This document shows positions 1-64,000 of a DNA stretch of 64,000 nucleotides, in pieces (position 1 is the stretch's first letter; the number at the start of each line of letters is the position of its first letter). The stretch comes from a virus (Duplodnaviria; Caudoviricetes), in IMG/VR virus record IMGVR_UViG_3300021255_000050, positions 1-64,000 of that record, one strand, 5' to 3'. The notes beneath the pieces are model-generated. The model searched no databases. It had not been told where the DNA came from and worked only from the letters and a program-made list of their open reading frames with translations. Position numbers and translations under genes: made by a program.

Positions 1-214
1 AGACCTACGAACTGCCGTTCTAATCAAAAATTGATGCATATAAAGATATATGGGTGGAGATTTTCTCCCCCCAAACCCCCCTCTCCATGATGGTGTGGCC
101 CGCGCGGTTTTCTGCGAAAACCTTACGGTCCGCACCATTTTCAGAGGATTTGTCGATATGTGAAACGTTTTGCGCTAATTCATGCAAAAATGAAGGGAAT
201 GTTCACCTTTTGCA

Positions 215-277
215 TGTGGATAACCCTGTGGATAACTATCCTTTATCCACAACCCCTGTTGAAAACCCTGTGGATAA
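215..277. promoter_or_regulatory. Cluster of DnaA boxes
   Basis: Perfect TGTGGATAA/TTATCCACA at 215-223, 227-235, 243-251 (opposite orientation) and 269-277, plus a degenerate TGTTGAAAA at 257-265. Confidence 0.85.
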
Positions 278-807
278 CCCCTCGTGCTCTCGCGTGGGGT
301 TACGCGTGTCGTAAGTTTTGCATCGCCTACGGCGATCACAATACGCGTAACGTAAGTTGACGTAGGTGACGAGGTTTCGTGGTCCCCTTTTGCTTCAGCT
401 TCGCCAATCCCGCCATGCTGGCGCTAAAGCGCCGCGGCTCGCTTCGCGTTGCTTCGCTCGTAGCGCCTACGGCGCTTGCCGCTGTGGTCGCGAGTTTGGC
501 GTGGTAGCTGGTCGCCATCCGGCGACTAACGTGGTCGCCCTTGGTTTACTGCTGAAGAAAAGAAAGGAGATTGTGTCTTCGGCTTGCGAATGTTGACTTT
601 GCGTGGTCCCGGTTTCCAATGTGCTCTTTTTTGCTTCGGCTCGTGAAAGAGGTGGTCGCTTTCGAATAATTAGCGTTACTTGTAGTAGCGGCGCCGGTGG
701 CGCCGCGAAAACTGTGGTTTTTCTTCTTTTTTTTCTGCAGTAGGCGTGTATGCGCCTTCGGCTCGCAAAAATGGAGCGTCAGCTCATAAATATAAGGAGG
801 TAAACGA

Positions 808-993
808 ATGGTCGAAAATTGGTCCTTTTTGTATACCGAAAACCGCTACAAAGCAAGCGAACAGAGCATTTATGAACCTGTCGATGTATATGAATGCCCC
901 CACTGCGGAGCAAAGCATCGAGTCGCGTATCGCATGAAAGCAACTATGCCGTTCTGCTGGAAATGCGAAAAGACTGTGAAGCCCGGTTCTTGA
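808..993 (+). CDS. Small zinc-ribbon protein
   Basis: AAGGAGG RBS; CPHC and CWKC pairs. Confidence 0.6.
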   Translation: MVENWSFLYTENRYKASEQSIYEPVDVYECPHCGAKHRVAYRMKATMPFCWKCEKTVKPGS

Positions 994-1036
994 TCGCAGT
1001 ATGTCAATATCGGACAAATGAAAGGAGAAAAACCGA

Positions 1037-1312
1037 ATGACAGCTCGTGAGTTTTTGGCTGATCCGAACAGTATGATCGACAGTTTTCGCCGTGAGCGTG
1101 CAAAATGCAAAGATGGTTTCTCTATCAGCATTCAGCAGTCTGGTTTCCATTACTGCGACTACAACTCGGTTGAGTTGGGGTTCCCGAACCATAAGGAGCC
1201 GCTGATCATGCAGTATGCTGAAGACAGCTCGAAACCGACAAAAACGGTGTATGGTTGGGTTCCGCTGGACGTAATCGATGCCGTGGTCGCGAAGCACGGA
1301 GGCATCATCTAA
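1037..1312 (+). CDS. Hypothetical phage protein
   Basis: AAAGGAG RBS; 91-aa ORF. Confidence 0.6.
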   Translation: MTAREFLADPNSMIDSFRRERAKCKDGFSISIQQSGFHYCDYNSVELGFPNHKEPLIMQYAEDSSKPTKTVYGWVPLDVIDAVVAKHGGII

Positions 1313-1603
1313 GGTGTGAACTTTATAAATGAGGTGTAATGAGAAGAAAATGAATAGGTTTGAATTGATAATGGTCGCTGGTGAAATGACAAGATCGAAA
1401 ACTGTCATCGCCAGCTTTTCTTCGTCAGAAGTAGCGAATGCTGCGAAAGACGCACTGTATGCTGGCATGAGAGCAAACTCGCTCTATAGTGATGTCAGCT
1501 ACGAAATCATTCCGGTCACTTACGCTTAAAGCGTAAAAATAACTACGATATACATAATAATGTATATAAATATGAACGAAAGATTATAGGAGGAAAAAGA
1601 ATT

Positions 1604-2038
1604 ATGTTTAACATCGCTATTATTGGTAACCTCACTCGTGACGTGGAACTGCGCACTGTCAACACTGCTTCTGGACAGAAGAAGGTTGCAGATCTGAACA
1701 TCGCCGTTAATGGCCGTAAGGTCGGCGATAGGGAAGCTCCGGTTGCTTACATCAAGGCAACCGCATGGGAAGGTCTTGCCGAAGTTGCTGCAAAGTACTG
1801 CAAGAAAGGCCAGAAGGTCAGCATTACCAGCAACTTTATGACAGCACGCGCCTACACCAACAAGAATGGAGAACCCGCAGCAAGCATGGAATGCAGGATT
1901 GTGGAGTTCGAACTTCTCGGCGGTGCTCACGGCGGAGCTTCTTCCGATAACTCTGCAGCACCTGTGCAGCACCCTGCAGCTACAGACGCGCAGAGCGGCT
2001 TCGAGCTGGCTGAAGACACGGCAAACCTGCCGTTCTAA
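1604..2038 (+). CDS. ssb: Single-stranded DNA-binding protein
   Basis: IIGNLTRDVELR N-terminus, AWEGLAE..KG motif, acidic tail ending LPF. Confidence 0.9.
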   Translation: MFNIAIIGNLTRDVELRTVNTASGQKKVADLNIAVNGRKVGDREAPVAYIKATAWEGLAEVAAKYCKKGQKVSITSNFMTARAYTNKNGEPAASMECRIVEFELLGGAHGGASSDNSAAPVQHPAATDAQSGFELAEDTANLPF

Positions 2039-3036
2039 GGCAACACCCGGATAAACTTCCAGCCACCCTCTCGCAGTACTCTCTGCGCGCATACGAGGGG
2101 CGCAAAAGAGCTGGTTAGAAAACGCATGCTTGCGAGGCGCGGTTTACACGAAGCGTGAAGTTTACGCGCCAAAACCTCCTGCAGCTTCCCGATAATAGGC
2201 TAGCAGGTAAAGCCGCCCCTAGGCTATGTGTGCTTTACATTAATGAGGTTTGCGCACATATGGCAGTCGTGGTTCGACGGTTCGACTCCGGCAACTGCCC
2301 TTCTTACAGCTGGCGGTTCACCTCCTTTTCGTCAGCTGTTTTCTATTACTGGCTCTCCCCGTGTGGAGAGCACATCGCTTGGCGAGGCGCATGAACCTCG
2401 CTGAACGCTCGTTAAAATAAAAACGAAAAATCTGTTTTTAATTTCCGCTTCGAAAAAATAAAAACGAAGGGAGCAAGCTTATGAAATACTTTGAAGTGAC
2501 CTTACAGAAAACATCCGAATGCTCAATTTATGTACCAGCTGAAGACGACAGCAAAGAGACTGCCAAGAAGAATGCTCTGAAAAAAGCACCGTATCTTGAT
2601 GGTTTCTGGGAAGAAGATGATGTCTGTGTCGTAGACGTAACCGAATCGGATTATCTCGGTAAACCTCATCCGCTGTTGAAAGGAGCAAACTAATGCAAAA
2701 TCCAAACGATTCTGTCCCTCACAGCATCTGGGAAGCCTATCTTTGTGGTGCTCTTACTCTGCAGCAAGTACAAGAGCTTCTTGCGCAGTGGCACAGAGAG
2801 CACGACGAAAAGAACCTCAGAATGCGGTCTGGAAGCCTCAAGTATCGTAAGTTGGAGGAAATAAACTAATGGACTTCGAGAAAATATATGATACTGCTAC
2901 AAGCTATTATGGCGAATCAACTGCAGCCCAGATGTTCAGAGACTGGACAAGCTGGGAGCACGAACCAATCGACCCCGCAGAGCTGAATGATGACGTAAGA
3001 GAAGACGACGTAGCATAACAAAGAAGGCAATCAAGA

Positions 3037-3291
3037 ATGATTAAGAGTTATGTACTACGCCCTCCTGTCTACAAGGCAGTACAATGGACTGGAGATAACT
3101 ATGATGAGATTCTGGAGTTCCTTGGTAAGAAAGCTTTCACGCAGAATGATAAAAAGGAGGTTCTCTGGATACAGTCACCTGATGGTTTGATGAGAGCGCA
3201 TAAAGACGATTATCTCGTCCAGATCGATGACGGAAGGATATATCCATACCCGCCGGACCGCTTCTTATATAAGTATAAGGAGGCAGACTAA
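3037..3291 (+). CDS. Hypothetical phage protein (AVQWTG...DYLV...YP type)
   Basis: 84-aa ORF coupled to a related gene at 3291. Confidence 0.55.
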   Translation: MIKSYVLRPPVYKAVQWTGDNYDEILEFLGKKAFTQNDKKEVLWIQSPDGLMRAHKDDYLVQIDDGRIYPYPPDRFLYKYKEAD

Positions 3292-3542
3292 TGCGCTGCA
3301 GGTTGAAAATGACATATGAAGTTCGCCAGTACAAGAAAGGCGAGAAGTTCGAAAACTTCGACGGAGTCATGCATTTCATCACAGAGAACGACAACCTGTG
3401 TATCGTGGACTTCAAGCATAACACGAAGCACCACGCATACGATGGCGACTATATCGTAATGAGCGATGATGGATACTTTGAAACATATGAACCCGAAGAC
3501 TTTGAGAAGTTCTACGAAATTATTAAGGAGGATGCTACATGA
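3291..3542 (+). CDS. Hypothetical phage protein related to the upstream gene
   Basis: GDYIV...FEKFYE motif; overlaps neighbours. Confidence 0.55.
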   Translation: MRCRLKMTYEVRQYKKGEKFENFDGVMHFITENDNLCIVDFKHNTKHHAYDGDYIVMSDDGYFETYEPEDFEKFYEIIKEDAT

Positions 3543-3955
3543 ATGAATTCGAAAAGCAGGCTGAAGAATTTCTGAAGGAAGCCGGCGCCGAAATGAACAT
3601 CGAATTTCATTGCGTTGTCGATGGTTTGCCGTTCGATATGAATGATCATCTGCAGCACAACAAGTATACCGTAACGCTGCGCCGTGGAACGAAGGAATAT
3701 ATCTTTCCTTTCTATGACAGCTATGTCAACTATAAGGACGGCACGGAGCCGACGAAGTACGATGTGCTTTCTTGTGTCATGAAGTCTGACCCCGGAACCA
3801 TGGGTGACTTCATCGAAGAATACGGCTTCAGGATTACCGGCAGGAAGACGTTCAATGAAGTCGAGGGACTTTGGAAAGCCTGCAAGAAAGAGTACGAATC
3901 ACTGCTCGAGCTGTTTGGCCCCGAACTTATGGAGAAACTCGCTGAAATTAACTAA
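3539..3955 (+). CDS. Hypothetical protein, paralog 1 of a tandem pair
   Basis: Shares AEEFLKEA...DPG.MGD...LFGPELMEKLAE with 3977-4357. Confidence 0.7.
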   Translation: MNEFEKQAEEFLKEAGAEMNIEFHCVVDGLPFDMNDHLQHNKYTVTLRRGTKEYIFPFYDSYVNYKDGTEPTKYDVLSCVMKSDPGTMGDFIEEYGFRITGRKTFNEVEGLWKACKKEYESLLELFGPELMEKLAEIN

Positions 3956-3976
3956 TCGAAGAATGGGGGAAACTAC

Positions 3977-4357
3977 ATGACTGCTGAAGAGTTCCTCAAA
4001 GAAGCAAACGCAACAATAGACGTCCGGCTTGCTGAAAATCAGGATGTCCAGTGGCGCGACAAGTACATCGTAATGCTGCGGAAAGGTGACGAATACGTCT
4101 CTTTTCCATTTTATAGCAGCACTTTCGAATGGTACAACGGCATTAAAGTTACTGCCGATACCGTTCTCAGCAGTGTACAGAAGACCGACCCCGGCGATAT
4201 GGGAGACTACATCGACTGCCATCGTTATGAAATCAATGATGGTGAGACTTTCAGGAAAGTCGAGAGATGGTGGAAAGCCAGCAAGAATGAGTATGATTCG
4301 TTGCTGAAACTGTTTGGTCCCGAGCTGATGGAAAAGCTCGCAGAAGTAAATACTTGA
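3977..4357 (+). CDS. Hypothetical protein, paralog 2 of a tandem pair
   Basis: See 3539-3955. Confidence 0.7.
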   Translation: MTAEEFLKEANATIDVRLAENQDVQWRDKYIVMLRKGDEYVSFPFYSSTFEWYNGIKVTADTVLSSVQKTDPGDMGDYIDCHRYEINDGETFRKVERWWKASKNEYDSLLKLFGPELMEKLAEVNT

Positions 4358-5142
4358 GGAGGTCTTGCTTTTGACGAAATGGGTTTGCCCCGAGTGTTCG
4401 TATGTTCAATGGCTCTTTGTCCCATCGAAATGTCCTCAATGTGGTTATGTACCGAAGATGTATCGAAAGAAAAAGAAGAATAAGGAGTGATGCCCGTGGA
4501 AATTTATGCAGCTTACAATGAAGATGGAAAAGCGTATGACTTTTACGACAGCTACGAAGCGATGCATAACGCTCTCGTAGATGATTCCGCTTTCAAGTCA
4601 TACAAGGTAATCACGGTCGATGAAAGCGAGATCGAAACTTTGAACAAGTTCATTCTCGCAAAACACCGCCTGCAGTATCTGGCAGGAAAGAAGGCGAGCT
4701 AATGTACGTCTTCACGGTCGAAGCGGTTTACGACTATGACGACGTAAAGCTCGTAAGTGTATGCAAAACAAAGAAGGACGCTGAGCAGGAAGTTCAGCGT
4801 CTTTCTTCTTCACAGCCAGTCGTCAAACCAGAACGCTATGAGATAAATAAGAGAAAGGTTATCGAGCATGCTAAAAAGAGTAATGGAAAAGGCGCTGCAA
4901 ATAATTGACAACGCAGACTTCACAGCTCATGGCTGCACCTTGATGGACAATAAGTATCTCCACAAGGTCGCCATGGATATCACCAAGAAAGATGATGACT
5001 TTTACTACAGGCTCAACGTTGCGAGGCCCGACAATGTGAACATCACGATCACTGATTCGGACTCGAACCTGTATGTATTCCAGATGTCTCCGTATGAAGC
5101 GCAGTGCGCTTACGAAATATTTATGAGGGCGGTAAATGCTGC

Positions 5143-5907
5143 ATGAATGAAATGATGGTTTTCGAGAATCCGAAGTTCGGCAAGGTTCGCAGTCTGGAAA
5201 TCGAGGGTAAGCCGTGGTTTGTTGGCAAAGATGTAGCCAGCATTCTCGGGTATAAAGACACGTCAGATGCGCTGAAGAAGCATGTAGATGATGACGATAA
5301 GCTGACCCGGCAATTCGCCGACTCAGGTCAGAACCGTGACATGTTTGTGATAAACGAAAGCGGGCTTTACTCTCTCATCCTCTGCAGCAAACTTCCTGCA
5401 GCAAAGGAGTTCAAGCGCTGGGTGACAACCGAAGTTTTGCCCAGCATCCGCAAATATGGAATGTATGCCGTAGAGGAGATGCTGGAAAACCCCGATATGC
5501 TCATCGAAGCTCTCACGGCCCTCAAGAATGAGCGCAGTCAGCGCAAGCTCCTGCAGGACAAGGTCGACGAACTCGAGCCGAAAGCTCGCTACTTCGATTA
5601 CGTTATGCAGAGCCAGGACTTGGTACCGATCACCGTTATCGCAAAGGACTATGGATGGTCGGCGAACAAGCTGAATAATTATCTGCATGTAAAGAACGTC
5701 CAGTACAAGAGCGGCTCGGTATGGGTTCTTTACCAGCCGTATGCTGACAAGAAGTATGTAGGCACGAAGACCTACAGCTACTGCGATAACAAAGGCGAAA
5801 GCCACGCAACAATCCATATGCAGTGGACACAGAAGGGCAGACTCTTCATCTATGAACTGATGAAGAAGGAAGGTATCCTGCCGCTTATAGAAAGGGAGAT
5901 TGCATGA
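5143..5907 (+). CDS. BRO-N / KilA-C phage antirepressor
   Basis: FENPKFGKVR...PWFVGKDVA...INESGLYSLI...FKRWVTTEVLPSIRK; C-terminal IAKDYG..A.KLN and WTQKGRLFIY. Confidence 0.9.
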   Translation: MNEMMVFENPKFGKVRSLEIEGKPWFVGKDVASILGYKDTSDALKKHVDDDDKLTRQFADSGQNRDMFVINESGLYSLILCSKLPAAKEFKRWVTTEVLPSIRKYGMYAVEEMLENPDMLIEALTALKNERSQRKLLQDKVDELEPKARYFDYVMQSQDLVPITVIAKDYGWSANKLNNYLHVKNVQYKSGSVWVLYQPYADKKYVGTKTYSYCDNKGESHATIHMQWTQKGRLFIYELMKKEGILPLIEREIA

Positions 5908-6320
5908 CAATCTATCAGTACGCAGAGCAGTTTCACCGGTTTGGTGATGAAATACCTGTCGCTGATAATGTCTATGATGTACTCTTCTATGCCTATCCTG
6001 AGAAGGATGGTGCAGAAGATGAAGACCTTTTCTTCCGGGCTTCGGATAAGCTGTACAAAATCTTCGAGATTGTAGACATTACGTCCGATGGCACTGTGAT
6101 CTGCGACCTCACCAGTATGATTCGCCTCCACCAGCCCCAGCTTGAGGCAGCACATCTCTTCCGCGATTCGTCAGTTGGCGCAATTATGGAGGACATGCAC
6201 GCTATCATGGCTGGCTATGTCAGCGAGGATTGGATGGACGAATTCGCTACTATTCTTTCTGAATAATATATATAATAACATATATATTATTAATAAACAA
6301 TAAAAAGGAGACAAAGAATT

Positions 6321-6959
6321 ATGATTAAGCTCATGATCGGTAACACCACCACCCGCAACATCTACATCGTCAACGAAGAGCAGACCATCCGTCAGCTCTG
6401 TGAACAGTATATGCCGACCGCAATTGGCCTGCTGTACCTGAACGACATGATCCTGACCGATGAGGACATGGACCAGCCGCTCAACAGCTTCGAGCTGATG
6501 GAAGACCGTAACCGCCTGATCTCTCTCGTCAAGACCGAGGGCGCATGGAAGGCGAAGATCGACGGCAACGCTGTGAAGATCATCTCAAGCAAGAATCTCG
6601 CAGACCTGCGCCTGTTGGAAGCTTACAACGCCAACGAGATGACGGAGACCCGCATCGATCCGTCTTCTGAAGGAAACTGGATCGTGGATGCTCAGATCTT
6701 CACGAATGAGAAAACTGGCAGCATGAGCAGCTACCACATCGCGTTCAATCCCACGCCTACTGCAAGCGGCAAGGCGTATGTCACCACAGTTCTGCCGGAC
6801 GGCGTCGAGGACAAGGAAGCGTACATCAAGGAGAACTATGGCAGGGTCCTGAAGCTCCTCAGTACTATCGAGGAGTACATGGACGACGATGTGCTCGCAA
6901 GAATCAGGGCGAACGATACGCTTGACGGCGAGTTCGTCTACGTAGATGATGAAGATTAA
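6321..6959 (+). CDS. Putative ubiquitin-like (beta-grasp) domain (~74 aa, ending VKTEG) fused to a C-terminal domain of unknown function
   Basis: AAGGAG RBS; beta-beta-alpha-beta pattern in the first ~75 aa; first gene of the E2/JAB/E1 operon. Confidence 0.55.
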   Translation: MIKLMIGNTTTRNIYIVNEEQTIRQLCEQYMPTAIGLLYLNDMILTDEDMDQPLNSFELMEDRNRLISLVKTEGAWKAKIDGNAVKIISSKNLADLRLLEAYNANEMTETRIDPSSEGNWIVDAQIFTNEKTGSMSSYHIAFNPTPTASGKAYVTTVLPDGVEDKEAYIKENYGRVLKLLSTIEEYMDDDVLARIRANDTLDGEFVYVDDED

Positions 6960-6981
6960 GTAAGAAAGAGGGCTGCATATA

Positions 6982-8310
6982 ATGTATTTCGGCGATGTAA
7001 CGGCATTATTGCCTGGAACGATCATGGAAGTGAAAGAGTTCACCATCAATGATGAATTCTCGAAACTTGCATATCAGTATTTATTACATGATAGAATCGA
7101 GGTCGCTGGAGGCATTATATGCGGCCCTTCAAATTCTGTGGAAGATGACAGCTTCGGTGCAACCATCTACATCGTGAATGATTCACGATTAAGAACAGTC
7201 TTGCACGAAGCTGATACTGTTATCTGGGATACTTTCAATAGCCATATACATAGGGCTGTAAAGAAAGTGTATGTGACACCGAAAGGTAATTATGTTATCG
7301 ACATAAGCGATAGCGTTACCTCTCGTGATAAGGTCGCTAGGCTGGCATCGATCATGGTGCCAGTCTTCTTTCCGCAGCTGTTCATTGACAAGCCTCTGAC
7401 GGACAACGAGAAAGCATTCCTGACGAAAGCTTCTATGTCCAGGAATAGCACCGAGCTGACGGAGGCTGCGAACATCGCGCTTAAGGACCCCGTTATTCGC
7501 GATTTGGTGCAAAAACAGAGCTTAAGTAATCTCGTAAATGTGCTTAAGACTAACGAGGTGAAGAATGCTCGCAAGGTTGTCGCTGAACTTAAGTCAAATA
7601 TAGCTGCGCTTGCTGATAAGTATGCTTTGGAGAAAGATAAGTTGAAGAGGGAAGAGTACCACCTCTTCGCTCTTGAAAACCACATCAACAGCGCTGAGTT
7701 CAACGAGAGCATTAAGGACTTCATCGCGCTTTTCGAGAACAATCCGAAGCTCGAAATCCTGCAGGTGAAAGACAACGGCTTGATGGAATATCGCATCAAG
7801 ACAAGGCTGAACTACTTTGATCGGAAAGAAAGGTTCTTCGCACACATCCGGCAGGCTGATCAGAAGTTGATGGACAGCATCTTCTGTGCGAACCCCACGT
7901 TCGAGATCGAAACGTATGCGGATATTACGGTTGAGAACGGGAGCTTCCGGTCCGCAGCATCACGGCGCGTTGGCGTGAACCACGCAATCGAAATCGCCGA
8001 TGACGTGTATGCGGTGCCGAATCCGCATATCATGACGTTCAACTGCTTCGGCACTGCCGACTTGGTGCTGCATGATCTGCTTGGTTCCGGCAACTATGCT
8101 GGCTTCATCATGCAGACTATGGCATCAGCGAGCAATGCGAACCTCGTTGACGTTTCACCGATGCGGAACCTTGAAGAGGAACTGTTCATCCATTCAAGGA
8201 ACAAGAAGGTACTGTACAACAAGGTAACCAAGACGCATATGACAGTAGAGGAGGCGATTGAGTATGTTCACTCTCACATGGAGCGCGAAGGCTCACGAGA
8301 AGATGCGTGA
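6982..8310 (+). CDS. Coiled-coil protein with C-terminal E2/UBC-like domain
   Basis: PNPHIMTFNCFG resembles the E2 active-site HPN/PH...C motif; coiled coil near aa 170-240; operon context. Confidence 0.55.
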   Translation: MYFGDVTALLPGTIMEVKEFTINDEFSKLAYQYLLHDRIEVAGGIICGPSNSVEDDSFGATIYIVNDSRLRTVLHEADTVIWDTFNSHIHRAVKKVYVTPKGNYVIDISDSVTSRDKVARLASIMVPVFFPQLFIDKPLTDNEKAFLTKASMSRNSTELTEAANIALKDPVIRDLVQKQSLSNLVNVLKTNEVKNARKVVAELKSNIAALADKYALEKDKLKREEYHLFALENHINSAEFNESIKDFIALFENNPKLEILQVKDNGLMEYRIKTRLNYFDRKERFFAHIRQADQKLMDSIFCANPTFEIETYADITVENGSFRSAASRRVGVNHAIEIADDVYAVPNPHIMTFNCFGTADLVLHDLLGSGNYAGFIMQTMASASNANLVDVSPMRNLEEELFIHSRNKKVLYNKVTKTHMTVEEAIEYVHSHMEREGSREDA

Positions 8311-8683
8311 GCTTGTAGATAATAGGGATACTGAGATCGGTTGGTATGGTGTATGCGAGCGTGTCGGTGATCGAGTGAAGGTCACCGACATTCTTGTTTA
8401 TCCGCAGCGAGTAACAGGTTCGACATTCGAAACGGATGATATCGAGATGCTCAACTGGTTCGACTCTCTGCCTATGGACGTAGTCAATCATATCCGTCTG
8501 CATGGACATAGCCACGTGAATATGCAGGTGTACCCCAGCTTGACCGACCTAAACTTCGAGGACCAGATTCTTGGAGAACTCGGCCTCGACGACTACTACA
8601 TCTTCATGATCACGAATAAGAGGGAAGAAGTTCGTTATCGCTTTATTGATAAGGATGACGAGCGGGAGGTAATCGGAAGATGA
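8264..8683 (+). CDS. JAB/JAMM metallo-isopeptidase
   Basis: N-terminal E (TEIGW) and HSH-x7-S-x2-D motif (HGHSHVNMQVYPSLTD); overlaps the upstream gene. Confidence 0.85.
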   Translation: MFTLTWSAKAHEKMRELVDNRDTEIGWYGVCERVGDRVKVTDILVYPQRVTGSTFETDDIEMLNWFDSLPMDVVNHIRLHGHSHVNMQVYPSLTDLNFEDQILGELGLDDYYIFMITNKREEVRYRFIDKDDEREVIGR

Positions 8684-9339
8684 TGAACCTTGTAAAGTCC
8701 CAGGATTATGTGAACCCCAACGATAAGCCGGAGGCCATCCAAATCCTTGGCTGCGGGTCAGTTGGCAGCAACCTTGCTGAACACCTTGCGAGGTTCGGTT
8801 TCAAGACGTTTCATCTGTATGATTTCGACGTTGTTGAAAGCCGAAATCTCGTAAACCAGATGTTTACCATGAAAGATATCAGCAAACCAAAGGTGGAAGC
8901 GGTTCGCGACCTTATACTCAGCATCAATGACGAGGCTTCCGTCGAAATCCACGACGGAAAATGGGACGAGGATTGTGATCCTCTGTTCGGCTACGTTTTC
9001 CTGTGTTTCGACAGCATTGAGACAAGGCGTAAGGTTATAGAGCATGAATTCTACAACCCGATGGTCCGGGCTGTGTTCGATTTCCGCACAGCCCTCGTTG
9101 AAGGGCAGGTTTTCGCAGCTGACTGGATGAAACTGCAGGATAAGAAGCAGCTTCATAAGAGTATGAAGTTCGAGAAAGCGGATGCTGTACCTATGACAGC
9201 TTGCGGAACCGAAATGGGGATCGCAACAACTGTTAAGGCGACCGTGGATATCGGCATGATGAACTTTATACAGTACTACAGAACGGGTAAACTCAGAAAA
9301 GTCATGAACGTTAACATAGAAAGTATGGAGATTGTATGA
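8680..9339 (+). CDS. E1/ThiF-family adenylyltransferase
   Basis: GCGSVG, DFDVVESRNLVNQ, KVEA, CFDS, candidate catalytic Cys in TACG; ATGA overlap with JAB. Confidence 0.9.
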   Translation: MMNLVKSQDYVNPNDKPEAIQILGCGSVGSNLAEHLARFGFKTFHLYDFDVVESRNLVNQMFTMKDISKPKVEAVRDLILSINDEASVEIHDGKWDEDCDPLFGYVFLCFDSIETRRKVIEHEFYNPMVRAVFDFRTALVEGQVFAADWMKLQDKKQLHKSMKFEKADAVPMTACGTEMGIATTVKATVDIGMMNFIQYYRTGKLRKVMNVNIESMEIV

Positions 9340-10454
9340 AAATATATGAAGTTCGAAAGGTAGAAGCAAAGCATAAGCCCGTTGATATTATGAAGGTTAT
9401 CAGCGGGACTGCACAACCTAAAGACTTTAAGAATGGTTTCGACAGAAACTATACGAAGACTCTGTACTATGAAATGAACTGTGATGATAGGTTTCATCAA
9501 GTCTCGATTGCACCCTTTGGCACGGTGATTACCGACGAGAACGAAGATAACTTCTATACCAGCTTCCAGATTCCGAAGCGGAGTGGCGGCATGCGCACCA
9601 TCAACAGCCCGAACAGTGCGCTGCGCCGTTACCAGAATCGTGTGCTGAACTACATGAAGAGCAAGATGCAGAACACAGGTAGGAATGGTGGCGATCACCA
9701 CACGAATGCCTGGGCTTACATCGAGCGACGCTGTCCGAGAGATATGATGATTCGCCATCAGGCGAACCAGTCTCGCTTCTATATGAAGCTGGACTTTCAT
9801 GATTTCTTTGGTTCGCTGAACATGAACTTTTGCATCAGTCAGCTTCGGAAGATTTACCCATGGTGCATGTACACAGAAGCGACGCTGAGGTCCATGCTTC
9901 GGCCTTGCTTCCTGCACAATGGTCTGCCGCAGGGTGCAGAGACCTCTCCGTGGCTGTCGAATGTGGTGATGATTCCGTTCGACAGCTGGATGAGCAACAT
10001 GCTCATGCGGAAACTGGAGCGTATGTTCGGTGGGAACTTCGTGTACACCAGATATGCTGATGATATTATTATCAGCGGCAAGTACAAGTTCTCCGTGAAG
10101 TATGTTGTTGATCAGATCGAAGGGTTCCTGGCCAGAGAATGGTATCCGCTGCAGCTGAACCCGGATAAGACTCGCTTCGGCAGTCGTGCTGGCCACAATA
10201 TGAACGTCGGCATCATGATCAATAAGGACAACGAGATGACGGTTGGCTGGAAGAATATCAACAAGTGCAAGGTGATGATCTTCCAGCTCATCAAAGACCA
10301 CCTCAATGGCCACGAATGGGATGAGCACCGTAAGAATCAGGTGCGCGGCCTAATCAACTACTACAAGTACATCCAGAAGGAGAGGATCAATGAGATCATC
10401 GAGAAGTACGAATCCAAGTATGGCGTGAAAGTGTTTGACCTTCTTAAAACTTAA
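9336..10454 (+). CDS. Retron-type reverse transcriptase
   Basis: IPKRSGGMRTINSP, KLDFHDFFGS, LPQGAETSPWLSN, YTRYADD, LNPDKT, NVGIMIN (variant of retron VTG region Y); ATGA overlap with E1. Confidence 0.85.
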   Translation: MKIYEVRKVEAKHKPVDIMKVISGTAQPKDFKNGFDRNYTKTLYYEMNCDDRFHQVSIAPFGTVITDENEDNFYTSFQIPKRSGGMRTINSPNSALRRYQNRVLNYMKSKMQNTGRNGGDHHTNAWAYIERRCPRDMMIRHQANQSRFYMKLDFHDFFGSLNMNFCISQLRKIYPWCMYTEATLRSMLRPCFLHNGLPQGAETSPWLSNVVMIPFDSWMSNMLMRKLERMFGGNFVYTRYADDIIISGKYKFSVKYVVDQIEGFLAREWYPLQLNPDKTRFGSRAGHNMNVGIMINKDNEMTVGWKNINKCKVMIFQLIKDHLNGHEWDEHRKNQVRGLINYYKYIQKERINEIIEKYESKYGVKVFDLLKT

Positions 10455-10455
10455 A

Positions 10456-10613
10456 GCTCATGCAATAACCTATTCCGAATTGCGCCTTCGGCTCATGAAG
10501 GAGGATGGTGCTCTCTGTGATACAGGGAGTGGCGAAGTGATACGCATATTTCCTGGATCCGGTAGCCCGTATCCAGGAAATGTCAAGTAAGATTTGGAAG
10601 ATCATAGATGAGC
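10456..10613 (+). ncRNA. Retron-like msr-msd unit 1
   Basis: Arms GCTCAT (10456-10461)/ATGAGC (10608-10613); G10462 after the 5' arm; hairpin CTCTCTGT-GAT-ACAGGGAG (10511-10529); 11-bp stem ATTTCCTGGAT/ATCCAGGAAAT (10548-10581). Confidence 0.65.
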
Positions 10614-10710
10614 AAAAGTTGGGGACTTCAGCCCGTCTATATGGCGGTGATAAATCGGGCGACTGGAGCAGCTCGTTGGAGAGGGGTAGACGAGCATCAA
10701 ACATCGAATT

Positions 10711-10885
10711 AACAATACATGTAATACTCGTTTGGTTTCATTAACTAGCTCCGAATTAATGTAGGAGCGCCAACGAGGCTTTCCTTGATAAGGGAAGTGA
10801 TGAATTACTAGTTTGCAGCAACTAGCGATCCTTCGGATCGCGTTGCTGCTGGGTCAGGTTACAGAATGAATTAAGATGTATTGTT
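10711..10885 (+). ncRNA. Retron-like msr-msd unit 2
   Basis: Perfect 10-bp arms AACAATACAT/ATGTATTGTT; G10721; hairpin CTTTCCTT-GAT-AAGGGAAG (10779-10797); stem GCAGCAAC..GCGATC/GATCGC.GTTGCTGC (10815-10849). Confidence 0.7.
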
Positions 10886-10896
10886 TTTCAAAGGTT

Positions 10897-11062
10897 AAGT
10901 TAATGTATGAATTGAAATCGCACAAGCAAATTATTATGCGGTTTGCTCTTCATGATATGAGGAGTAACGGATTGCCCGAAATGCCTGCGTGGATCCTTAG
11001 CAGGATCCTGCCGGCTGGCGTCAAGTCAGGTGTATCAATTTTTATTTAAGATACATTAACTT
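10897..11062 (+). ncRNA. Retron-like msr-msd unit 3
   Basis: Perfect 12-bp arms AAGTTAATGTAT/ATACATTAACTT; G10909; hairpin CTCTTCAT-GAT-ATGAGGAG (10946-10964); stem GGATCCT-TAGC-AGGATCC (10991-11008). Confidence 0.7.
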
Positions 11063-11308
11063 TAACTTTAACTTTAACTTACAGAAAGGAGAAACCCATG
11101 ACTGTTATTGGAACTTATCCCATCTGTAATAATGGAGGAATAATCGTACATAAGTATGATATGTACGAAGACAAAGTCCTCGCCAGCATGAATGGTGTGG
11201 ACGCTATGTGGTGCCCGATCGTCGAGGATTGTGACGGCGAACCGGGCTTTTATTATGGCAAAATGTTCATTCTCTTCGGAGATGTAATGAGGACGGAGGT
11301 GGCCTAAT

Positions 11309-11803
11309 ATGGTAACGTGGTACGATGACGACGGCATGGTCCACATGATCGCATACAAACTCATGCGCATTGATGAAGCGAGGCAGCTGCATGCAATGTA
11401 TGTGTTTGCGAACAAGGTTTACCCAATCGGCGAATGGATTGAAGCGGAGATCGGCCCCGACGGCAAGGATGACAAGCATGTTAAGAGCAAGCTTGGCAAC
11501 CTGTCGAAGCGCCCCGGACTGCATTGCACACTCGTACCGTGGACCGACTGGATTGGCACGATCGTTGATGATGTGAGGTGTCGGAGGCGTGAGAACGTCT
11601 GGGTCGAAGTCGAAATTAAAGGCAAGCTGGTTGCACCGTCCGGGACGAAACTCCCTGACGGTTTTTATTTCTTCAGAACCAACAGCAAACAGAAGGATCC
11701 GTGGATCATCTGCCGCTGGATGAAGATCAACCGTATTCTGCCGGAGTCCGAAGTCGATGCTCGCTGCAGAGCGGCTGGCCTCGAACCTCAGAAGATCGCG
11801 TAA
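11309..11803 (+). CDS. Hypothetical phage protein
   Basis: GGAGG RBS; 164-aa ORF with RPGLHC motif. Confidence 0.6.
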   Translation: MVTWYDDDGMVHMIAYKLMRIDEARQLHAMYVFANKVYPIGEWIEAEIGPDGKDDKHVKSKLGNLSKRPGLHCTLVPWTDWIGTIVDDVRCRRRENVWVEVEIKGKLVAPSGTKLPDGFYFFRTNSKQKDPWIICRWMKINRILPESEVDARCRAAGLEPQKIA

Positions 11804-12253
11804 GGAGGATTCGTATGCAAGACCTGTTCGTGATGTATCTGCGTGCAATGATAAAGGTAAAGAGGTACTGGGTCGAAGATCATACAGATGATCTGCGCTA
11901 TCTGTACTTCGAGCTTGAGCGTAACGAGTATATTGACAACCTCATGAAGGTGGATCTGTACGGATTTGACAGAATTGTGGATGATGATTTGACATATTTG
12001 ATACATGTTACAAATCTGGATGAACCGGAAGACCTGGAACCTTGTATCGAGCTGCACAAGAATGGTCAGTTCATTACGTTCGGACCTCTCATGAATAAAG
12101 ATGTACGGGAACAGGTGTATCGGCTTCTCGATCAACAGTGTAAAGAGGGTATCTTTATGCTTGTTAATAAGTTGCGGGAGATCGAGGCCGATGCTGCATC
12201 TGCATGATTGCTGCAGCAATAGTTTTTCGCACGAAAACATGGATGTAATAGCG

Positions 12254-12294
12254 AAGGCGGGTATTTGTTAAGGAAGAATAATGCCCGCCTTTTT
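12254..12294 (+). terminator. Putative intrinsic terminator
   Basis: AAGGCGGGTATT...AATGCCCGCCTT stem followed by T-tract. Confidence 0.5.
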
Positions 12295-12331
12295 AATCGA
12301 TTTTTCTATTGTATTCCAATAGGAGGAAATT

Positions 12332-12682
12332 ATGAAAGAATTCGAAATCGAAAAGAAGATCGTCAGTGAAAACGTGCGTGGCTGCGTATCTAGCCTTGTT
12401 GATCTGCTCGATGGCGATGGTTTGACTGCCATTGAAAAGCTTGATGACAACTACTATCGGGACAACGATTACTACGACGAAGAGAATGATGAGTATGTTG
12501 AAATCATGGAGTACTGGCTTGTTACTCCATGGCTCGGCAGCAAGCTGGCAGAGAAAGGCGAGATTGTCTGGCATGACAACTACAGTTTCGCCCTGTGGGG
12601 AAGACAGACTTCCGGCCAGGCGATCTTTCTTGATGGCGTGATCGAAGAGATTGCAAAAGATCTTAAGGAGGTTGGAGCATGA
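12332..12682 (+). CDS. Acidic hypothetical phage protein
   Basis: AGGAGG RBS; D/E-rich centre; WGRQTSGQAI motif. Confidence 0.65.
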   Translation: MKEFEIEKKIVSENVRGCVSSLVDLLDGDGLTAIEKLDDNYYRDNDYYDEENDEYVEIMEYWLVTPWLGSKLAEKGEIVWHDNYSFALWGRQTSGQAIFLDGVIEEIAKDLKEVGA

Positions 12683-13041
12683 GCTTTGTTGAGCAGACTA
12701 CGCCTATGGAGTACACGGTAACGAATCGTCATGGGGATGTGAAGAAGTTGGACTGGGACGACATGATGAGCGTCTACAGCTACGTAGACAAGTGGTACGC
12801 AGAGAACGATGTTGAAGACACGATCAACGATATCAAAGAAGGTCGCATCTCTCATCCTGCCAGCCCATACCTTCTTGAAGAACAGAAGGATAGAGTCCTT
12901 GAACTGTACATGGATTACATGGATGACGATAGATATCAGAAGTTGATCGAAGCAATGACCGAAGTCTACTATGAGGATGATGAGAAAAGGTCAGAGGAAA
13001 CCGCACGCGAATTCGTGCCTGTGCTGGGGGAGGATTTCTAA

Positions 13042-13656
13042 ATGGCTAGAGTGTCACATACAGTATCCAAACTTGGACAGCATGTTGGCGCGATTGGTCT
13101 TCCGGCTGGCGTCACATGCAGAGAGAACGCTCCTTGCTTGCCCGATTGTTACGCATGTAAGGGGCGTTTTCGTTGCCAGAATGTTAAGGCGAGCCTGCAG
13201 GCGAACCTTGATGAGTATAAGCTGCACCCAGTGAAGTTCGAAGCGGACATCACAAAGAAGAGCATGTGGCTCAAATATGTTCGCTGGTTCCACAGCGGCG
13301 ACATTGTGGACTACAACTTCCTGCTGATGATGAGAAGGATTGCTGCAGCAGTAAGGGACACAAGGAACCTCGCGTTCACAAAGAAGTTCGAGCTTGTCAA
13401 CCGTAGCATTGATGAGCACGGCTTCCCGACCGATAACCTCACGCTGGTTCTGTCAGCATGGGGTGACGACTTCATGCCGGACAATCCGTACAATCTGCCG
13501 GTTGCATACATCAGGCTGAAGGACAAAAGCAAGAGCTGCCATATCCCGTCGTATGCAATGGAGTGCATGAGCAGCTGCGAGGAATGCATCACCAAGTGCA
13601 ACGGTGGATGCTGGAACCTGAAGCGCGGCGAAGCTGTTGTGTTTAATCAGCATTAA
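13042..13656 (+). CDS. Gene product 88 (GP88)-like, radical-SAM-like protein
   Basis: SKLG...LPAGVTC...C..CYA, RWFHSGD, AFTK, C-terminal Cys cluster and final H. Confidence 0.7.
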   Translation: MARVSHTVSKLGQHVGAIGLPAGVTCRENAPCLPDCYACKGRFRCQNVKASLQANLDEYKLHPVKFEADITKKSMWLKYVRWFHSGDIVDYNFLLMMRRIAAAVRDTRNLAFTKKFELVNRSIDEHGFPTDNLTLVLSAWGDDFMPDNPYNLPVAYIRLKDKSKSCHIPSYAMECMSSCEECITKCNGGCWNLKRGEAVVFNQH

Positions 13657-13671
13657 GGAAGGAGTGATAGC

Positions 13672-14196
13672 ATGAGCGACATCCTGAAGCAGCTGAAAGA
13701 AGAAGCGAAGAGAATGGATGACTTGCACGTTAAAGTTGAAGAAACGTGCCGTCTTCAGCGTGGCGAGATGCTGGAACTGAGGTCCGAAAAGGCGAGGCAT
13801 ATTTACGACTTTCTTAGTGAATATAAGCAGTTCCTTAAGGACCACGATCTTCTGGAAAGCTATCACGATTCGTTCGACTTTTTCGTTACTTACAAACGAG
13901 AAAAAGGAGGATACCTCAGAGACTGTTGGATCAAGATAAACTTGGAAGGCATTTATGCATGCCGTGGTTCTGAATCTGGACCGTGTGAGGAACAGACTAT
14001 TGGTTCTGTTATGCGGGGTAATCCGGCTGAGTTTGCAGCTTCCGCAGTTATTGATAGATGGAGTGATCATCATGAAAGGACATTCGAAAAGGACTTCGCA
14101 AACTTCGTCAAACCGAGACTGAATAAACGCATTAAAGAAGATGAAATGAAACTGAAGGAATCCGAAGACACACTCAAAAAGCTGAAAGGAGAATAA
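13672..14196 (+). CDS. Hypothetical protein, paralog 1 of 3
   Basis: EKA.HI..FL.EY, IDxW and terminal KGE shared with the next two genes. Confidence 0.7.
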   Translation: MSDILKQLKEEAKRMDDLHVKVEETCRLQRGEMLELRSEKARHIYDFLSEYKQFLKDHDLLESYHDSFDFFVTYKREKGGYLRDCWIKINLEGIYACRGSESGPCEEQTIGSVMRGNPAEFAASAVIDRWSDHHERTFEKDFANFVKPRLNKRIKEDEMKLKESEDTLKKLKGE

Positions 14197-14198
14197 GC

Positions 14199-14714
14199 AT
14201 GAACGATATCATGAAACGGCTTACGGAAGAGGCTGACAAAGTTAAAGCTTTGCACATTGAAGTAGAAAGACAGTGCAAACTTCAGCAAGAAGAAGCTAAT
14301 GTGTTGAGGTGTGAAAAGGCAAAGTATATTTATGATTTCCTTCTGGAATACTGGAATTACCTGAAGCAATTTCAGATGATTGCAAGAGATTTTCAGATAA
14401 GTTTGACATCAAGGAAAGAACCGGATGGATACATGCGAGGTTGCGGTATCGTGTTTGCCGATGACGGAATTTATGCCGGCTCAGAATGGTACCAAGGCAT
14501 TAATCGCGGCCAGAAGATTAAAGATGTGGTATGCGGGGCCAATCCGGCATTTGCAACAGAAGCGATTATTGATGGTTGGAATAAAGGGTACGAGGAAAAA
14601 ATCGACTCTCGCTTTGTAAAGTATGTTGAAGCAGTGCTTGACGAGAGACTTAAAGAAGATACGAAGAGGCTGAAGGAGTCTAACGACATACTCGAAAAGC
14701 TGAAAGGAGAGTAA
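14199..14714 (+). CDS. Hypothetical protein, paralog 2 of 3
   Basis: As above. Confidence 0.7.
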   Translation: MNDIMKRLTEEADKVKALHIEVERQCKLQQEEANVLRCEKAKYIYDFLLEYWNYLKQFQMIARDFQISLTSRKEPDGYMRGCGIVFADDGIYAGSEWYQGINRGQKIKDVVCGANPAFATEAIIDGWNKGYEEKIDSRFVKYVEAVLDERLKEDTKRLKESNDILEKLKGE

Positions 14715-14716
14715 GT

Positions 14717-15208
14717 ATGTACACAATGGTACAAGATATTAACCGGATGGTACAGAACGCGGCAGAACTGCAGAAAGAATACAAAGAAAAGTGTAATCAG
14801 ATTACAGCAGAAATTCTTAAGATAAGGCAGGAAAAAGCGCAGCATATATGCGAGTTTCTGCAAGAGTATAGTGACTGCATCACAAAGAACAAGGCAATAA
14901 TCCCATGCGATTCGTTTAAGTTCACCGTTACCGACGATCCCCATAAAACATATCTTGTGCTGACCACTATGGACATTCGTGTTGTAAACACATACGAGTC
15001 GCAATCATTAAAAGACATAAGAGAAGGTTGTGCATTGCCAAAACCTGTAGCAGTTACTGCGATTGATGCATGGGATGCTGATAAGGAAGATAAATTCAAG
15101 GGGTGCTTCCTCACGTACATGGTTGATCTTGTGAATGAATTTAAACAGAGCGAACAGGATGCGCTCAATTATTACGAAAACCTGCTGCGGAGAGTGAAAG
15201 GAGAATAA
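14717..15208 (+). CDS. Hypothetical protein, paralog 3 of 3
   Basis: As above. Confidence 0.7.
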   Translation: MYTMVQDINRMVQNAAELQKEYKEKCNQITAEILKIRQEKAQHICEFLQEYSDCITKNKAIIPCDSFKFTVTDDPHKTYLVLTTMDIRVVNTYESQSLKDIREGCALPKPVAVTAIDAWDADKEDKFKGCFLTYMVDLVNEFKQSEQDALNYYENLLRRVKGE

Positions 15209-15584
15209 GCATGGTCAAGAAGGTTACGCTGGAAGAACTCGCTACTATTGTTGAGCAGATGCCTCTTGGTACATCACGATCGTTTGCGCTGGAGCAGGAC
15301 TGTGTTCGTGATGACATGCCGAACATCGATGATGTATCAGCATACAGTTTCTGGTATCTCATAAAGCCCTTGTGTCTGTACGGCGACCACAGGGCTGTTA
15401 TTTTCGACTTCTTTGGCAGCTATGACAACCAGAATCTTGAGATTTATCAGGTTGTTATGGAGCCTGAGGACGAAGGCGAGATGGTAGTGCTCGATGCACT
15501 GCATGACTATATGGCGAAGATCGGCGAGTCTGACCGTGAGTATGTGTACTATGACGACAGTGAACTTGATGAGGAGGACTGAGT

Positions 15585-16052
15585 ATGCACTTTTCTATTG
15601 CAGTAATTCATCATCCCGACCAGTACATCGATGACCTTCTGGAACCTTACGACTATACGAACAAGGATACGTATGAGCACATTCTTATACATACGCGTGA
15701 CGAGGCAATCGAGTATGCGAGAAAGTATTTCCTTGAACCAGGCATCTCTAAGAGCGATGAGGAGCTGTGGGATATGATGGCCGAAGGATACGACACGGAC
15801 GACGAAGGCAACCTCTACGACTATGATAATCCAAATGGCCGCTTCGATTACTACTCCGTGCAAGACACGTATAAAGCTCTCAAGTGTGAGTATGGATGGG
15901 AGAGTAATGCGCTGCTGGAAGATGTGCTGGTGTTTAATGTATATGCTGTCGTTACGCCTGACGGCGAATGGCACGACCAGGATGAAGGGTTCGACAACAT
16001 CGGCAACTGGCCAAATGATTGCGTTGTAACTGTCGTTGACTGCCACGTATAA
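15585..16052 (+). CDS. Acidic hypothetical phage protein
   Basis: MHF..AV start, NPNGRFDYY, AVVTPDGEWH, terminal VDCH. Confidence 0.65.
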   Translation: MHFSIAVIHHPDQYIDDLLEPYDYTNKDTYEHILIHTRDEAIEYARKYFLEPGISKSDEELWDMMAEGYDTDDEGNLYDYDNPNGRFDYYSVQDTYKALKCEYGWESNALLEDVLVFNVYAVVTPDGEWHDQDEGFDNIGNWPNDCVVTVVDCHV

Positions 16053-17198
16053 GAAAGGAGAAGCTTATGGAGATCGGATGGTATGCTGATATGGTTGCAA
16101 AAGGAATGCTGACGATCGAAGAAGCCGATGCGCTCATCAACGATGCGATCGATTCGTGGAAGGAGACCGAGTATCCCAAGATCGATGCGGATAACTTCGA
16201 TGATTATCTCCAGTGGAAGTGCGCGAAGTATCTGGACAAGTATCAGGAGCTGACGAAAGCAATCAAGAAGCTGATGAAGGAGTAAGGCATGAAGACAGAA
16301 TACGTACCGCATGAAGTCCCCGAACCGTTTCGGGACCTCGCATATGCTGTCGCAGTGCAGGCTATCGAGGACTATAAGGAACTCGTCGAGATGATTCTGC
16401 AGAACCCGGAGTCGCAGTGCGGATCGTACATCGCGCTGTACAACCAGGCTCGCGAGGACTACAGGAAAGCGAAGGACGAGAAGCAGAAGTACGATGCGTC
16501 AAAGCGAAAGCGACTATATGGTGCGCTGGCTGAAGCTACGAAGGAGCTGCTTGATATCCGGCGCTTCCTGATAAGCAGCGACCTTACAGATTGGATGGAT
16601 TTCGATGGACGAACATTGCTGGATAACCTTGACCGACAGTTTAAGGACTTTGATCTTGGGAGGTTCGTGGCTACGCACGAAGAAGTCTCTCATACAGAGC
16701 TACTTAAACGATACAAACTTAGCAGGAGGAAGAAGAAAGATGCATGATTTCTATTGCCACTTCTCTGATAACAGTGGTCAGGTTATGAACTTTAAAGTGC
16801 GGGCAAAGGACAAGAAAGAAGCTATCGAAAAAGCGTTTGCCCGTGCCAGGAAGAGGGCAAAAGGGGACCTCAGTCCTAGCTGGTCCGTCACCTTCAGAAA
16901 TTATACTTTATAAATTCGGCATAATGAAATAGAAACAACCACTGCTGAAATACAAATGAAGGAGGTGATGAAAAGTGAAACGAGTCTATAAGAAGTTCGC
17001 GCTGTTCAGCGTAATCTACACAGCGATCTACATCGGATCACAAGTGTTGCTGCCAATTCTCTTCGCGTTCGGGGTCGAGATGAATATTTGGCAGCTCTTT
17101 ATCCCTACGTTCGTGATGATCGGGCCTTTCGTAATCCTGTTGGTCTACCTTTGGCTGACCAAAACCATTAACGAGATTATGGAGGACTTATTTCGCGA

Positions 17199-20186
17199 AT
17201 GAAAAAGTCTTATCTGAGTCAGCAAATAAGGCTGATGTCGATCACGACTTATGATCTGATGACCGATGACGAGTATGCTATTTATATGCAGCTCGTCAAC
17301 GACATCAATAAGTCGCACGACGAAAACTTTGCCAGCGAGAAACAAGAGTTGATCGAGCACCGCCGAATGCTTTCGAAGCAACTCACGGAACTGATCGCTA
17401 GGCATGACGGAGTCCCTAGAACTGTACGCATGTCGGGCATCATAAACCCTAAGAAGTATGATGCATCCAACATGCCGGACAGTATCGTATGGCGGGACTT
17501 AAGAAACACAAAGCAAATCTCAGAGTTCCTTTCAGAAGGAGCGCGAGCGCTTGGTCTTGAAGACTTAAGCATCACGTTCGATAAGGTGATTGTGCAGTGG
17601 AAGAACCTCGATATCTTGAAACAGATTACCTTCGATGGTTTCTTTATGCCGATACGAATGCCTGATGGTTCAGTAGACATGAGGCATTACTGTGTTGAAT
17701 CGGCATCGGCTGCACAGCTAAGAAAGGACAAGGTGTATGCGCTCTCCGATCGTGCATTGCAACAGATTGAAAACCTGTGGTGCGGCATGAGCGTAGAGCG
17801 CATTAATGCTCGTGGCGGGATAAACGTGAATAAGCTGCTAGCATATAGGGCGCTACCCTGGTCTGCTACTGATGTCTTGGAAGACTTTAATATTGATGAA
17901 GCTCTCGTTGTCGACGACTTCGAAACAGAAGTCAAAGGCAGGATGCTGTACATCAATAACAAGTATGAACAGATCAAAGGCATGAACTCGGTATCAATCA
18001 AACACACAGATGGCGCGGGCATCTATTTGCCTAGCGCTTTTCATTTTGGCAATGTGATGGTTAGGAGCGCTTGGCTTAAAGGCCTCATCTCGCCGTTTGA
18101 TTACATCGAATTCTGCAGACACAAAGGTGTAAAGCCAGTAATCAAAGATGCATGGGGTAAATTACATGATGTAGAAGCTGAAGGAATCAAGGTATTATTT
18201 ACAAAATCGCAACTCAAACTTTATAGCTACTATGATTCCTGGGACCAGTTTCGTGAACTTTTCAAATCCTGCGGATGCCACATGTGCCTCATGAACTATG
18301 AGGAAGCATACATAAAAGATGTCCCCATGAATTACCAATTTCTTCAGCAGCTTCGTGACATGACGAACGAAGAAATCGATACGCTTACCGAGCCTACTCG
18401 CGACCTGATCACACGGATATCACGCGACGTGCCAACCATGTTGCATGTACTCCGTGTCGATGGTTCCAGCACGGAACCTTACGCACAGGCTCTTGGTATG
18501 TACAACGAACTGCTGAGAGAAGCCTACTCCAAAGAGTCGCTGCGTGGCATTAAGAAGCGCATGATCCTTGACGGAAAGTCGGGGCGCCTTCTGTGCAAAT
18601 GCAAGCGGCTTTATGCTGTGCCTGACTGGTACGCTGTCTGCTCGTACTGGTTCTTAGGGGATAAAGACCCTGACGGTTTGCTCCAAGCGGACGAAGTATG
18701 GTGCCCTCCGTTCATGAAGTACGATGAAGTGGATGTACTGCGCAGTCCCTCCCTGTACTTTGAACATAACATCATGAAGGTGAACCATAACCAAGAGCTG
18801 CGCAAATGGTTTCCATCAAATGCTATTGTTACTAGTTGCAAGTCTTTGATCTCAAAGGTGTTGCAGTTCGATTAACAGCATAGTCGAACTAAAATGTGGT
18901 GAACGCTAATGCGGTGTGCTGCTTCGCAGCGCTAACGGTGGAAAGCTAAGTCGAAAGATACGCCAATACCGTGCCAATCTTCTAGCAGTGAAGACGGTGT
19001 AACGACTATCTCATTTGAGAGTACATACATGGTGAAATTCCAGTATGGAAGCGCCACATATCTGCTGTTGCGGATAAAGATATAGTCTACTCCCCTTACA
19101 AATATCGGGAAACCGAGGGTATCTAGGTGTGATGGTGACCAACTGAATGTTACTGCCGACGCGACAATCATTAGCGTTGCAAAGCGGATGATTGCCCGTC
19201 TTGATATAGTTCCTCTTGCATATGCAGCATTTAAAGCTGACCCGGAACAGGTGAACAGCGCGACGATATACAATGGCTTCAAGCGTGCACATGAGTACTC
19301 AGGCATAGGCGAGATTTCAAATATGCTGACGAGGCTCTGGAATCGCGACAAGCCAGACCTTGAATCGGCTGCGAACCTGACGTTCTATAACAACCAAGTT
19401 ATTGATGCAGCAAAGACCGCAAAGATTATTCGGTTCGAAAACTTTGAATCTGTATATAAGAAGATCAAGAAAGCCGCGGGTACGAGTCGCAGTCGTATGC
19501 CGTGGTTTTATCAGTTCTCAAGGAACCAGCGTGGCGACCGTAACGGTAAGTCGTACCTTAAACCAAATAAGAGTACGCTCAACCGTATCTGTGAGAGGTT
19601 TGATGACATGCCAAAGATGAACATGAACCTCGCAGGGTTGCCGCCATTCAATTGGCAGATGCTTATGCAGCATGACATAGATGATTACAACGTTGTAGCG
19701 GTTCAGACTTTCTGCGATATGGACCAGAACTACAGCGCCAACATCCTGTCAGCGCAGACCGGCGACATGGACGAGAAGGTTGAAATTCTCAACTATAGTG
19801 CCATTGCAAATGACATTGTTCAGGAGCTGGAGAGGAAAGGTATAACGCTGGAAGATGCGTATCCTTCCATCACTAAGTATCTGTTTACTGGCATAAACAT
19901 GGATCGCGTAGCACACAAGCAGATGTACTGGCGCATCTTTGGAGAGATGGCTGTCAAAGTGCTGAAGGAAAACCTTGAGCACTGCCATGTCTGCGAGAAC
20001 TGCGGCATGAAAGTTCCCGATTGGGCCGAGCATAAATGCCCGAAGACCATGAAGGGTTTCTTCCAGTGCATCGAATGCGGTACTGTCGTCGAGCGGAAAG
20101 GGCCGAAGCAATGCAGATGCTCCGACTGCGAAACAAAGTACCGTGAGGTTTACAGAAAAGCATACTACAAGAAGAGAAAAGCATGA
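17199..20186 (+). CDS. YonO-like single-subunit DNA-dependent RNA polymerase (exons 17199-18872 and 19128-20186)
   Basis: TDGAG, LRSP, spliced catalytic motif LQFD^CDGD, IDAAKT, C-terminal Zn ribbons; exons are in frame after intron removal. Confidence 0.8.
18873..19127 (+). ncRNA. Group I intron in the RNAP gene (255 nt, no ORF)
   Basis: P1 exon TTCGAT pairs with GTCGAA (U.G at splice site); ACGACTA and AAGATATAGTC (P7); ends in G; removal restores DxDGD. Confidence 0.9.
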
Positions 20187-20694
20187 GAGCAGCATCAGGA
20201 TATTATTTTCTTGGCATTGTAGCGATGGAAGATATGCTTGAGGGCAACATGATGCCCTCGTATATCGTCTGCCAAAGCAAGAGAAAATCCGAATCTCGCT
20301 CAGGCTTGCGTGTCGTAAAAGCAAACAGCACGATGGTGGGCATGGACAAGTTGTTGGTAGCGAACATCCATGCCCACCCTGAACTTATTGACTTCATGAG
20401 CAACTACAGAACTCGCGACCACATGCATACAAAGAACCTTAGGCAGCGCGCCCGAACGAGGAAGTATACCCCGGAGGGCGGGCTGTTTTGGTTTCCGTGC
20501 ACGGCGAGCGGCTTGATGTGCAGATACAACTACAAGCCAATCTTTATCAAGCTCGTGCCTGATAATGAAGGCAGAGCTACTGACGATGGTTTCACCCGGC
20601 TGAAAGCAGCCCGTGAACATATACCCTCGTGGAAGGAAGTACTTCTGCGAGAACCCTACGGGAAATTTATTGAAACGGAAGGATGGAGAAACGA

Positions 20695-21348
20695 ATGGCA
20701 ACTGAAAAGACAGTCAAGAATCGGTTCGCAATCTTGAATGAAATCAACGTGAATGACCACGTCGAGAAGAAGAACGGCTTGACTTATCTCAGCTGGGCAT
20801 GGGCTTGGCAGGTGTTCAAGACGAACTTCCCCGACTCTTACTACACAGTATATGAGAATGAGCATGGATGGAATTACTTCACAGACGGCAAGACTTGCTG
20901 GGTGAAGACCGGCGTTACGCTGGTTGATGGGGATTACCACCTCGAACTGATTGAGTATCTCCCCATCATGGACTTCAGGAATGCCAGCATCTCTGTTGAT
21001 AAGCTGACAAGCTTTGATGTCAACAAGAGTATCCAGCGCTCCCTGACCAAGGCGATTGCAAGGCATGGTCTTGGCTGCTACATCTATGCCGGCGAGGATA
21101 TCCCGAATGAGAGCGACGAAACCAAGCAGCGCAAGCAGGAAACGGAGAGTCAGATCTCACTGCTGCTGATGCAGATTCAGCCGCTGATGGATAAGATCGC
21201 ATCAGGTATGAGTAAGGAAGAGAAGATTGCGTTTGCCAATACGCATATCGTTCCTTACACGTCAAACATGAACTATAAAGCTTGCAAGGATGTGGAGAAA
21301 CTGCAGAAGTTTTATGACCACCTTGTTGAGTATAACGGAGGTAAGTAA
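20695..21348 (+). CDS. Sak3/DUF1071 single-strand annealing protein
   Basis: KKNGLTYLSWAWAW, LPIMD, NKSIQRSLTKAIARHGLGCYIYAGED. Confidence 0.85.
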   Translation: MATEKTVKNRFAILNEINVNDHVEKKNGLTYLSWAWAWQVFKTNFPDSYYTVYENEHGWNYFTDGKTCWVKTGVTLVDGDYHLELIEYLPIMDFRNASISVDKLTSFDVNKSIQRSLTKAIARHGLGCYIYAGEDIPNESDETKQRKQETESQISLLLMQIQPLMDKIASGMSKEEKIAFANTHIVPYTSNMNYKACKDVEKLQKFYDHLVEYNGGK

Positions 21349-21350
21349 TT

Positions 21351-21788
21351 ATGAATGATGCAAAGATTACAATCATTGGCCACCTGACCAAGGATCCGAC
21401 CATGTATCCGACTGATAACGGCCAGGTGCTGGTCATGAACGTTGCCGTGCAGACCAAGCGTAAAGAGAATGGCGTGCCGGTGACCAACTACTACAACGTG
21501 ACAGCACGCAATGCTTTCGCCGAGATGCTGAACACAAGGCTGCAGAAAGGGACGAAGGTCTTTGTTACCGGCGACTTCTATACCGAAGCCCGCATTAAGG
21601 ACAACACGCCTTACACAAGGCTGAACATTGACCCAACGGATATCCGCGCCCTGAACGATATGAAACCTGTCGATAAGGATGATGCAGCCCGGAAGGACTT
21701 CATCAAGTATCTCAGCGTGAACATTGGTGATCTCGATATCGATGACCTGCGCCAGTATGTCGAAAGCAAGATTGATCCCACTGAGTAA
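21351..21788 (+). CDS. Second SSB-family OB-fold protein
   Basis: IIGHLTKDP...LQKGTKVFVTG. Confidence 0.7.
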   Translation: MNDAKITIIGHLTKDPTMYPTDNGQVLVMNVAVQTKRKENGVPVTNYYNVTARNAFAEMLNTRLQKGTKVFVTGDFYTEARIKDNTPYTRLNIDPTDIRALNDMKPVDKDDAARKDFIKYLSVNIGDLDIDDLRQYVESKIDPTE

Positions 21789-21795
21789 CCACATG

Positions 21796-21832
21796 ATGAG
21801 GGTGGCGTCGCGATTTGCGACGTCATCCTCAT
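21796..21832 (+). terminator. Long hairpin between SSB2 and primase-helicase
   Basis: ATGAGGGTGGCGTCGC-GATTT-GCGACGTCATCCTCAT. Confidence 0.45.
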
Positions 21833-21860
21833 GTTTAATTTAAATAAAGGAGAGAGCAAA

Positions 21861-23720
21861 ATGGATGAAATTACTATGAAAGTATCAGAAATTGCTGACA
21901 AGTATCTCGGCGAATACCGCATTGTGAATGGCCAGATCAATGCAAAGTACTGCCCTTTCTGCAATGGTGGCGCCCACAATGATAAGTACACCTTTTACAT
22001 CGGACTGCACAACGGCGCATACATGTGCCATCGTGGTTCCTGTGGAGCCGAAGGTTCCCTGACGAACCTGTGCCGCCACTTCGGAGAACAGATGCTGAAT
22101 AAACAGTATGAACCCGCAAAAATTTCATCTAAGAAGAAAGCATATGACCTGCCTGACCCCACCAAGATTGGCACGCTGACCGAAGAAGCAAAAGCTTACT
22201 TTGCTACTCGCAAGATCAGCGAGCGCACTCTGGAAGACTGGCGAATTGGCTGCGATAACGATGGCAACATCGTCTTCCCTTTCTATCGCGATAACAAGCT
22301 GGTGTATGTGAAGTATCGCGAACCTCGCAAGTACAGCAAGGAAAGCAAGCGCCCGAAGGAATGGCAGGATTCCAACACAGAACCGATCCTCTTTGGCATG
22401 GACATGGTCGACATTCGTCGTCCGCTCATCATCACTGAAGGTGAGATCGATACGCTCTCTCTGTACGAAGCCGGGGTACACAATGTCGTTTCCGTACCCA
22501 GTGGCGCCAACAACATGGAGTGGGTAAACCTCTGCTGGGATTGGCTCGACCAGTTCTCTCAGATCATCCTCTTCGGTGACAATGATGCGCCTGGCCTCAC
22601 CATGATCAGCACGCTGACCAAACGGCTTGGTGAAGAGCGCTGCATGATCCCCGGCGATTATCCTGTGCTGCTGATTGATGGAGTTGAACAGAACAGAGCA
22701 TGCAAGGATGCGAACGAAATTCTCTATGCATATGGTCCCGAGAAGCTGAAGGAGTTGGCAGAAGGTTGCGAACTTGCTCCCGTCCAAGGCGTAATTGACG
22801 TGGCCTCCGTTGAGTACATTGATCCTACCAGCATTCCGAGAATCTTTACGAGGATTCCTGAACTGGATGACGCGATCGGTGGACTTGGCGAAGGTGGACT
22901 TAGCATAGTATCCGGGAAACGCGGATCGGGTAAATCCACGTTAACTGGACAATTCGTCTTGCAGGCAATTGAGCAGGGTAACAACGCATGCATTTACTCC
23001 GGTGAACTCTCCGCATATAAGGTCTTCGAATGGCTGTGCAGTCAGGCTGTTGAAGCCAAGTACATCACCACTAAGACTGACCAGCGCACCGGCAAGGTCT
23101 ATACCTATGTGCCGAACGAAATCCAGGATCGTGTTCGTGAATGGATGTCCGGCCATTGCTTCCTGTATGACAACAACTGGTGCACTGAAGAGGATCAGAC
23201 TTCTACCATCATCAAGATTTTCACAATATGCGCAAGACGCTATGGCTGCAAACTGTTCCTCGTGGACAATATGCTGTCAGCCATTGACACGCTGGATGAT
23301 GAGATCAAAGCGCAGAAGAGATTCGTTAAGATTCTCAAGGCGTTTGCTACAAAATATAACGTACATGTAATCACGGTTGCCCATCCGAGGAAAGAGAAAG
23401 TAGGGATGAAGTTCACCAATGATAGTATCTCTGGTTCATCTGCCATCTCTGATCTTGCTGACCTCGTTATGAATATCGAGAAGCCTGACATTGAGGTGAC
23501 CAAGAACAGGGAGTTTGGTGAAGAGGCATTCATCAAGTGCCGCTTCAACCCTGTCAATCGCCGCATCTTTCAGGAGAACATCGGTGATCGCACCGTGTAC
23601 AGCTGGGACCATGAAGGTATTAGTGAGCCTGCGATCCAGGCCATGAAACTTCCGCAGTTTCAGATTAAGACCCGCGAGGAAGAGATGCCTGACGGGCCTA
23701 TGTATCAATTGCCATATTAA
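21861..23720 (+). CDS. T7 gp4/Twinkle-like primase-helicase
   Basis: CPFC...C..SC Zn finger, TOPRIM (TEGEID, DND..G, KDANE), Walker A GKRGSGKST, VAHPRK, ISGS. Confidence 0.9.
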   Translation: MDEITMKVSEIADKYLGEYRIVNGQINAKYCPFCNGGAHNDKYTFYIGLHNGAYMCHRGSCGAEGSLTNLCRHFGEQMLNKQYEPAKISSKKKAYDLPDPTKIGTLTEEAKAYFATRKISERTLEDWRIGCDNDGNIVFPFYRDNKLVYVKYREPRKYSKESKRPKEWQDSNTEPILFGMDMVDIRRPLIITEGEIDTLSLYEAGVHNVVSVPSGANNMEWVNLCWDWLDQFSQIILFGDNDAPGLTMISTLTKRLGEERCMIPGDYPVLLIDGVEQNRACKDANEILYAYGPEKLKELAEGCELAPVQGVIDVASVEYIDPTSIPRIFTRIPELDDAIGGLGEGGLSIVSGKRGSGKSTLTGQFVLQAIEQGNNACIYSGELSAYKVFEWLCSQAVEAKYITTKTDQRTGKVYTYVPNEIQDRVREWMSGHCFLYDNNWCTEEDQTSTIIKIFTICARRYGCKLFLVDNMLSAIDTLDDEIKAQKRFVKILKAFATKYNVHVITVAHPRKEKVGMKFTNDSISGSSAISDLADLVMNIEKPDIEVTKNREFGEEAFIKCRFNPVNRRIFQENIGDRTVYSWDHEGISEPAIQAMKLPQFQIKTREEEMPDGPMYQLPY

Positions 23721-23738
23721 TTAAGAGGGTGGTTATAT

Positions 23739-24551
23739 ATGAATCACAAACTGCATCCCGGCGACAAGGACTTTGTCTACAGCTATACGCAGCTGACCAC
23801 GTATGAGGAGTGCCACTACGCCTATTACCTCAAGTACATTGAGGATAATGACGTAGAGCCTGTTGGCAACGGCTTCGCAGACTATGGTTCGCTGTGTCAT
23901 GAGCTGATCGATGAGTGGGCCAAGGGCTTGATTACTGCAGAGGATTTGCCCGATGAGTATAAAGCCCGGTTCCCTCAGGAAGTTTGCCATCCTTTCCCTC
24001 GCATGATGCGCAACATATCTGAAAAGTTGTATGATTCGGGCTTAAATTATTTTGAAAAGTTTGATTCGTTCGACGGCTACGAGATCATTGCTACAGAGAA
24101 GACGTATTACACAGAGATTGCCGGCAAGAAGTTCAAAGGTGTTATCGATATGCTGGTTCGCGATAAGCTGACCGGTTGCCTTATCCTTCTGGACCACAAG
24201 AGTAAGTCTCTTGCTACGTTCAAGAAAGAAGAGGGTACCATCTATAACCAGCTGCTCCTGTACTGCAAGTTTGTATACGAGGAGTACGGAGAGTGGCCCG
24301 CAATGCTTGCCTTTAATCTGTTCAGAGAGGGCGGCGTCATCAAAGAAAAGCCGTTTGATATGGCCGAGTATGAGAGGGTACTGCACTGGGCTGAGAAGAT
24401 CATCAGCAGCATTGAGGAAGGCGACCCCTTCAGCATGATTGAGATGAAGGACGAGCCTAGCTTCTACTGCAACAATCTGTGTGATATGAGGAAAACTTGC
24501 GCGTTCGGAACTGCGAAGATTGCGAGGAAGAAAGATGCTCAAACCGTGTGA
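23739..24551 (+). CDS. PD-(D/E)XK (RecB/Cas4-like) nuclease
   Basis: SYTQL..Y..C, G...H, E...GVID...DHKS, QL..Y, C-terminal C...C.....C. Confidence 0.8.
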   Translation: MNHKLHPGDKDFVYSYTQLTTYEECHYAYYLKYIEDNDVEPVGNGFADYGSLCHELIDEWAKGLITAEDLPDEYKARFPQEVCHPFPRMMRNISEKLYDSGLNYFEKFDSFDGYEIIATEKTYYTEIAGKKFKGVIDMLVRDKLTGCLILLDHKSKSLATFKKEEGTIYNQLLLYCKFVYEEYGEWPAMLAFNLFREGGVIKEKPFDMAEYERVLHWAEKIISSIEEGDPFSMIEMKDEPSFYCNNLCDMRKTCAFGTAKIARKKDAQTV

Positions 24552-24768
24552 AAAGAAGCTGTTTGATGAAGTAAAGAAAGACCTCGGCGGCCCCAATGCT
24601 ATTCGTTCTTATCCCGGTGGCAAAGACCACCTTAAGGACGAATACATTTGGGGCATTATGTCCGAGCATGCTAACGATCGGAGAGTTACTCTGATGGCAG
24701 CTTATGAAGATGGTAAGTACTACGTTGACGAACTCGTATTAGACCTGATGGAGATTGGGATGTAATGC

Positions 24769-27700
24769 ATGGCAAACTACACAGTATACCACTTGCACAC
24801 AGACAAAAGCCTCCTTGACAGCGCAACGAAATTCCACGAGTACCTCGACCGCGCAATAGAATGCGGCATGCAGACGCTGGGCTGCTCAGAACACGGGCTG
24901 AACCGTGAATGGGCAGCGAACCAGCTGCTGTGTGAAAGCAAAGGCGTGAAGTACTTGGATGGTGTCGAGATTTACTTGACCGAAACGCTGGAGGAAAAGA
25001 TAAGCGACAATTACCACACGATACTAATTGCTAAGAATGCTGCCGGAAGACGGGAGCTTCACAATCTCGTAGCGCTATCAACAACTGACGACCACAAGTA
25101 CTACAAGAACAGGATAAGCTTCGACGAATTCCTTGCAATCTCTGACAACGTGATCAAAATCTCAGCCTGTATTGCCGGTCCGCTGTGGAAACTCAGCATG
25201 ACTCATCCGCGATACAAAGAGCTGGCACAGAAGTATGACTACTACGAAATCCAGCACCACAATACGCCTGATCAGATCGAACTGAACAGGCGTTTATTGC
25301 AGTTGCATTACCAGTTTGGCAAGCCCCTTATTGCTGGCACGGATACGCACTCGCTGAACGAGTACAAAGCCAAGTGCCGCAGCGTGCTCATGGAATACAA
25401 GAATCAGCACTATCCAGATGAGGAGAAGTTTGACCTCACTTGGAAGACGTATGACGAGCTGGTGGAAGCATACAAGGAGCAAGGTTCGCTGCCAATGGAC
25501 GTGGTTCTCGAAGCGATTGAGAACACGAATGTAATGGCTGATTCCGTAGAGCAAATTCCAATTGACACAGCAATCAAGTATCCGATCCTGTATGGTTCGC
25601 ATGAAGAAGATACGAGGCGCTTTATCAACCTCGTATACGAACGGTATGACGCCATGGTTGCGGATGGTTCTATTCGGCCGAACCAAACAGAGGCTTTCAA
25701 AAAGGCGATTGAAGAAGAGCTGGCAGTATTTAAGAAGCTGAACATGACCGGATTTATGCTCACCATGGCAGAGCTTCTTGGATTCTGCAGACGTAGTGGC
25801 ATCCCGACTGGTCCCGCAAGAGGTTCAGTTTCCGGCAGCCGAATCGCTTATATTGTAGGTATTGTTGACCTTAATCCAGAGGACTTGAATACGGTTTTCT
25901 CTAGGTTTGCGAATGAAGAACGCGTAGAGATCGGTGATTGACGACACAGTCACCCGGCGCAGAGATGCGCCTGATAAAAGATGGTGAACGTACACATGTA
26001 CGGTGTGCTGCTCTCATTCCTGGCAGTGCTAACGGTGGAAGTCTAAGGCATGAGCTATGACAATACCGTGTTTAAGTTTTGGCCAAGCTTAAATGTAACG
26101 ACTATCCCTTACGGGAGTACACGACTGGTGAAACTCCAGCGTGGAAGTGCCATCCTCTGCTTTGGCAGATGAAGATATAGTCTACTCCGCTATAAAATAT
26201 CGGGAAACCGACGGTACAAAGGATTGACATTGATATCATCGCAGACGTAGACCGTCCCAAGATTTTCGACTACATCCAGCATCGATTCGGCGCTCGCTAT
26301 ACAGCACGCGTCGGATCATACGGTACACTTGCTGACAAAGCGATCATTGATTGCGTTGGTAAGGTACTGGAGCTTCCGTTTGACAAGATCAAAGAGATCA
26401 AGAAGCTGCACGAAAGCGACCCTAATAAAGCTCGCCAGCTTTACCCGGAGATTTTCTACTACTATGACGGCCTCGCAGGTGTAACGATCTCACAGAGCGT
26501 ACACCCGGCCGGTATGGTTATCAGCCCCGTGGACCTGACTGAAGAGTATGGAACCATGTACAAGGACGGCGTGAACTGCTTGCTCCTTAACATGGACAGT
26601 ACTCATGACGTGGGCCTCGCGAAGTTTGACTTCCTCGGGCTGAAGAGTGTAGCTGTAATCAAAGATACGTGCGCCCTCGCTGGTATCCCGTATCCGACAT
26701 ACAACAGCATGGACTGGAATGATCCTGCTGTATGGGATGACATAGACAGAGACCCTACCAGTCTATTTCAGGCCGAGTCAGCATTCGCCGCTCAGGCTAT
26801 GAAGAAGTTTAAACCTCGCAGCGTTCAGGACCTCGCTCTTTTGTCAGCATGTCTCCGGCCAGGTGGCGCATCGTATCGAGACAAAGTGTTTGACCACATT
26901 CCGAACAAGAATCCGACGCCGGAAATGGACGAGCTGTTCAAGGATTCGCTCGGTTACCTCGTGTATCAGGAGCAAATCATCGCAGCTCTCATCCAACTAT
27001 GCGGATTCACCGGCGGCCAGGCTGACAGCGTAAGGCGCGACATCGCAAAGAAGAAAGAAGAGAAGGTTGCAAAAGACGTCGAGCTAATTCGCGAAGGCTA
27101 CTGCGCTCGATCTAAGAAACCGAGAGAGGTTGCGGAGCAGGAGTGCAAGGACATGCTGCAGGTAATCAATGATGCATCGGGCTATTCGTTTAACTACAAC
27201 CATGCTGTGGCTTACAGCTTGATTACATATATATTTGCATGGCTTCGGCACTACTATCCTGTGCAGTACATCACATCCTATCTGAACAATGCTGACAACG
27301 AAGACGATATCAATGTCGGCAATGCTATGGCGAAAACGTATGGCATCAGGCTGACATCCCCGAAGTTTGGGGTGTCAAAGGATGGTTATGGCTGCATCCC
27401 TGACAAGAAGATGATCGCTCAAGGGATCGCTGTGATAAAGGATTTCGGCGAAGGCAAGGGCGACGGGCTGTACAACCTTTACCACAGCAAGAAGTACACG
27501 CACTTCACCGACGTTCTGTACGACATCAAGAACAGCGACTTCAAGCTGAATGCAACGCTTGTTGGCAAGCTGATCGACCTTGATTTCTTCACAGAATACG
27601 GGAACCAGAACGAATTAAAGACGCTTTACAACATCTATAGCAACCTGATAAAGCGCAAGACGATAACACTTGAAGAGATCGAGCAGTCCAAATTCTCCGA

Positions 27701-28136
27701 CGTATATAAAGCTCTCATCCCTGACGTAAACAATGGCAAGAAGCGGTTCGACATCCCGGACCACCACGCTCTGTTTGTCGGCATTGAAGATGCAATCAAA
27801 GCGTGGGGCATGCCGGATGTGCCAGCTGTGTATAAAGCGAAAGCTTTTGCTGAAATCATGGGGTTTAACGGGCTGATTACGGGGAAACAGGAAGACCGCC
27901 CGATTCTTTTCGTTAAGGAGATTATTCCACTTAAAAGCAAAAAGACGGGTGATTTGTGGGCTTATCTTTACAAGACACAATCACTCGGGTCCGGCATCGA
28001 AACCACATTTACGGTTCGCAAATCATTGCACGACAGGGAGTTGGCGAAACCAAAAATGTTTATCAAGTGCAAAGGATGCTATCAGGACAAGAAAGGGTAC
28101 TGGAATCTAACTGACTACGAGGAAGTCGTAGCATAA
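24769..28136 (+). CDS. dnaE: DNA polymerase III alpha subunit (exons 24769-25938 and 26223-28136)
   Basis: PHP HLHT..SLLD, DTH, RGS, spliced GD^IDID, HPAG, KFDFLGL, YQEQ, YSFN..HA..Y. Confidence 0.9.
25939..26222 (+). ncRNA. Group I intron in dnaE (284 nt, no ORF)
   Basis: P1 GGTGAT/GTCACC; ACGACTA...AAGATATAGTC; ends in G; removal restores the DIDID catalytic motif in frame. Confidence 0.9.
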
Positions 28137-28149
28137 GCAGGTGATTTAT

Positions 28150-28557
28150 ATGGGATACTACCTCCCACTTAAGTTTTTTAACGTCGGCAATAATGCCGCG
28201 ATATGTGCGACGAGAGTCGTCGCTATCATGTCTACCAAGGTCCACCAAGCTCGCGAGATGCTGAAGGCAGAGAAGAGAGCGAAGACTCTCATCAACGCAG
28301 CCGGGCGTGACAGGGTCCAGTCCATCGTGCTTCTGGACAACGGGGCTGTTATAGCCTCGCCCAGAAGCGTGCAGGTGCTGCTGAATGCCATAGCAAAAGC
28401 GAACTCCAAGCGCGTGGACGTCGGCATCAAAGGGTCGCAGACCATCACAGTATATGATCAGCAGGAACCGGACCCGCTGTATGACGAGGACGAACCGGAA
28501 GTGCTCATCGATGCTGAAGATTTCGAAGACGAAGGTGATGCTGATGAAGGAGATTGA
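28150..28557 (+). CDS. RemA/DUF370-family regulator homologue with acidic tail
   Basis: FNVGNN..I...RVVAIM...LINAAGRD...SIVLLDNG.VI.S matches the RemA pattern. Confidence 0.7.
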   Translation: MGYYLPLKFFNVGNNAAICATRVVAIMSTKVHQAREMLKAEKRAKTLINAAGRDRVQSIVLLDNGAVIASPRSVQVLLNAIAKANSKRVDVGIKGSQTITVYDQQEPDPLYDEDEPEVLIDAEDFEDEGDADEGD

Positions 28558-29170
28558 GCAGTCAGCAAAAATACTAAATCTAGATTTAGTAAAGTCTGTC
28601 GAGATCATGAAGTCGATTGAGTATGCAGGGCGCAATTGCTACGCCTCTCATGACAAGATAACAGACGATTCATATGATCCGTTTATCCGGTCGCTCATCA
28701 AGCGTGGCCACGAAGCTCCGGTTGAGATGGGGTTCATGCAGGCGCAGCTCGTTACATCACGCGCAGTTCTTGCTGAAATCACACGTCACAGGCTCGCAAG
28801 CTTCTGTGTTGAAAGCCAGCGGTACATCAACGAAGTGAAGACCGGCGACATCGAATTTATCAAACCTTGGTGGTCTGACGAAAACCCTGGAGGATACATG
28901 CACTGGCAGCTGACCATGCAGATCATCGAAAACATGTACATCAACATGAAAGAAGATGGGCTAACGAACGAGAAAGCAAGGAGCATTCTCCCTAACTCAA
29001 CAGCATGCAAGATCGTTATGAGCGCAAACCTGAGAGAGTGGCGCCACATATTCGAACTCCGCTGCGCAAAGCCAGCTTACCCGGAGATTCGCATCCTCAT
29101 GAACCAGCTGCTCACACAGGCGAAGAAGCTTTTTCCACCAGTGTTTGAGGACATGACAATGGAGGAATAA
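28544..29170 (+). CDS. thyX: FAD-dependent thymidylate synthase
   Basis: AGR.CY, GHEAPVE, RHRLASFCVESQRY, ARSILPN, NLREWRH..ELR. Confidence 0.92.
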   Translation: MKEIEQSAKILNLDLVKSVEIMKSIEYAGRNCYASHDKITDDSYDPFIRSLIKRGHEAPVEMGFMQAQLVTSRAVLAEITRHRLASFCVESQRYINEVKTGDIEFIKPWWSDENPGGYMHWQLTMQIIENMYINMKEDGLTNEKARSILPNSTACKIVMSANLREWRHIFELRCAKPAYPEIRILMNQLLTQAKKLFPPVFEDMTMEE

Positions 29171-30027
29171 GTAATGACCAAAGTAGAAGAACTTACCCGC
29201 AAGATTGATGAAGCTGTCGCAAGGTGGAAGTACATCTATGAAAATGGATCGAATGATCCATTCTGGCCTGACGGAGTAAACATGAACCTCGTGCGAAACC
29301 ACATAATCTTTGACCTAAGAGAGTTAAATAGCATGCCACAGCAGCTCTCCATGTTCGGCGAACCAGTATACATAGGAGACATGAAGGATAAGATACCGCC
29401 CCTTGTCAGCCGTTATTACATGGCGAAAGAGCGGCCTATCTTTCTTGCGCCGCAGGAGATGCAGAAGCTGGAATATGCTAACAGGAAAGAAGGTTAATAA
29501 CATGATCTACATTATCACGAAAGAAAATGGTTACGGCAACGACCGTATCTGTGCAGCAACAACAGACAGATCGAAGGCTGATATTATCCGCAAGCTTTGC
29601 AGCGATGCGCAAGGTGATGCTGAGATAAAAAGGTTTGAGGATGGCGAGATTGGCTTTGACTTGACCAAGGCCAAGAACGCATGGCACATCACGATCTGCC
29701 ATCATGTCGGCGACACTGAACCAATGGTCAACGTCAGAGAGTTTGTAACCTTCCAAGAGTTCGAACCTCATGAACACTTCAATTCCGGCTTGAACAGATG
29801 CGAGCTTCATGTATATACAGCAGCCGAAACCGAAGAAGAAGCACTGACGATTGCTCGCAGGTCCTGGAATGCACATAAAGGGTCGAGCTTCGGCATTGCA
29901 TAATGAGGTGTATACGCTAATGGATTGGCTGGTTCCGTTTATAGTTGGCGTTTTTTGTGGGTACTTTATCGCGGCATTACTGTGCGCGAGAAGATGACTC
30001 TGGCAGCCGGGAACAGACCGGCATCAT

Positions 30028-30100
30028 GCAGGTGTAGCGCAATTGGCAGCGCACATGCTTTGGGAGCATGGGGTTGTGAGTTCGAGTCTCACCACTTGCA
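30028..30100 (+). tRNA. tRNA-Pro(TGG)
   Basis: Acceptor GCAGGTG/CACTTGC; anticodon arm CATGC-TTTGGGA-GCATG; TTCGAGT T-loop. Confidence 0.85.
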
Positions 30101-30178
30101 CTTGGTATGCGTCGTGGCCTGTGTCTCCTAACATGCATATCCAATTGACACTGACAGCCTGGAAAGACGGGCACACAT

Positions 30179-30277
30179 GGGGGTAAGATGGCGGTCCAGA
30201 CGTGGGCTGTGCGACTTGTAAACGGTACTGAGGCGCCGGTACTTGTTAAGCGGAGTTCAATTCTCCGGCCTCCACCA
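30179..30277 (+). ncRNA. Atypical tRNA-like element
   Basis: GGGGG 5' end, T-arm CGGAG-TTCAATT-CTCCG, 3' CCTCCACCA; possible CT-TGT-AA loop with a poor stem. Confidence 0.4.
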
Positions 30278-30282
30278 TTTAC

Positions 30283-30418
30283 GACGCGGTGGCGGATATA
30301 GGTAGACGCAAATCCAAATACGAACGACCCTTCCCTTCGCTGAAATGTGCGCACGAGTAGGCAAGGTATGACGGACATAGGAAATGGTCATGTAGGGTGC
30401 AAATCCCTACCCGCGTCA
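30283..30418 (+). ncRNA. tRNA-like RNA with Leu-type ends and expanded non-canonical centre
   Basis: GACGCGG/CCGCGTC acceptor; GCGG..TAGGTAGACGC D-arm; GTAGG-GTGCAAATC-CCTAC T-arm; 136 nt. Confidence 0.55.
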
Positions 30419-30426
30419 TTCGATAA

Positions 30427-30524
30427 TATGCGGTGGTGGAACAGGTAGACACTTGCCGTAGGCTCTGGAGAGATTTGGGCGGCTAACGCAGAGCTATGTG
30501 AGGTGCAAATCCTCACCCGCATAA
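30427..30524 (+). ncRNA. tRNA-like RNA with Leu-type ends and no canonical anticodon arm
   Basis: TATGCGG/CCGCATA acceptor; GTGGAACAGGTAGACAC D-arm; GTGAG-GTGCAAATC-CTCAC T-arm. Confidence 0.55.
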
Positions 30525-30951
30525 TTTGGAGGTATCTTATGAGTAATTTGGAACACTTGCTTGAGAATGCTCTTCTCCTTTTCGAGCGTGATGACATGAC
30601 GCCTGAAGAATGGAGAGAAAGAATGCGTGATGATTGTAATTGGAAAGGCAATGAAAACATTACGCTGGAGAACCTGCAGGATATATGTGCATACGTAATC
30701 TGCACATGGTGCGGTTGGTGTGAGAAGAATGAAGAATGGGAGAATCATAAGGACATGCTGAAACTGAGACCTGATATTGAGCGTGGCATCCAGATGAGCA
30801 GGATCGCCAACAATATCTACGAGTACTGGTCCAACCACAGGGAGCTGCGGTATGGCCAGCTGATGTCTATCCTTGCAAAAGAGGATGACCTGTTTTACCT
30901 GACTGACGAAGAACTGGATAAGAGAGCTGCCGAATTATAAGGAGAAAGCAT

Positions 30952-31551
30952 ATGAGTTGGTGGACGCAAGTTCTTGGTGTTATAGAAGTGATAGTGCCTG
31001 GGCGAACACAGGCTGAGTGTCGATACATCGTGGATACAGTCCTCGACCACATGCCACTCGTAACAGGGTCCGAGGGCTGCATGCATGCACAAGCAATCCA
31101 GCGGGAGGGCTACAACTCGTCGTCAAGCCATGATGAGTTCTGCATGAAGACGAATAACCTAACCGACTATTACGGAGACAAGAGCCGGAGAAGAGGCTTC
31201 TTGCAGACGCAGACCAACTACCTCATCGTTATCGACGGCAGCTTGCGGGACCGCATGTTCAGCGAGACAAAACGCGAGCTAATGAAGTGGCTGTGCCGGC
31301 TGGCGAAGAGGCTGATCGTCCACAACATAAGCGTTACTCTCGCAGGAGACACGGGGCATCTTGTCATAACAGATCCCGAACCGTATTTTGAGATGTACGA
31401 ATGCGACGATGAGCCTTGCTGGACTGATTATCTGAGGTGGGAGCGCGATCCTTACAGTGGCCTGCCGCTGCAACTGGCGAGCAAGTACTACGATGACGAA
31501 GAGATCAAGAGCGAGCTGAAGAGAAGAGAAGAATGGCGCGAACGGAGGTAG
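30952..31551 (+). CDS. Hypothetical phage protein
   Basis: AAGGAG RBS; MSWWT...VTGSEG...GSLRDR. Confidence 0.65.
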   Translation: MSWWTQVLGVIEVIVPGRTQAECRYIVDTVLDHMPLVTGSEGCMHAQAIQREGYNSSSSHDEFCMKTNNLTDYYGDKSRRRGFLQTQTNYLIVIDGSLRDRMFSETKRELMKWLCRLAKRLIVHNISVTLAGDTGHLVITDPEPYFEMYECDDEPCWTDYLRWERDPYSGLPLQLASKYYDDEEIKSELKRREEWRERR

Positions 31552-32269
31552 CAATGGAGAATACGATATACGTTATTGTAAAAGGACATTACTCTGATTA
31601 TCTGGTATGTGCTGCTACTACAAATAAAGAACGTGCTGAAATTATAAGGCAGCTTCATACAGATGATTATTATACCGCGAAGATTCTAGCATTCGAATCA
31701 GGTAATTCATATGTTAACGAAGCTAGGGCACGTACATATTGGCATATTGATATAGTTAAGAAAGGCAAAGAAATAAAGGAAACCTGCGACGTTTGTACAT
31801 TATTCGATGATTATGAAGATAAAGATCATCACGTATTTAACGCGTATGTAAATGGCGATTTTGGATTTGAAATAATTGTTGCCGAGCCAGATAAAGATAA
31901 GGCTATGAAGATCGCAAGAGACAGACTTGCAGAGTGCAAAGCAAAATTCTTTGAGGTGTAAAAGATGAACGGAGTAGAAATACTGGCCGAGGTGCCGGGC
32001 GACAACCTAGCTGGTGTAGCTATATTTGCTGTTATATGTATATTTGCTTTTCTTGGTTGGGCCTGGTTTAGACGTAAACATGAAGAGGAATTAATAGTGG
32101 CATTAGGGCTTCTTATAATTTCCTCGTTAGTGTTTGGCATAACTCTTGGCGTAAGAAACGAACCTTACTACATAGCAGTAGTTGATGAGAGTGCATCTTA
32201 TACTCAGTTGACCGAGAAGTACAAGGTTCTGGAGCACTATGACAGCGTTTACTTTTTAAATGACGTACA

Positions 32270-33721
32270 ATGAAAAGAGAATTAACAATGGATGATCATG
32301 TGTATAGCGTGCCAAGAAAAGTAAAACAGCTGGTAATACCTACAGGGACATTATGTTTTTGTCCTACATGCAACGAAGATATATACGAAGTCTGGCCTGA
32401 AATATACTGTCCTTATTGTGGGCAGTGCCTCGATTGGAGCGCTACAATAATAGACCAAATTGGCAAGTTTGAGCCTAGGCCGAGGTGATAGAAGCAAATG
32501 GATAATAACGTATACACAGAACCAAAGAAACCGAAGTTAAAATTTGCGCGTGGATACATAGTAAGCTATTGCCCAACATGCGAAAACGAAGTGCGCATAG
32601 AGCAATATGTTTGTTTGTGCTGTGGGCAGGTTCTAGAATGGAAAAATATAGCTACCCAGTATCTCATGAATGCACGATATAAACCCATAACACTTATGGA
32701 AATGCTGGCAAGAGGCGAGCTAGATGGAAGACAGCGTGACATAAGTTATATACATGCTGGGGGAGAAGTTCTTGAGGTGATAGAAGCAAATGGACAATAA
32801 CATATACACAGAACCAAAGTTCGTCAAGGAAAATGGCGGCAAGTTTGAATGCCCTACATGCAACATCGAGATAAACAAGCAGACATCTCCGCAGCAATGC
32901 AAATACTGCGGACAGCTGCTTGACTGGAGACCGAAGGGGACAGTCTTCTTTAGAGGCCAAATGCTGCGTGTAGGTGAAGACGTTTTCTTTGGTCGGGAGC
33001 CGGCGCATCCGAGTGATAGGTTCGACGTTATGTCAGAGGCTATCGAAGCTTTTGATCTGGAGTTCGACACTTATTATGGTGATGACTTGACGATACAGGT
33101 AGATGGTTCCGCGCCTGTACAAGTTGAACAGATGTGGCTTTATCCGGTTGATCAATTAGCATGCCACCGGATTGATAGGGAGGTACGCAATGGATGATAA
33201 CATATACACAGAACCGAAACTGATAAAGCGCAAATCAGATACCATTTTTGGATATGCTTGCCCAACCTGCAACATGGATGTTCTGCCGAAAACTCCTAGT
33301 GTTTGTATGTACTGCGGGCAACTTCTATTGTGGCCAGACATACCGGCGAGACGTATCGATACAAGAGGCTATGTAGAAGATGTATTAAACGCAAATAGAC
33401 AGAGAATAGCAGCGGAGGCATTCGATGGACGATAATATATACACAGAACCGAAACTAGTTAAATCAGATACAAATAGTATCTTTGGCCAGTACATGTGTC
33501 CTACTTGTAGTATGAGCATATCGCCAAAGGATTCACCACATCATTGCAAATACTGTGGACAATATCTGTTGTATCACGATCCAAACATGTTCTCATTTGA
33601 TCCAGAGAAATATAGAGGAATTGATCTTGCAACAGCTGTACAACAAACGATGGATCATCTAGCTACTGATCCAAGAATTGCACCAACTATGACGTTTGCA
33701 GAAGGAGGACTTGTACCATGA
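32270..33721 (+). repeat. Array of five paralogous zinc-ribbon genes
   Basis: Four start MD(N/D)N(I/V)YTEPK and the first carries a divergent MDDHVYSVPR; all have CPTC...C..CGQ.L motifs; starts near 32288, 32498, 32790, 33190, 33425. Confidence 0.75.
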
Positions 33722-33921
33722 ACTTTTCTCATGCATGGGGATCAATGTATATCGAGGGTAAGAAAGCAAGGCGCCACGGTTGGAAAGGATACTGGGCGTG
33801 GGAGAACGGTTCGATCATGATGCATTGCGAAGATGGAACCGTGATGAATATCTTGGATACTGATGATGCTGTTGATACTCTTTTGAGCATTTGTGCAGAG
33901 GACTGGGAGGAAGCAGAATGA
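33718..33921 (+). CDS. DUF2829-like protein
   Basis: MNFS.A....GKKARR.GW...AEDWE. Confidence 0.6.
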   Translation: MNFSHAWGSMYIEGKKARRHGWKGYWAWENGSIMMHCEDGTVMNILDTDDAVDTLLSICAEDWEEAE

Positions 33922-34370
33922 AGAAGCTTGCAATTATCTTTGTACTCGTTGTCGCTATCTTCGTGCTCGCTAGCTGCGATGCAAATATTAGCGGCAACCG
34001 CGTGATGTACGGCAAGGACGTGCAGACTTTTACGTATGCGTACATTCGCCTTGGTGACGCGCCGATCAAGGAAGGATACATCATACAGTGGCGCGACTAT
34101 GAAGACAGCGACGTGGTTCAGGTTATGATCGATGGCAAGTACTACCTGACACACTACACAAATGTCGTGATGGTTGCCGACCCTTCGCATGGCAATCTTG
34201 ACTACAGCAATTCTGGTACATATGGGGTGACGGAATGAGTATATATAGAATGGCGAGTCTGATTGACGAACTGCTGGATGAGGCACTGAATGACCTTGAT
34301 CCTGATGACTATAAGAACCTCCTCGACATGGTTGTCAATATTTGCGAGGAAAGAAAAGAGGACGAATAAT

Positions 34371-34628
34371 ATGTACGGATTTGATTATGCTATTACTCGT
34401 GTTAAAGCTGGCGCTAAGATGAAGCGTGCCGGATGGAATGGCAAGGGCCAGTATATCGAACTGGCGACGAACGTATCCTTCATGCGCCCGAATGGCGATG
34501 TCGTGAACGTGGACCACGCACAGATGGGCAACAAAGCGATCGCTTTCCATGGAACAAGCGGAGTCCAGCTTGGGTGGCTTGCATCGCAGGCTGATATGCT
34601 GGCTGAAGATTGGGTTGAAGTCGAATGA
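34371..34628 (+). CDS. DUF2829-like protein
   Basis: F..A...K.G....RAGWNGKGQY...GWLASQADMLAEDW. Confidence 0.75.
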   Translation: MYGFDYAITRVKAGAKMKRAGWNGKGQYIELATNVSFMRPNGDVVNVDHAQMGNKAIAFHGTSGVQLGWLASQADMLAEDWVEVE

Positions 34629-36243
34629 GTAACGAAAAGCAGATCGTTATTGATTGCACTAAAGGTAAGTCCGAAGAATTTAAAATGATTGCCTATGGCG
34701 AAGATCATGATACTGTATGTACAACTATAGTAAGAGGGATACCTATAAGTCTCTCTTACACCGTTACTAGTAGCGAGGTTTTTGGCACAACAGAAATTGA
34801 TGTAACATTCCATATACTTTGTGACGCAGAACAAGAAAGTGTTGAGGCAGAATGATCGACCCGAAGAAAGCTGTTGAGTGGTTCGAGCGTTGGGATTTGA
34901 CGCCTGATTCAGCAACCTATGCGCTGAAGAACTACATAACATTGATCAACGACATAACCGGCGGCCGGCTGTCAAGGCTTGGCTATAGTGCAGCTTATAT
35001 CGAAAACATTGCTGACGATTATAAAGCCGGGGTATGCGAGGAGTGTGCTCGCGAAATGCGCGATGGTCTTAAGGACCAACTGAAAAGTGTGATGTGGGAA
35101 GTACAGGCACTGAAAGATATGCTTGATGATTAAGGAGTACGGTAATGGTAAATAAATTGAGACCCCGTGCTATGATCAGAGAATGCCATGATGCCGATGG
35201 ACGTAGCACATGGCGAGAGATTTATTACTTTTGTCCGCTGTGTGACAGAGCAATCAGTGGCTATAAGGAAGAGACAGCATGCGATATATGCGGAACGTTC
35301 TACGACTGGGGCGTAAGAGAGCCTCGTATTAAGACAACATATACTGTGGAGTGGTGATACGATGCATGATTTTCCTGCGATACTGTTTCTTCCAGTATGT
35401 TCTGAATGCAGAGAAATCCTGCATGAGCGGATCAATTGCGCTATGGACATTGAATCTAGCCCGCACACCAGAGGCTACAATATTCCGTTTATTGATATAC
35501 GACCTCGTCAATGTCCGCATTGTGGAGCGCTTTTCGAAAGAGTTACATATATCACTGATAATAGGCCATCTGAAGTAAGAACGAAAGAGCTTGAAGACGA
35601 GCTGCGAATGGAGTGAATTAGATGACAGTTAGAGATTGCATGAAAGAAATTGATTGGATTGATGTTTCTCTTGGCGCACTTATAAGGTTAGAGGATGGAC
35701 GCATAGCAAATCTTTCGACAGAAGAGGTCGTTATGATTCGACAATTGCTTCAACATTATGCGGAGAACATAAAACAAAAGAAGATCGAAGCTTAATCAAT
35801 CGGCAATAAGGAGCAGGTTATGGAAGAAAAGGTTCCTGTGGACACAAAGTATATCGGCACGTTCGCCGGCGATATAGAAGTATGGTGCTGTAGAGAATGC
35901 CGGGCCGTTCTTGACCCGGCATTTAACTATTGTCCGCACTGTGGTGTTGAGCTTGACTGGACAGAAGCAAAGGAGATTGAAGACGATGATAGTGACCTTG
36001 GGTGTGATTATTAATGATATCATTGTGCACTTTTGGGAGATCCTGCTGATTAGTATTCTAGCTGTCATCGCTGTTATCTTGGAGATATATTCAAAATGAG
36101 TAGAGTTGTTTTGTATATAGTAGCTGATAACGGATGGTGTGTCCCGTATCGGAAAGCATATAGGAAAGCGCGATACAGGAAGAAGATGGGCAGGTATCAT
36201 AACTGGCACGGATTCCACAAGAACGAGAAAGGCTGGCCGAAAG

Positions 36244-36486
36244 ATGACTGAAGGATGGATCAGCACCAAGGACAGGATGCCGGAAGACCACGAGATGGTC
36301 CTTGGATATACTCCATGCGATGGCGTTATGTTCGTTGGTTTCCACAAAGTTTATAGGTATTCCTGGGGAGATGATGCCAAATGGTACATTGCGACTGCAA
36401 TGGGATCCACGAAAACCATGCGCAAGAGAGTTAGCCACTGGATGCCGCTGCCTGCGCCGCCTACGGGGATGGTGCATAACGAATGA
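36244..36486 (+). CDS. DUF551-like protein
   Basis: WIS.KDRMPE...VSHWMPLPAPP. Confidence 0.75.
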   Translation: MTEGWISTKDRMPEDHEMVLGYTPCDGVMFVGFHKVYRYSWGDDAKWYIATAMGSTKTMRKRVSHWMPLPAPPTGMVHNE

Positions 36487-37034
36487 CGATTGAGGAACTC
36501 GAACAAGCTGTGAATGAGGCGTGGAACATGGGCTGGATTGCAATCGATGATGTGCGCGAGCTTATCGAACGCTTGCATGAACAGCCGATCGTACGCTGCA
36601 AGGACTGCAAATACTACTGCAGCACAGGTGGATTCTGTACATATGACGGCCTACTTAACCGGAACTATAAGCATACATATGGCTGGGGATGTTATGACGA
36701 TTGGTACTGCGCAGATGGGGAACGGAAGAAAGGGCGGTAAATATGATGATTGAGCGGGAGAAGGTAATCAAAGGGTTTGAATGCTGTTTAAGCTTAAGCG
36801 ATAATTTCCCTGACGAATGCCTCAAATGTCCATACGTAAGCGACATGGACAGTGAAGTTACTTGCATGCGAAAGATGGGATCAGATGCCATTACCCTGCT
36901 GAAAGAGCAGGGAGCGGTGGAGCCGATATACAGTTATGGAACTTTCAGATGTGGAAAATGTAAAAACATTGTCGGATACAATGATGGTTGTGGACATGGA
37001 TATCAAAATAATTTTTGCAGTAATTGCGGAAAGG

Positions 37035-38183
37035 CGGTGAAGTGGAATGGCTAACAGAAAAGAAGTATTACATGGGCTTGAAGACGAAATTTCGAGGGCA
37101 GAACGGAACGACACAGAATGGAATGATTGCGTTCCGGTTTGGGTGTTTCGTGGTGCGTATGAATTGTTGAAAGAACAAGCACCTGTAGCACCTCAAAAGC
37201 ATTACAACAAAAATGCAGATTTACTTTATGCGTGCGGAAAATGCCACAATGATTTGAAACCGAATAACCGTAACGCAAAGTTCTGCTGGTTTTGCGGACA
37301 AGCGGTGAAGTGGGAATGAAGTGCAGTTACAATAACAGACCGAAAAACATTTTTCCTTGTTCGGTTTGCAATTTCAAAGGAATTGATTGTGAAAATGCAA
37401 AGGGACGAGAACCGATAACATGTATGCATTGCCGAAATTATTGTGGGATAAACAAATTGGTGTGTAGCGAACGGAAAGGATACAACCTCAGACCGTGTGA
37501 AAAATTTATGTGGGATTAAAGGCGGTGAAGTGGGAATGAGCTGGCGTATTCCTTCACGAGAAGAAGCAGAAGAATACACTCTGGCATATCTTGCCGCGCA
37601 GGAAGTTTATTTCGAGGAACACGTTGATGATTGTTGTGAAACGTGTGGTTTCTACGAAAACGGTAAATGCTATTTGGACATCGGCGAGCTTGTCGAAAAA
37701 GACTACAGTTGCAAATTCTATGCAAGGCGGTGAAGTGGGAATGAAGGGAAACGAAGTAACAGCCGAAGACACGGAGAAATGGAAAAAAGATGGAATGATT
37801 CCTGCGACATGTAGATTATGCGGTGAAGTTGTTTTGCATCCAAGCAAATTTTTCAAGAAAGACGAATTGACTAATTACGAATGCGCTAACTGCAAAATGT
37901 ACCTCAGACTGTTAGGAAGACGGTGAAGTAGAATGATTATTGATGTCGTAAAAAGTAAAGGTATCCCTTTTAGGTGCAATACCTGCAATGCCTATTTTGC
38001 ATGGAAACCTGATGGACATGGGGGATGCCGTATACGTTCAAGATACCTACAATGTGAAAAAGTTGAATGTAACTATTATACACCAACAGAAAAGTACTGC
38101 CCCGAATGCGGAGGAAATGATCTTACAGAGGTTCCAGTGATGGTCTATAAAATCATAAGAAAGATTAGGTCGGTGAAGTGGGT
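37035..38183 (+). repeat. Six copies of gene-junction motif CGGTGAAGT(G/A)G(G)(A/T)ATG
   Basis: Copies at 37035, 37303, 37523, 37728, 37921, 38171, each ending at a start codon. Confidence 0.8.
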
Positions 38184-38499
38184 ATGACGATTAAAGAGTT
38201 TATTGAGATCCTCAAGAAATATCCGAAGTATTACAAACTGATCGACAGCTCAGCTGAGAATGGCACAATCACAGTCATAGATGAGAATGGCAAGATGGCT
38301 GATATTCTTTTCCTCGAAGAAGTGCTGCCGAGGGAGTGAGAAGATGACGATTAAAAAGTTTATTAAGATCCTCAAGAAATATCCTAAGTATTACAAACTG
38401 TACGACGGCTCTTTTGGAAATGGTATAATCGTAGTAAGAGATGAGAACGGCAAGATTGCAAAACTTCTTTTCCTCGAAGAAGTTCTGCAGAAGGATTGA
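38184..38499 (+). repeat. Tandem duplication of a 51-aa gene (38184-38339 and 38344-38499)
   Basis: MTIK(E/K)FI(E/K)ILKKYPKYYKL...DENGK.A..LFLEEVL with near-identical DNA. Confidence 0.85.
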
Positions 38500-41400
38500 G
38501 AAGATGGCAGACACACAAAAGATGTTGCTCAGCCTCAGACAAATGTTAGGCGCTATGAACGGCGGCCTTACATATGTAAACGATGAAGACGAGATCAGAC
38601 CGTGCGGCACTAGATGGGAGTTCTGCAATGGCAAGTGCAGTGAATGCCCTAAGGCTAATGCTGCTGTAAGTACAAGGAGCGAACCATGAGCGTTATCGTT
38701 AAAGGCATGCATATGCCAACTAGCTGTGAATGCCTTAGTGCTAGGTGTCCTTTGTTTAGGTATGATGAATGGGACGGCGAAACATGCGGATACAAACCAG
38801 GCTGGACACTTCACAAACGCAGCTACTATGAAGTCATCAAGCCAGACTGGTGTCCTCTTGTTGATCTGGTCACGTGCGAAGATTGTATACACGCTATCTA
38901 CGATCAGGATGGCAATGCTAAATACTGCAATATCGATGAAGATGAAGATGGAAGACCTATCAGAAAGGTAAGCAACGACTATTATTGTGCCGAGGGGAAA
39001 CGTTATGAAGAGGATGTACAGCTGTGTGGTCAGTGACAACTACGGCGCTACATACATGATAACCAGCAAGTATAACTCCGTCGAGCATGCTTTTGCCGAC
39101 CTTGAGAGCCAGGGCTACCATGTTATTTCAGTGCGCCAAACAGGTGACGATTGGTATGCCATAGATTTCACGCCAGAAGATTGGGCCACTATCAGAACAT
39201 ATAAGGAAACTGTCGGTGCTATTGACATGAAGTCTGCGATCATGAACGCAATTAGCGTTGCATCGGACGATGTAATATGGAAGGAGCCTAAATGGCAGGA
39301 TCTGAAGGAAACAATCGAGGAGCTACATGATAACAACCAAGGCAAGCCTGAGGTTGAACTTGTTACACGGTTCCTGTTGAGTCTCATGAATGTACTGGAG
39401 AAAAAGGAGAATGATGAATGACATCCAACAAGTTTATTAACGCAGCAAAGAACGCTGTGATTGATGTAGCCAAGCATGAACTTGGCATTGATGTTGACTT
39501 CGATAGTCTGCAGCTCGTGTGGTTCGCGCACGAATTGGGCTATAAGAAATGCACACTGTTCGCGAAGGAGCTTGACCTTATGTACCCCGAAGTGACGTAC
39601 AATCTTGCGAAGAACGAGATGTACGTGGATATGTACAAGAAGACGAGCAACACGGTTTTCGACGCTGAGAGGATTGAGTTTCTTTCACGGAGGTAAGTAT
39701 GGACAGCAGTGCTGGATTGTTTTATATATCGTGTATGTCTGGTGGAATGGCACATTCCGCGTCTTTAGACTCCGGTTTGCGGGCTGCGTTTTTGCATGCT
39801 GGAATAGATGTGGGCCCAAAAGATATGAAGAAATGCTGCGAGAACTGTAAGCATATGCTGAGTTTGAAAGAGTACGACTATCGTGACGGCGGTTGCAAGC
39901 ATACCGAGATGGATGGTTTCGTTTGCCTTGCATTTGCAGACGAAGGGCTTGCATGCTGGATGCGAGGCATTGATATGAAGACAAAAACATGTGAGGCATA
40001 CGAGCATGTTTGAGTACGTAGTTTCTTTTGAAGACGGTGGCTGCAACAAGGTTACAAAGAACGGTCTTGTCGGAACTGGCAGCTTCACTGAAGCTTGCAG
40101 GGCGCTGGTAGATTATTACGGAAACGATTTGGAATATGTTAGCCTGAACAAAGCAGAGACTGTGATTGAAGACGCTAACGATATATCAATGCAAAAGTTT
40201 ATGAATATAATTCGAAGTGAGTGCAAGGAGTGAGATACTATGACAGGCCGTGAACTGATAGAATGGATCGTAAAAAATAACGCCGAGGACAAGGAAGTCA
40301 TCATAGAGCACAGGGATTCCGGGGGATCGTATCGCACTGCAGAACGGCTCGGTGAGTTTTCCGAACCAACCTTAGTAAAGTTCTCTGAAGGGTCGGATGG
40401 AGTTATCTCAAAGTTAAAGTATGAATATGACGAGATAGACTTCAAGCCGAATGGTATTATACTTTAAGGAGCGGGGCTAGATGATTATCGGTACCAGTAT
40501 TCCATGGTATGAAATGTCGTGTTCATACGGAACGGCGATAGATGTTATCCCACAAAATGTCTGGTTTATAGGAGTTTAATATGGGGATGATAGAGGATAC
40601 GTATATTCGCGCACTTGCGAAGGAAAGTACAAGTATCCCAGAAAAGCAGAAGCAACGTATTCGAGAACGCTTCACCGCAAAACAATTGCTGTATGAGAAT
40701 CACAGATACTACTGCCCGCATTGCGAAATGCCCACACCGAAGATGTCAAAATACTGTTGTAATTGTGGGCAAAAGGTCACGTTAGAAAAACCTACGATGG
40801 CTGTTCTTGATTAAATTAACACTTTAGGTGGAGTTCTTTATGACAGTAAGAGAGCTGATTGAATTATTACGACAAGAAAACCCTGATGCGCTTGTTTACA
40901 CAATGGATAACACGGATGATATCGCACTGATTGTCACAAGAGTAAGCAGGAATATTCTTGAAGGGAAAGACGAGACAGTTACAATACATTAAATAGGAGG
41001 TTAGAGCATGGATGAACGCGATTGGTGGATTGAACTCGATAGGCGCATCTACATAGATGAAGATAAGGGATATTATAAGATTGCACTTACGTTCGATGAG
41101 GCCAGGGAAATCATCAAGTTGTTACAAGAACTTGATGATATGAAGGTGAATGACATAACTTAAATAATACGAGGTAATTTTATGACAGTTGAGGATATTG
41201 ATGCCCCGTGCAATGAATGTGAATATGCTGATTACTCTCCATTCGCTCAGCCATGTGCCGATTGTGGTTTTGACTGCCGCAATTTCAAACCAAGACAGAT
41301 GGACGTCGGAATTGTTCTTGATGATGACGGATTCTAACTAAAATATGGCTAACACTCAGAAAGGAAGTGTGAATCCGTACAGGGGCAGGTGCCTGCCTCC

Positions 41401-41999
41401 ATGCCGTCGGCTGTGGACGTTAACAACAGGGAAGCACACAGTTCAAGTCTGTGCTGTACGGAAGCCATATTTAAGCTTAAATAACACATTTATGGAGGTA
41501 GCATGAAAAAAGGCTGCGATTACAAGAGACGCAAAATACCTAAAGACTGCCTGAGTTGTGCACAATCATTCAGCGCAGATGACGAGGATGGTAACATGAT
41601 ACTTGTATGTGTCAAGGACAGCGATCCGTCGTATGTTGTTGTACCAGAAGATGGATACTGCGATGAATGGAAGGACTAACATGATAGAGTGGAAAGAAAC
41701 TGATTTGTGGAAATTCACAGCAGAACATCAGGACGCCGATGTCAATATATGGGGTGGGTACATTGGTAAAAACGATGGGTACACACCGTTTGGATATACC
41801 GTAGATTATGAAAATAAAATTTGGTACTTCGGGCTTGATGGTCACTTCATTAAATGTAAAGCTATGTAATGGTTTTCTGATTAACGCTGGTTCAGATGCA
41901 ACAGGCTCGGTTATGCCTTCCATCTAGCTTGCCGGAGTAGACAGGTGCGGTGAAACGTGATTCAAGACTCCGTAAATGGGAGAAACGGCAAGCATAACT

Positions 42000-42100
42000 T
42001 ATGCGGTGGTGTAAAGAGTCCGATGAGGTTTTCCGGAAAAGTTGAAAGCACACAGGACCTGAAATCCTGAGGAGTTGGTTAGAATCCAACCCGCATTCCA
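42000..42100 (+). ncRNA. tRNA-like RNA with expanded D-arm
   Basis: ATGCGG/CCGCAT acceptor with 3' CCA; CAGGA-CCTGAAA-TCCTG arm; GTTGG-TTAGAAT-CCAAC T-arm. Confidence 0.5.
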
Positions 42101-42872
42101 TGAGGTGTTTATTATGACATGGGAAGAACTCACAGAAGCAATGAAACGGGATTGTTATGAATCCTATGTTGCTGAAATCATTTACGAGAACGGAGATAAT
42201 GCGCCACGCTTTACATATGAAGAATGGTGCAAAGAATCTGAGGCATTCGGATTTCCATTATGTGACTGCATATAATGAATGGTCGTGATGTAATGGGCAA
42301 ACCAAAAAGAAAACGGCGACCATCTGTACCACACTGGTGGCTGCTTGGTTCTGATGGTTGCTGGTGGTGTAAGAATCGCAACAACTGCAACCAATGCAAG
42401 ACGATTAAAAACGTAAGCCCTAAAAAGCAAGAGCTGCAGGAAAAAGAACGCTGCAAATTAAGAGGTGATTCATATGAGCCTGGATAAAGCGATTAAGCAT
42501 GGCAAGGAGCACCGCAAACCATACACTGGCAGCAAGGTTTACTTCAGCTCATGCCGCAATCATGGCAGCTGTCCTTGGTGCGAGCGAGACCGCAGACATA
42601 AATTCCGTGACAAACATCCATATGACTTAAAAGAACCTCCGCAAATCTCGAAAAATGCGGAGGTTTATTTAAATAAAGAAGTAAAGGGTGTGAGAAATTG
42701 ATAAGTGGCTTTCCGTACAAATGCATTGAGTGCGTGCACTGTGACGCAGCCAACCATAAGTGCTACCCGGAATCGCGGGACTGCAAGAGCGAATACGATC
42801 TAACTGACGAGGATATATACCAGACATCATATGACCGGTGTGATTTTTACAGCCCGAAACGAAAGGATTAAC

Positions 42873-43157
42873 ATGAAGAAATCAGAGAAGCATCGACTGA
42901 TATGGCGCAAGACGACTGGCAACCGGTGCTCTCACTGTGGGAACATCTGCTACTGTAACAAGACGGTTGACCATGTCGTGCCGAAAGCTGCCGGTGGGAC
43001 GAATGCAATGGACAACCTGATGCCAGTCTGTGAGAAGTGCAATAAGATTCGCGGGGCCGAAGAAGTGAACCCGTGGAAATTCTACAAGTATGCTAAGAAG
43101 GAAGAGATTGCGAGAAGCGTAAGATACAAGAACAACTTTAATAAGCATTGTGTGTAA
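42873..43157 (+). CDS. HNH endonuclease
   Basis: CSHCG...TVDHVVPK..GG.N..DNL.P.C.KCN. Confidence 0.85.
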   Translation: MKKSEKHRLIWRKTTGNRCSHCGNICYCNKTVDHVVPKAAGGTNAMDNLMPVCEKCNKIRGAEEVNPWKFYKYAKKEEIARSVRYKNNFNKHCV

Positions 43158-43165
43158 GGTAGGCG

Positions 43166-43618
43166 ATGCCTATGAATTATATAGGTATAGACCCAGGGAA
43201 AACAGGGGGATATGCTGCGATAATCAATGGGGTTCCAGAGACGCACATCTGGAACTCCGAAGAGTTTATTGTGTGGATCAGGAACATGAAGACACCGGTC
43301 GCGACTTGCCTCGAAGGAGTTCATGCTTTCCCTACAGACCGGGGTTCGGTTTCGACATTTAACTTTGGCAAGAGCGCCGGCTTCATTGAGGGTGTGCTCA
43401 TGTCGTACAACATTCCATACCAGCGGGTGGACCCTCGCAAATGGAAGGGAGAGTTCGGGCTGGACTCTGACAAGCAAAAATCAATCGACCTGTGCAAGCA
43501 ACTGTTCCCGGACGTGTCTCTGCTGCCGAATGATCGCTGTAAAAAAGACTCGGATGGAATGGCTGAAGCGCTGCTCATGGCTGAGTACGCGCGTCGGCAC
43601 TTTATAAATGGCGTATAA
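43166..43618 (+). CDS. RuvC-like Holliday junction resolvase
   Basis: IGIDPG.TG, E.V, F.FG...G, P..WK, DG.AEALLMA. Confidence 0.85.
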   Translation: MPMNYIGIDPGKTGGYAAIINGVPETHIWNSEEFIVWIRNMKTPVATCLEGVHAFPTDRGSVSTFNFGKSAGFIEGVLMSYNIPYQRVDPRKWKGEFGLDSDKQKSIDLCKQLFPDVSLLPNDRCKKDSDGMAEALLMAEYARRHFINGV

Positions 43619-43957
43619 TGGAGAGGTGATTAACCGTCAAGAACCCACCACCTAAAGGTGGCGGGTTTCCGCCACTAAGGAGTTTTAATGAAGGAGTTTA
43701 TTATGTGGATAATTCCTTTAATTCCTTTGATTATTACAGGCAGTTATTTGTTTGCTTATTTCTATTTAAAATAGGAGTTTTGATTATGACTGTAAAAGAA
43801 CTAATTGAATTACTGCAAAAGGAAGACCCAAACGCGCTTGTTTACACGATGGACAATACAGACGATCTTGCCTTTGCTGTCACAGAGATTAGCAGAAATG
43901 TTCTTGTTGGGAAAGATGATACAGTTTTAATACATTAAAATAGCACGGAGGTACTAT

Positions 43958-44452
43958 ATGAACGTTTTTGAGAAGGTAACCTTCAGGCAATTCTACGATG
44001 ACTTCGTGGATTGCTATGGCAATGTGTGTTCTGAAGACTCTGTTCGAGACATTTATGATGGCATCAAGATTCCGCAGCGCTCTACGGCTGAGTCAGCTGG
44101 GTATGATTTCTATTGCCCGTATCAACTCGAAATGAAGAGTCACAAACAGGACACAATCCTCACTGGTATACGCGTGGTCATGGACCCCGGCAATGTGCTG
44201 CTGATTTTCCCGAGGTCTGGACTGGCTACAAAGCATGGCCTCATCCTTGTAAATACAATTCCTGTGATCGATGCGGACTATTACAAGGCAAAGAACGAGG
44301 GCCATATCAAGCTGGTCATGAAGCCTGACGTTGACTACATCATCGGCCAGGACGAGCGCGTTGCACAGGGCATTATCATGCCGTTTGTTACTGCACTGAA
44401 CGGCAACACTGACAACCAGCGCGTTGGCGGCTTCGGGTCTACTGGTGTATGA
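43958..44452 (+). CDS. dut: Trimeric dUTPase
   Basis: SAGYDF, PRSGL, VIDADY, RVAQGI, R.GGFGSTG. Confidence 0.92.
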   Translation: MNVFEKVTFRQFYDDFVDCYGNVCSEDSVRDIYDGIKIPQRSTAESAGYDFYCPYQLEMKSHKQDTILTGIRVVMDPGNVLLIFPRSGLATKHGLILVNTIPVIDADYYKAKNEGHIKLVMKPDVDYIIGQDERVAQGIIMPFVTALNGNTDNQRVGGFGSTGV

Positions 44453-44909
44453 CGATGGCTGAGAAGGTAAAGGAGTGGCTGGCAGCAGCAAGGCACGACA
44501 CAACATACCAGATTGCGTATAGCGCAGCCTATGAGTGGGCTGGCAAGCGAGCTAAAGATTATTCGAAAGACCCTGAAACATTCCTGAACAAAATGGTAAC
44601 TGCAATAAACAGTGAGATCAAAAGAACGGAGCTGCTTGGTGCGGCTGCTACGAAATCATACAAGGACGGCTACGTTATGGCGCTGTCGCGAATCAGACTG
44701 GAGCTTCTTAAATCTTTCTTGGCAGGAGCTGGTGCTGATGACGAGGTATGAACAGATTCGTGGCATGACCGAGAACCAATTGGCAGCTTTTCTTTGCATA
44801 ATCCACGGCATGGACTGCGAACACTGTCCGTTTGGCAAGGAGAAACCAAAGGACTATCCCATGCTCTGCAGCGGATGGTGGTTGATGCAGGAAGTAGGAG
44901 GACAAGACG

Positions 44910-45887
44910 ATGGTCAAACCCCATAAGGTTCACCACTTTACCCATACAGACCTCGACGGCGTAGGCTGCGCATGTATCTCACAGGTTGCACTGGCAAGGC
45001 GCGAAGACGTGGAGCTGGAGGTAAAGTACTGCAACTATTCAGACATAGACAATGAAGTAAACAAGCTGCTTGATGACCTCGAAGAGCACAGGAAGATCGA
45101 AAGCTACGAAGCTTTCCGCAAGCACACCATCCTCATCACTGATCTGTCAGTAAATGAGGAGACTGCGAAGCGCCTTGATGCTTATAACGACAAAGATACC
45201 GTTGTTATGCTGGACCACCACAAGCTGCCTGACAGCATGAGGGTGCGTAACTGGGCTGTAGTCGCAGATAACGGAGAGGAAAGCGGGACCTCGCTTACTT
45301 TCAGATACTTCTATGGCAACCAGATACAGGGGCTGCAGGGCATCATCGACTTCGTAGAAAATGTTACACTTTACGACAACTGGAAGTTCGACCCCGAAGT
45401 CCGCAGCCGGCCGCAGGACTTTAACAAGTACATGTATACCTTTGGCCGCAAGTATTTCGTGAACTATATCACTGACCAGCTGACACTCTTCCCGAACACG
45501 GGCGTAGACCTCGACGATGAACTGCTCGAAGCGCTGTATGACCGCGACGAAGCGTACATCAAGGCGGTATCCCGCAAGGCAAAGCCTGTTACTTACAACG
45601 GGCTGCACGGAATGTATGTCTTTGCTGAGCAGCAGGTGTCTCGCATGGGTCACAGGATTTTGATTGAGAATCCAACCATTGATTTCGCAGTCATCATCCT
45701 CGCACCGGGCAATGTTTCGCTTCGGTCAAGGGATGACGGCGATATTGACGTGGCCGAAATCGCGAAGCACTTTGGCGGCGGTGGTCATACGCACGCAGCA
45801 GGCTACCAGCTGGCCGAACCATACACATTTACCATGGAGGATAACGATGAGAAAGCTTGCATCGATCCAGAAGATTCTCGAGCTTAA
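44910..45887 (+). CDS. DHH/DHHA1 phosphoesterase (NrnB-like)
   Basis: HTDLDG, ITDLS, LDHH, SLRS, GGGGH..AAG. Confidence 0.85.
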   Translation: MVKPHKVHHFTHTDLDGVGCACISQVALARREDVELEVKYCNYSDIDNEVNKLLDDLEEHRKIESYEAFRKHTILITDLSVNEETAKRLDAYNDKDTVVMLDHHKLPDSMRVRNWAVVADNGEESGTSLTFRYFYGNQIQGLQGIIDFVENVTLYDNWKFDPEVRSRPQDFNKYMYTFGRKYFVNYITDQLTLFPNTGVDLDDELLEALYDRDEAYIKAVSRKAKPVTYNGLHGMYVFAEQQVSRMGHRILIENPTIDFAVIILAPGNVSLRSRDDGDIDVAEIAKHFGGGGHTHAAGYQLAEPYTFTMEDNDEKACIDPEDSRA

Positions 45888-46932
45888 CCCCATTCCGGGG
45901 AAAGACCGGATTGAGCTGGCCACGATCGAGGGCTGGCATGTAATCGTCGCAAAAGACGAGTTTAAAGTGAATGATCTCTGCGTCTACTGCGAGATTGATT
46001 CAGTCTTGCCGGAGCGTGAAGAGTTTAAAGTTCTTGAGCGGACCAAATACCGCGTGAAAACCCTGAAGCTTGGGGGAGTTATAAGTCAGGGCATCGTGTT
46101 TCCCTTATCTGTGCTGCCGAAACCTGCGGATAAGTACAGCGAAGGGGACGACGTCACGGATGAACTTGGCGTAACGAAGTATGACCCCGAACCTGAGGCT
46201 GAGCCGATGGAAAGGAAGCCCAAACAGAAGAAGTGGTATGAAAACACTTTCCTGATGAGGTTCGCGTGGTTCCGAAAGCTGCTCAAGAAGCATACATCAT
46301 CTGCTGATTTCCCTACTGAGTACGTCAAGAAGACTGACGAAGTGCGAATCCAGAATGCGCCGTGGTTCCTGAAGGAAAACATTAAGCAGCCATGGATTCT
46401 CACAGAGAAAGTTGACGGAACCTCCGGGACTTTCCTCCTTGTGCAGCACAAACGGAAGCTTGAGTACTTTGTTTGCTCGCGAAACCGCCGGATAGTCGAA
46501 CCAGATGATTCGATTTACTGGAAAGTGAGCGAAAAGTACGGGCTGCAGGAAGTTCTTGCCAAGATTATGAAAGGCACCGGCCAGAACTGGGCGTGCATTC
46601 AGGGTGAATGTATTGGTCCCGGTGTACAAAAGAACAAGTACATGCGACATGATTGCGAATTCTACGCATTCAATGTGATTTGTGGTGACCGCGGCCTGAT
46701 GAACTCCCTTGATGCGAAGGAGTTGCTGCTCACCTACGACGTGCCGTTCGTGCCGATCGTAGATGTAGCTGAAGTGCTGCCGGAAACTGTGGATGATATG
46801 CTCGCGAAAGCTCACGGTAAGTCGAAATTGTGTAAGGATACGCTGCGAGAAGGACTTGTATGTCGTAGTTGGGATGCCAGAAAGTCTTTCAAAGCTGTAG
46901 ATCCGCAATTCCTTATTAAGTGGGATGAGTAA
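45847..46932 (+). CDS. RNA ligase, DRB0094 family
   Basis: MRKLASIQKI N-terminus, EIDS.LP, ISQG, KTDE.RIQN, TEKVDGTS (motif I), QGE..GPG.Q.N, REG.V, SFKA. Confidence 0.85.
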   Translation: MRKLASIQKILELNPIPGKDRIELATIEGWHVIVAKDEFKVNDLCVYCEIDSVLPEREEFKVLERTKYRVKTLKLGGVISQGIVFPLSVLPKPADKYSEGDDVTDELGVTKYDPEPEAEPMERKPKQKKWYENTFLMRFAWFRKLLKKHTSSADFPTEYVKKTDEVRIQNAPWFLKENIKQPWILTEKVDGTSGTFLLVQHKRKLEYFVCSRNRRIVEPDDSIYWKVSEKYGLQEVLAKIMKGTGQNWACIQGECIGPGVQKNKYMRHDCEFYAFNVICGDRGLMNSLDAKELLLTYDVPFVPIVDVAEVLPETVDDMLAKAHGKSKLCKDTLREGLVCRSWDARKSFKAVDPQFLIKWDE

Positions 46933-47087
46933 AATGGCAAAAGGCACTCTGAATGTAAACAGCGTGAATAACTACATGGCTGGTTACGAATGGGACGACG
47001 ATGACGATCTAACTCAGGAAGAGGACGAACATGAGGACCTTGACTATGAGGTGGATGAAAATGGTCTAGTAATAGTAAAGGATTGAT

Positions 47088-47444
47088 TTGATGGAAAAAG
47101 TGTACGTTGTAATGGCTCGGTTCGAAGAGGAATACCTGCCGCTGAAGGTTTTTTCTGACAGAGATGATGCTGAAAAGTTCATCGAGGTCATGATGTACGA
47201 AGCCGGCGAGGCTGGCTATGTGTACGTCAAGGAAGTACCCTTCAATGACATTACGTTTGAAGAAGAAGAGTACAATGATGACGATGACGACGAAGATGAA
47301 GACGATGATGATGAAGAAAAAGAAGATAGCGAAGACGAAGAAGACGGCGATGAAGATGGCGATGATGCTATCTGGAATTACCTGAGATTTATGCATGCAT
47401 ATTGCGAGCTGATGGACTCGCTTGAAAAAGTAAAGGAAGATTAA
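47088..47444 (+). CDS. Highly acidic protein
   Basis: ~35-aa nearly pure D/E run. Confidence 0.6.
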   Translation: MMEKVYVVMARFEEEYLPLKVFSDRDDAEKFIEVMMYEAGEAGYVYVKEVPFNDITFEEEEYNDDDDDEDEDDDDEEKEDSEDEEDGDEDGDDAIWNYLRFMHAYCELMDSLEKVKED

Positions 47445-48456
47445 ATGGATACTGGATTCTGCACATATAACGACAACACATGGGAGGTTTCCTCTGACGA
47501 GCGCAAGTGGATCAACAAAATCCTGAAGCTCGCCGAGGACCACCCGGACGAAGTTAAGATCACACAGCAGCCGGAATCGAACTACGGTATGATCGTAGCT
47601 CACATCCCTGCGAGCTGGTTCAAGATCATGCCGCCTCGCAAGCTCAACCTCACAGAAGAACAGCGCAGCCAGATGGCCGAACGCCTTAAGGCAGGAAGGG
47701 AAAAGTTATGATGAAGATGTCGAAGATTAAGAAGGTTTGTGTCAAGCGTGAAAGCATCCAGATGATCACTCCACTGATTCCTGAGAACATGGTCCAGCAG
47801 TGGGTTGGTGCATCAAGCTGCGTATTCTTCCCGATTGCGAAAACGCAGATGACGCCTGCCGAGCTTGGCCAGTTCTGGGATATTACTGCGGATAAAGTCC
47901 AGGCTTATGTGAATGACAAGCCTGACGAGCAGCTGGCCCCGGCGCTTTCGAGAGTGCCGGTGATGGCAAGCGCAGATAAGCCCATGGACCTGTATGATTT
48001 CGGCGATATCTACGTCCTGCATGACACCAGGAACAACAAGACATACATGGTTAGCGCGGCTGATGTGGAACCCTGCATGGGTAACGAAATGCCGGCGTTT
48101 GTACCACTGCCTGACTTCGAGTTCTTCGCAGACTGGCTGGGCGTGTACGTGGATGGCAAGCTGTGCGAGGTCGTGAAGTGTGTGGATGAGCCTGTGAAGA
48201 GAAGAATCTATACGATCATGAACAAGCTGTCTACGGTGGATGGTTTGGTTTCGTAAATAAGGGGTGATTCCATGTTCTCATGGAGTCAGTTTTGTGTTAT
48301 AGCGCTCATGGTCATCGCAGCTGTTGTTTCTTATCGGCAGTATAAGAAAGATAAGAACAAAGATGCGCTGACCTGGGCGCTGATTTTTTCATATTGGGTT
48401 GTTCTTACGATAAAGAACTTATGTGACTTCATACACATATAAAGGACGTGACCTAC

Positions 48457-50917
48457 ATGCAGTATGTATATAAAAGAGATGGAAAGAAGCAAGCTTTTGA
48501 CTCTAATAAAATCATAACTGCAATCACAAAATCCATGGAATCGACGGGCGATATAGATGAAGCGCTCGCCAAGCATATAGCTGACAAGATATCAGAGATA
48601 CCAGACAACATGAACGTAGAAGATATCCAAAACCTTGTTGAACAACACCTGATGGATAGCGATAGGAAGGATGTAGCGAAAGCTTACATCATTTACAGAG
48701 CTGAAAGAACCAGGATAAGGCAGAAGAACAGCGCAATCATGAAGCTGTTTGCCGAGAAGCTGACCGCAAAGAACATCGAGAACCAGAATGCAAACGTGGA
48801 TGAAGCGTCTTTCGGCGGCAGAATCGGCGAGGCTGCTGATGCTATGATGACGCAGTATGCCCTTGACAACTGCATGACCGAGAAGTCTCGCAGGAACCAT
48901 GAAGAGAACAGGATTTACATCCACGACAGGAACAGGTATGCCGTTGGTCAGCATAATTGTCTAACTATTCCTTTCGATGATCTGCTGGCCAATGGTTTCA
49001 ATACAAGACAGACGGATGTGCGCCCCGCAAACTCTATCAACACAGCCTTCCAACTGTTGGCTGTTATCTTTCAGCTTCAATCTCTGCAGCAGTTTGGTGG
49101 TGTTGCCGCTGGCCATCTTGACTGGACCATGGTTCCGTATGTGAAGAAGAGTTTTTACAAGCACTTTCAGGATGCGCTGAAGTATATTGGTACTGATGAA
49201 GATAGGGAACTGTATCAGTATGCGAAGCCAACGTGGAGTATTGATGAATACCCTGTCAGTGCTGGCAATAAGCTATTTGATTATTCCATGAACATGACGC
49301 TCAAGGAATTGAAGCAGGCTGTTGAAGCGCTTTACCATAATCTCAATACTCTGCAGTCCCGCAGTGGCAACCAGCTGCCATTCAGCTCCATTAACTACGG
49401 CACATGCACGCTGCCTGAAGGAAGAATGGTAACGAAGGCTCTGCTTGAAGGTCTTATCAATGGCGTTGGTAAGCTGCACAAGACATCCATCTTCCCTTGT
49501 GGAATCTTCCAGTACAAGAAGTTTGTTAATGATAAGCCAGGAACCCCGAACTATGATCTTTTCAGGCTGGCACTGAAGGCTACATCTATGAGACTGTATC
49601 CGAACTACGCGAACTGCGATTGGTCAGGCAATGATGGCTATGATCCGAATGATCCTCGCACGTACTTCGCTACAATGGGATGCCGTACAGCAAATGGCTG
49701 GGATATAAACGGTTTCGGCCAGCTGAAAGACGGACGAGGAAACATCTGTCCTGTAACAATCATTCTGCCGACTGTAGCAATGGAAGCTACCGAGTATGCA
49801 GAAGAACACAATCTGGATAAGGTCGAGTACTTTATGACTTATCTTGCCAACGTAATCGAAGATGCGAAGGATATGCTTATTGAACGGTTTGAATATATCT
49901 GTTCGCAACCGCCTGAGTCTGCTAAGTTTATGTACGAGAACGGCGTTATGGCTGGATATATTCCTGAAGAAGGCACACGGTCGGCACTCAAGCATGGCAC
50001 ACTCGCTATGGGCCAACTCGGTCTTGCTGAAACGCTGCAGATTCTCATCGGTTGCAACCATACAGAGCCGAGAGGTATGGATTTGGCAAAGAGAATCGAG
50101 CAACTGTTCGCCGCCAAGTGCAAAGCATACAAAGAAAACTATAAGCTAAATATAGGCGTTTACTATTCACCATCCGAAAACCTATGTTACACAGCCATGA
50201 ATAAATTCAAAGACAGATATGGTGAGATCAAGAACGTCAGCGACCGTGCATACTTCACAAACAGCATGCATATTCCTGTATGGGAAAAGATCGGAGCATT
50301 CCAGAAGATTGATCTTGAATCTCAGCTTACAGGCTACTCAAGCGCCGGCTGTATTACATATATCGAGCTTGAAAGTTCTGTGAAGAATAACATTGATGCA
50401 ATTGAAACGTATGTCACCTATGCAATGGAGCATGACATTCCGTACTTTGCAATAAACGTTCCGAATGACACATGCCTTGAATGTGGATACACAGATGAAT
50501 TCAACGATAGATGTCCGGTGTGTGGCTCAACAAAAATACAAAGACTGCGGCGTGTTACTGGGTAGAATTATGCCCCTCTTAACAGTGATGTTTAGAGCAA
50601 ACCTCTTTAATTGCTGGAAACTCCTGCAAAGGATAATCAGCAGCCAAGTCTCGTAAGAGAAAGGTTCAACGACCATCCCGCAAGGGAGTAGGATCAAGTG
50701 ATCCGAAATGGGAGGCGGCTCAACAGAGTCGATGATATGGTCTGATCTCTGCAGCAATGTAGAGCTGTCGAAAGACGCATATGTAGTAACGAAACATATG
50801 GAACATAATGATCTCAGCGCCGACTATACCACATCGTTTAATCCAGGAAAACAAGCAGAAGTAAAGGATCGAATAAAGCATACAACATATGCAAGCTTCA
50901 AGGACAATATTTCCTAA
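48457..50917 (+). CDS. nrdD: Anaerobic ribonucleoside-triphosphate reductase (exons 48457-50563 and 50811-50917)
   Basis: ATP cone (KRDG...FD..KI), HNC, MGCRT, C..CG...CP.CG, spliced glycyl-radical motif RVTG^YL. Confidence 0.92.
50564..50810 (+). ncRNA. Group I intron in nrdD (247 nt, no ORF)
   Basis: P1 GGGT/GCCC; TTGCTGGAAACTC, AATCAGCAG, TTCAACGACCA, ATGATATGGTC core elements; ends in G; restores T^AT (Tyr). Confidence 0.9.
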
Positions 50918-51446
50918 CTTATCCGGCATAGTTTACGAGAGCATCGTTGATGGTCCAGGAGTAAGGACTGCTATATTTCTTAGCGGATGCAATCATAACT
51001 GTGCCGGATGTCATAATCCTGAGACACACAATCCTAACTTCGGCTTTCAATTGGTAGAAGAAGATATCATACAAATCGCAGACAATATTGTCAAAAGTCC
51101 ATACATATCCGGCATTACTCTGACTGGTGGCGACCCGCTATTCTGGCCGCAGAATACCCTTAACCTTCTTAAGTATCTGCTTTTCTACATCATTAAGAAG
51201 GACAACAACTGGGTGCAGGAAAGGAAATCACCGATCTGGATTTATACAGGATATATTTATGAGAACATCAACAAAGATGATAACGATATGGATGACGTTC
51301 TTCACATGGCTAATGTATTAGTTGACGGACCTTTCATCCAGAAGCTTGCTGATAGAACGCTGGCATTCAGAGGATCGTCAAACCAAAGGATAATCGATCT
51401 AAGAGAAACTAGAAAGAACAGGGAAGTCGTATTATGGCAGCCCTAA
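50889..51446 (+). CDS. nrdG: Anaerobic RNR activating enzyme
   Basis: ESIVDGPG.R, GC.H.C.GCHN, TGGDP, VDG.F, RGSSNQR. Confidence 0.92.
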   Translation: MQASRTIFPNLSGIVYESIVDGPGVRTAIFLSGCNHNCAGCHNPETHNPNFGFQLVEEDIIQIADNIVKSPYISGITLTGGDPLFWPQNTLNLLKYLLFYIIKKDNNWVQERKSPIWIYTGYIYENINKDDNDMDDVLHMANVLVDGPFIQKLADRTLAFRGSSNQRIIDLRETRKNREVVLWQP

Positions 51447-51460
51447 AATGGAGGAACATA

Positions 51461-51802
51461 ATGGACCACAATATTATGTTTGGTGTCATGCCCGATGCGC
51501 CCGTCGAAACCAACGCCAGAGGTGGCAAGCAGTCCTCGTCGCCCTATGCTTTCGAGCTGCTGCCGATCACCTCTATGTTTGCTGCAGCAAAGGTAGCCCG
51601 TGAAGGCGCGACTAAGTACGGCGAAACATTCGGCGACCGCAACTACACCAAGATCCCCTCGACGGACCACATTAACCACGCTATCGCCCATCTGTACGCA
51701 CACCTCGCCGGCGACACCAGCGACGAGCACCTTGCCCACGCGATCGTGCGCCTGCTGTTTGCGTATGATTGCTGGAAGGATGAAACGGATGTACCTGTAT
51801 AA
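51461..51802 (+). CDS. dATP/dGTP diphosphohydrolase-like domain protein (DUF5664-like)
   Basis: LLP....A.V...GA.KYG...N.....H..HA..HL......EHLAHA. Confidence 0.6.
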   Translation: MDHNIMFGVMPDAPVETNARGGKQSSSPYAFELLPITSMFAAAKVAREGATKYGETFGDRNYTKIPSTDHINHAIAHLYAHLAGDTSDEHLAHAIVRLLFAYDCWKDETDVPV

Positions 51803-52050
51803 GTACTACGGTGCGTTCGGCGAGAAGCTCGCAGACGATGAGTATACGCTCATCGACAAAGATATAGCTGCAGAAGATGCGCTTCACGCAGTTTATGATG
51901 ACCTCGGTTTCACCCCGCGCTACGTTCGAACAACAGAGCCGGACGAGCAGGGTGTAACCTACTTTGATTATGGTTCACACACAACATTCTATGTGCTACT
52001 CCCACGGCCGTGGGAGTTGTGTTAATCACGGCGCCCTCGTGGCGCCACAT

Positions 52051-52126
52051 GCAAGCGTAGCTCAGTGGTGAGAGCAGGTTCCTTATAAGTGCCGTGCCGC
52101 TGGTTCGATTCCAGCCGCTTGTACCA
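52051..52126 (+). tRNA. tRNA-Ile(TAT)
   Basis: GCAAGCG/CGCTTGT acceptor, GCTC/GAGC D-stem, CT-TAT-AA loop, TTCGATT T-loop, encoded CCA. Confidence 0.8.
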
Positions 52127-52195
52127 GGGCGTGGTGGTAGTTCAGACAGGTAGAACACTCGTAGATGACGGTTCAACCCCGTCCCGCCTCGCCCA
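52127..52195 (+). ncRNA. tRNA-like RNA lacking the anticodon arm
   Basis: ~11-bp terminal stem, GTTC/GAAC D-arm, GACGG-TTCAACC-CCGTC T-arm, only 10 nt between D and T arms. Confidence 0.6.
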
Positions 52196-52198
52196 TAT

Positions 52199-52273
52199 GC
52201 AGACATAACTCAATGGATAGAGAAAAGGTAGCGATCGCTACCTTATATGCGGGTTCGACTACTGCTGTCTGCC
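52199..52273 (+). ncRNA. tRNA-like RNA with palindromic anticodon arm
   Basis: GCAGACA/TGTCTGC acceptor, D and T arms; anticodon region is the perfect palindrome AAGGTAGCGATCGCTACCTT. Confidence 0.6.
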
Positions 52274-52356
52274 ATGGGATCGGTGCGCTTTATGTCAATC
52301 TAACCAAGCAAAACAGCAAAGACATGTGGCAGCCGGGAACGAGACCGGCAAAACAT

Positions 52357-52430
52357 TGGGGATTAGTATATTGGCTTGATTACACCCGGCTTTGAACCGG
52401 GTAAGAGTGGATCGTAACCACTATCCCCAG
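52357..52430 (+). tRNA. tRNA-Gln(TTG), divergent T-loop
   Basis: TGGGGAT/ATCCCCA acceptor; CCCGG-CTTTGAA-CCGGG; T-loop ATCGTAA. Confidence 0.7.
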
Positions 52431-52454
52431 CTTTTCATGAAAGGATGTGAGACT

Positions 52455-52640
52455 ATGGACCTCGACAAGCTGAATGAGAAGCTCGAACCTTGCCCATTCT
52501 GCGGAGAACTGGCTGGAGTCGGCATCCTTGGCGGCAAATTCTTCATCGCATGCACGCATTGCCCTGCTTGCTTCCCACCAAACGGCATGGAACTGGAGGA
52601 ATTAATCAAATGTTGGAACGAAAGAGCAAAAGATACGTGA
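52455..52640 (+). CDS. Lar-family (restriction alleviation-like) zinc protein
   Basis: L.PCPFCG...C..C...WN.R. Confidence 0.65.
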   Translation: MDLDKLNEKLEPCPFCGELAGVGILGGKFFIACTHCPACFPPNGMELEELIKCWNERAKDT

Positions 52641-53192
52641 CAATCTGTGATATGTACAGGCTTCCGCGCAGAACTCCCAGTTGGTTGGCGGCTCTGCGCT
52701 TTTATCTTGACCGATTTTTCCATAGGAGGAAGAAAAATGAGGCTTATAGACGCTGAACCCCTAGAAAATAGGGTAACAGAACTGCGAAAAGTGTTTCGAG
52801 GCGAGGCTCGCGAAGCTCTTGACCTCGTTGCTGCAGCAATAATCAAGGCTCCGACGGCTGAAATCGTAAGCGGAGAGCTTTGCGCCATCCGTTTCAAGGA
52901 AAGGACCGGTAAAAATGCCACGAGCACGTAAGAAACCTGTCGAGATCGAGCCGGAAGAGCACAGCATTATCGTCAGAGTGCCGAAAAATACCATAAAGCT
53001 GGAGATTACAGCGTGGTTTGCTGACGAAAAAGGCGAGGAAATCATAAAAGCAACGAAAAAAACTCTCGCCAGATGACTACCGAAAGTGTCGTAAGCACTT
53101 CGAAGAAGAGGTCGGTGACGAAGATTACGATGCTATATATTGCCTAACCCCTAAGGGAGAAGAATTTCTCAGAGAACTGGAGGAAAAAGACT

Positions 53193-53732
53193 ATGATGAA
53201 CGTGAACGTTGAAGCTCCTTGGTACACTTTCCTGAAAAAGGTCCAGGCCCTTTTCGAAGGCGACCCTGAAATTGTTGTAGAACCGGACCTTACTGAACTT
53301 GAAGGCGGCAACCATGACTATGCCCTGATGATCGGTGTGAAGAACCACGAGAAATATCTCGCGCTGGACAGGATGATGCGCAAGGAACACACCTTTGGCA
53401 ACATCAGCGTCGAGGTTATGCTGTTCGATGAAGAGAATACTGCCAACGAAGAGAACGACCGCATCGAACTGTACCGCACCATCTTCAAGGGCAACCGTAT
53501 CGTGCGTGATGTGAAGGAACAGACCGACTTTACTGGCACAAAGTTTGGCTACGTCCGCTTCGAGCCTGAGGTCATCCAGTTCGATGACGACAACACTGCT
53601 GACTACAGCGGCCTGTGGAATGGTCTCGCCGAAGACATTGCCCGCGAAGTTTTCGTGGATGAGTTCTGCGGTGTCTACTTCTGCACTGTGGACAAGCGTG
53701 AGAACGCCGTTGCTGCTACTGCTGCCGAATAA
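53193..53732 (+). CDS. Acidic hypothetical phage protein
   Basis: GGAGG RBS; 179-aa ORF followed by a terminator. Confidence 0.65.
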   Translation: MMNVNVEAPWYTFLKKVQALFEGDPEIVVEPDLTELEGGNHDYALMIGVKNHEKYLALDRMMRKEHTFGNISVEVMLFDEENTANEENDRIELYRTIFKGNRIVRDVKEQTDFTGTKFGYVRFEPEVIQFDDDNTADYSGLWNGLAEDIAREVFVDEFCGVYFCTVDKRENAVAATAAE

Positions 53733-53745
53733 GAGATAATAAATT

Positions 53746-53788
53746 GACCCGGCCTTGGTTCTTTGTTAGAATCGGGCCGGGTCTTTTT
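53746..53788 (+). terminator. Intrinsic terminator upstream of the integrase
   Basis: GACCCGGCC...GGCCGGGTC-TTTTT. Confidence 0.7.
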
Positions 53789-53800
53789 GGTGGTGATGTT

Positions 53801-55009
53801 ATGGAGATTACACTGGAAAGCCTGAAGAGCCTTATTAATGAGGCTGTTCGCGTGAACCTTGAAAACTGCATGACTACGCTGTTGACATCCGAATCGAAAG
53901 AGAAGGATGAAGATATGAAAAGATTCATGTACACTTACAATGATGGAAACGGCGACGAACAAACAGTAAGAATCTTTGGCAATTCAAGGACAGATGCTGA
54001 TAAAAAATTCCAGGACTTCATTAGCGATATTGATGAGGGCAGCATGACCTTCAGGCAGTTTATCGAGGACTATTATACGCAGGGTTTCCTGCCTAAAAAA
54101 GCTACAACACGCGCAACATACGAGTACTATATCGAGCACTATATGTATCCGATCATCGGTGATATAGAGCTGCTGAAAATAAAAGTGAAGCATGTGCAGC
54201 AGATCATGGACTACCTTGCGAACGGAAAAAAGAATGGGCTGAAGAAAAACATCGTAAGCGGAACCATATCGAGAGTCGTTGGTCTGCTATCTCACATAAT
54301 GCGCATAGCCCAGGCTTCGGATTTAATTCCGGCGAACCCTGTGAAGACCGTACTGCTGCAGAACAGGGGAGAGGAAAGCGGCCACCATATAGCACTCGCT
54401 GATGAGGACATACACTACATCAAGACACAGCTGCCGGAAATGGAAGACGACCACGAGAAGGTTTGCCTTGCGCTTATCGCATACACAGGCTGCAGACCAG
54501 AAGAGATCCGTGGGATTCGGTGGGAAGATGTGGACCTTGCTGAGCGCTATATCAGCATCAAGCGAGCTGTTACATATGCTGGAAAGAAAAACAGGACCAA
54601 TGTTGATACACCAAAGACTGAAGCATCAAAGCGCACCGTATATATCCCGGAGCCTCTGCTGCGAATCCTCGAATCAGTTAAGGATAAGCGTGGCTACCTC
54701 GTGCACGCGATTCGGAATAAGGAGAACCCTATCCCGGAAAGCTCATGGAAGCGCTTGATCAAATCGGGCTTTACAAATCTCGGCATCAGTGGCTGCACGC
54801 CGTATGACTTTAGAGCGACGTTCGCGACACAGTGCAAGGAGAGCGGCATCACAAGCGCACAGGTCGCTGATTTGATGGGCCACGCTGATACGAGGATGGT
54901 CGAGACGGTATATGCAAAGACGAGACACCAGAGCGTTATGAAGCAGAGCGCAAAACTTGAGGCATTGAACGAGCAGTATACCAAGCACGTCACTAAAAAC
55001 GAGGCTTGA
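53801..55009 (+). CDS. int: Tyrosine integrase
   Basis: YTGCRPEE, PKT, YDFRATFAT, LMGH, ETVY. Confidence 0.9.
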   Translation: MEITLESLKSLINEAVRVNLENCMTTLLTSESKEKDEDMKRFMYTYNDGNGDEQTVRIFGNSRTDADKKFQDFISDIDEGSMTFRQFIEDYYTQGFLPKKATTRATYEYYIEHYMYPIIGDIELLKIKVKHVQQIMDYLANGKKNGLKKNIVSGTISRVVGLLSHIMRIAQASDLIPANPVKTVLLQNRGEESGHHIALADEDIHYIKTQLPEMEDDHEKVCLALIAYTGCRPEEIRGIRWEDVDLAERYISIKRAVTYAGKKNRTNVDTPKTEASKRTVYIPEPLLRILESVKDKRGYLVHAIRNKENPIPESSWKRLIKSGFTNLGISGCTPYDFRATFATQCKESGITSAQVADLMGHADTRMVETVYAKTRHQSVMKQSAKLEALNEQYTKHVTKNEA

Positions 55010-55124
55010 GCCGTTGAGATATAAGGCTTCGTGATGCACAAGCACGTCACTTTTTCAGGACCCGCCAATTTAATATTAATAAACAAAAACCGCTGCAGCC
55101 TTATGCCACAACGGTTCCCGACAA

Positions 55125-55168
55125 GTGGGGTTTAGAGGACTCGAACCTCCGACCTTTACGATGTCAAC
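55125..55168 (-). other. Putative attP core matching the 3' half of tRNA-Val(GAC)
   Basis: Minus strand GTTGACATCGTAAAGGTCGGAGGTTCGAGTCCTCTAAACCCCAC gives anticodon loop, T-arm and acceptor with no 5' half; lies just after int. Confidence 0.75.
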
Positions 55169-55263
55169 ACATAGTCATGCCAGCAACGTTGGGTTTACGC
55201 AGTTCGAATCTGCATGCTGGAATCATTCGCGCTCTCTAGATATGTAGAGCGCACAATAAAATA

Positions 55264-55288
55264 GGGGCGTCACGATTTGTGACACCCC
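55264..55288. terminator. Bidirectional terminator between convergent gene blocks
   Basis: GGGGCGTCAC-GATTT-GTGACACCCC flanked by A/T-rich tracts. Confidence 0.6.
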
Positions 55289-55297
55289 ATTTTAATA

Positions 55298-55630
55298 TCA
55301 GCCGTCGGCAGCTTCTTTAATCCCTGCAGCAATCTGCTTAATATCAAGCTCTTGCCATGCGGCGCTAATCGCATTAAGGACTTCGTTAGTTTCGACGTTC
55401 CAACCGTCGGCCTTCAACTGATCGATAGCGCACTTGAGCTTTTCTTCTCCATGGCCGCGACCATACAGAGCCTCGGCAGCTTCAACAGCAATCATCGCAG
55501 CATCAACCAAACCAGCCTGCTCAATGTAGGGCCGGATGGTTCGCCGGTATAGGCGGTTAAACAAGAACGTAACAACAATAATTACTGCGGTAAGGATCGC
55601 AGTCCACGGCAGCTCTTTCAGAAACTCCAT
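55298..55630 (-). CDS. Holin (LL-H type)
   Basis: N-terminal TM helix; AV.AAE.LY..G.GEEK motif. Confidence 0.7.
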   Translation of the reverse strand: MEFLKELPWTAILTAVIIVVTFLFNRLYRRTIRPYIEQAGLVDAAMIAVEAAEALYGRGHGEEKLKCAIDQLKADGWNVETNEVLNAISAAWQELDIKQIAAGIKEAADG

Positions 55631-55642
55631 ACAATCACCTCG

Positions 55643-55894
55643 TTAACCTTCAGTATCATCATCTCTGCGGGCAGTAAAGTTCTCGACACTTGCTCGCCCA
55701 AAGTAGCCCGTAACAACAACACCCGCGAGCGTTGCGAATATCTGGACGAGGCTGGTCACAGCATTAATCTGGTTCGGGTCGCAGCATACGAAGACGCACA
55801 GCGCGATCGCGACGAGTACGAGTATGAAGACGCCAAGGAGCGACCACTTTGTAACGCGCTTGCTGTAAGCGATATATTCTTTTTCAGCTTTCAA
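55643..55894 (-). CDS. Two-TM membrane protein (holin-like)
   Basis: Two hydrophobic segments; GYFGR..EN. Confidence 0.55.
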   Translation of the reverse strand: MKAEKEYIAYSKRVTKWSLLGVFILVLVAIALCVFVCCDPNQINAVTSLVQIFATLAGVVVTGYFGRASVENFTARRDDDTEG

Positions 55895-56360
55895 TTGGAC
55901 ATCCCTTCAGTTTCTCTTTAAAGTCTCCTGGGACATGGTTTCGTCCACCTTTAATATAGGCATCATAAATGCGCTCGAGGGATGCGACCTTTGAAACGCT
56001 GATCGGCTCCTTACGAACGCAGTGCTGCGTGTATGCTTCCATCAGCTGATAGTACGTCAGGGAGGATGACTGTTCCTGAACATCAGCCATAGTCGCTTTA
56101 AGCTCGTCGATTCGCTCGAAGACCTTGTCGATGAGCTTGGCTTGTTCTTCATCTCGCTTGCGGACATTCTTGTCGAGGTTGTCAACAGCTTGCATAATAC
56201 GTGCTTCCATGTCATCATGGTCCACCTTATCTTTCGCTTTCTTTCCAAACCACGCAATGATGAGTTCGATGTTCTTAACGAGACTTACGATAATGGCGAG
56301 GCCAGCGCCGATGGTTACGGCGAGACCCCAGCCTGTTGATAAGAGAGCCTCCATAGGCAT
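55884..56360 (-). CDS. Membrane-anchored coiled-coil lysis-module protein
   Basis: N-terminal TM, coiled coil, Y..Y...G.N C-terminus. Confidence 0.55.
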   Translation of the reverse strand: MPMEALLSTGWGLAVTIGAGLAIIVSLVKNIELIIAWFGKKAKDKVDHDDMEARIMQAVDNLDKNVRKRDEEQAKLIDKVFERIDELKATMADVQEQSSSLTYYQLMEAYTQHCVRKEPISVSKVASLERIYDAYIKGGRNHVPGDFKEKLKGCPIES

Positions 56361-56367
56361 TCCTCCA

Positions 56368-57798
56368 TTAAATTCGGACCCCAGCTTCTTTCATTGCTGC
56401 AGCAAGAGATTTTGCTACAGATTCGCTGAGTGTAATAGTAACGACAGGTTCTACAGCCGGCGGCATCGGTGCGATTTCCTCGCTCGGAACCATTGGTGCA
56501 GCAAGGAATTGAGACATGATGTAGCCGCTCTTTCCGTTAAACGAAACCGGAGTCCAACCACCAGAGGGTTCGCCGGCGGTTACGATGGTGCCAACAGGCA
56601 GCTGCTGGATAATAGCGGCATCGGCGCTCGGCTGGTGCCGGAAATTAACGCTCTTGCCGTTTGCTGATGTAATGACCATGGTCATATGCACATCTTCTTT
56701 CTTTGTAGGGTTAGTATAGTCAATGCCTTTCAGCTCGCCCCAGTGGGACCACGTGGTCACCTTTGATTTGATGACGCCGGTCTTTGCCCCTTGCGCTTCG
56801 ATTACCTCGCCATTGCCAATGTACAGGCCAATGTGGTGGTAGCGCTTCTTCGGGTCTGGGTCGTACTTAAAGACTGCAGTGCCGGGGAGAAGCTCCTTGC
56901 CATCAATGCGCTTGCCGCGGGCGAGGGCGCCATTTGCTGTGCAGCCTTTGGACCAGATGGAGTTCGAGCCGTGGTAAATAGTCTGGCCGTGCTTCTTGAA
57001 AGCGTAAACAAAAAGACCAGAGCAGTCAGTAACGTTGTGGTTGATCCACTTCGAACCATACTTGATCGAGTATGTGTAGTTGGGATCAGAAGCTTTCGTT
57101 TCTTTCAGCCGAGCTTGCTTGGCAGCGGACCACACCTCGCCGCTCGTGCCATAGATGTAGCCGAAGTTGCTGGTGAGAGCATACTCGAATTCGGAGATAA
57201 GTGTTTCAGGAATCATAAGGTCACCACCTTGTATGGTTGATCCGGGATAATAAAAAGCGAGGATTTCCTCGCAGCTTTTGCCATGCTCCGCAGCATAGAT
57301 CGCACCAACCTGGCTCATGCCTACGCCGTGGCCGAGCTTCACACCATCGCTTGCTGCGGAATCCCATTCATCAGGCTGCGAGATAAGGTAAGGTCGCGAC
57401 CCGCCCCAGCGTTCTGCGGATGAAGTTGTGTGGCCGCCGTTCGAGTGCGAGTAGGAGCAGGGCGAGAGCAGCTTATCGTTGTAGGTGAGGACGCGACCGG
57501 CGGTAGCGCGGGCTGCAGTTATGGCATTTGGGTATGTAGTGTTATTAAGCCTTTCAATACGGAAAGCTTGGGCCGACGAAGATGAATCTGAGATAGCTTT
57601 GCCAGCTTGAATATATGAATATGCCAGTGTTCGAGACGCAATTGCTTGGGCTTTACATGCTTCGAGCGGGGCATTGCCAATTTCGGAAGCAACTACGCAG
57701 GAAATATAATCCTCCAGATCAAAATAAATAACGCTGCCCACAGTCGTATGAAAGTAGGCAGCGTTATTTGCGTTGGTAAGTTTTATGTCAATATTCAG
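56368..57798 (-). CDS. Endolysin: SpoIID/LytB + NlpC/P60 + SH3
   Basis: LEDY...VV.SE...EA.KAQAIASRT...GHGVGMSQ.GA...IL.FYY; DCSG...HIGLY; VNFR..PS...GW......GYIM; probable CTG start at 57798. Confidence 0.8.
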   Translation of the reverse strand: MNIDIKLTNANNAAYFHTTVGSVIYFDLEDYISCVVASEIGNAPLEACKAQAIASRTLAYSYIQAGKAISDSSSSAQAFRIERLNNTTYPNAITAARATAGRVLTYNDKLLSPCSYSHSNGGHTTSSAERWGGSRPYLISQPDEWDSAASDGVKLGHGVGMSQVGAIYAAEHGKSCEEILAFYYPGSTIQGGDLMIPETLISEFEYALTSNFGYIYGTSGEVWSAAKQARLKETKASDPNYTYSIKYGSKWINHNVTDCSGLFVYAFKKHGQTIYHGSNSIWSKGCTANGALARGKRIDGKELLPGTAVFKYDPDPKKRYHHIGLYIGNGEVIEAQGAKTGVIKSKVTTWSHWGELKGIDYTNPTKKEDVHMTMVITSANGKSVNFRHQPSADAAIIQQLPVGTIVTAGEPSGGWTPVSFNGKSGYIMSQFLAAPMVPSEEIAPMPPAVEPVVTITLSESVAKSLAAAMKEAGVRI

Positions 57799-57963
57799 AC
57801 GAAAAGATACTCCAACGGGATATTGACATAATGGTTATTGTTATCTGGAGGAAGATCATAACAAGGTCTGTCGTCTATGGCAACATATATTTTGTCACCA
57901 TAAAGAACGACATCATTTTCTTTGAACGACAAGCCGTTCAACCATTCGCCGCGAACAACGTAG

Positions 57964-58092
57964 TTACTCGGCATAAGGTTCACCGACGATTTCTTCATAC
58001 TGTTCAGGAGTGATAACACCCTTCTTGACAGCATTGGCTACCATGGTCTTAGTCCACAGACGCGGATACCACTTCTTAATCTTCTCAAACAT
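57964..58092 (-). CDS. XkdX-family small phage protein
   Basis: MFEKIKKWYPRLWTKTMVANAVKKGVITPEQYEEIVGEPYAE (below the ORF-track cutoff). Confidence 0.8.
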   Translation of the reverse strand: MFEKIKKWYPRLWTKTMVANAVKKGVITPEQYEEIVGEPYAE

Positions 58093-59281
58093 TCTCATCA
58101 ACCTCCACTTCGTCTTCGGGAAGCTCAATATCGGCCATCATAGCGATGTATTCCTGGAAGGCCTCGAACTTCTCCATAGCCAGTTCCATAACGTCATTGC
58201 GCTGCTTCACTCTGGCAGCAACCAGTTCCTTGTTCAGAATCATAGTAACACCCTTTCTTTGTTTAAGGTATAATCTATGCATATTAGAGCGAGCACCGCT
58301 TGTATTACCGTGCTTCGCGTATGCATTCAAACATGTATAACTCTCATTATATTTTCCCAATGGCATTATACCAGCAGAAACTTTACGAATCAACTTCTTC
58401 AGCTTTGACCGCTCACGCTTTGAAGACGCTTTTGAAAGCTTTCTCAAAACCTTACCTGTTCGTGTAAGGATAAAGCGCCACTTGAGAAATACAATGCCTT
58501 GGGATAATTTATAAATACAAGTTTTCTTGTTTAGCGTTAATCCCATCTCAAATAACTTTTCTTTGATTACATTTAAACAATACTGTAGATAAGCCTTATC
58601 TTCATGAATAAGAATAAAATCATCCATGTAACGAATGTAGTGCTTGATATGCAATTTTTCTTTAATGAAGTGGTCAAGATCATCCAGCACAGCAAGTTGT
58701 ATTAATTGACTTACCTGACTGCCAAGACCAATACCACGATCGCTACCAAAAGAATCAATTATATCAACAGTATATTTGTATGCCATGTCGTCTTTTACTC
58801 TTTTGCGAACAGCAGCTTTAGCAACATCATGAGGTGTTTCCGGGAAGAAGTGATGTATATCACACTGCAGAACATATCCATCACAACCGCTTTCTCTATA
58901 GTACTTATGCAAGTGATGGTTCATTCTATCAAGAGCAAACGTTATTCCTTTGCCAACATGACAAGCGCAATTATCATAAATAAAACTTCTTGTAATAGCC
59001 GGAGTAAGAATGTTATCACAAAGAGAACGCTGAAAAGCACGGTCGCGAACACGAGTCGCAACGATTTCTCGCTCTTTGGGTTCGTGAATGGAAAATATCT
59101 GATAAGGACTTATCTTGTATGATCCATCCAAAAGAGATTTGCGCAGCGAATGAACTTCACGTGATAAACTCAAAGAGAATTTGACTACAGAATCTTTCCA
59201 CATAACATTTCTGCAGGATTTCTTCGCACCTATCCAAAGCTGTTCGAAGCTAATTGCTTCTTCAAATGTCTTTATATCCAT
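58085..59281 (-). CDS. DGR reverse transcriptase
   Basis: EPKER, RDR..QRSL, DN.AC..GKG, CDI.HFF, GIGLGSQVSQ (SQ motif), YIRYMDD; adjacent TR and avd. Confidence 0.92.
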   Translation of the reverse strand: MDIKTFEEAISFEQLWIGAKKSCRNVMWKDSVVKFSLSLSREVHSLRKSLLDGSYKISPYQIFSIHEPKEREIVATRVRDRAFQRSLCDNILTPAITRSFIYDNCACHVGKGITFALDRMNHHLHKYYRESGCDGYVLQCDIHHFFPETPHDVAKAAVRKRVKDDMAYKYTVDIIDSFGSDRGIGLGSQVSQLIQLAVLDDLDHFIKEKLHIKHYIRYMDDFILIHEDKAYLQYCLNVIKEKLFEMGLTLNKKTCIYKLSQGIVFLKWRFILTRTGKVLRKLSKASSKRERSKLKKLIRKVSAGIMPLGKYNESYTCLNAYAKHGNTSGARSNMHRLYLKQRKGVTMILNKELVAARVKQRNDVMELAMEKFEAFQEYIAMMADIELPEDEVEVDENV

Positions 59282-59453
59282 AATAAAAGAACTACCGGGT
59301 TAATAGGCTAAGCCCTTGCGGGTTCATATCTTTGTCCCATACGTACAAAGTCACGGCCATCACCGGCTTGTATTCACCCATACAGGTTATGTTGCAAACT
59401 CCCTGAATCATGCACTGATTTCACTTAAACGTTACTTTATTCTCGCTTTGTAT

Positions 59454-59581
59454 CCAGTCCGCGGCCAGCCCGTTCGCGTTGTTCGCATTATTGTTGTTGG
59501 GGGCGCCGGAGGTGTTGACGTTACGCACATTGTTTGCATTAGTCGGGTTAGGACCACGCAACCACCAATTGCGGGCAGCAG
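59454..59581 (-). repeat. DGR template repeat (TR)
   Basis: 128-bp ungapped match to the VR; 21 of 22 mismatches are at TR adenines. Confidence 0.95.
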
Positions 59582-59609
59582 CTTATAGTTTGCAACCTAG
59601 AGTAAACAG

Positions 59610-60119
59610 TTACGCTATCTGTTGTTTCAGCAGAAAATCATTGAGCCTTGCAAGCTCATGAACGATTTGATGCATGACATTTTGCTCCTGGAATATTTTG
59701 GCATCAGAAATAATCTCTGCGTATGATTTGCGATCACCTTTTCTCCAGGCGATAAGCAGCTTGGATGTTTCGTCGATTAGTTCTTGCCAATAGTCCATGC
59801 TAAGATCTTTTAAGTATCCAAGATCAATAGCAAGATTAATGTCAGCCTCAAGAGCTTCTAACGAATTTTGAGCTTCAATCATATAGTCTCTCCGTTTTGT
59901 ATAATCTTCATAAGTTTTTACATTGATTCGGTTTGCTTTTCGAATGTAGCGATATACATCAAGCGCATCATTTTTAAGATCACTACCTATGATCCATCGT
60001 TGCGATTTTGGAATATGTTTTTCGCTTTTCAGCCCAGTTAATACAGTGTATGCAAGCTGCCGGGCTTTAACCGCTACTTGTAGCTTACCTTCACTCCTGT
60101 CATACTTTGGAACAGACAT
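59610..60119 (-). CDS. avd: DGR accessory variability determinant (four-helix bundle)
   Basis: MSVP...R.E...PK..R......I..AN...R...W...D pattern; located between target and TR. Confidence 0.8.
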   Translation of the reverse strand: MSVPKYDRSEGKLQVAVKARQLAYTVLTGLKSEKHIPKSQRWIIGSDLKNDALDVYRYIRKANRINVKTYEDYTKRRDYMIEAQNSLEALEADINLAIDLGYLKDLSMDYWQELIDETSKLLIAWRKGDRKSYAEIISDAKIFQEQNVMHQIVHELARLNDFLLKQQIA

Positions 60120-60139
60120 ATGATTTCACTCCTTTATGC

Positions 60140-60171
60140 GTGTTCCCCACCCCTTGCGGGGCAGGGAACAC
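60140..60171 (-). promoter_or_regulatory. DGR cis hairpin downstream of VR
   Basis: GTGTTCCC..CCCC-GCAA-GGGG..GGGAACAC about 30 bp after the target stop. Confidence 0.7.
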
Positions 60172-60200
60172 TGTAATTCGATTAGAAATTCTACCGGATT

Positions 60201-61634
60201 TTAGATTGCCCAGGCCGCGGCCAGCCCGTACGCGCTGTTCGCAAGATCGCCGTAGGTGGCGCCGGAGGGGCGGACGCAACGCACAAAGTTCGCAAGAGTC
60301 GGGTCAGGACCACGCAACCACCAAATGCGGGCAGCAGAGTTCAGCTTCTTGATTCTGTCAGCATTTGTAGCACCATTGTAGTAAGCATAAGGCACAGTCT
60401 TGCTTGTGGCAGAACCATCGACGCCATAGCTGGTTTCGCTGATGCTGTTATTCTGACCGAAACCGACTTCGGTATTGCTGACAAGGAACACATAGTCTTC
60501 AGTCTCGACGAAACCGTCGCCATCGCAAGTGCCGAGAGCGTGAATCTTCTTAACCTTCTTCATAACCTTGCGCAGTGCAGGATCAATCATGGACAGGAAA
60601 CCAACCATAGTTTCGACGTTGGCGGGCGGGAAATCCCACTCGTTTTGCTTGGTGAACCAGCCGGTCCCGGCGCTGTTCAGACGCTGCCGGATGTTGGACT
60701 GGTCCCAGCGGTTGCAGCCATGCGCCTGCCGCCGAGTATAGTTCATGTGTGCGGTCTTGATGCCGACATCTTCAGCGGTGCAGGTGCCGAGGCTTGTGCC
60801 TTCGGGAGCATCAATGGTTTCCAGCTGCTCAATCTGAATAAAGTTGGGACCGTAGGTAATAAACTTACCAGCCAGAAGAGCTGCGCGGGTATAGGTGTTA
60901 TCGGACCGATATACACCGAGGGTGCTGTGACGAACATAGCCGCCAGCAGGAACGTCCTGCGTTGGAGTGAAACCAATCGTACCATCCTGGCTGGTGGAGT
61001 TGTTGTAGGCGCCCTTCAGCACTTCGATGGTATAGGTGGTGCCGGAGGTAAGGCCGCTGGGATAATCGGTCGGATCAACATAGAAGAGAGCTTCCGGCGC
61101 GTCAAATTGCATATTCTGCAGGCAGTTCAGCATCTGCATAGTCATGCTGTGCTTGAACTCAGAGTTCGCTGGGGTGTCGTAATCGTGGTCCAGCACAACA
61201 ACTTCAACGGAGTTGTCGGTTTCGGTAACAACGATCGTATCGTTAGCATCGGGGGTGCCTTCGAAGGTAATACCGTACTCAGCGATGTTCACGGAGTTGC
61301 CGTTGAGCTTCCACACAACACCATCGTAAACGAACTCGTAGATCTTGTTCGCTACTTCGCCGGCAGCCTGAATGAATAGCACTTCGTTCACGGCGACACT
61401 GGCGATGCTGGAGCTTGTGGTGGTGACGGCCATGCCGGCTTCGATCTCAACGGTTTCGATGGTGCCGGTAGGCATAGCCTTGGCGCCGAGGCCCATATCA
61501 ACGAGGTTGCGCTGGCCAGCGAAGTTGATCTTCTGGTCCACGCCACCGGCCTGTGCAATGGCGATCACATTCAGCGCATTTACGATTTCATGACCAGTGC
61601 TGTCAAGAATGATAGGGTTAGTAATTTCGGACAT
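60201..61634 (-). CDS. DGR target protein (C-type-lectin-fold C-terminus; likely receptor-binding)
   Basis: N.W..S.IRQ.LN, D.VFL.S..E, WWLR.P...G..AA; VR at the 3' end. Confidence 0.85.
   Translation of the reverse strand: MSEITNPIILDSTGHEIVNALNVIAIAQAGGVDQKINFAGQRNLVDMGLGAKAMPTGTIETVEIEAGMAVTTTSSSIASVAVNEVLFIQAAGEVANKIYEFVYDGVVWKLNGNSVNIAEYGITFEGTPDANDTIVVTETDNSVEVVVLDHDYDTPANSEFKHSMTMQMLNCLQNMQFDAPEALFYVDPTDYPSGLTSGTTYTIEVLKGAYNNSTSQDGTIGFTPTQDVPAGGYVRHSTLGVYRSDNTYTRAALLAGKFITYGPNFIQIEQLETIDAPEGTSLGTCTAEDVGIKTAHMNYTRRQAHGCNRWDQSNIRQRLNSAGTGWFTKQNEWDFPPANVETMVGFLSMIDPALRKVMKKVKKIHALGTCDGDGFVETEDYVFLVSNTEVGFGQNNSISETSYGVDGSATSKTVPYAYYNGATNADRIKKLNSAARIWWLRGPDPTLANFVRCVRPSGATYGDLANSAYGLAAAWAI
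60210..60337 (-). repeat. DGR variable repeat (VR)
   Basis: Aligns to TR at constant offset 756. Confidence 0.95.
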
Positions 61635-62787
61635 ATAAAAACACTTCCTTATACAGAATAGGTAATACAAACACGCCCATCGACGATGGACAGGTTTAGC
61701 TTTTCCAGTGCGGTAGTGCGCTCTTCTACAGCGCTGACCACATCTTCTTCGGCGACCAACCGATCGTCGAGGTTTGCTGTATCTTCTTTCAATTGTGCGA
61801 CATCTGCCTTCATATCAATAAATTCCTGCGTTTTCTCCGCAGGAACGAGATGCCCTATAGCTTCTACAATTTTGCGACCAGTGGAGTCCAAAAGAATAGG
61901 ATCACTATGAATCATCTTCCTCATCCTCCCTGTATCTGCAGCAAAGTTTGCCGTTGATTATTTCGAGGCCAAGGTTCTGCAGCAGCGCGTCAATGGCTGT
62001 GTATTCCGGGATAACTTCTTCAAGCAGTCCGGCCACTTTGCCATCGAGTATGTCCACAGCTTCATCGAGGTCTACGAGCTTTTGTTTTTCTTCTGGTGAT
62101 GTGTGAATTGTCGCGTCAGCAATGTGAGCAGCTACGGCAGATCCAGAACCCGAGCCGCCGCTTTTTCTGGCAAGAGCAAGAGTGAGTATATCCATATGCA
62201 TCACTCTCCAATAGGCTGCCAGACTCTGTTGATATCGAGCATCCAGATATTTGCGAGGTCAGCTGTATAAGCAATGCTGCCGGGAGCAAGCTTCATTTCG
62301 GCAGCATCGGGCAGATCATTTTCGCCGTCAACAAGGAGCTCAAGCAGATCAGCCAGCGCACTTTCGCCGTTTCGTTTTACCGCGGTATAGCTCATAACAT
62401 CACTCCTTCAGTACCTGGCACAGTTCGCCGTTGCTGTTAACGACGAAGCCAAGTGCTTCAAGAGCGTCTGCAAGCAGGCCATCAGCGTTCTCACGGATAG
62501 CTGCTTCGGAGTTGACAGAAGCATGAATGTTTTCGGCGACCGTGTCGTAGCCTGTGTCGAGGACGACCTTGCCAACTACTTCATCGAGGTCTTCCTGGAT
62601 TGCTGGGACGGTCGTATTAGCCAACTGCTCAATAGCTGTGGTATTGGCGGCAATCTGGTTTTCCTGCTGGTTGTGGTCGGCAGAATAGATGATGTCGCCT
62701 GGGTTGCGAATTTGTGTGTTGTAGGCCATAGAAACACTCCTTTCTATGAGTATATAAACAACTGCAGCGCGTCGAACTACAGTACGT

Positions 62788-64000
62788 TTAGTTAGTGTTT
62801 GGGTAATTTGGATTGGCGATTATAGTCTTGATTAAATCGACAATCTCCATATCGTGTGTATACAAATTCCACTTGCCATCTATGTAAACTACACCTTGTG
62901 CAGAAACGTAGCCATGACTGCTACTATCATAGATTGCCTTATTTTTGCTCTCGTTCGTAGGATAAGCTCCGATGCCAAGTGCAGACGTGTGATTGGTAGG
63001 GTCATATTCCATACGCATAAAAACATTTGCTGATGTAACTTTGTATGTTGTTGAAGTTGATGTTACCCGGTCCCAAGCTGTGAGCTGAATGATGTACGCA
63101 GAGCTATTATCAACTACAACATCCTGTGGATCGTTAAAGTCTCCATACTGTAACATATAATAGTTAGCAGCACTAATAGCACCTGTATGATTCTCGTCAC
63201 ATCCATATACTGTTGGTGACCATTCAGCGATATCTTCTCTTCTATAATGCACCATGCATAGGACAGCATTTAGTTCGTTTCCATTGGCATCTTTAATAGA
63301 TGAAGCTTGTGTCAGCGTTACGTTAAAGCCGATTCTGTTTCCAGAAGCTACGGCAATATTGGGAGCACCTTCAGCACATCTGTATGCCATGAAATAAGCC
63401 TGCGGTTTTGTATAGGCAATGAACGTATGTTGGTCTTCTGCTGCCATGCCATACTGAACTGCAACATTTCTTGAATCGTACACAGTTATAACAAGACTCT
63501 TTACACCAGCTGTCAGGAATGTTATTTCCTCATCGACTGTGCTGGATGTACCAGTAAGATAAGTATCGGGGCCACTAATTACCCACGACACTATATCTGC
63601 ATACTCGGATGAAAGAGTAGCTCGTACATGGATACATGTATGATTTGTCAGGTAATAATCAACGCCGCTATCTGTGAACACGTTCTCTATAGAATACCAT
63701 TTATTGTAACCACTGATAGGGCTGACAGTTGCGCCTGTATCGGTGCTATAACAATTAAGAGTAAAGCTTGCTGTGGCACTGCATTCCTTTGTACTGTTTT
63801 TATATGCATCACACGTAACAGTAACGACAACAGAGTTGGCAGTTTTATTCGCTTTGGCAACGCTCTTAAGCCATGCTGGATTATCAATCTGAAAGGTATA
63901 AGACTCGCCGGTCAGGCCGCTTAGATTCTGTGCATATGGTTCAACGCCTTGTGCAGACCATGTCACGACATATGTATATGAACTCAGGCTTCCTGTCAGT
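62788..64000 (-). CDS. Probable tail/minor structural protein (5' part outside the window)
   Basis: S/T-rich beta-type sequence, V.DSR and AYRC motifs, upstream of tail-associated small genes. Confidence 0.55.
   Translation of the reverse strand, partial: LTGSLSSYTYVVTWSAQGVEPYAQNLSGLTGESYTFQIDNPAWLKSVAKANKTANSVVVTVTCDAYKNSTKECSATASFTLNCYSTDTGATVSPISGYNKWYSIENVFTDSGVDYYLTNHTCIHVRATLSSEYADIVSWVISGPDTYLTGTSSTVDEEITFLTAGVKSLVITVYDSRNVAVQYGMAAEDQHTFIAYTKPQAYFMAYRCAEGAPNIAVASGNRIGFNVTLTQASSIKDANGNELNAVLCMVHYRREDIAEWSPTVYGCDENHTGAISAANYYMLQYGDFNDPQDVVVDNSSAYIIQLTAWDRVTSTSTTYKVTSANVFMRMEYDPTNHTSALGIGAYPTNESKNKAIYDSSSHGYVSAQGVVYIDGKWNLYTHDMEIVDLIKTIIANPNYPNTN

Follow-up and report, generated by a model that had tools for sequence, protein, structure and literature searches.

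Retrons are the textbook one-RNA, one-enzyme defence elements of bacteria. Their reverse transcriptases (RTs) carry the signature motifs NAxxH and VTG, and their noncoding RNAs share a common plan in which two inverted repeats, a1 and a2, pair to form a duplex with the branching G beside it. The RNA is usually single and lies upstream of the RT gene. In a scheme that Mestre et al. are said to have put forward in 2020, retrons fall into types I-XIII, with Ec86/Eco1, St85/Sen2 and Ec78/Eco7 as classical examples.

Arrays of RNA templates have been described in two other settings. The UG27 RTs of phages are accompanied by variable arrays of ~150-nt ncRNAs, each of which templates a hairpin cDNA of 50-100 nt, and the accessory proteins of these systems (sORF and bORF) have no conserved domains (bioRxiv 10.64898/2026.09.22.753630, a Minerva preprint of September 2026); the UG27 RTs themselves had been described earlier by Mestre et al. 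2022 (PMC9226505). With engineered retron arrays, or "multitrons", a single retron RT has been shown to make use of several msr-msd units arranged in tandem on the same transcript (bioRxiv 10.1101/2023.07.17.549397). Clades of viral retron-like RTs have also been noted before, without analysis of their RNAs (PMC13681634). A search of the literature found no paper on natural multi-template retrons, nor any that connects a ThiF/JAB cassette with an RT of the retron lineage.

The locus considered here belongs to IMGVR_UViG_3300021255_000050, a complete virus record of 115,379 bp with direct terminal repeats; the window, meaning the whole stretch of DNA analysed, is its first 64 kb. Three units that follow a single RT gene on the same strand are probably separate, functional retron-type msr-msd RNAs, all of them served by that one upstream enzyme. 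Given an RT beside three different complete templates, and relatives that usually have two or three, one enzyme probably makes several small DNAs. Two features at the far end of the window concern the virus at large. A SpoIID/LytB-domain protein (56368-57741, minus strand) with a peptidoglycan-hydrolase-like C-terminal part hints at a host among the Bacillota, and a second RT of 398 aa (58085-61670, minus strand) stands beside an Avd-like gene (59610-60119; NCBIfam DivGenRetAVD, 1.3e-5). The two together resemble a diversity-generating retroelement; they are not related to the retron-type RT.

The RT gene that precedes the units (9336-10454, plus strand) encodes 372 aa with a YADD active site and matches Pfam RVT_1 at 4.8e-20. 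A preliminary description of this DNA had read the locus as a natural multiplexed retron, and comparisons with profiles and solved structures do assign the enzyme to the retron lineage. Against PADLOC, RT_II-A was the best of 68 matches (2.7e-48), followed by I-A and III-A, and the top 25 were all retron RTs. Among solved structures in the PDB, all matches at E < 1e-7 were again retron RTs (5.9e-18 to 1e-8), of types Ec78, Ec67, Ec83, Kva2 and Ec86. Retron models scored 163-179 bits, compared with 38 bits for Drt2. That said, the enzyme differs from the RTs of classical retrons in two respects. Its NCBIfam scores fall under the curated family cut-offs (179 bits for retron_St85_RT with a cut-off of 235, and 98 bits for the Ec67 family with a cut-off of 450), and it departs from the signature at both motif positions. 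In an alignment to the retron RT 9n69_E, DNALLH is replaced by DMMIRH and VTG by NVG, so that of the motif residues just the H and the G remain; the consensus of the RT's own family at the VTG position is NLG. The YADD motif, for its part, is invariant across 26 family members. The low scores together with MMIRH and NVG at the motif positions place the RT in a divergent branch of the retron lineage, outside every named retron type.

Upstream of the RT, a run of plus-strand genes extends from 6321 to 9339. The last of these encodes a ThiF/E1-like adenylyltransferase (8680-9339; Pfam ThiF 2.1e-22, with matches to the PADLOC E1-E2 models), and its stop codon overlaps the start of the RT gene. Before it lie the genes for a 141-aa, weakly JAB-like protein (8258-8683; PADLOC JAB at E 0.006 and Pfam Prok-JAB at E 0.07, both weak) and for a 442-aa protein (6982-8310) with no match in Pfam, NCBIfam or PADLOC. 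The first gene of the run (212 aa) was matched by tblastn in eight loci only. In the same kind of search over 88 related loci, 82 had a ThiF gene no more than 4 kb upstream of the RT, 79 had a match to the JAB-like protein and 66 a match to the 442-aa protein. Because this company is so regularly kept, the RT can be counted among the genes of a phage cassette that is itself conserved. Classical retrons, too, are tightly linked to accessory genes. Those, however, reside in bacterial defence islands or travel as prophage cargo, whereas the present family is carried by phages of ~100 kb, and its partners, a JAB-like/ThiF(E1) cassette, are not a described retron effector.

The gap 3' of the RT gene is 644 nt long, contains no notable open reading frame and extends to the next gene, which starts at 11098. 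It holds unit 1 (10456-10613), unit 2 (10711-10885) and unit 3 (10897-11062), all on the plus strand. Units 1 and 2 are separated by a 97-nt spacer (10614-10710) that folds no better than its shuffles (z -0.24) and is matched by none of the covariance models discussed below. No Rfam family matched positions 8000-13000, even at E 1, and a blastn search of 8200-11400 against 50,697 phage records gave no match. Counts of candidate promoters and terminators were at the level of shuffled sequence, with none on the plus strand within the gap. Since neither kind of signal stands out there, the units would likely be co-transcribed with the upstream genes, as the 3' end of a cassette-RT operon.

All the elements that the preliminary description had listed for a unit (two arms, a G, a short hairpin, a long hairpin, GTCA(A/G)G and AG) are found in each of the three, at the positions given there. 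The 5' arms (a1) are GCTCAT at 10456-10461, AACAATACAT at 10711-10720 and AAGTTAATGTAT at 10897-10908. Each ends in AT and is followed directly by a G (10462, 10721 and 10909). The 3' arms (a2; 10608-10613, 10876-10885 and 11051-11062) are preceded by AG and are perfect complements of their partners, giving duplexes of 6, 10 and 12 bp in units 1 to 3, just as had been claimed. The short closing helix of unit 1 can be extended across a small internal loop by pairing AACTT (10448-10452) with AAGTT (10616-10620), for a total of 6 + 5 bp; extended in this way, the unit overlaps the stop codon of the RT gene. The 3' arm of unit 3 runs into a tandem repeat of TTAACT (4.2 copies at 11056-11080, 100% matches in Tandem Repeats Finder), which prolongs it as far as the ribosome-binding site of the next gene. 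The same repeat permits slipped alternative pairings of 7-8 bp with 10896-10903.

Between the arms, each unit contains two hairpins in its 5' part and a longer one in its 3' part. Stem 1 varies in size and shape: it lies at 10485-10501 in unit 1 and at 10919-10940 in unit 3, while in unit 2 it is composite, with 10727-10735 pairing with 10770-10777 around an enclosed element at 10748-10768. Stem 2 is built alike in all three, as an 8-bp hairpin of the form CT..AG whose loop is GAT (10511-10529, 10779-10797 and 10946-10964), preceded by G and followed by T. The long hairpins occupy 10548-10581, 10814-10849 and 10983-11015. Each has GTCA(A/G)G on its 3' side (GTCAAG at 10582-10587, GTCAGG at 10853-10858 and GTCAAG at 11020-11025). 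As a motif of the wider family, this hexamer had to be given up: it is common to the units of the window and was not seen in relatives, one of which (L082) has GACTAG instead. The a1/a2 repeat, the G at the duplex end, the recognition hairpins on the 5' side and the long hairpin on the 3' side all recall classical retrons, as does the lineage of the RT. The number and position of the units do not: classical retrons have one ncRNA, located upstream, whereas here there are three, all downstream, and relatives carry one to five in total, distributed over both sides of the RT.

Hairpins will turn up by chance in AT-rich intergenic DNA, and transcription terminators form hairpins too. When the gap is shuffled, 4.9% of the shuffles do in fact yield one inverted repeat of 10 bp or longer. 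Several observations leave such an origin for the units with a negligible probability. When each unit was folded as RNA, the check that had been proposed for them, all three were more stable than dinucleotide shuffles: -57.7 kcal/mol (z -3.79) for unit 1, -60.2 kcal/mol (z -5.25) for unit 2 and -57.8 kcal/mol (z -5.46) for unit 3. The 115-kb genome as a whole has three copies of the pattern G-CT(N6)-GAT-(N6)AG-T, one in each unit. Of the genome's 22 inverted repeats of 10 bp or more with a spacing of 100-260 nt, only those of units 2 and 3 show the signature of an arm ending in AT before a G, with AG before the second arm; no repeat on the minus strand shows it. The gap, moreover, has no terminator-like site on its plus strand, and the covariation of stem 2 and the covariance-model matches described below speak against chance as well.

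Much of what can be said about the units comes from relatives of the RT. A protein search gave thousands of matches. The best 120 are proteins of ~380 aa with 35-44% identity, and contigs of 100-150 kb carry many of them. A scan of IMG/VR yielded at least 493 related loci, of which 80 were retrieved; a metagenome scan that used the single RT protein as query found no relatives. The related RTs sit in phage contigs of ~100 kb, nearly always behind a JAB-like/ThiF(E1) cassette. Next to them, inverted repeats flank stretches of 245-335 nt. The 5' arm ends in (T/C)(G/A)(T/C)AAT followed by G, and the 3' arm is preceded by (T/C/A)AG. These units are placed directly downstream of the RT, in tandem, and/or ~300 nt upstream of it. 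When aligned, their 5' parts show the succession a1-G-N-A-T-A, stem 1 and G-CT..stem 2..AG-T-AAC, which is the order seen in the window, and the G 3' of a1 is invariant in all 42 aligned units. Their 3' halves are poorly conserved in sequence. A k-mer enrichment noticed in the 3' parts (GCAGC, CCTGAAG) was set aside, being confounded by residual homology and position-specific motifs. In one relative (L083, 4524-4964), the downstream unit is directly followed by a gene for RNase H, the enzyme by which the templates of retrons are trimmed.

A covariance model (R1) built from the 42 5' modules of these distant relatives gave 96 matches in 60 sources, every one of them on the RT strand and adjoining an RT. 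In the R1 alignment, 89% of cells are paired, compared with 35-45% after a shift of the partners by 1-3 columns; 408 cells are doubly changed, and the covariation score is 0.71, compared with 0.13-0.18 after the shift. This alignment was fitted to its own model, but RNAalifold run on a plain MAFFT alignment had already found double changes in all six of the pairs that it predicted. The covariation that the preliminary description had called for is thus strong in the 5' module of distant relatives.

Within the window, R1 recovers unit 2 only, and weakly (13.7 bits, E 2), so homology to the distant branch rests on the shared architecture and on a second model made from nearer relatives. In a tree of 120 RTs, the window RT falls in a sub-clade (support 0.988) with P0002, P0064, P0007, P0003, P0004, P0006 and P0009, and all the contigs of this sub-clade carry units whose stem 2 has 8 or 9 bp and a three-base loop (GAT, GAC, GTT, GAG or GAA). 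In an ungapped alignment of 12 such modules, including the three of the window, 95% of the stem 2 cells are paired, compared with 38-55% when slid, and seven of the nine pairs are changed on both sides. The compensatory changes claimed at the outset for the 8-bp hairpin therefore hold up in a wider sample. Model R2 was built from nine modules that lie outside the window, beside related RTs on other contigs, and was run over both strands of the 64 kb with filters off. Its three best matches are unit 1 (10508-10539; 33.9 bits, E 1.2e-6), unit 2 (33.0 bits, E 2.1e-6) and unit 3 (29.7 bits, E 1.7e-5), and the next match in the window scores 15.5 bits; the seeds had been selected by visual inspection guided by the pattern of the window units, which favours a match. 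R2 also found units beside other RTs that had not been among its seeds, for 15 matches in all, each on the RT strand. The covariance-model check that had been proposed thus came out positive: models drawn from the flanks of homologous RTs recover the units of the window.

A different question is whether all three units are functional, or whether one works and the others are decaying duplicates. The closing duplex of unit 1 is short, and stem 1 varies between units, as might be seen in copies on the way out. All three, on the other hand, keep a perfect 8-bp stem 2 by way of compensatory changes, and they receive similar R2 scores, a combination that makes decay improbable. The number of units in relatives points the same way. 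Among 38 loci, 16 have three units, 15 have two, four have one, two have four and one has five, so that 34 of the 38 have at least two. Three is thus the most frequent number in distant relatives, a pattern that speaks for selection on how many units a locus has. Variation in number beside homologous RTs had been anticipated, and it takes this form: one to five units, most often three, all on the RT strand. The multi-unit layout is therefore the rule of this phage RT family and not a peculiarity of the window genome. The commonest arrangement in relatives is one unit upstream and two downstream of the RT, and R2 found just this arrangement in three loci (L001, L085 and L093). The window, with all three in tandem downstream, is a variant within the family.

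One member of the same sub-clade (L090, 1-6032) has a context that is not phage-like. Its RT lies between a 1420-aa NACHT-like protein (NPHP3_N, a weak match) and a NERD/UvrD-type helicase, and the locus may represent a version of the system that serves in cellular defence. Here one unit is present, downstream of the RT at ~3524-3692; its beginning overlaps the stop codon of the RT gene, and a terminator marks its end. Given this placement, an ncRNA directly 3' of the RT looks ancestral for the branch.

If the three units are indeed retron-type templates, the course of events can be sketched. Each unit would close on itself through its a1/a2 duplex. The RT would recognize the 5' module, that is G-N-A after a1, stem 1 and a 9-bp G-CU...AG-U stem 2 with its three-base loop, and would prime on the 2'-OH of the G that adjoins the duplex. 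Starting at the base before a2, it would then copy the 3' part back through the long hairpin, and three different DNAs of ~65-85 nt would result, each with a single-stranded 5' leader of ~26-35 nt and a hairpin of 7-15 bp. They would be the complements of about 10531-10607, 10799-10875 and 10966-11050. Folded as DNA, these predicted cDNAs form hairpins (z -6.6, -5.7 and -2.5). We infer the existence of three msDNAs that start from the 2'-OH of a G, and likewise their transcription, the priming chemistry, the exact product ends and any biological role.

The chemistry of priming deserves particular caution. The units might be templates for the RT and yet be copied by a non-retron route, with no 2'-5' branch, with priming from a 3' end or from a protein as in other RTs of phages or of defence systems, and with a1/a2 serving only for the definition or processing of a unit. 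At the NAxxH and VTG positions, the canonical residues are missing from the window RT. UG27, a related phage RT system, makes hairpin cDNA by a mechanism that is not described as branched, so retron priming cannot simply be assumed here. The position of the invariant G tells against such a route: in the 42 aligned units of relatives and in the three of the window, it lies exactly at the retron branch point. The RT, in addition, groups with retron RTs and not with the class 2 UG/Abi RTs. On balance, we consider non-retron priming rather unlikely, if a real contender.

A further reading would have no reverse transcription of the units at all. They could serve as structured RNAs, either by binding to the RT or to proteins of the JAB-like/E1 cassette, or by regulating or stabilizing the 3' end of the operon. 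Their conservation is known at the level of RNA alone, and it is the 3' halves, the presumptive templates, that are poorly conserved in sequence. The whole retron plan is nonetheless kept (a1/a2, G and a long 3' hairpin), and the units always accompany an RT with an intact YADD. A purely structural role is accordingly given a small probability, and separate retron-type msr-msd RNAs are preferred.

What the predicted DNAs might be for was approached from their sequences. Three of the nine GGATCC sites in the 115-kb genome fall in units 1 and 3, within their long hairpins (10555, 10991 and 11003), and the stem of unit 2 holds CGATCC/GGATCG. The idea that msd stems act as decoys bearing restriction-type sites finds no support beyond this GGATCC excess, which was noticed post hoc, and elsewhere in the genome the site is only mildly avoided (6 observed, 12.3 expected). 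The strongly avoided palindromes GAGCTC (1 observed, 26 expected) and TCCGGA (3 observed, 21 expected) are absent from the units. A comparison of the units with the rest of the phage genome for antisense targets gave no complementarity beyond chance.

The system most like this one in outline is UG27, also a phage-borne RT with a variable array of structurally conserved, sequence-diverse ncRNA units. The differences are nevertheless many. UG27 is a class 2 UG/Abi RT with YSDD, whereas the window RT is retron-like with YADD. The partners of UG27 are the domainless sORF and bORF, and those of the window RT are a JAB-like protein and a clear member of the ThiF family. UG27 units start with AUC-N7-UANAG; the window units lack this motif and have an a1/a2 duplex and a G. 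The motif had no plus-strand match in 10456-11062, and its count over the whole window was at chance level. An identity with UG27 was ruled out from YADD, from retron scores above those of Drt2, from the ThiF partner and from the absent AUC-N7-UANAG, a judgement made on these features. The multitrons, for their part, share with the window locus a series of tandem msr-msd units and a single RT of retron type, which in the multitrons yields several RT-DNAs. They are man-made, however, and derive from the ncRNA of one retron with swapped donors, whereas those of the window family occur naturally, have diverged and are kept throughout a family of phages. In the light of the UG27 preprint, the window array is somewhat less of a surprise.

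Should the proposed reading be true of these phages of lytic size, it would mean that viruses, too, make use of retron-lineage enzymes and that an RT can be given several templates to work from. Taken with UG27, it would point to a general phage RT strategy, the production of sets of small hairpin DNAs, that evolved at least twice. Units of 115-175 nt would offer compact natural scaffolds for multiplexed DNA production in cells. The link between a retron-lineage RT and parts of a ubiquitin-like conjugation system merits separate study, and the constant presence of the JAB-like/E1 cassette gives a handle on what such DNAs control. By analogy with retrons, complexes of RT and DNA may control or inform that co-inherited cassette in conflicts between phage and host or between phages. 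A more specific proposal, which we offer tentatively and consider possible rather than likely, is that across this large family of ~100-kb phages a retron-lineage RT makes a fixed small set of branched msDNAs, typically three, and works with a phage-borne ubiquitin-like conjugation cassette (a JAB-like protease, an E1 and their partners) as a multi-sensor or multi-decoy DNA system that the virus itself would deploy when in conflict with host defences or rival phages.
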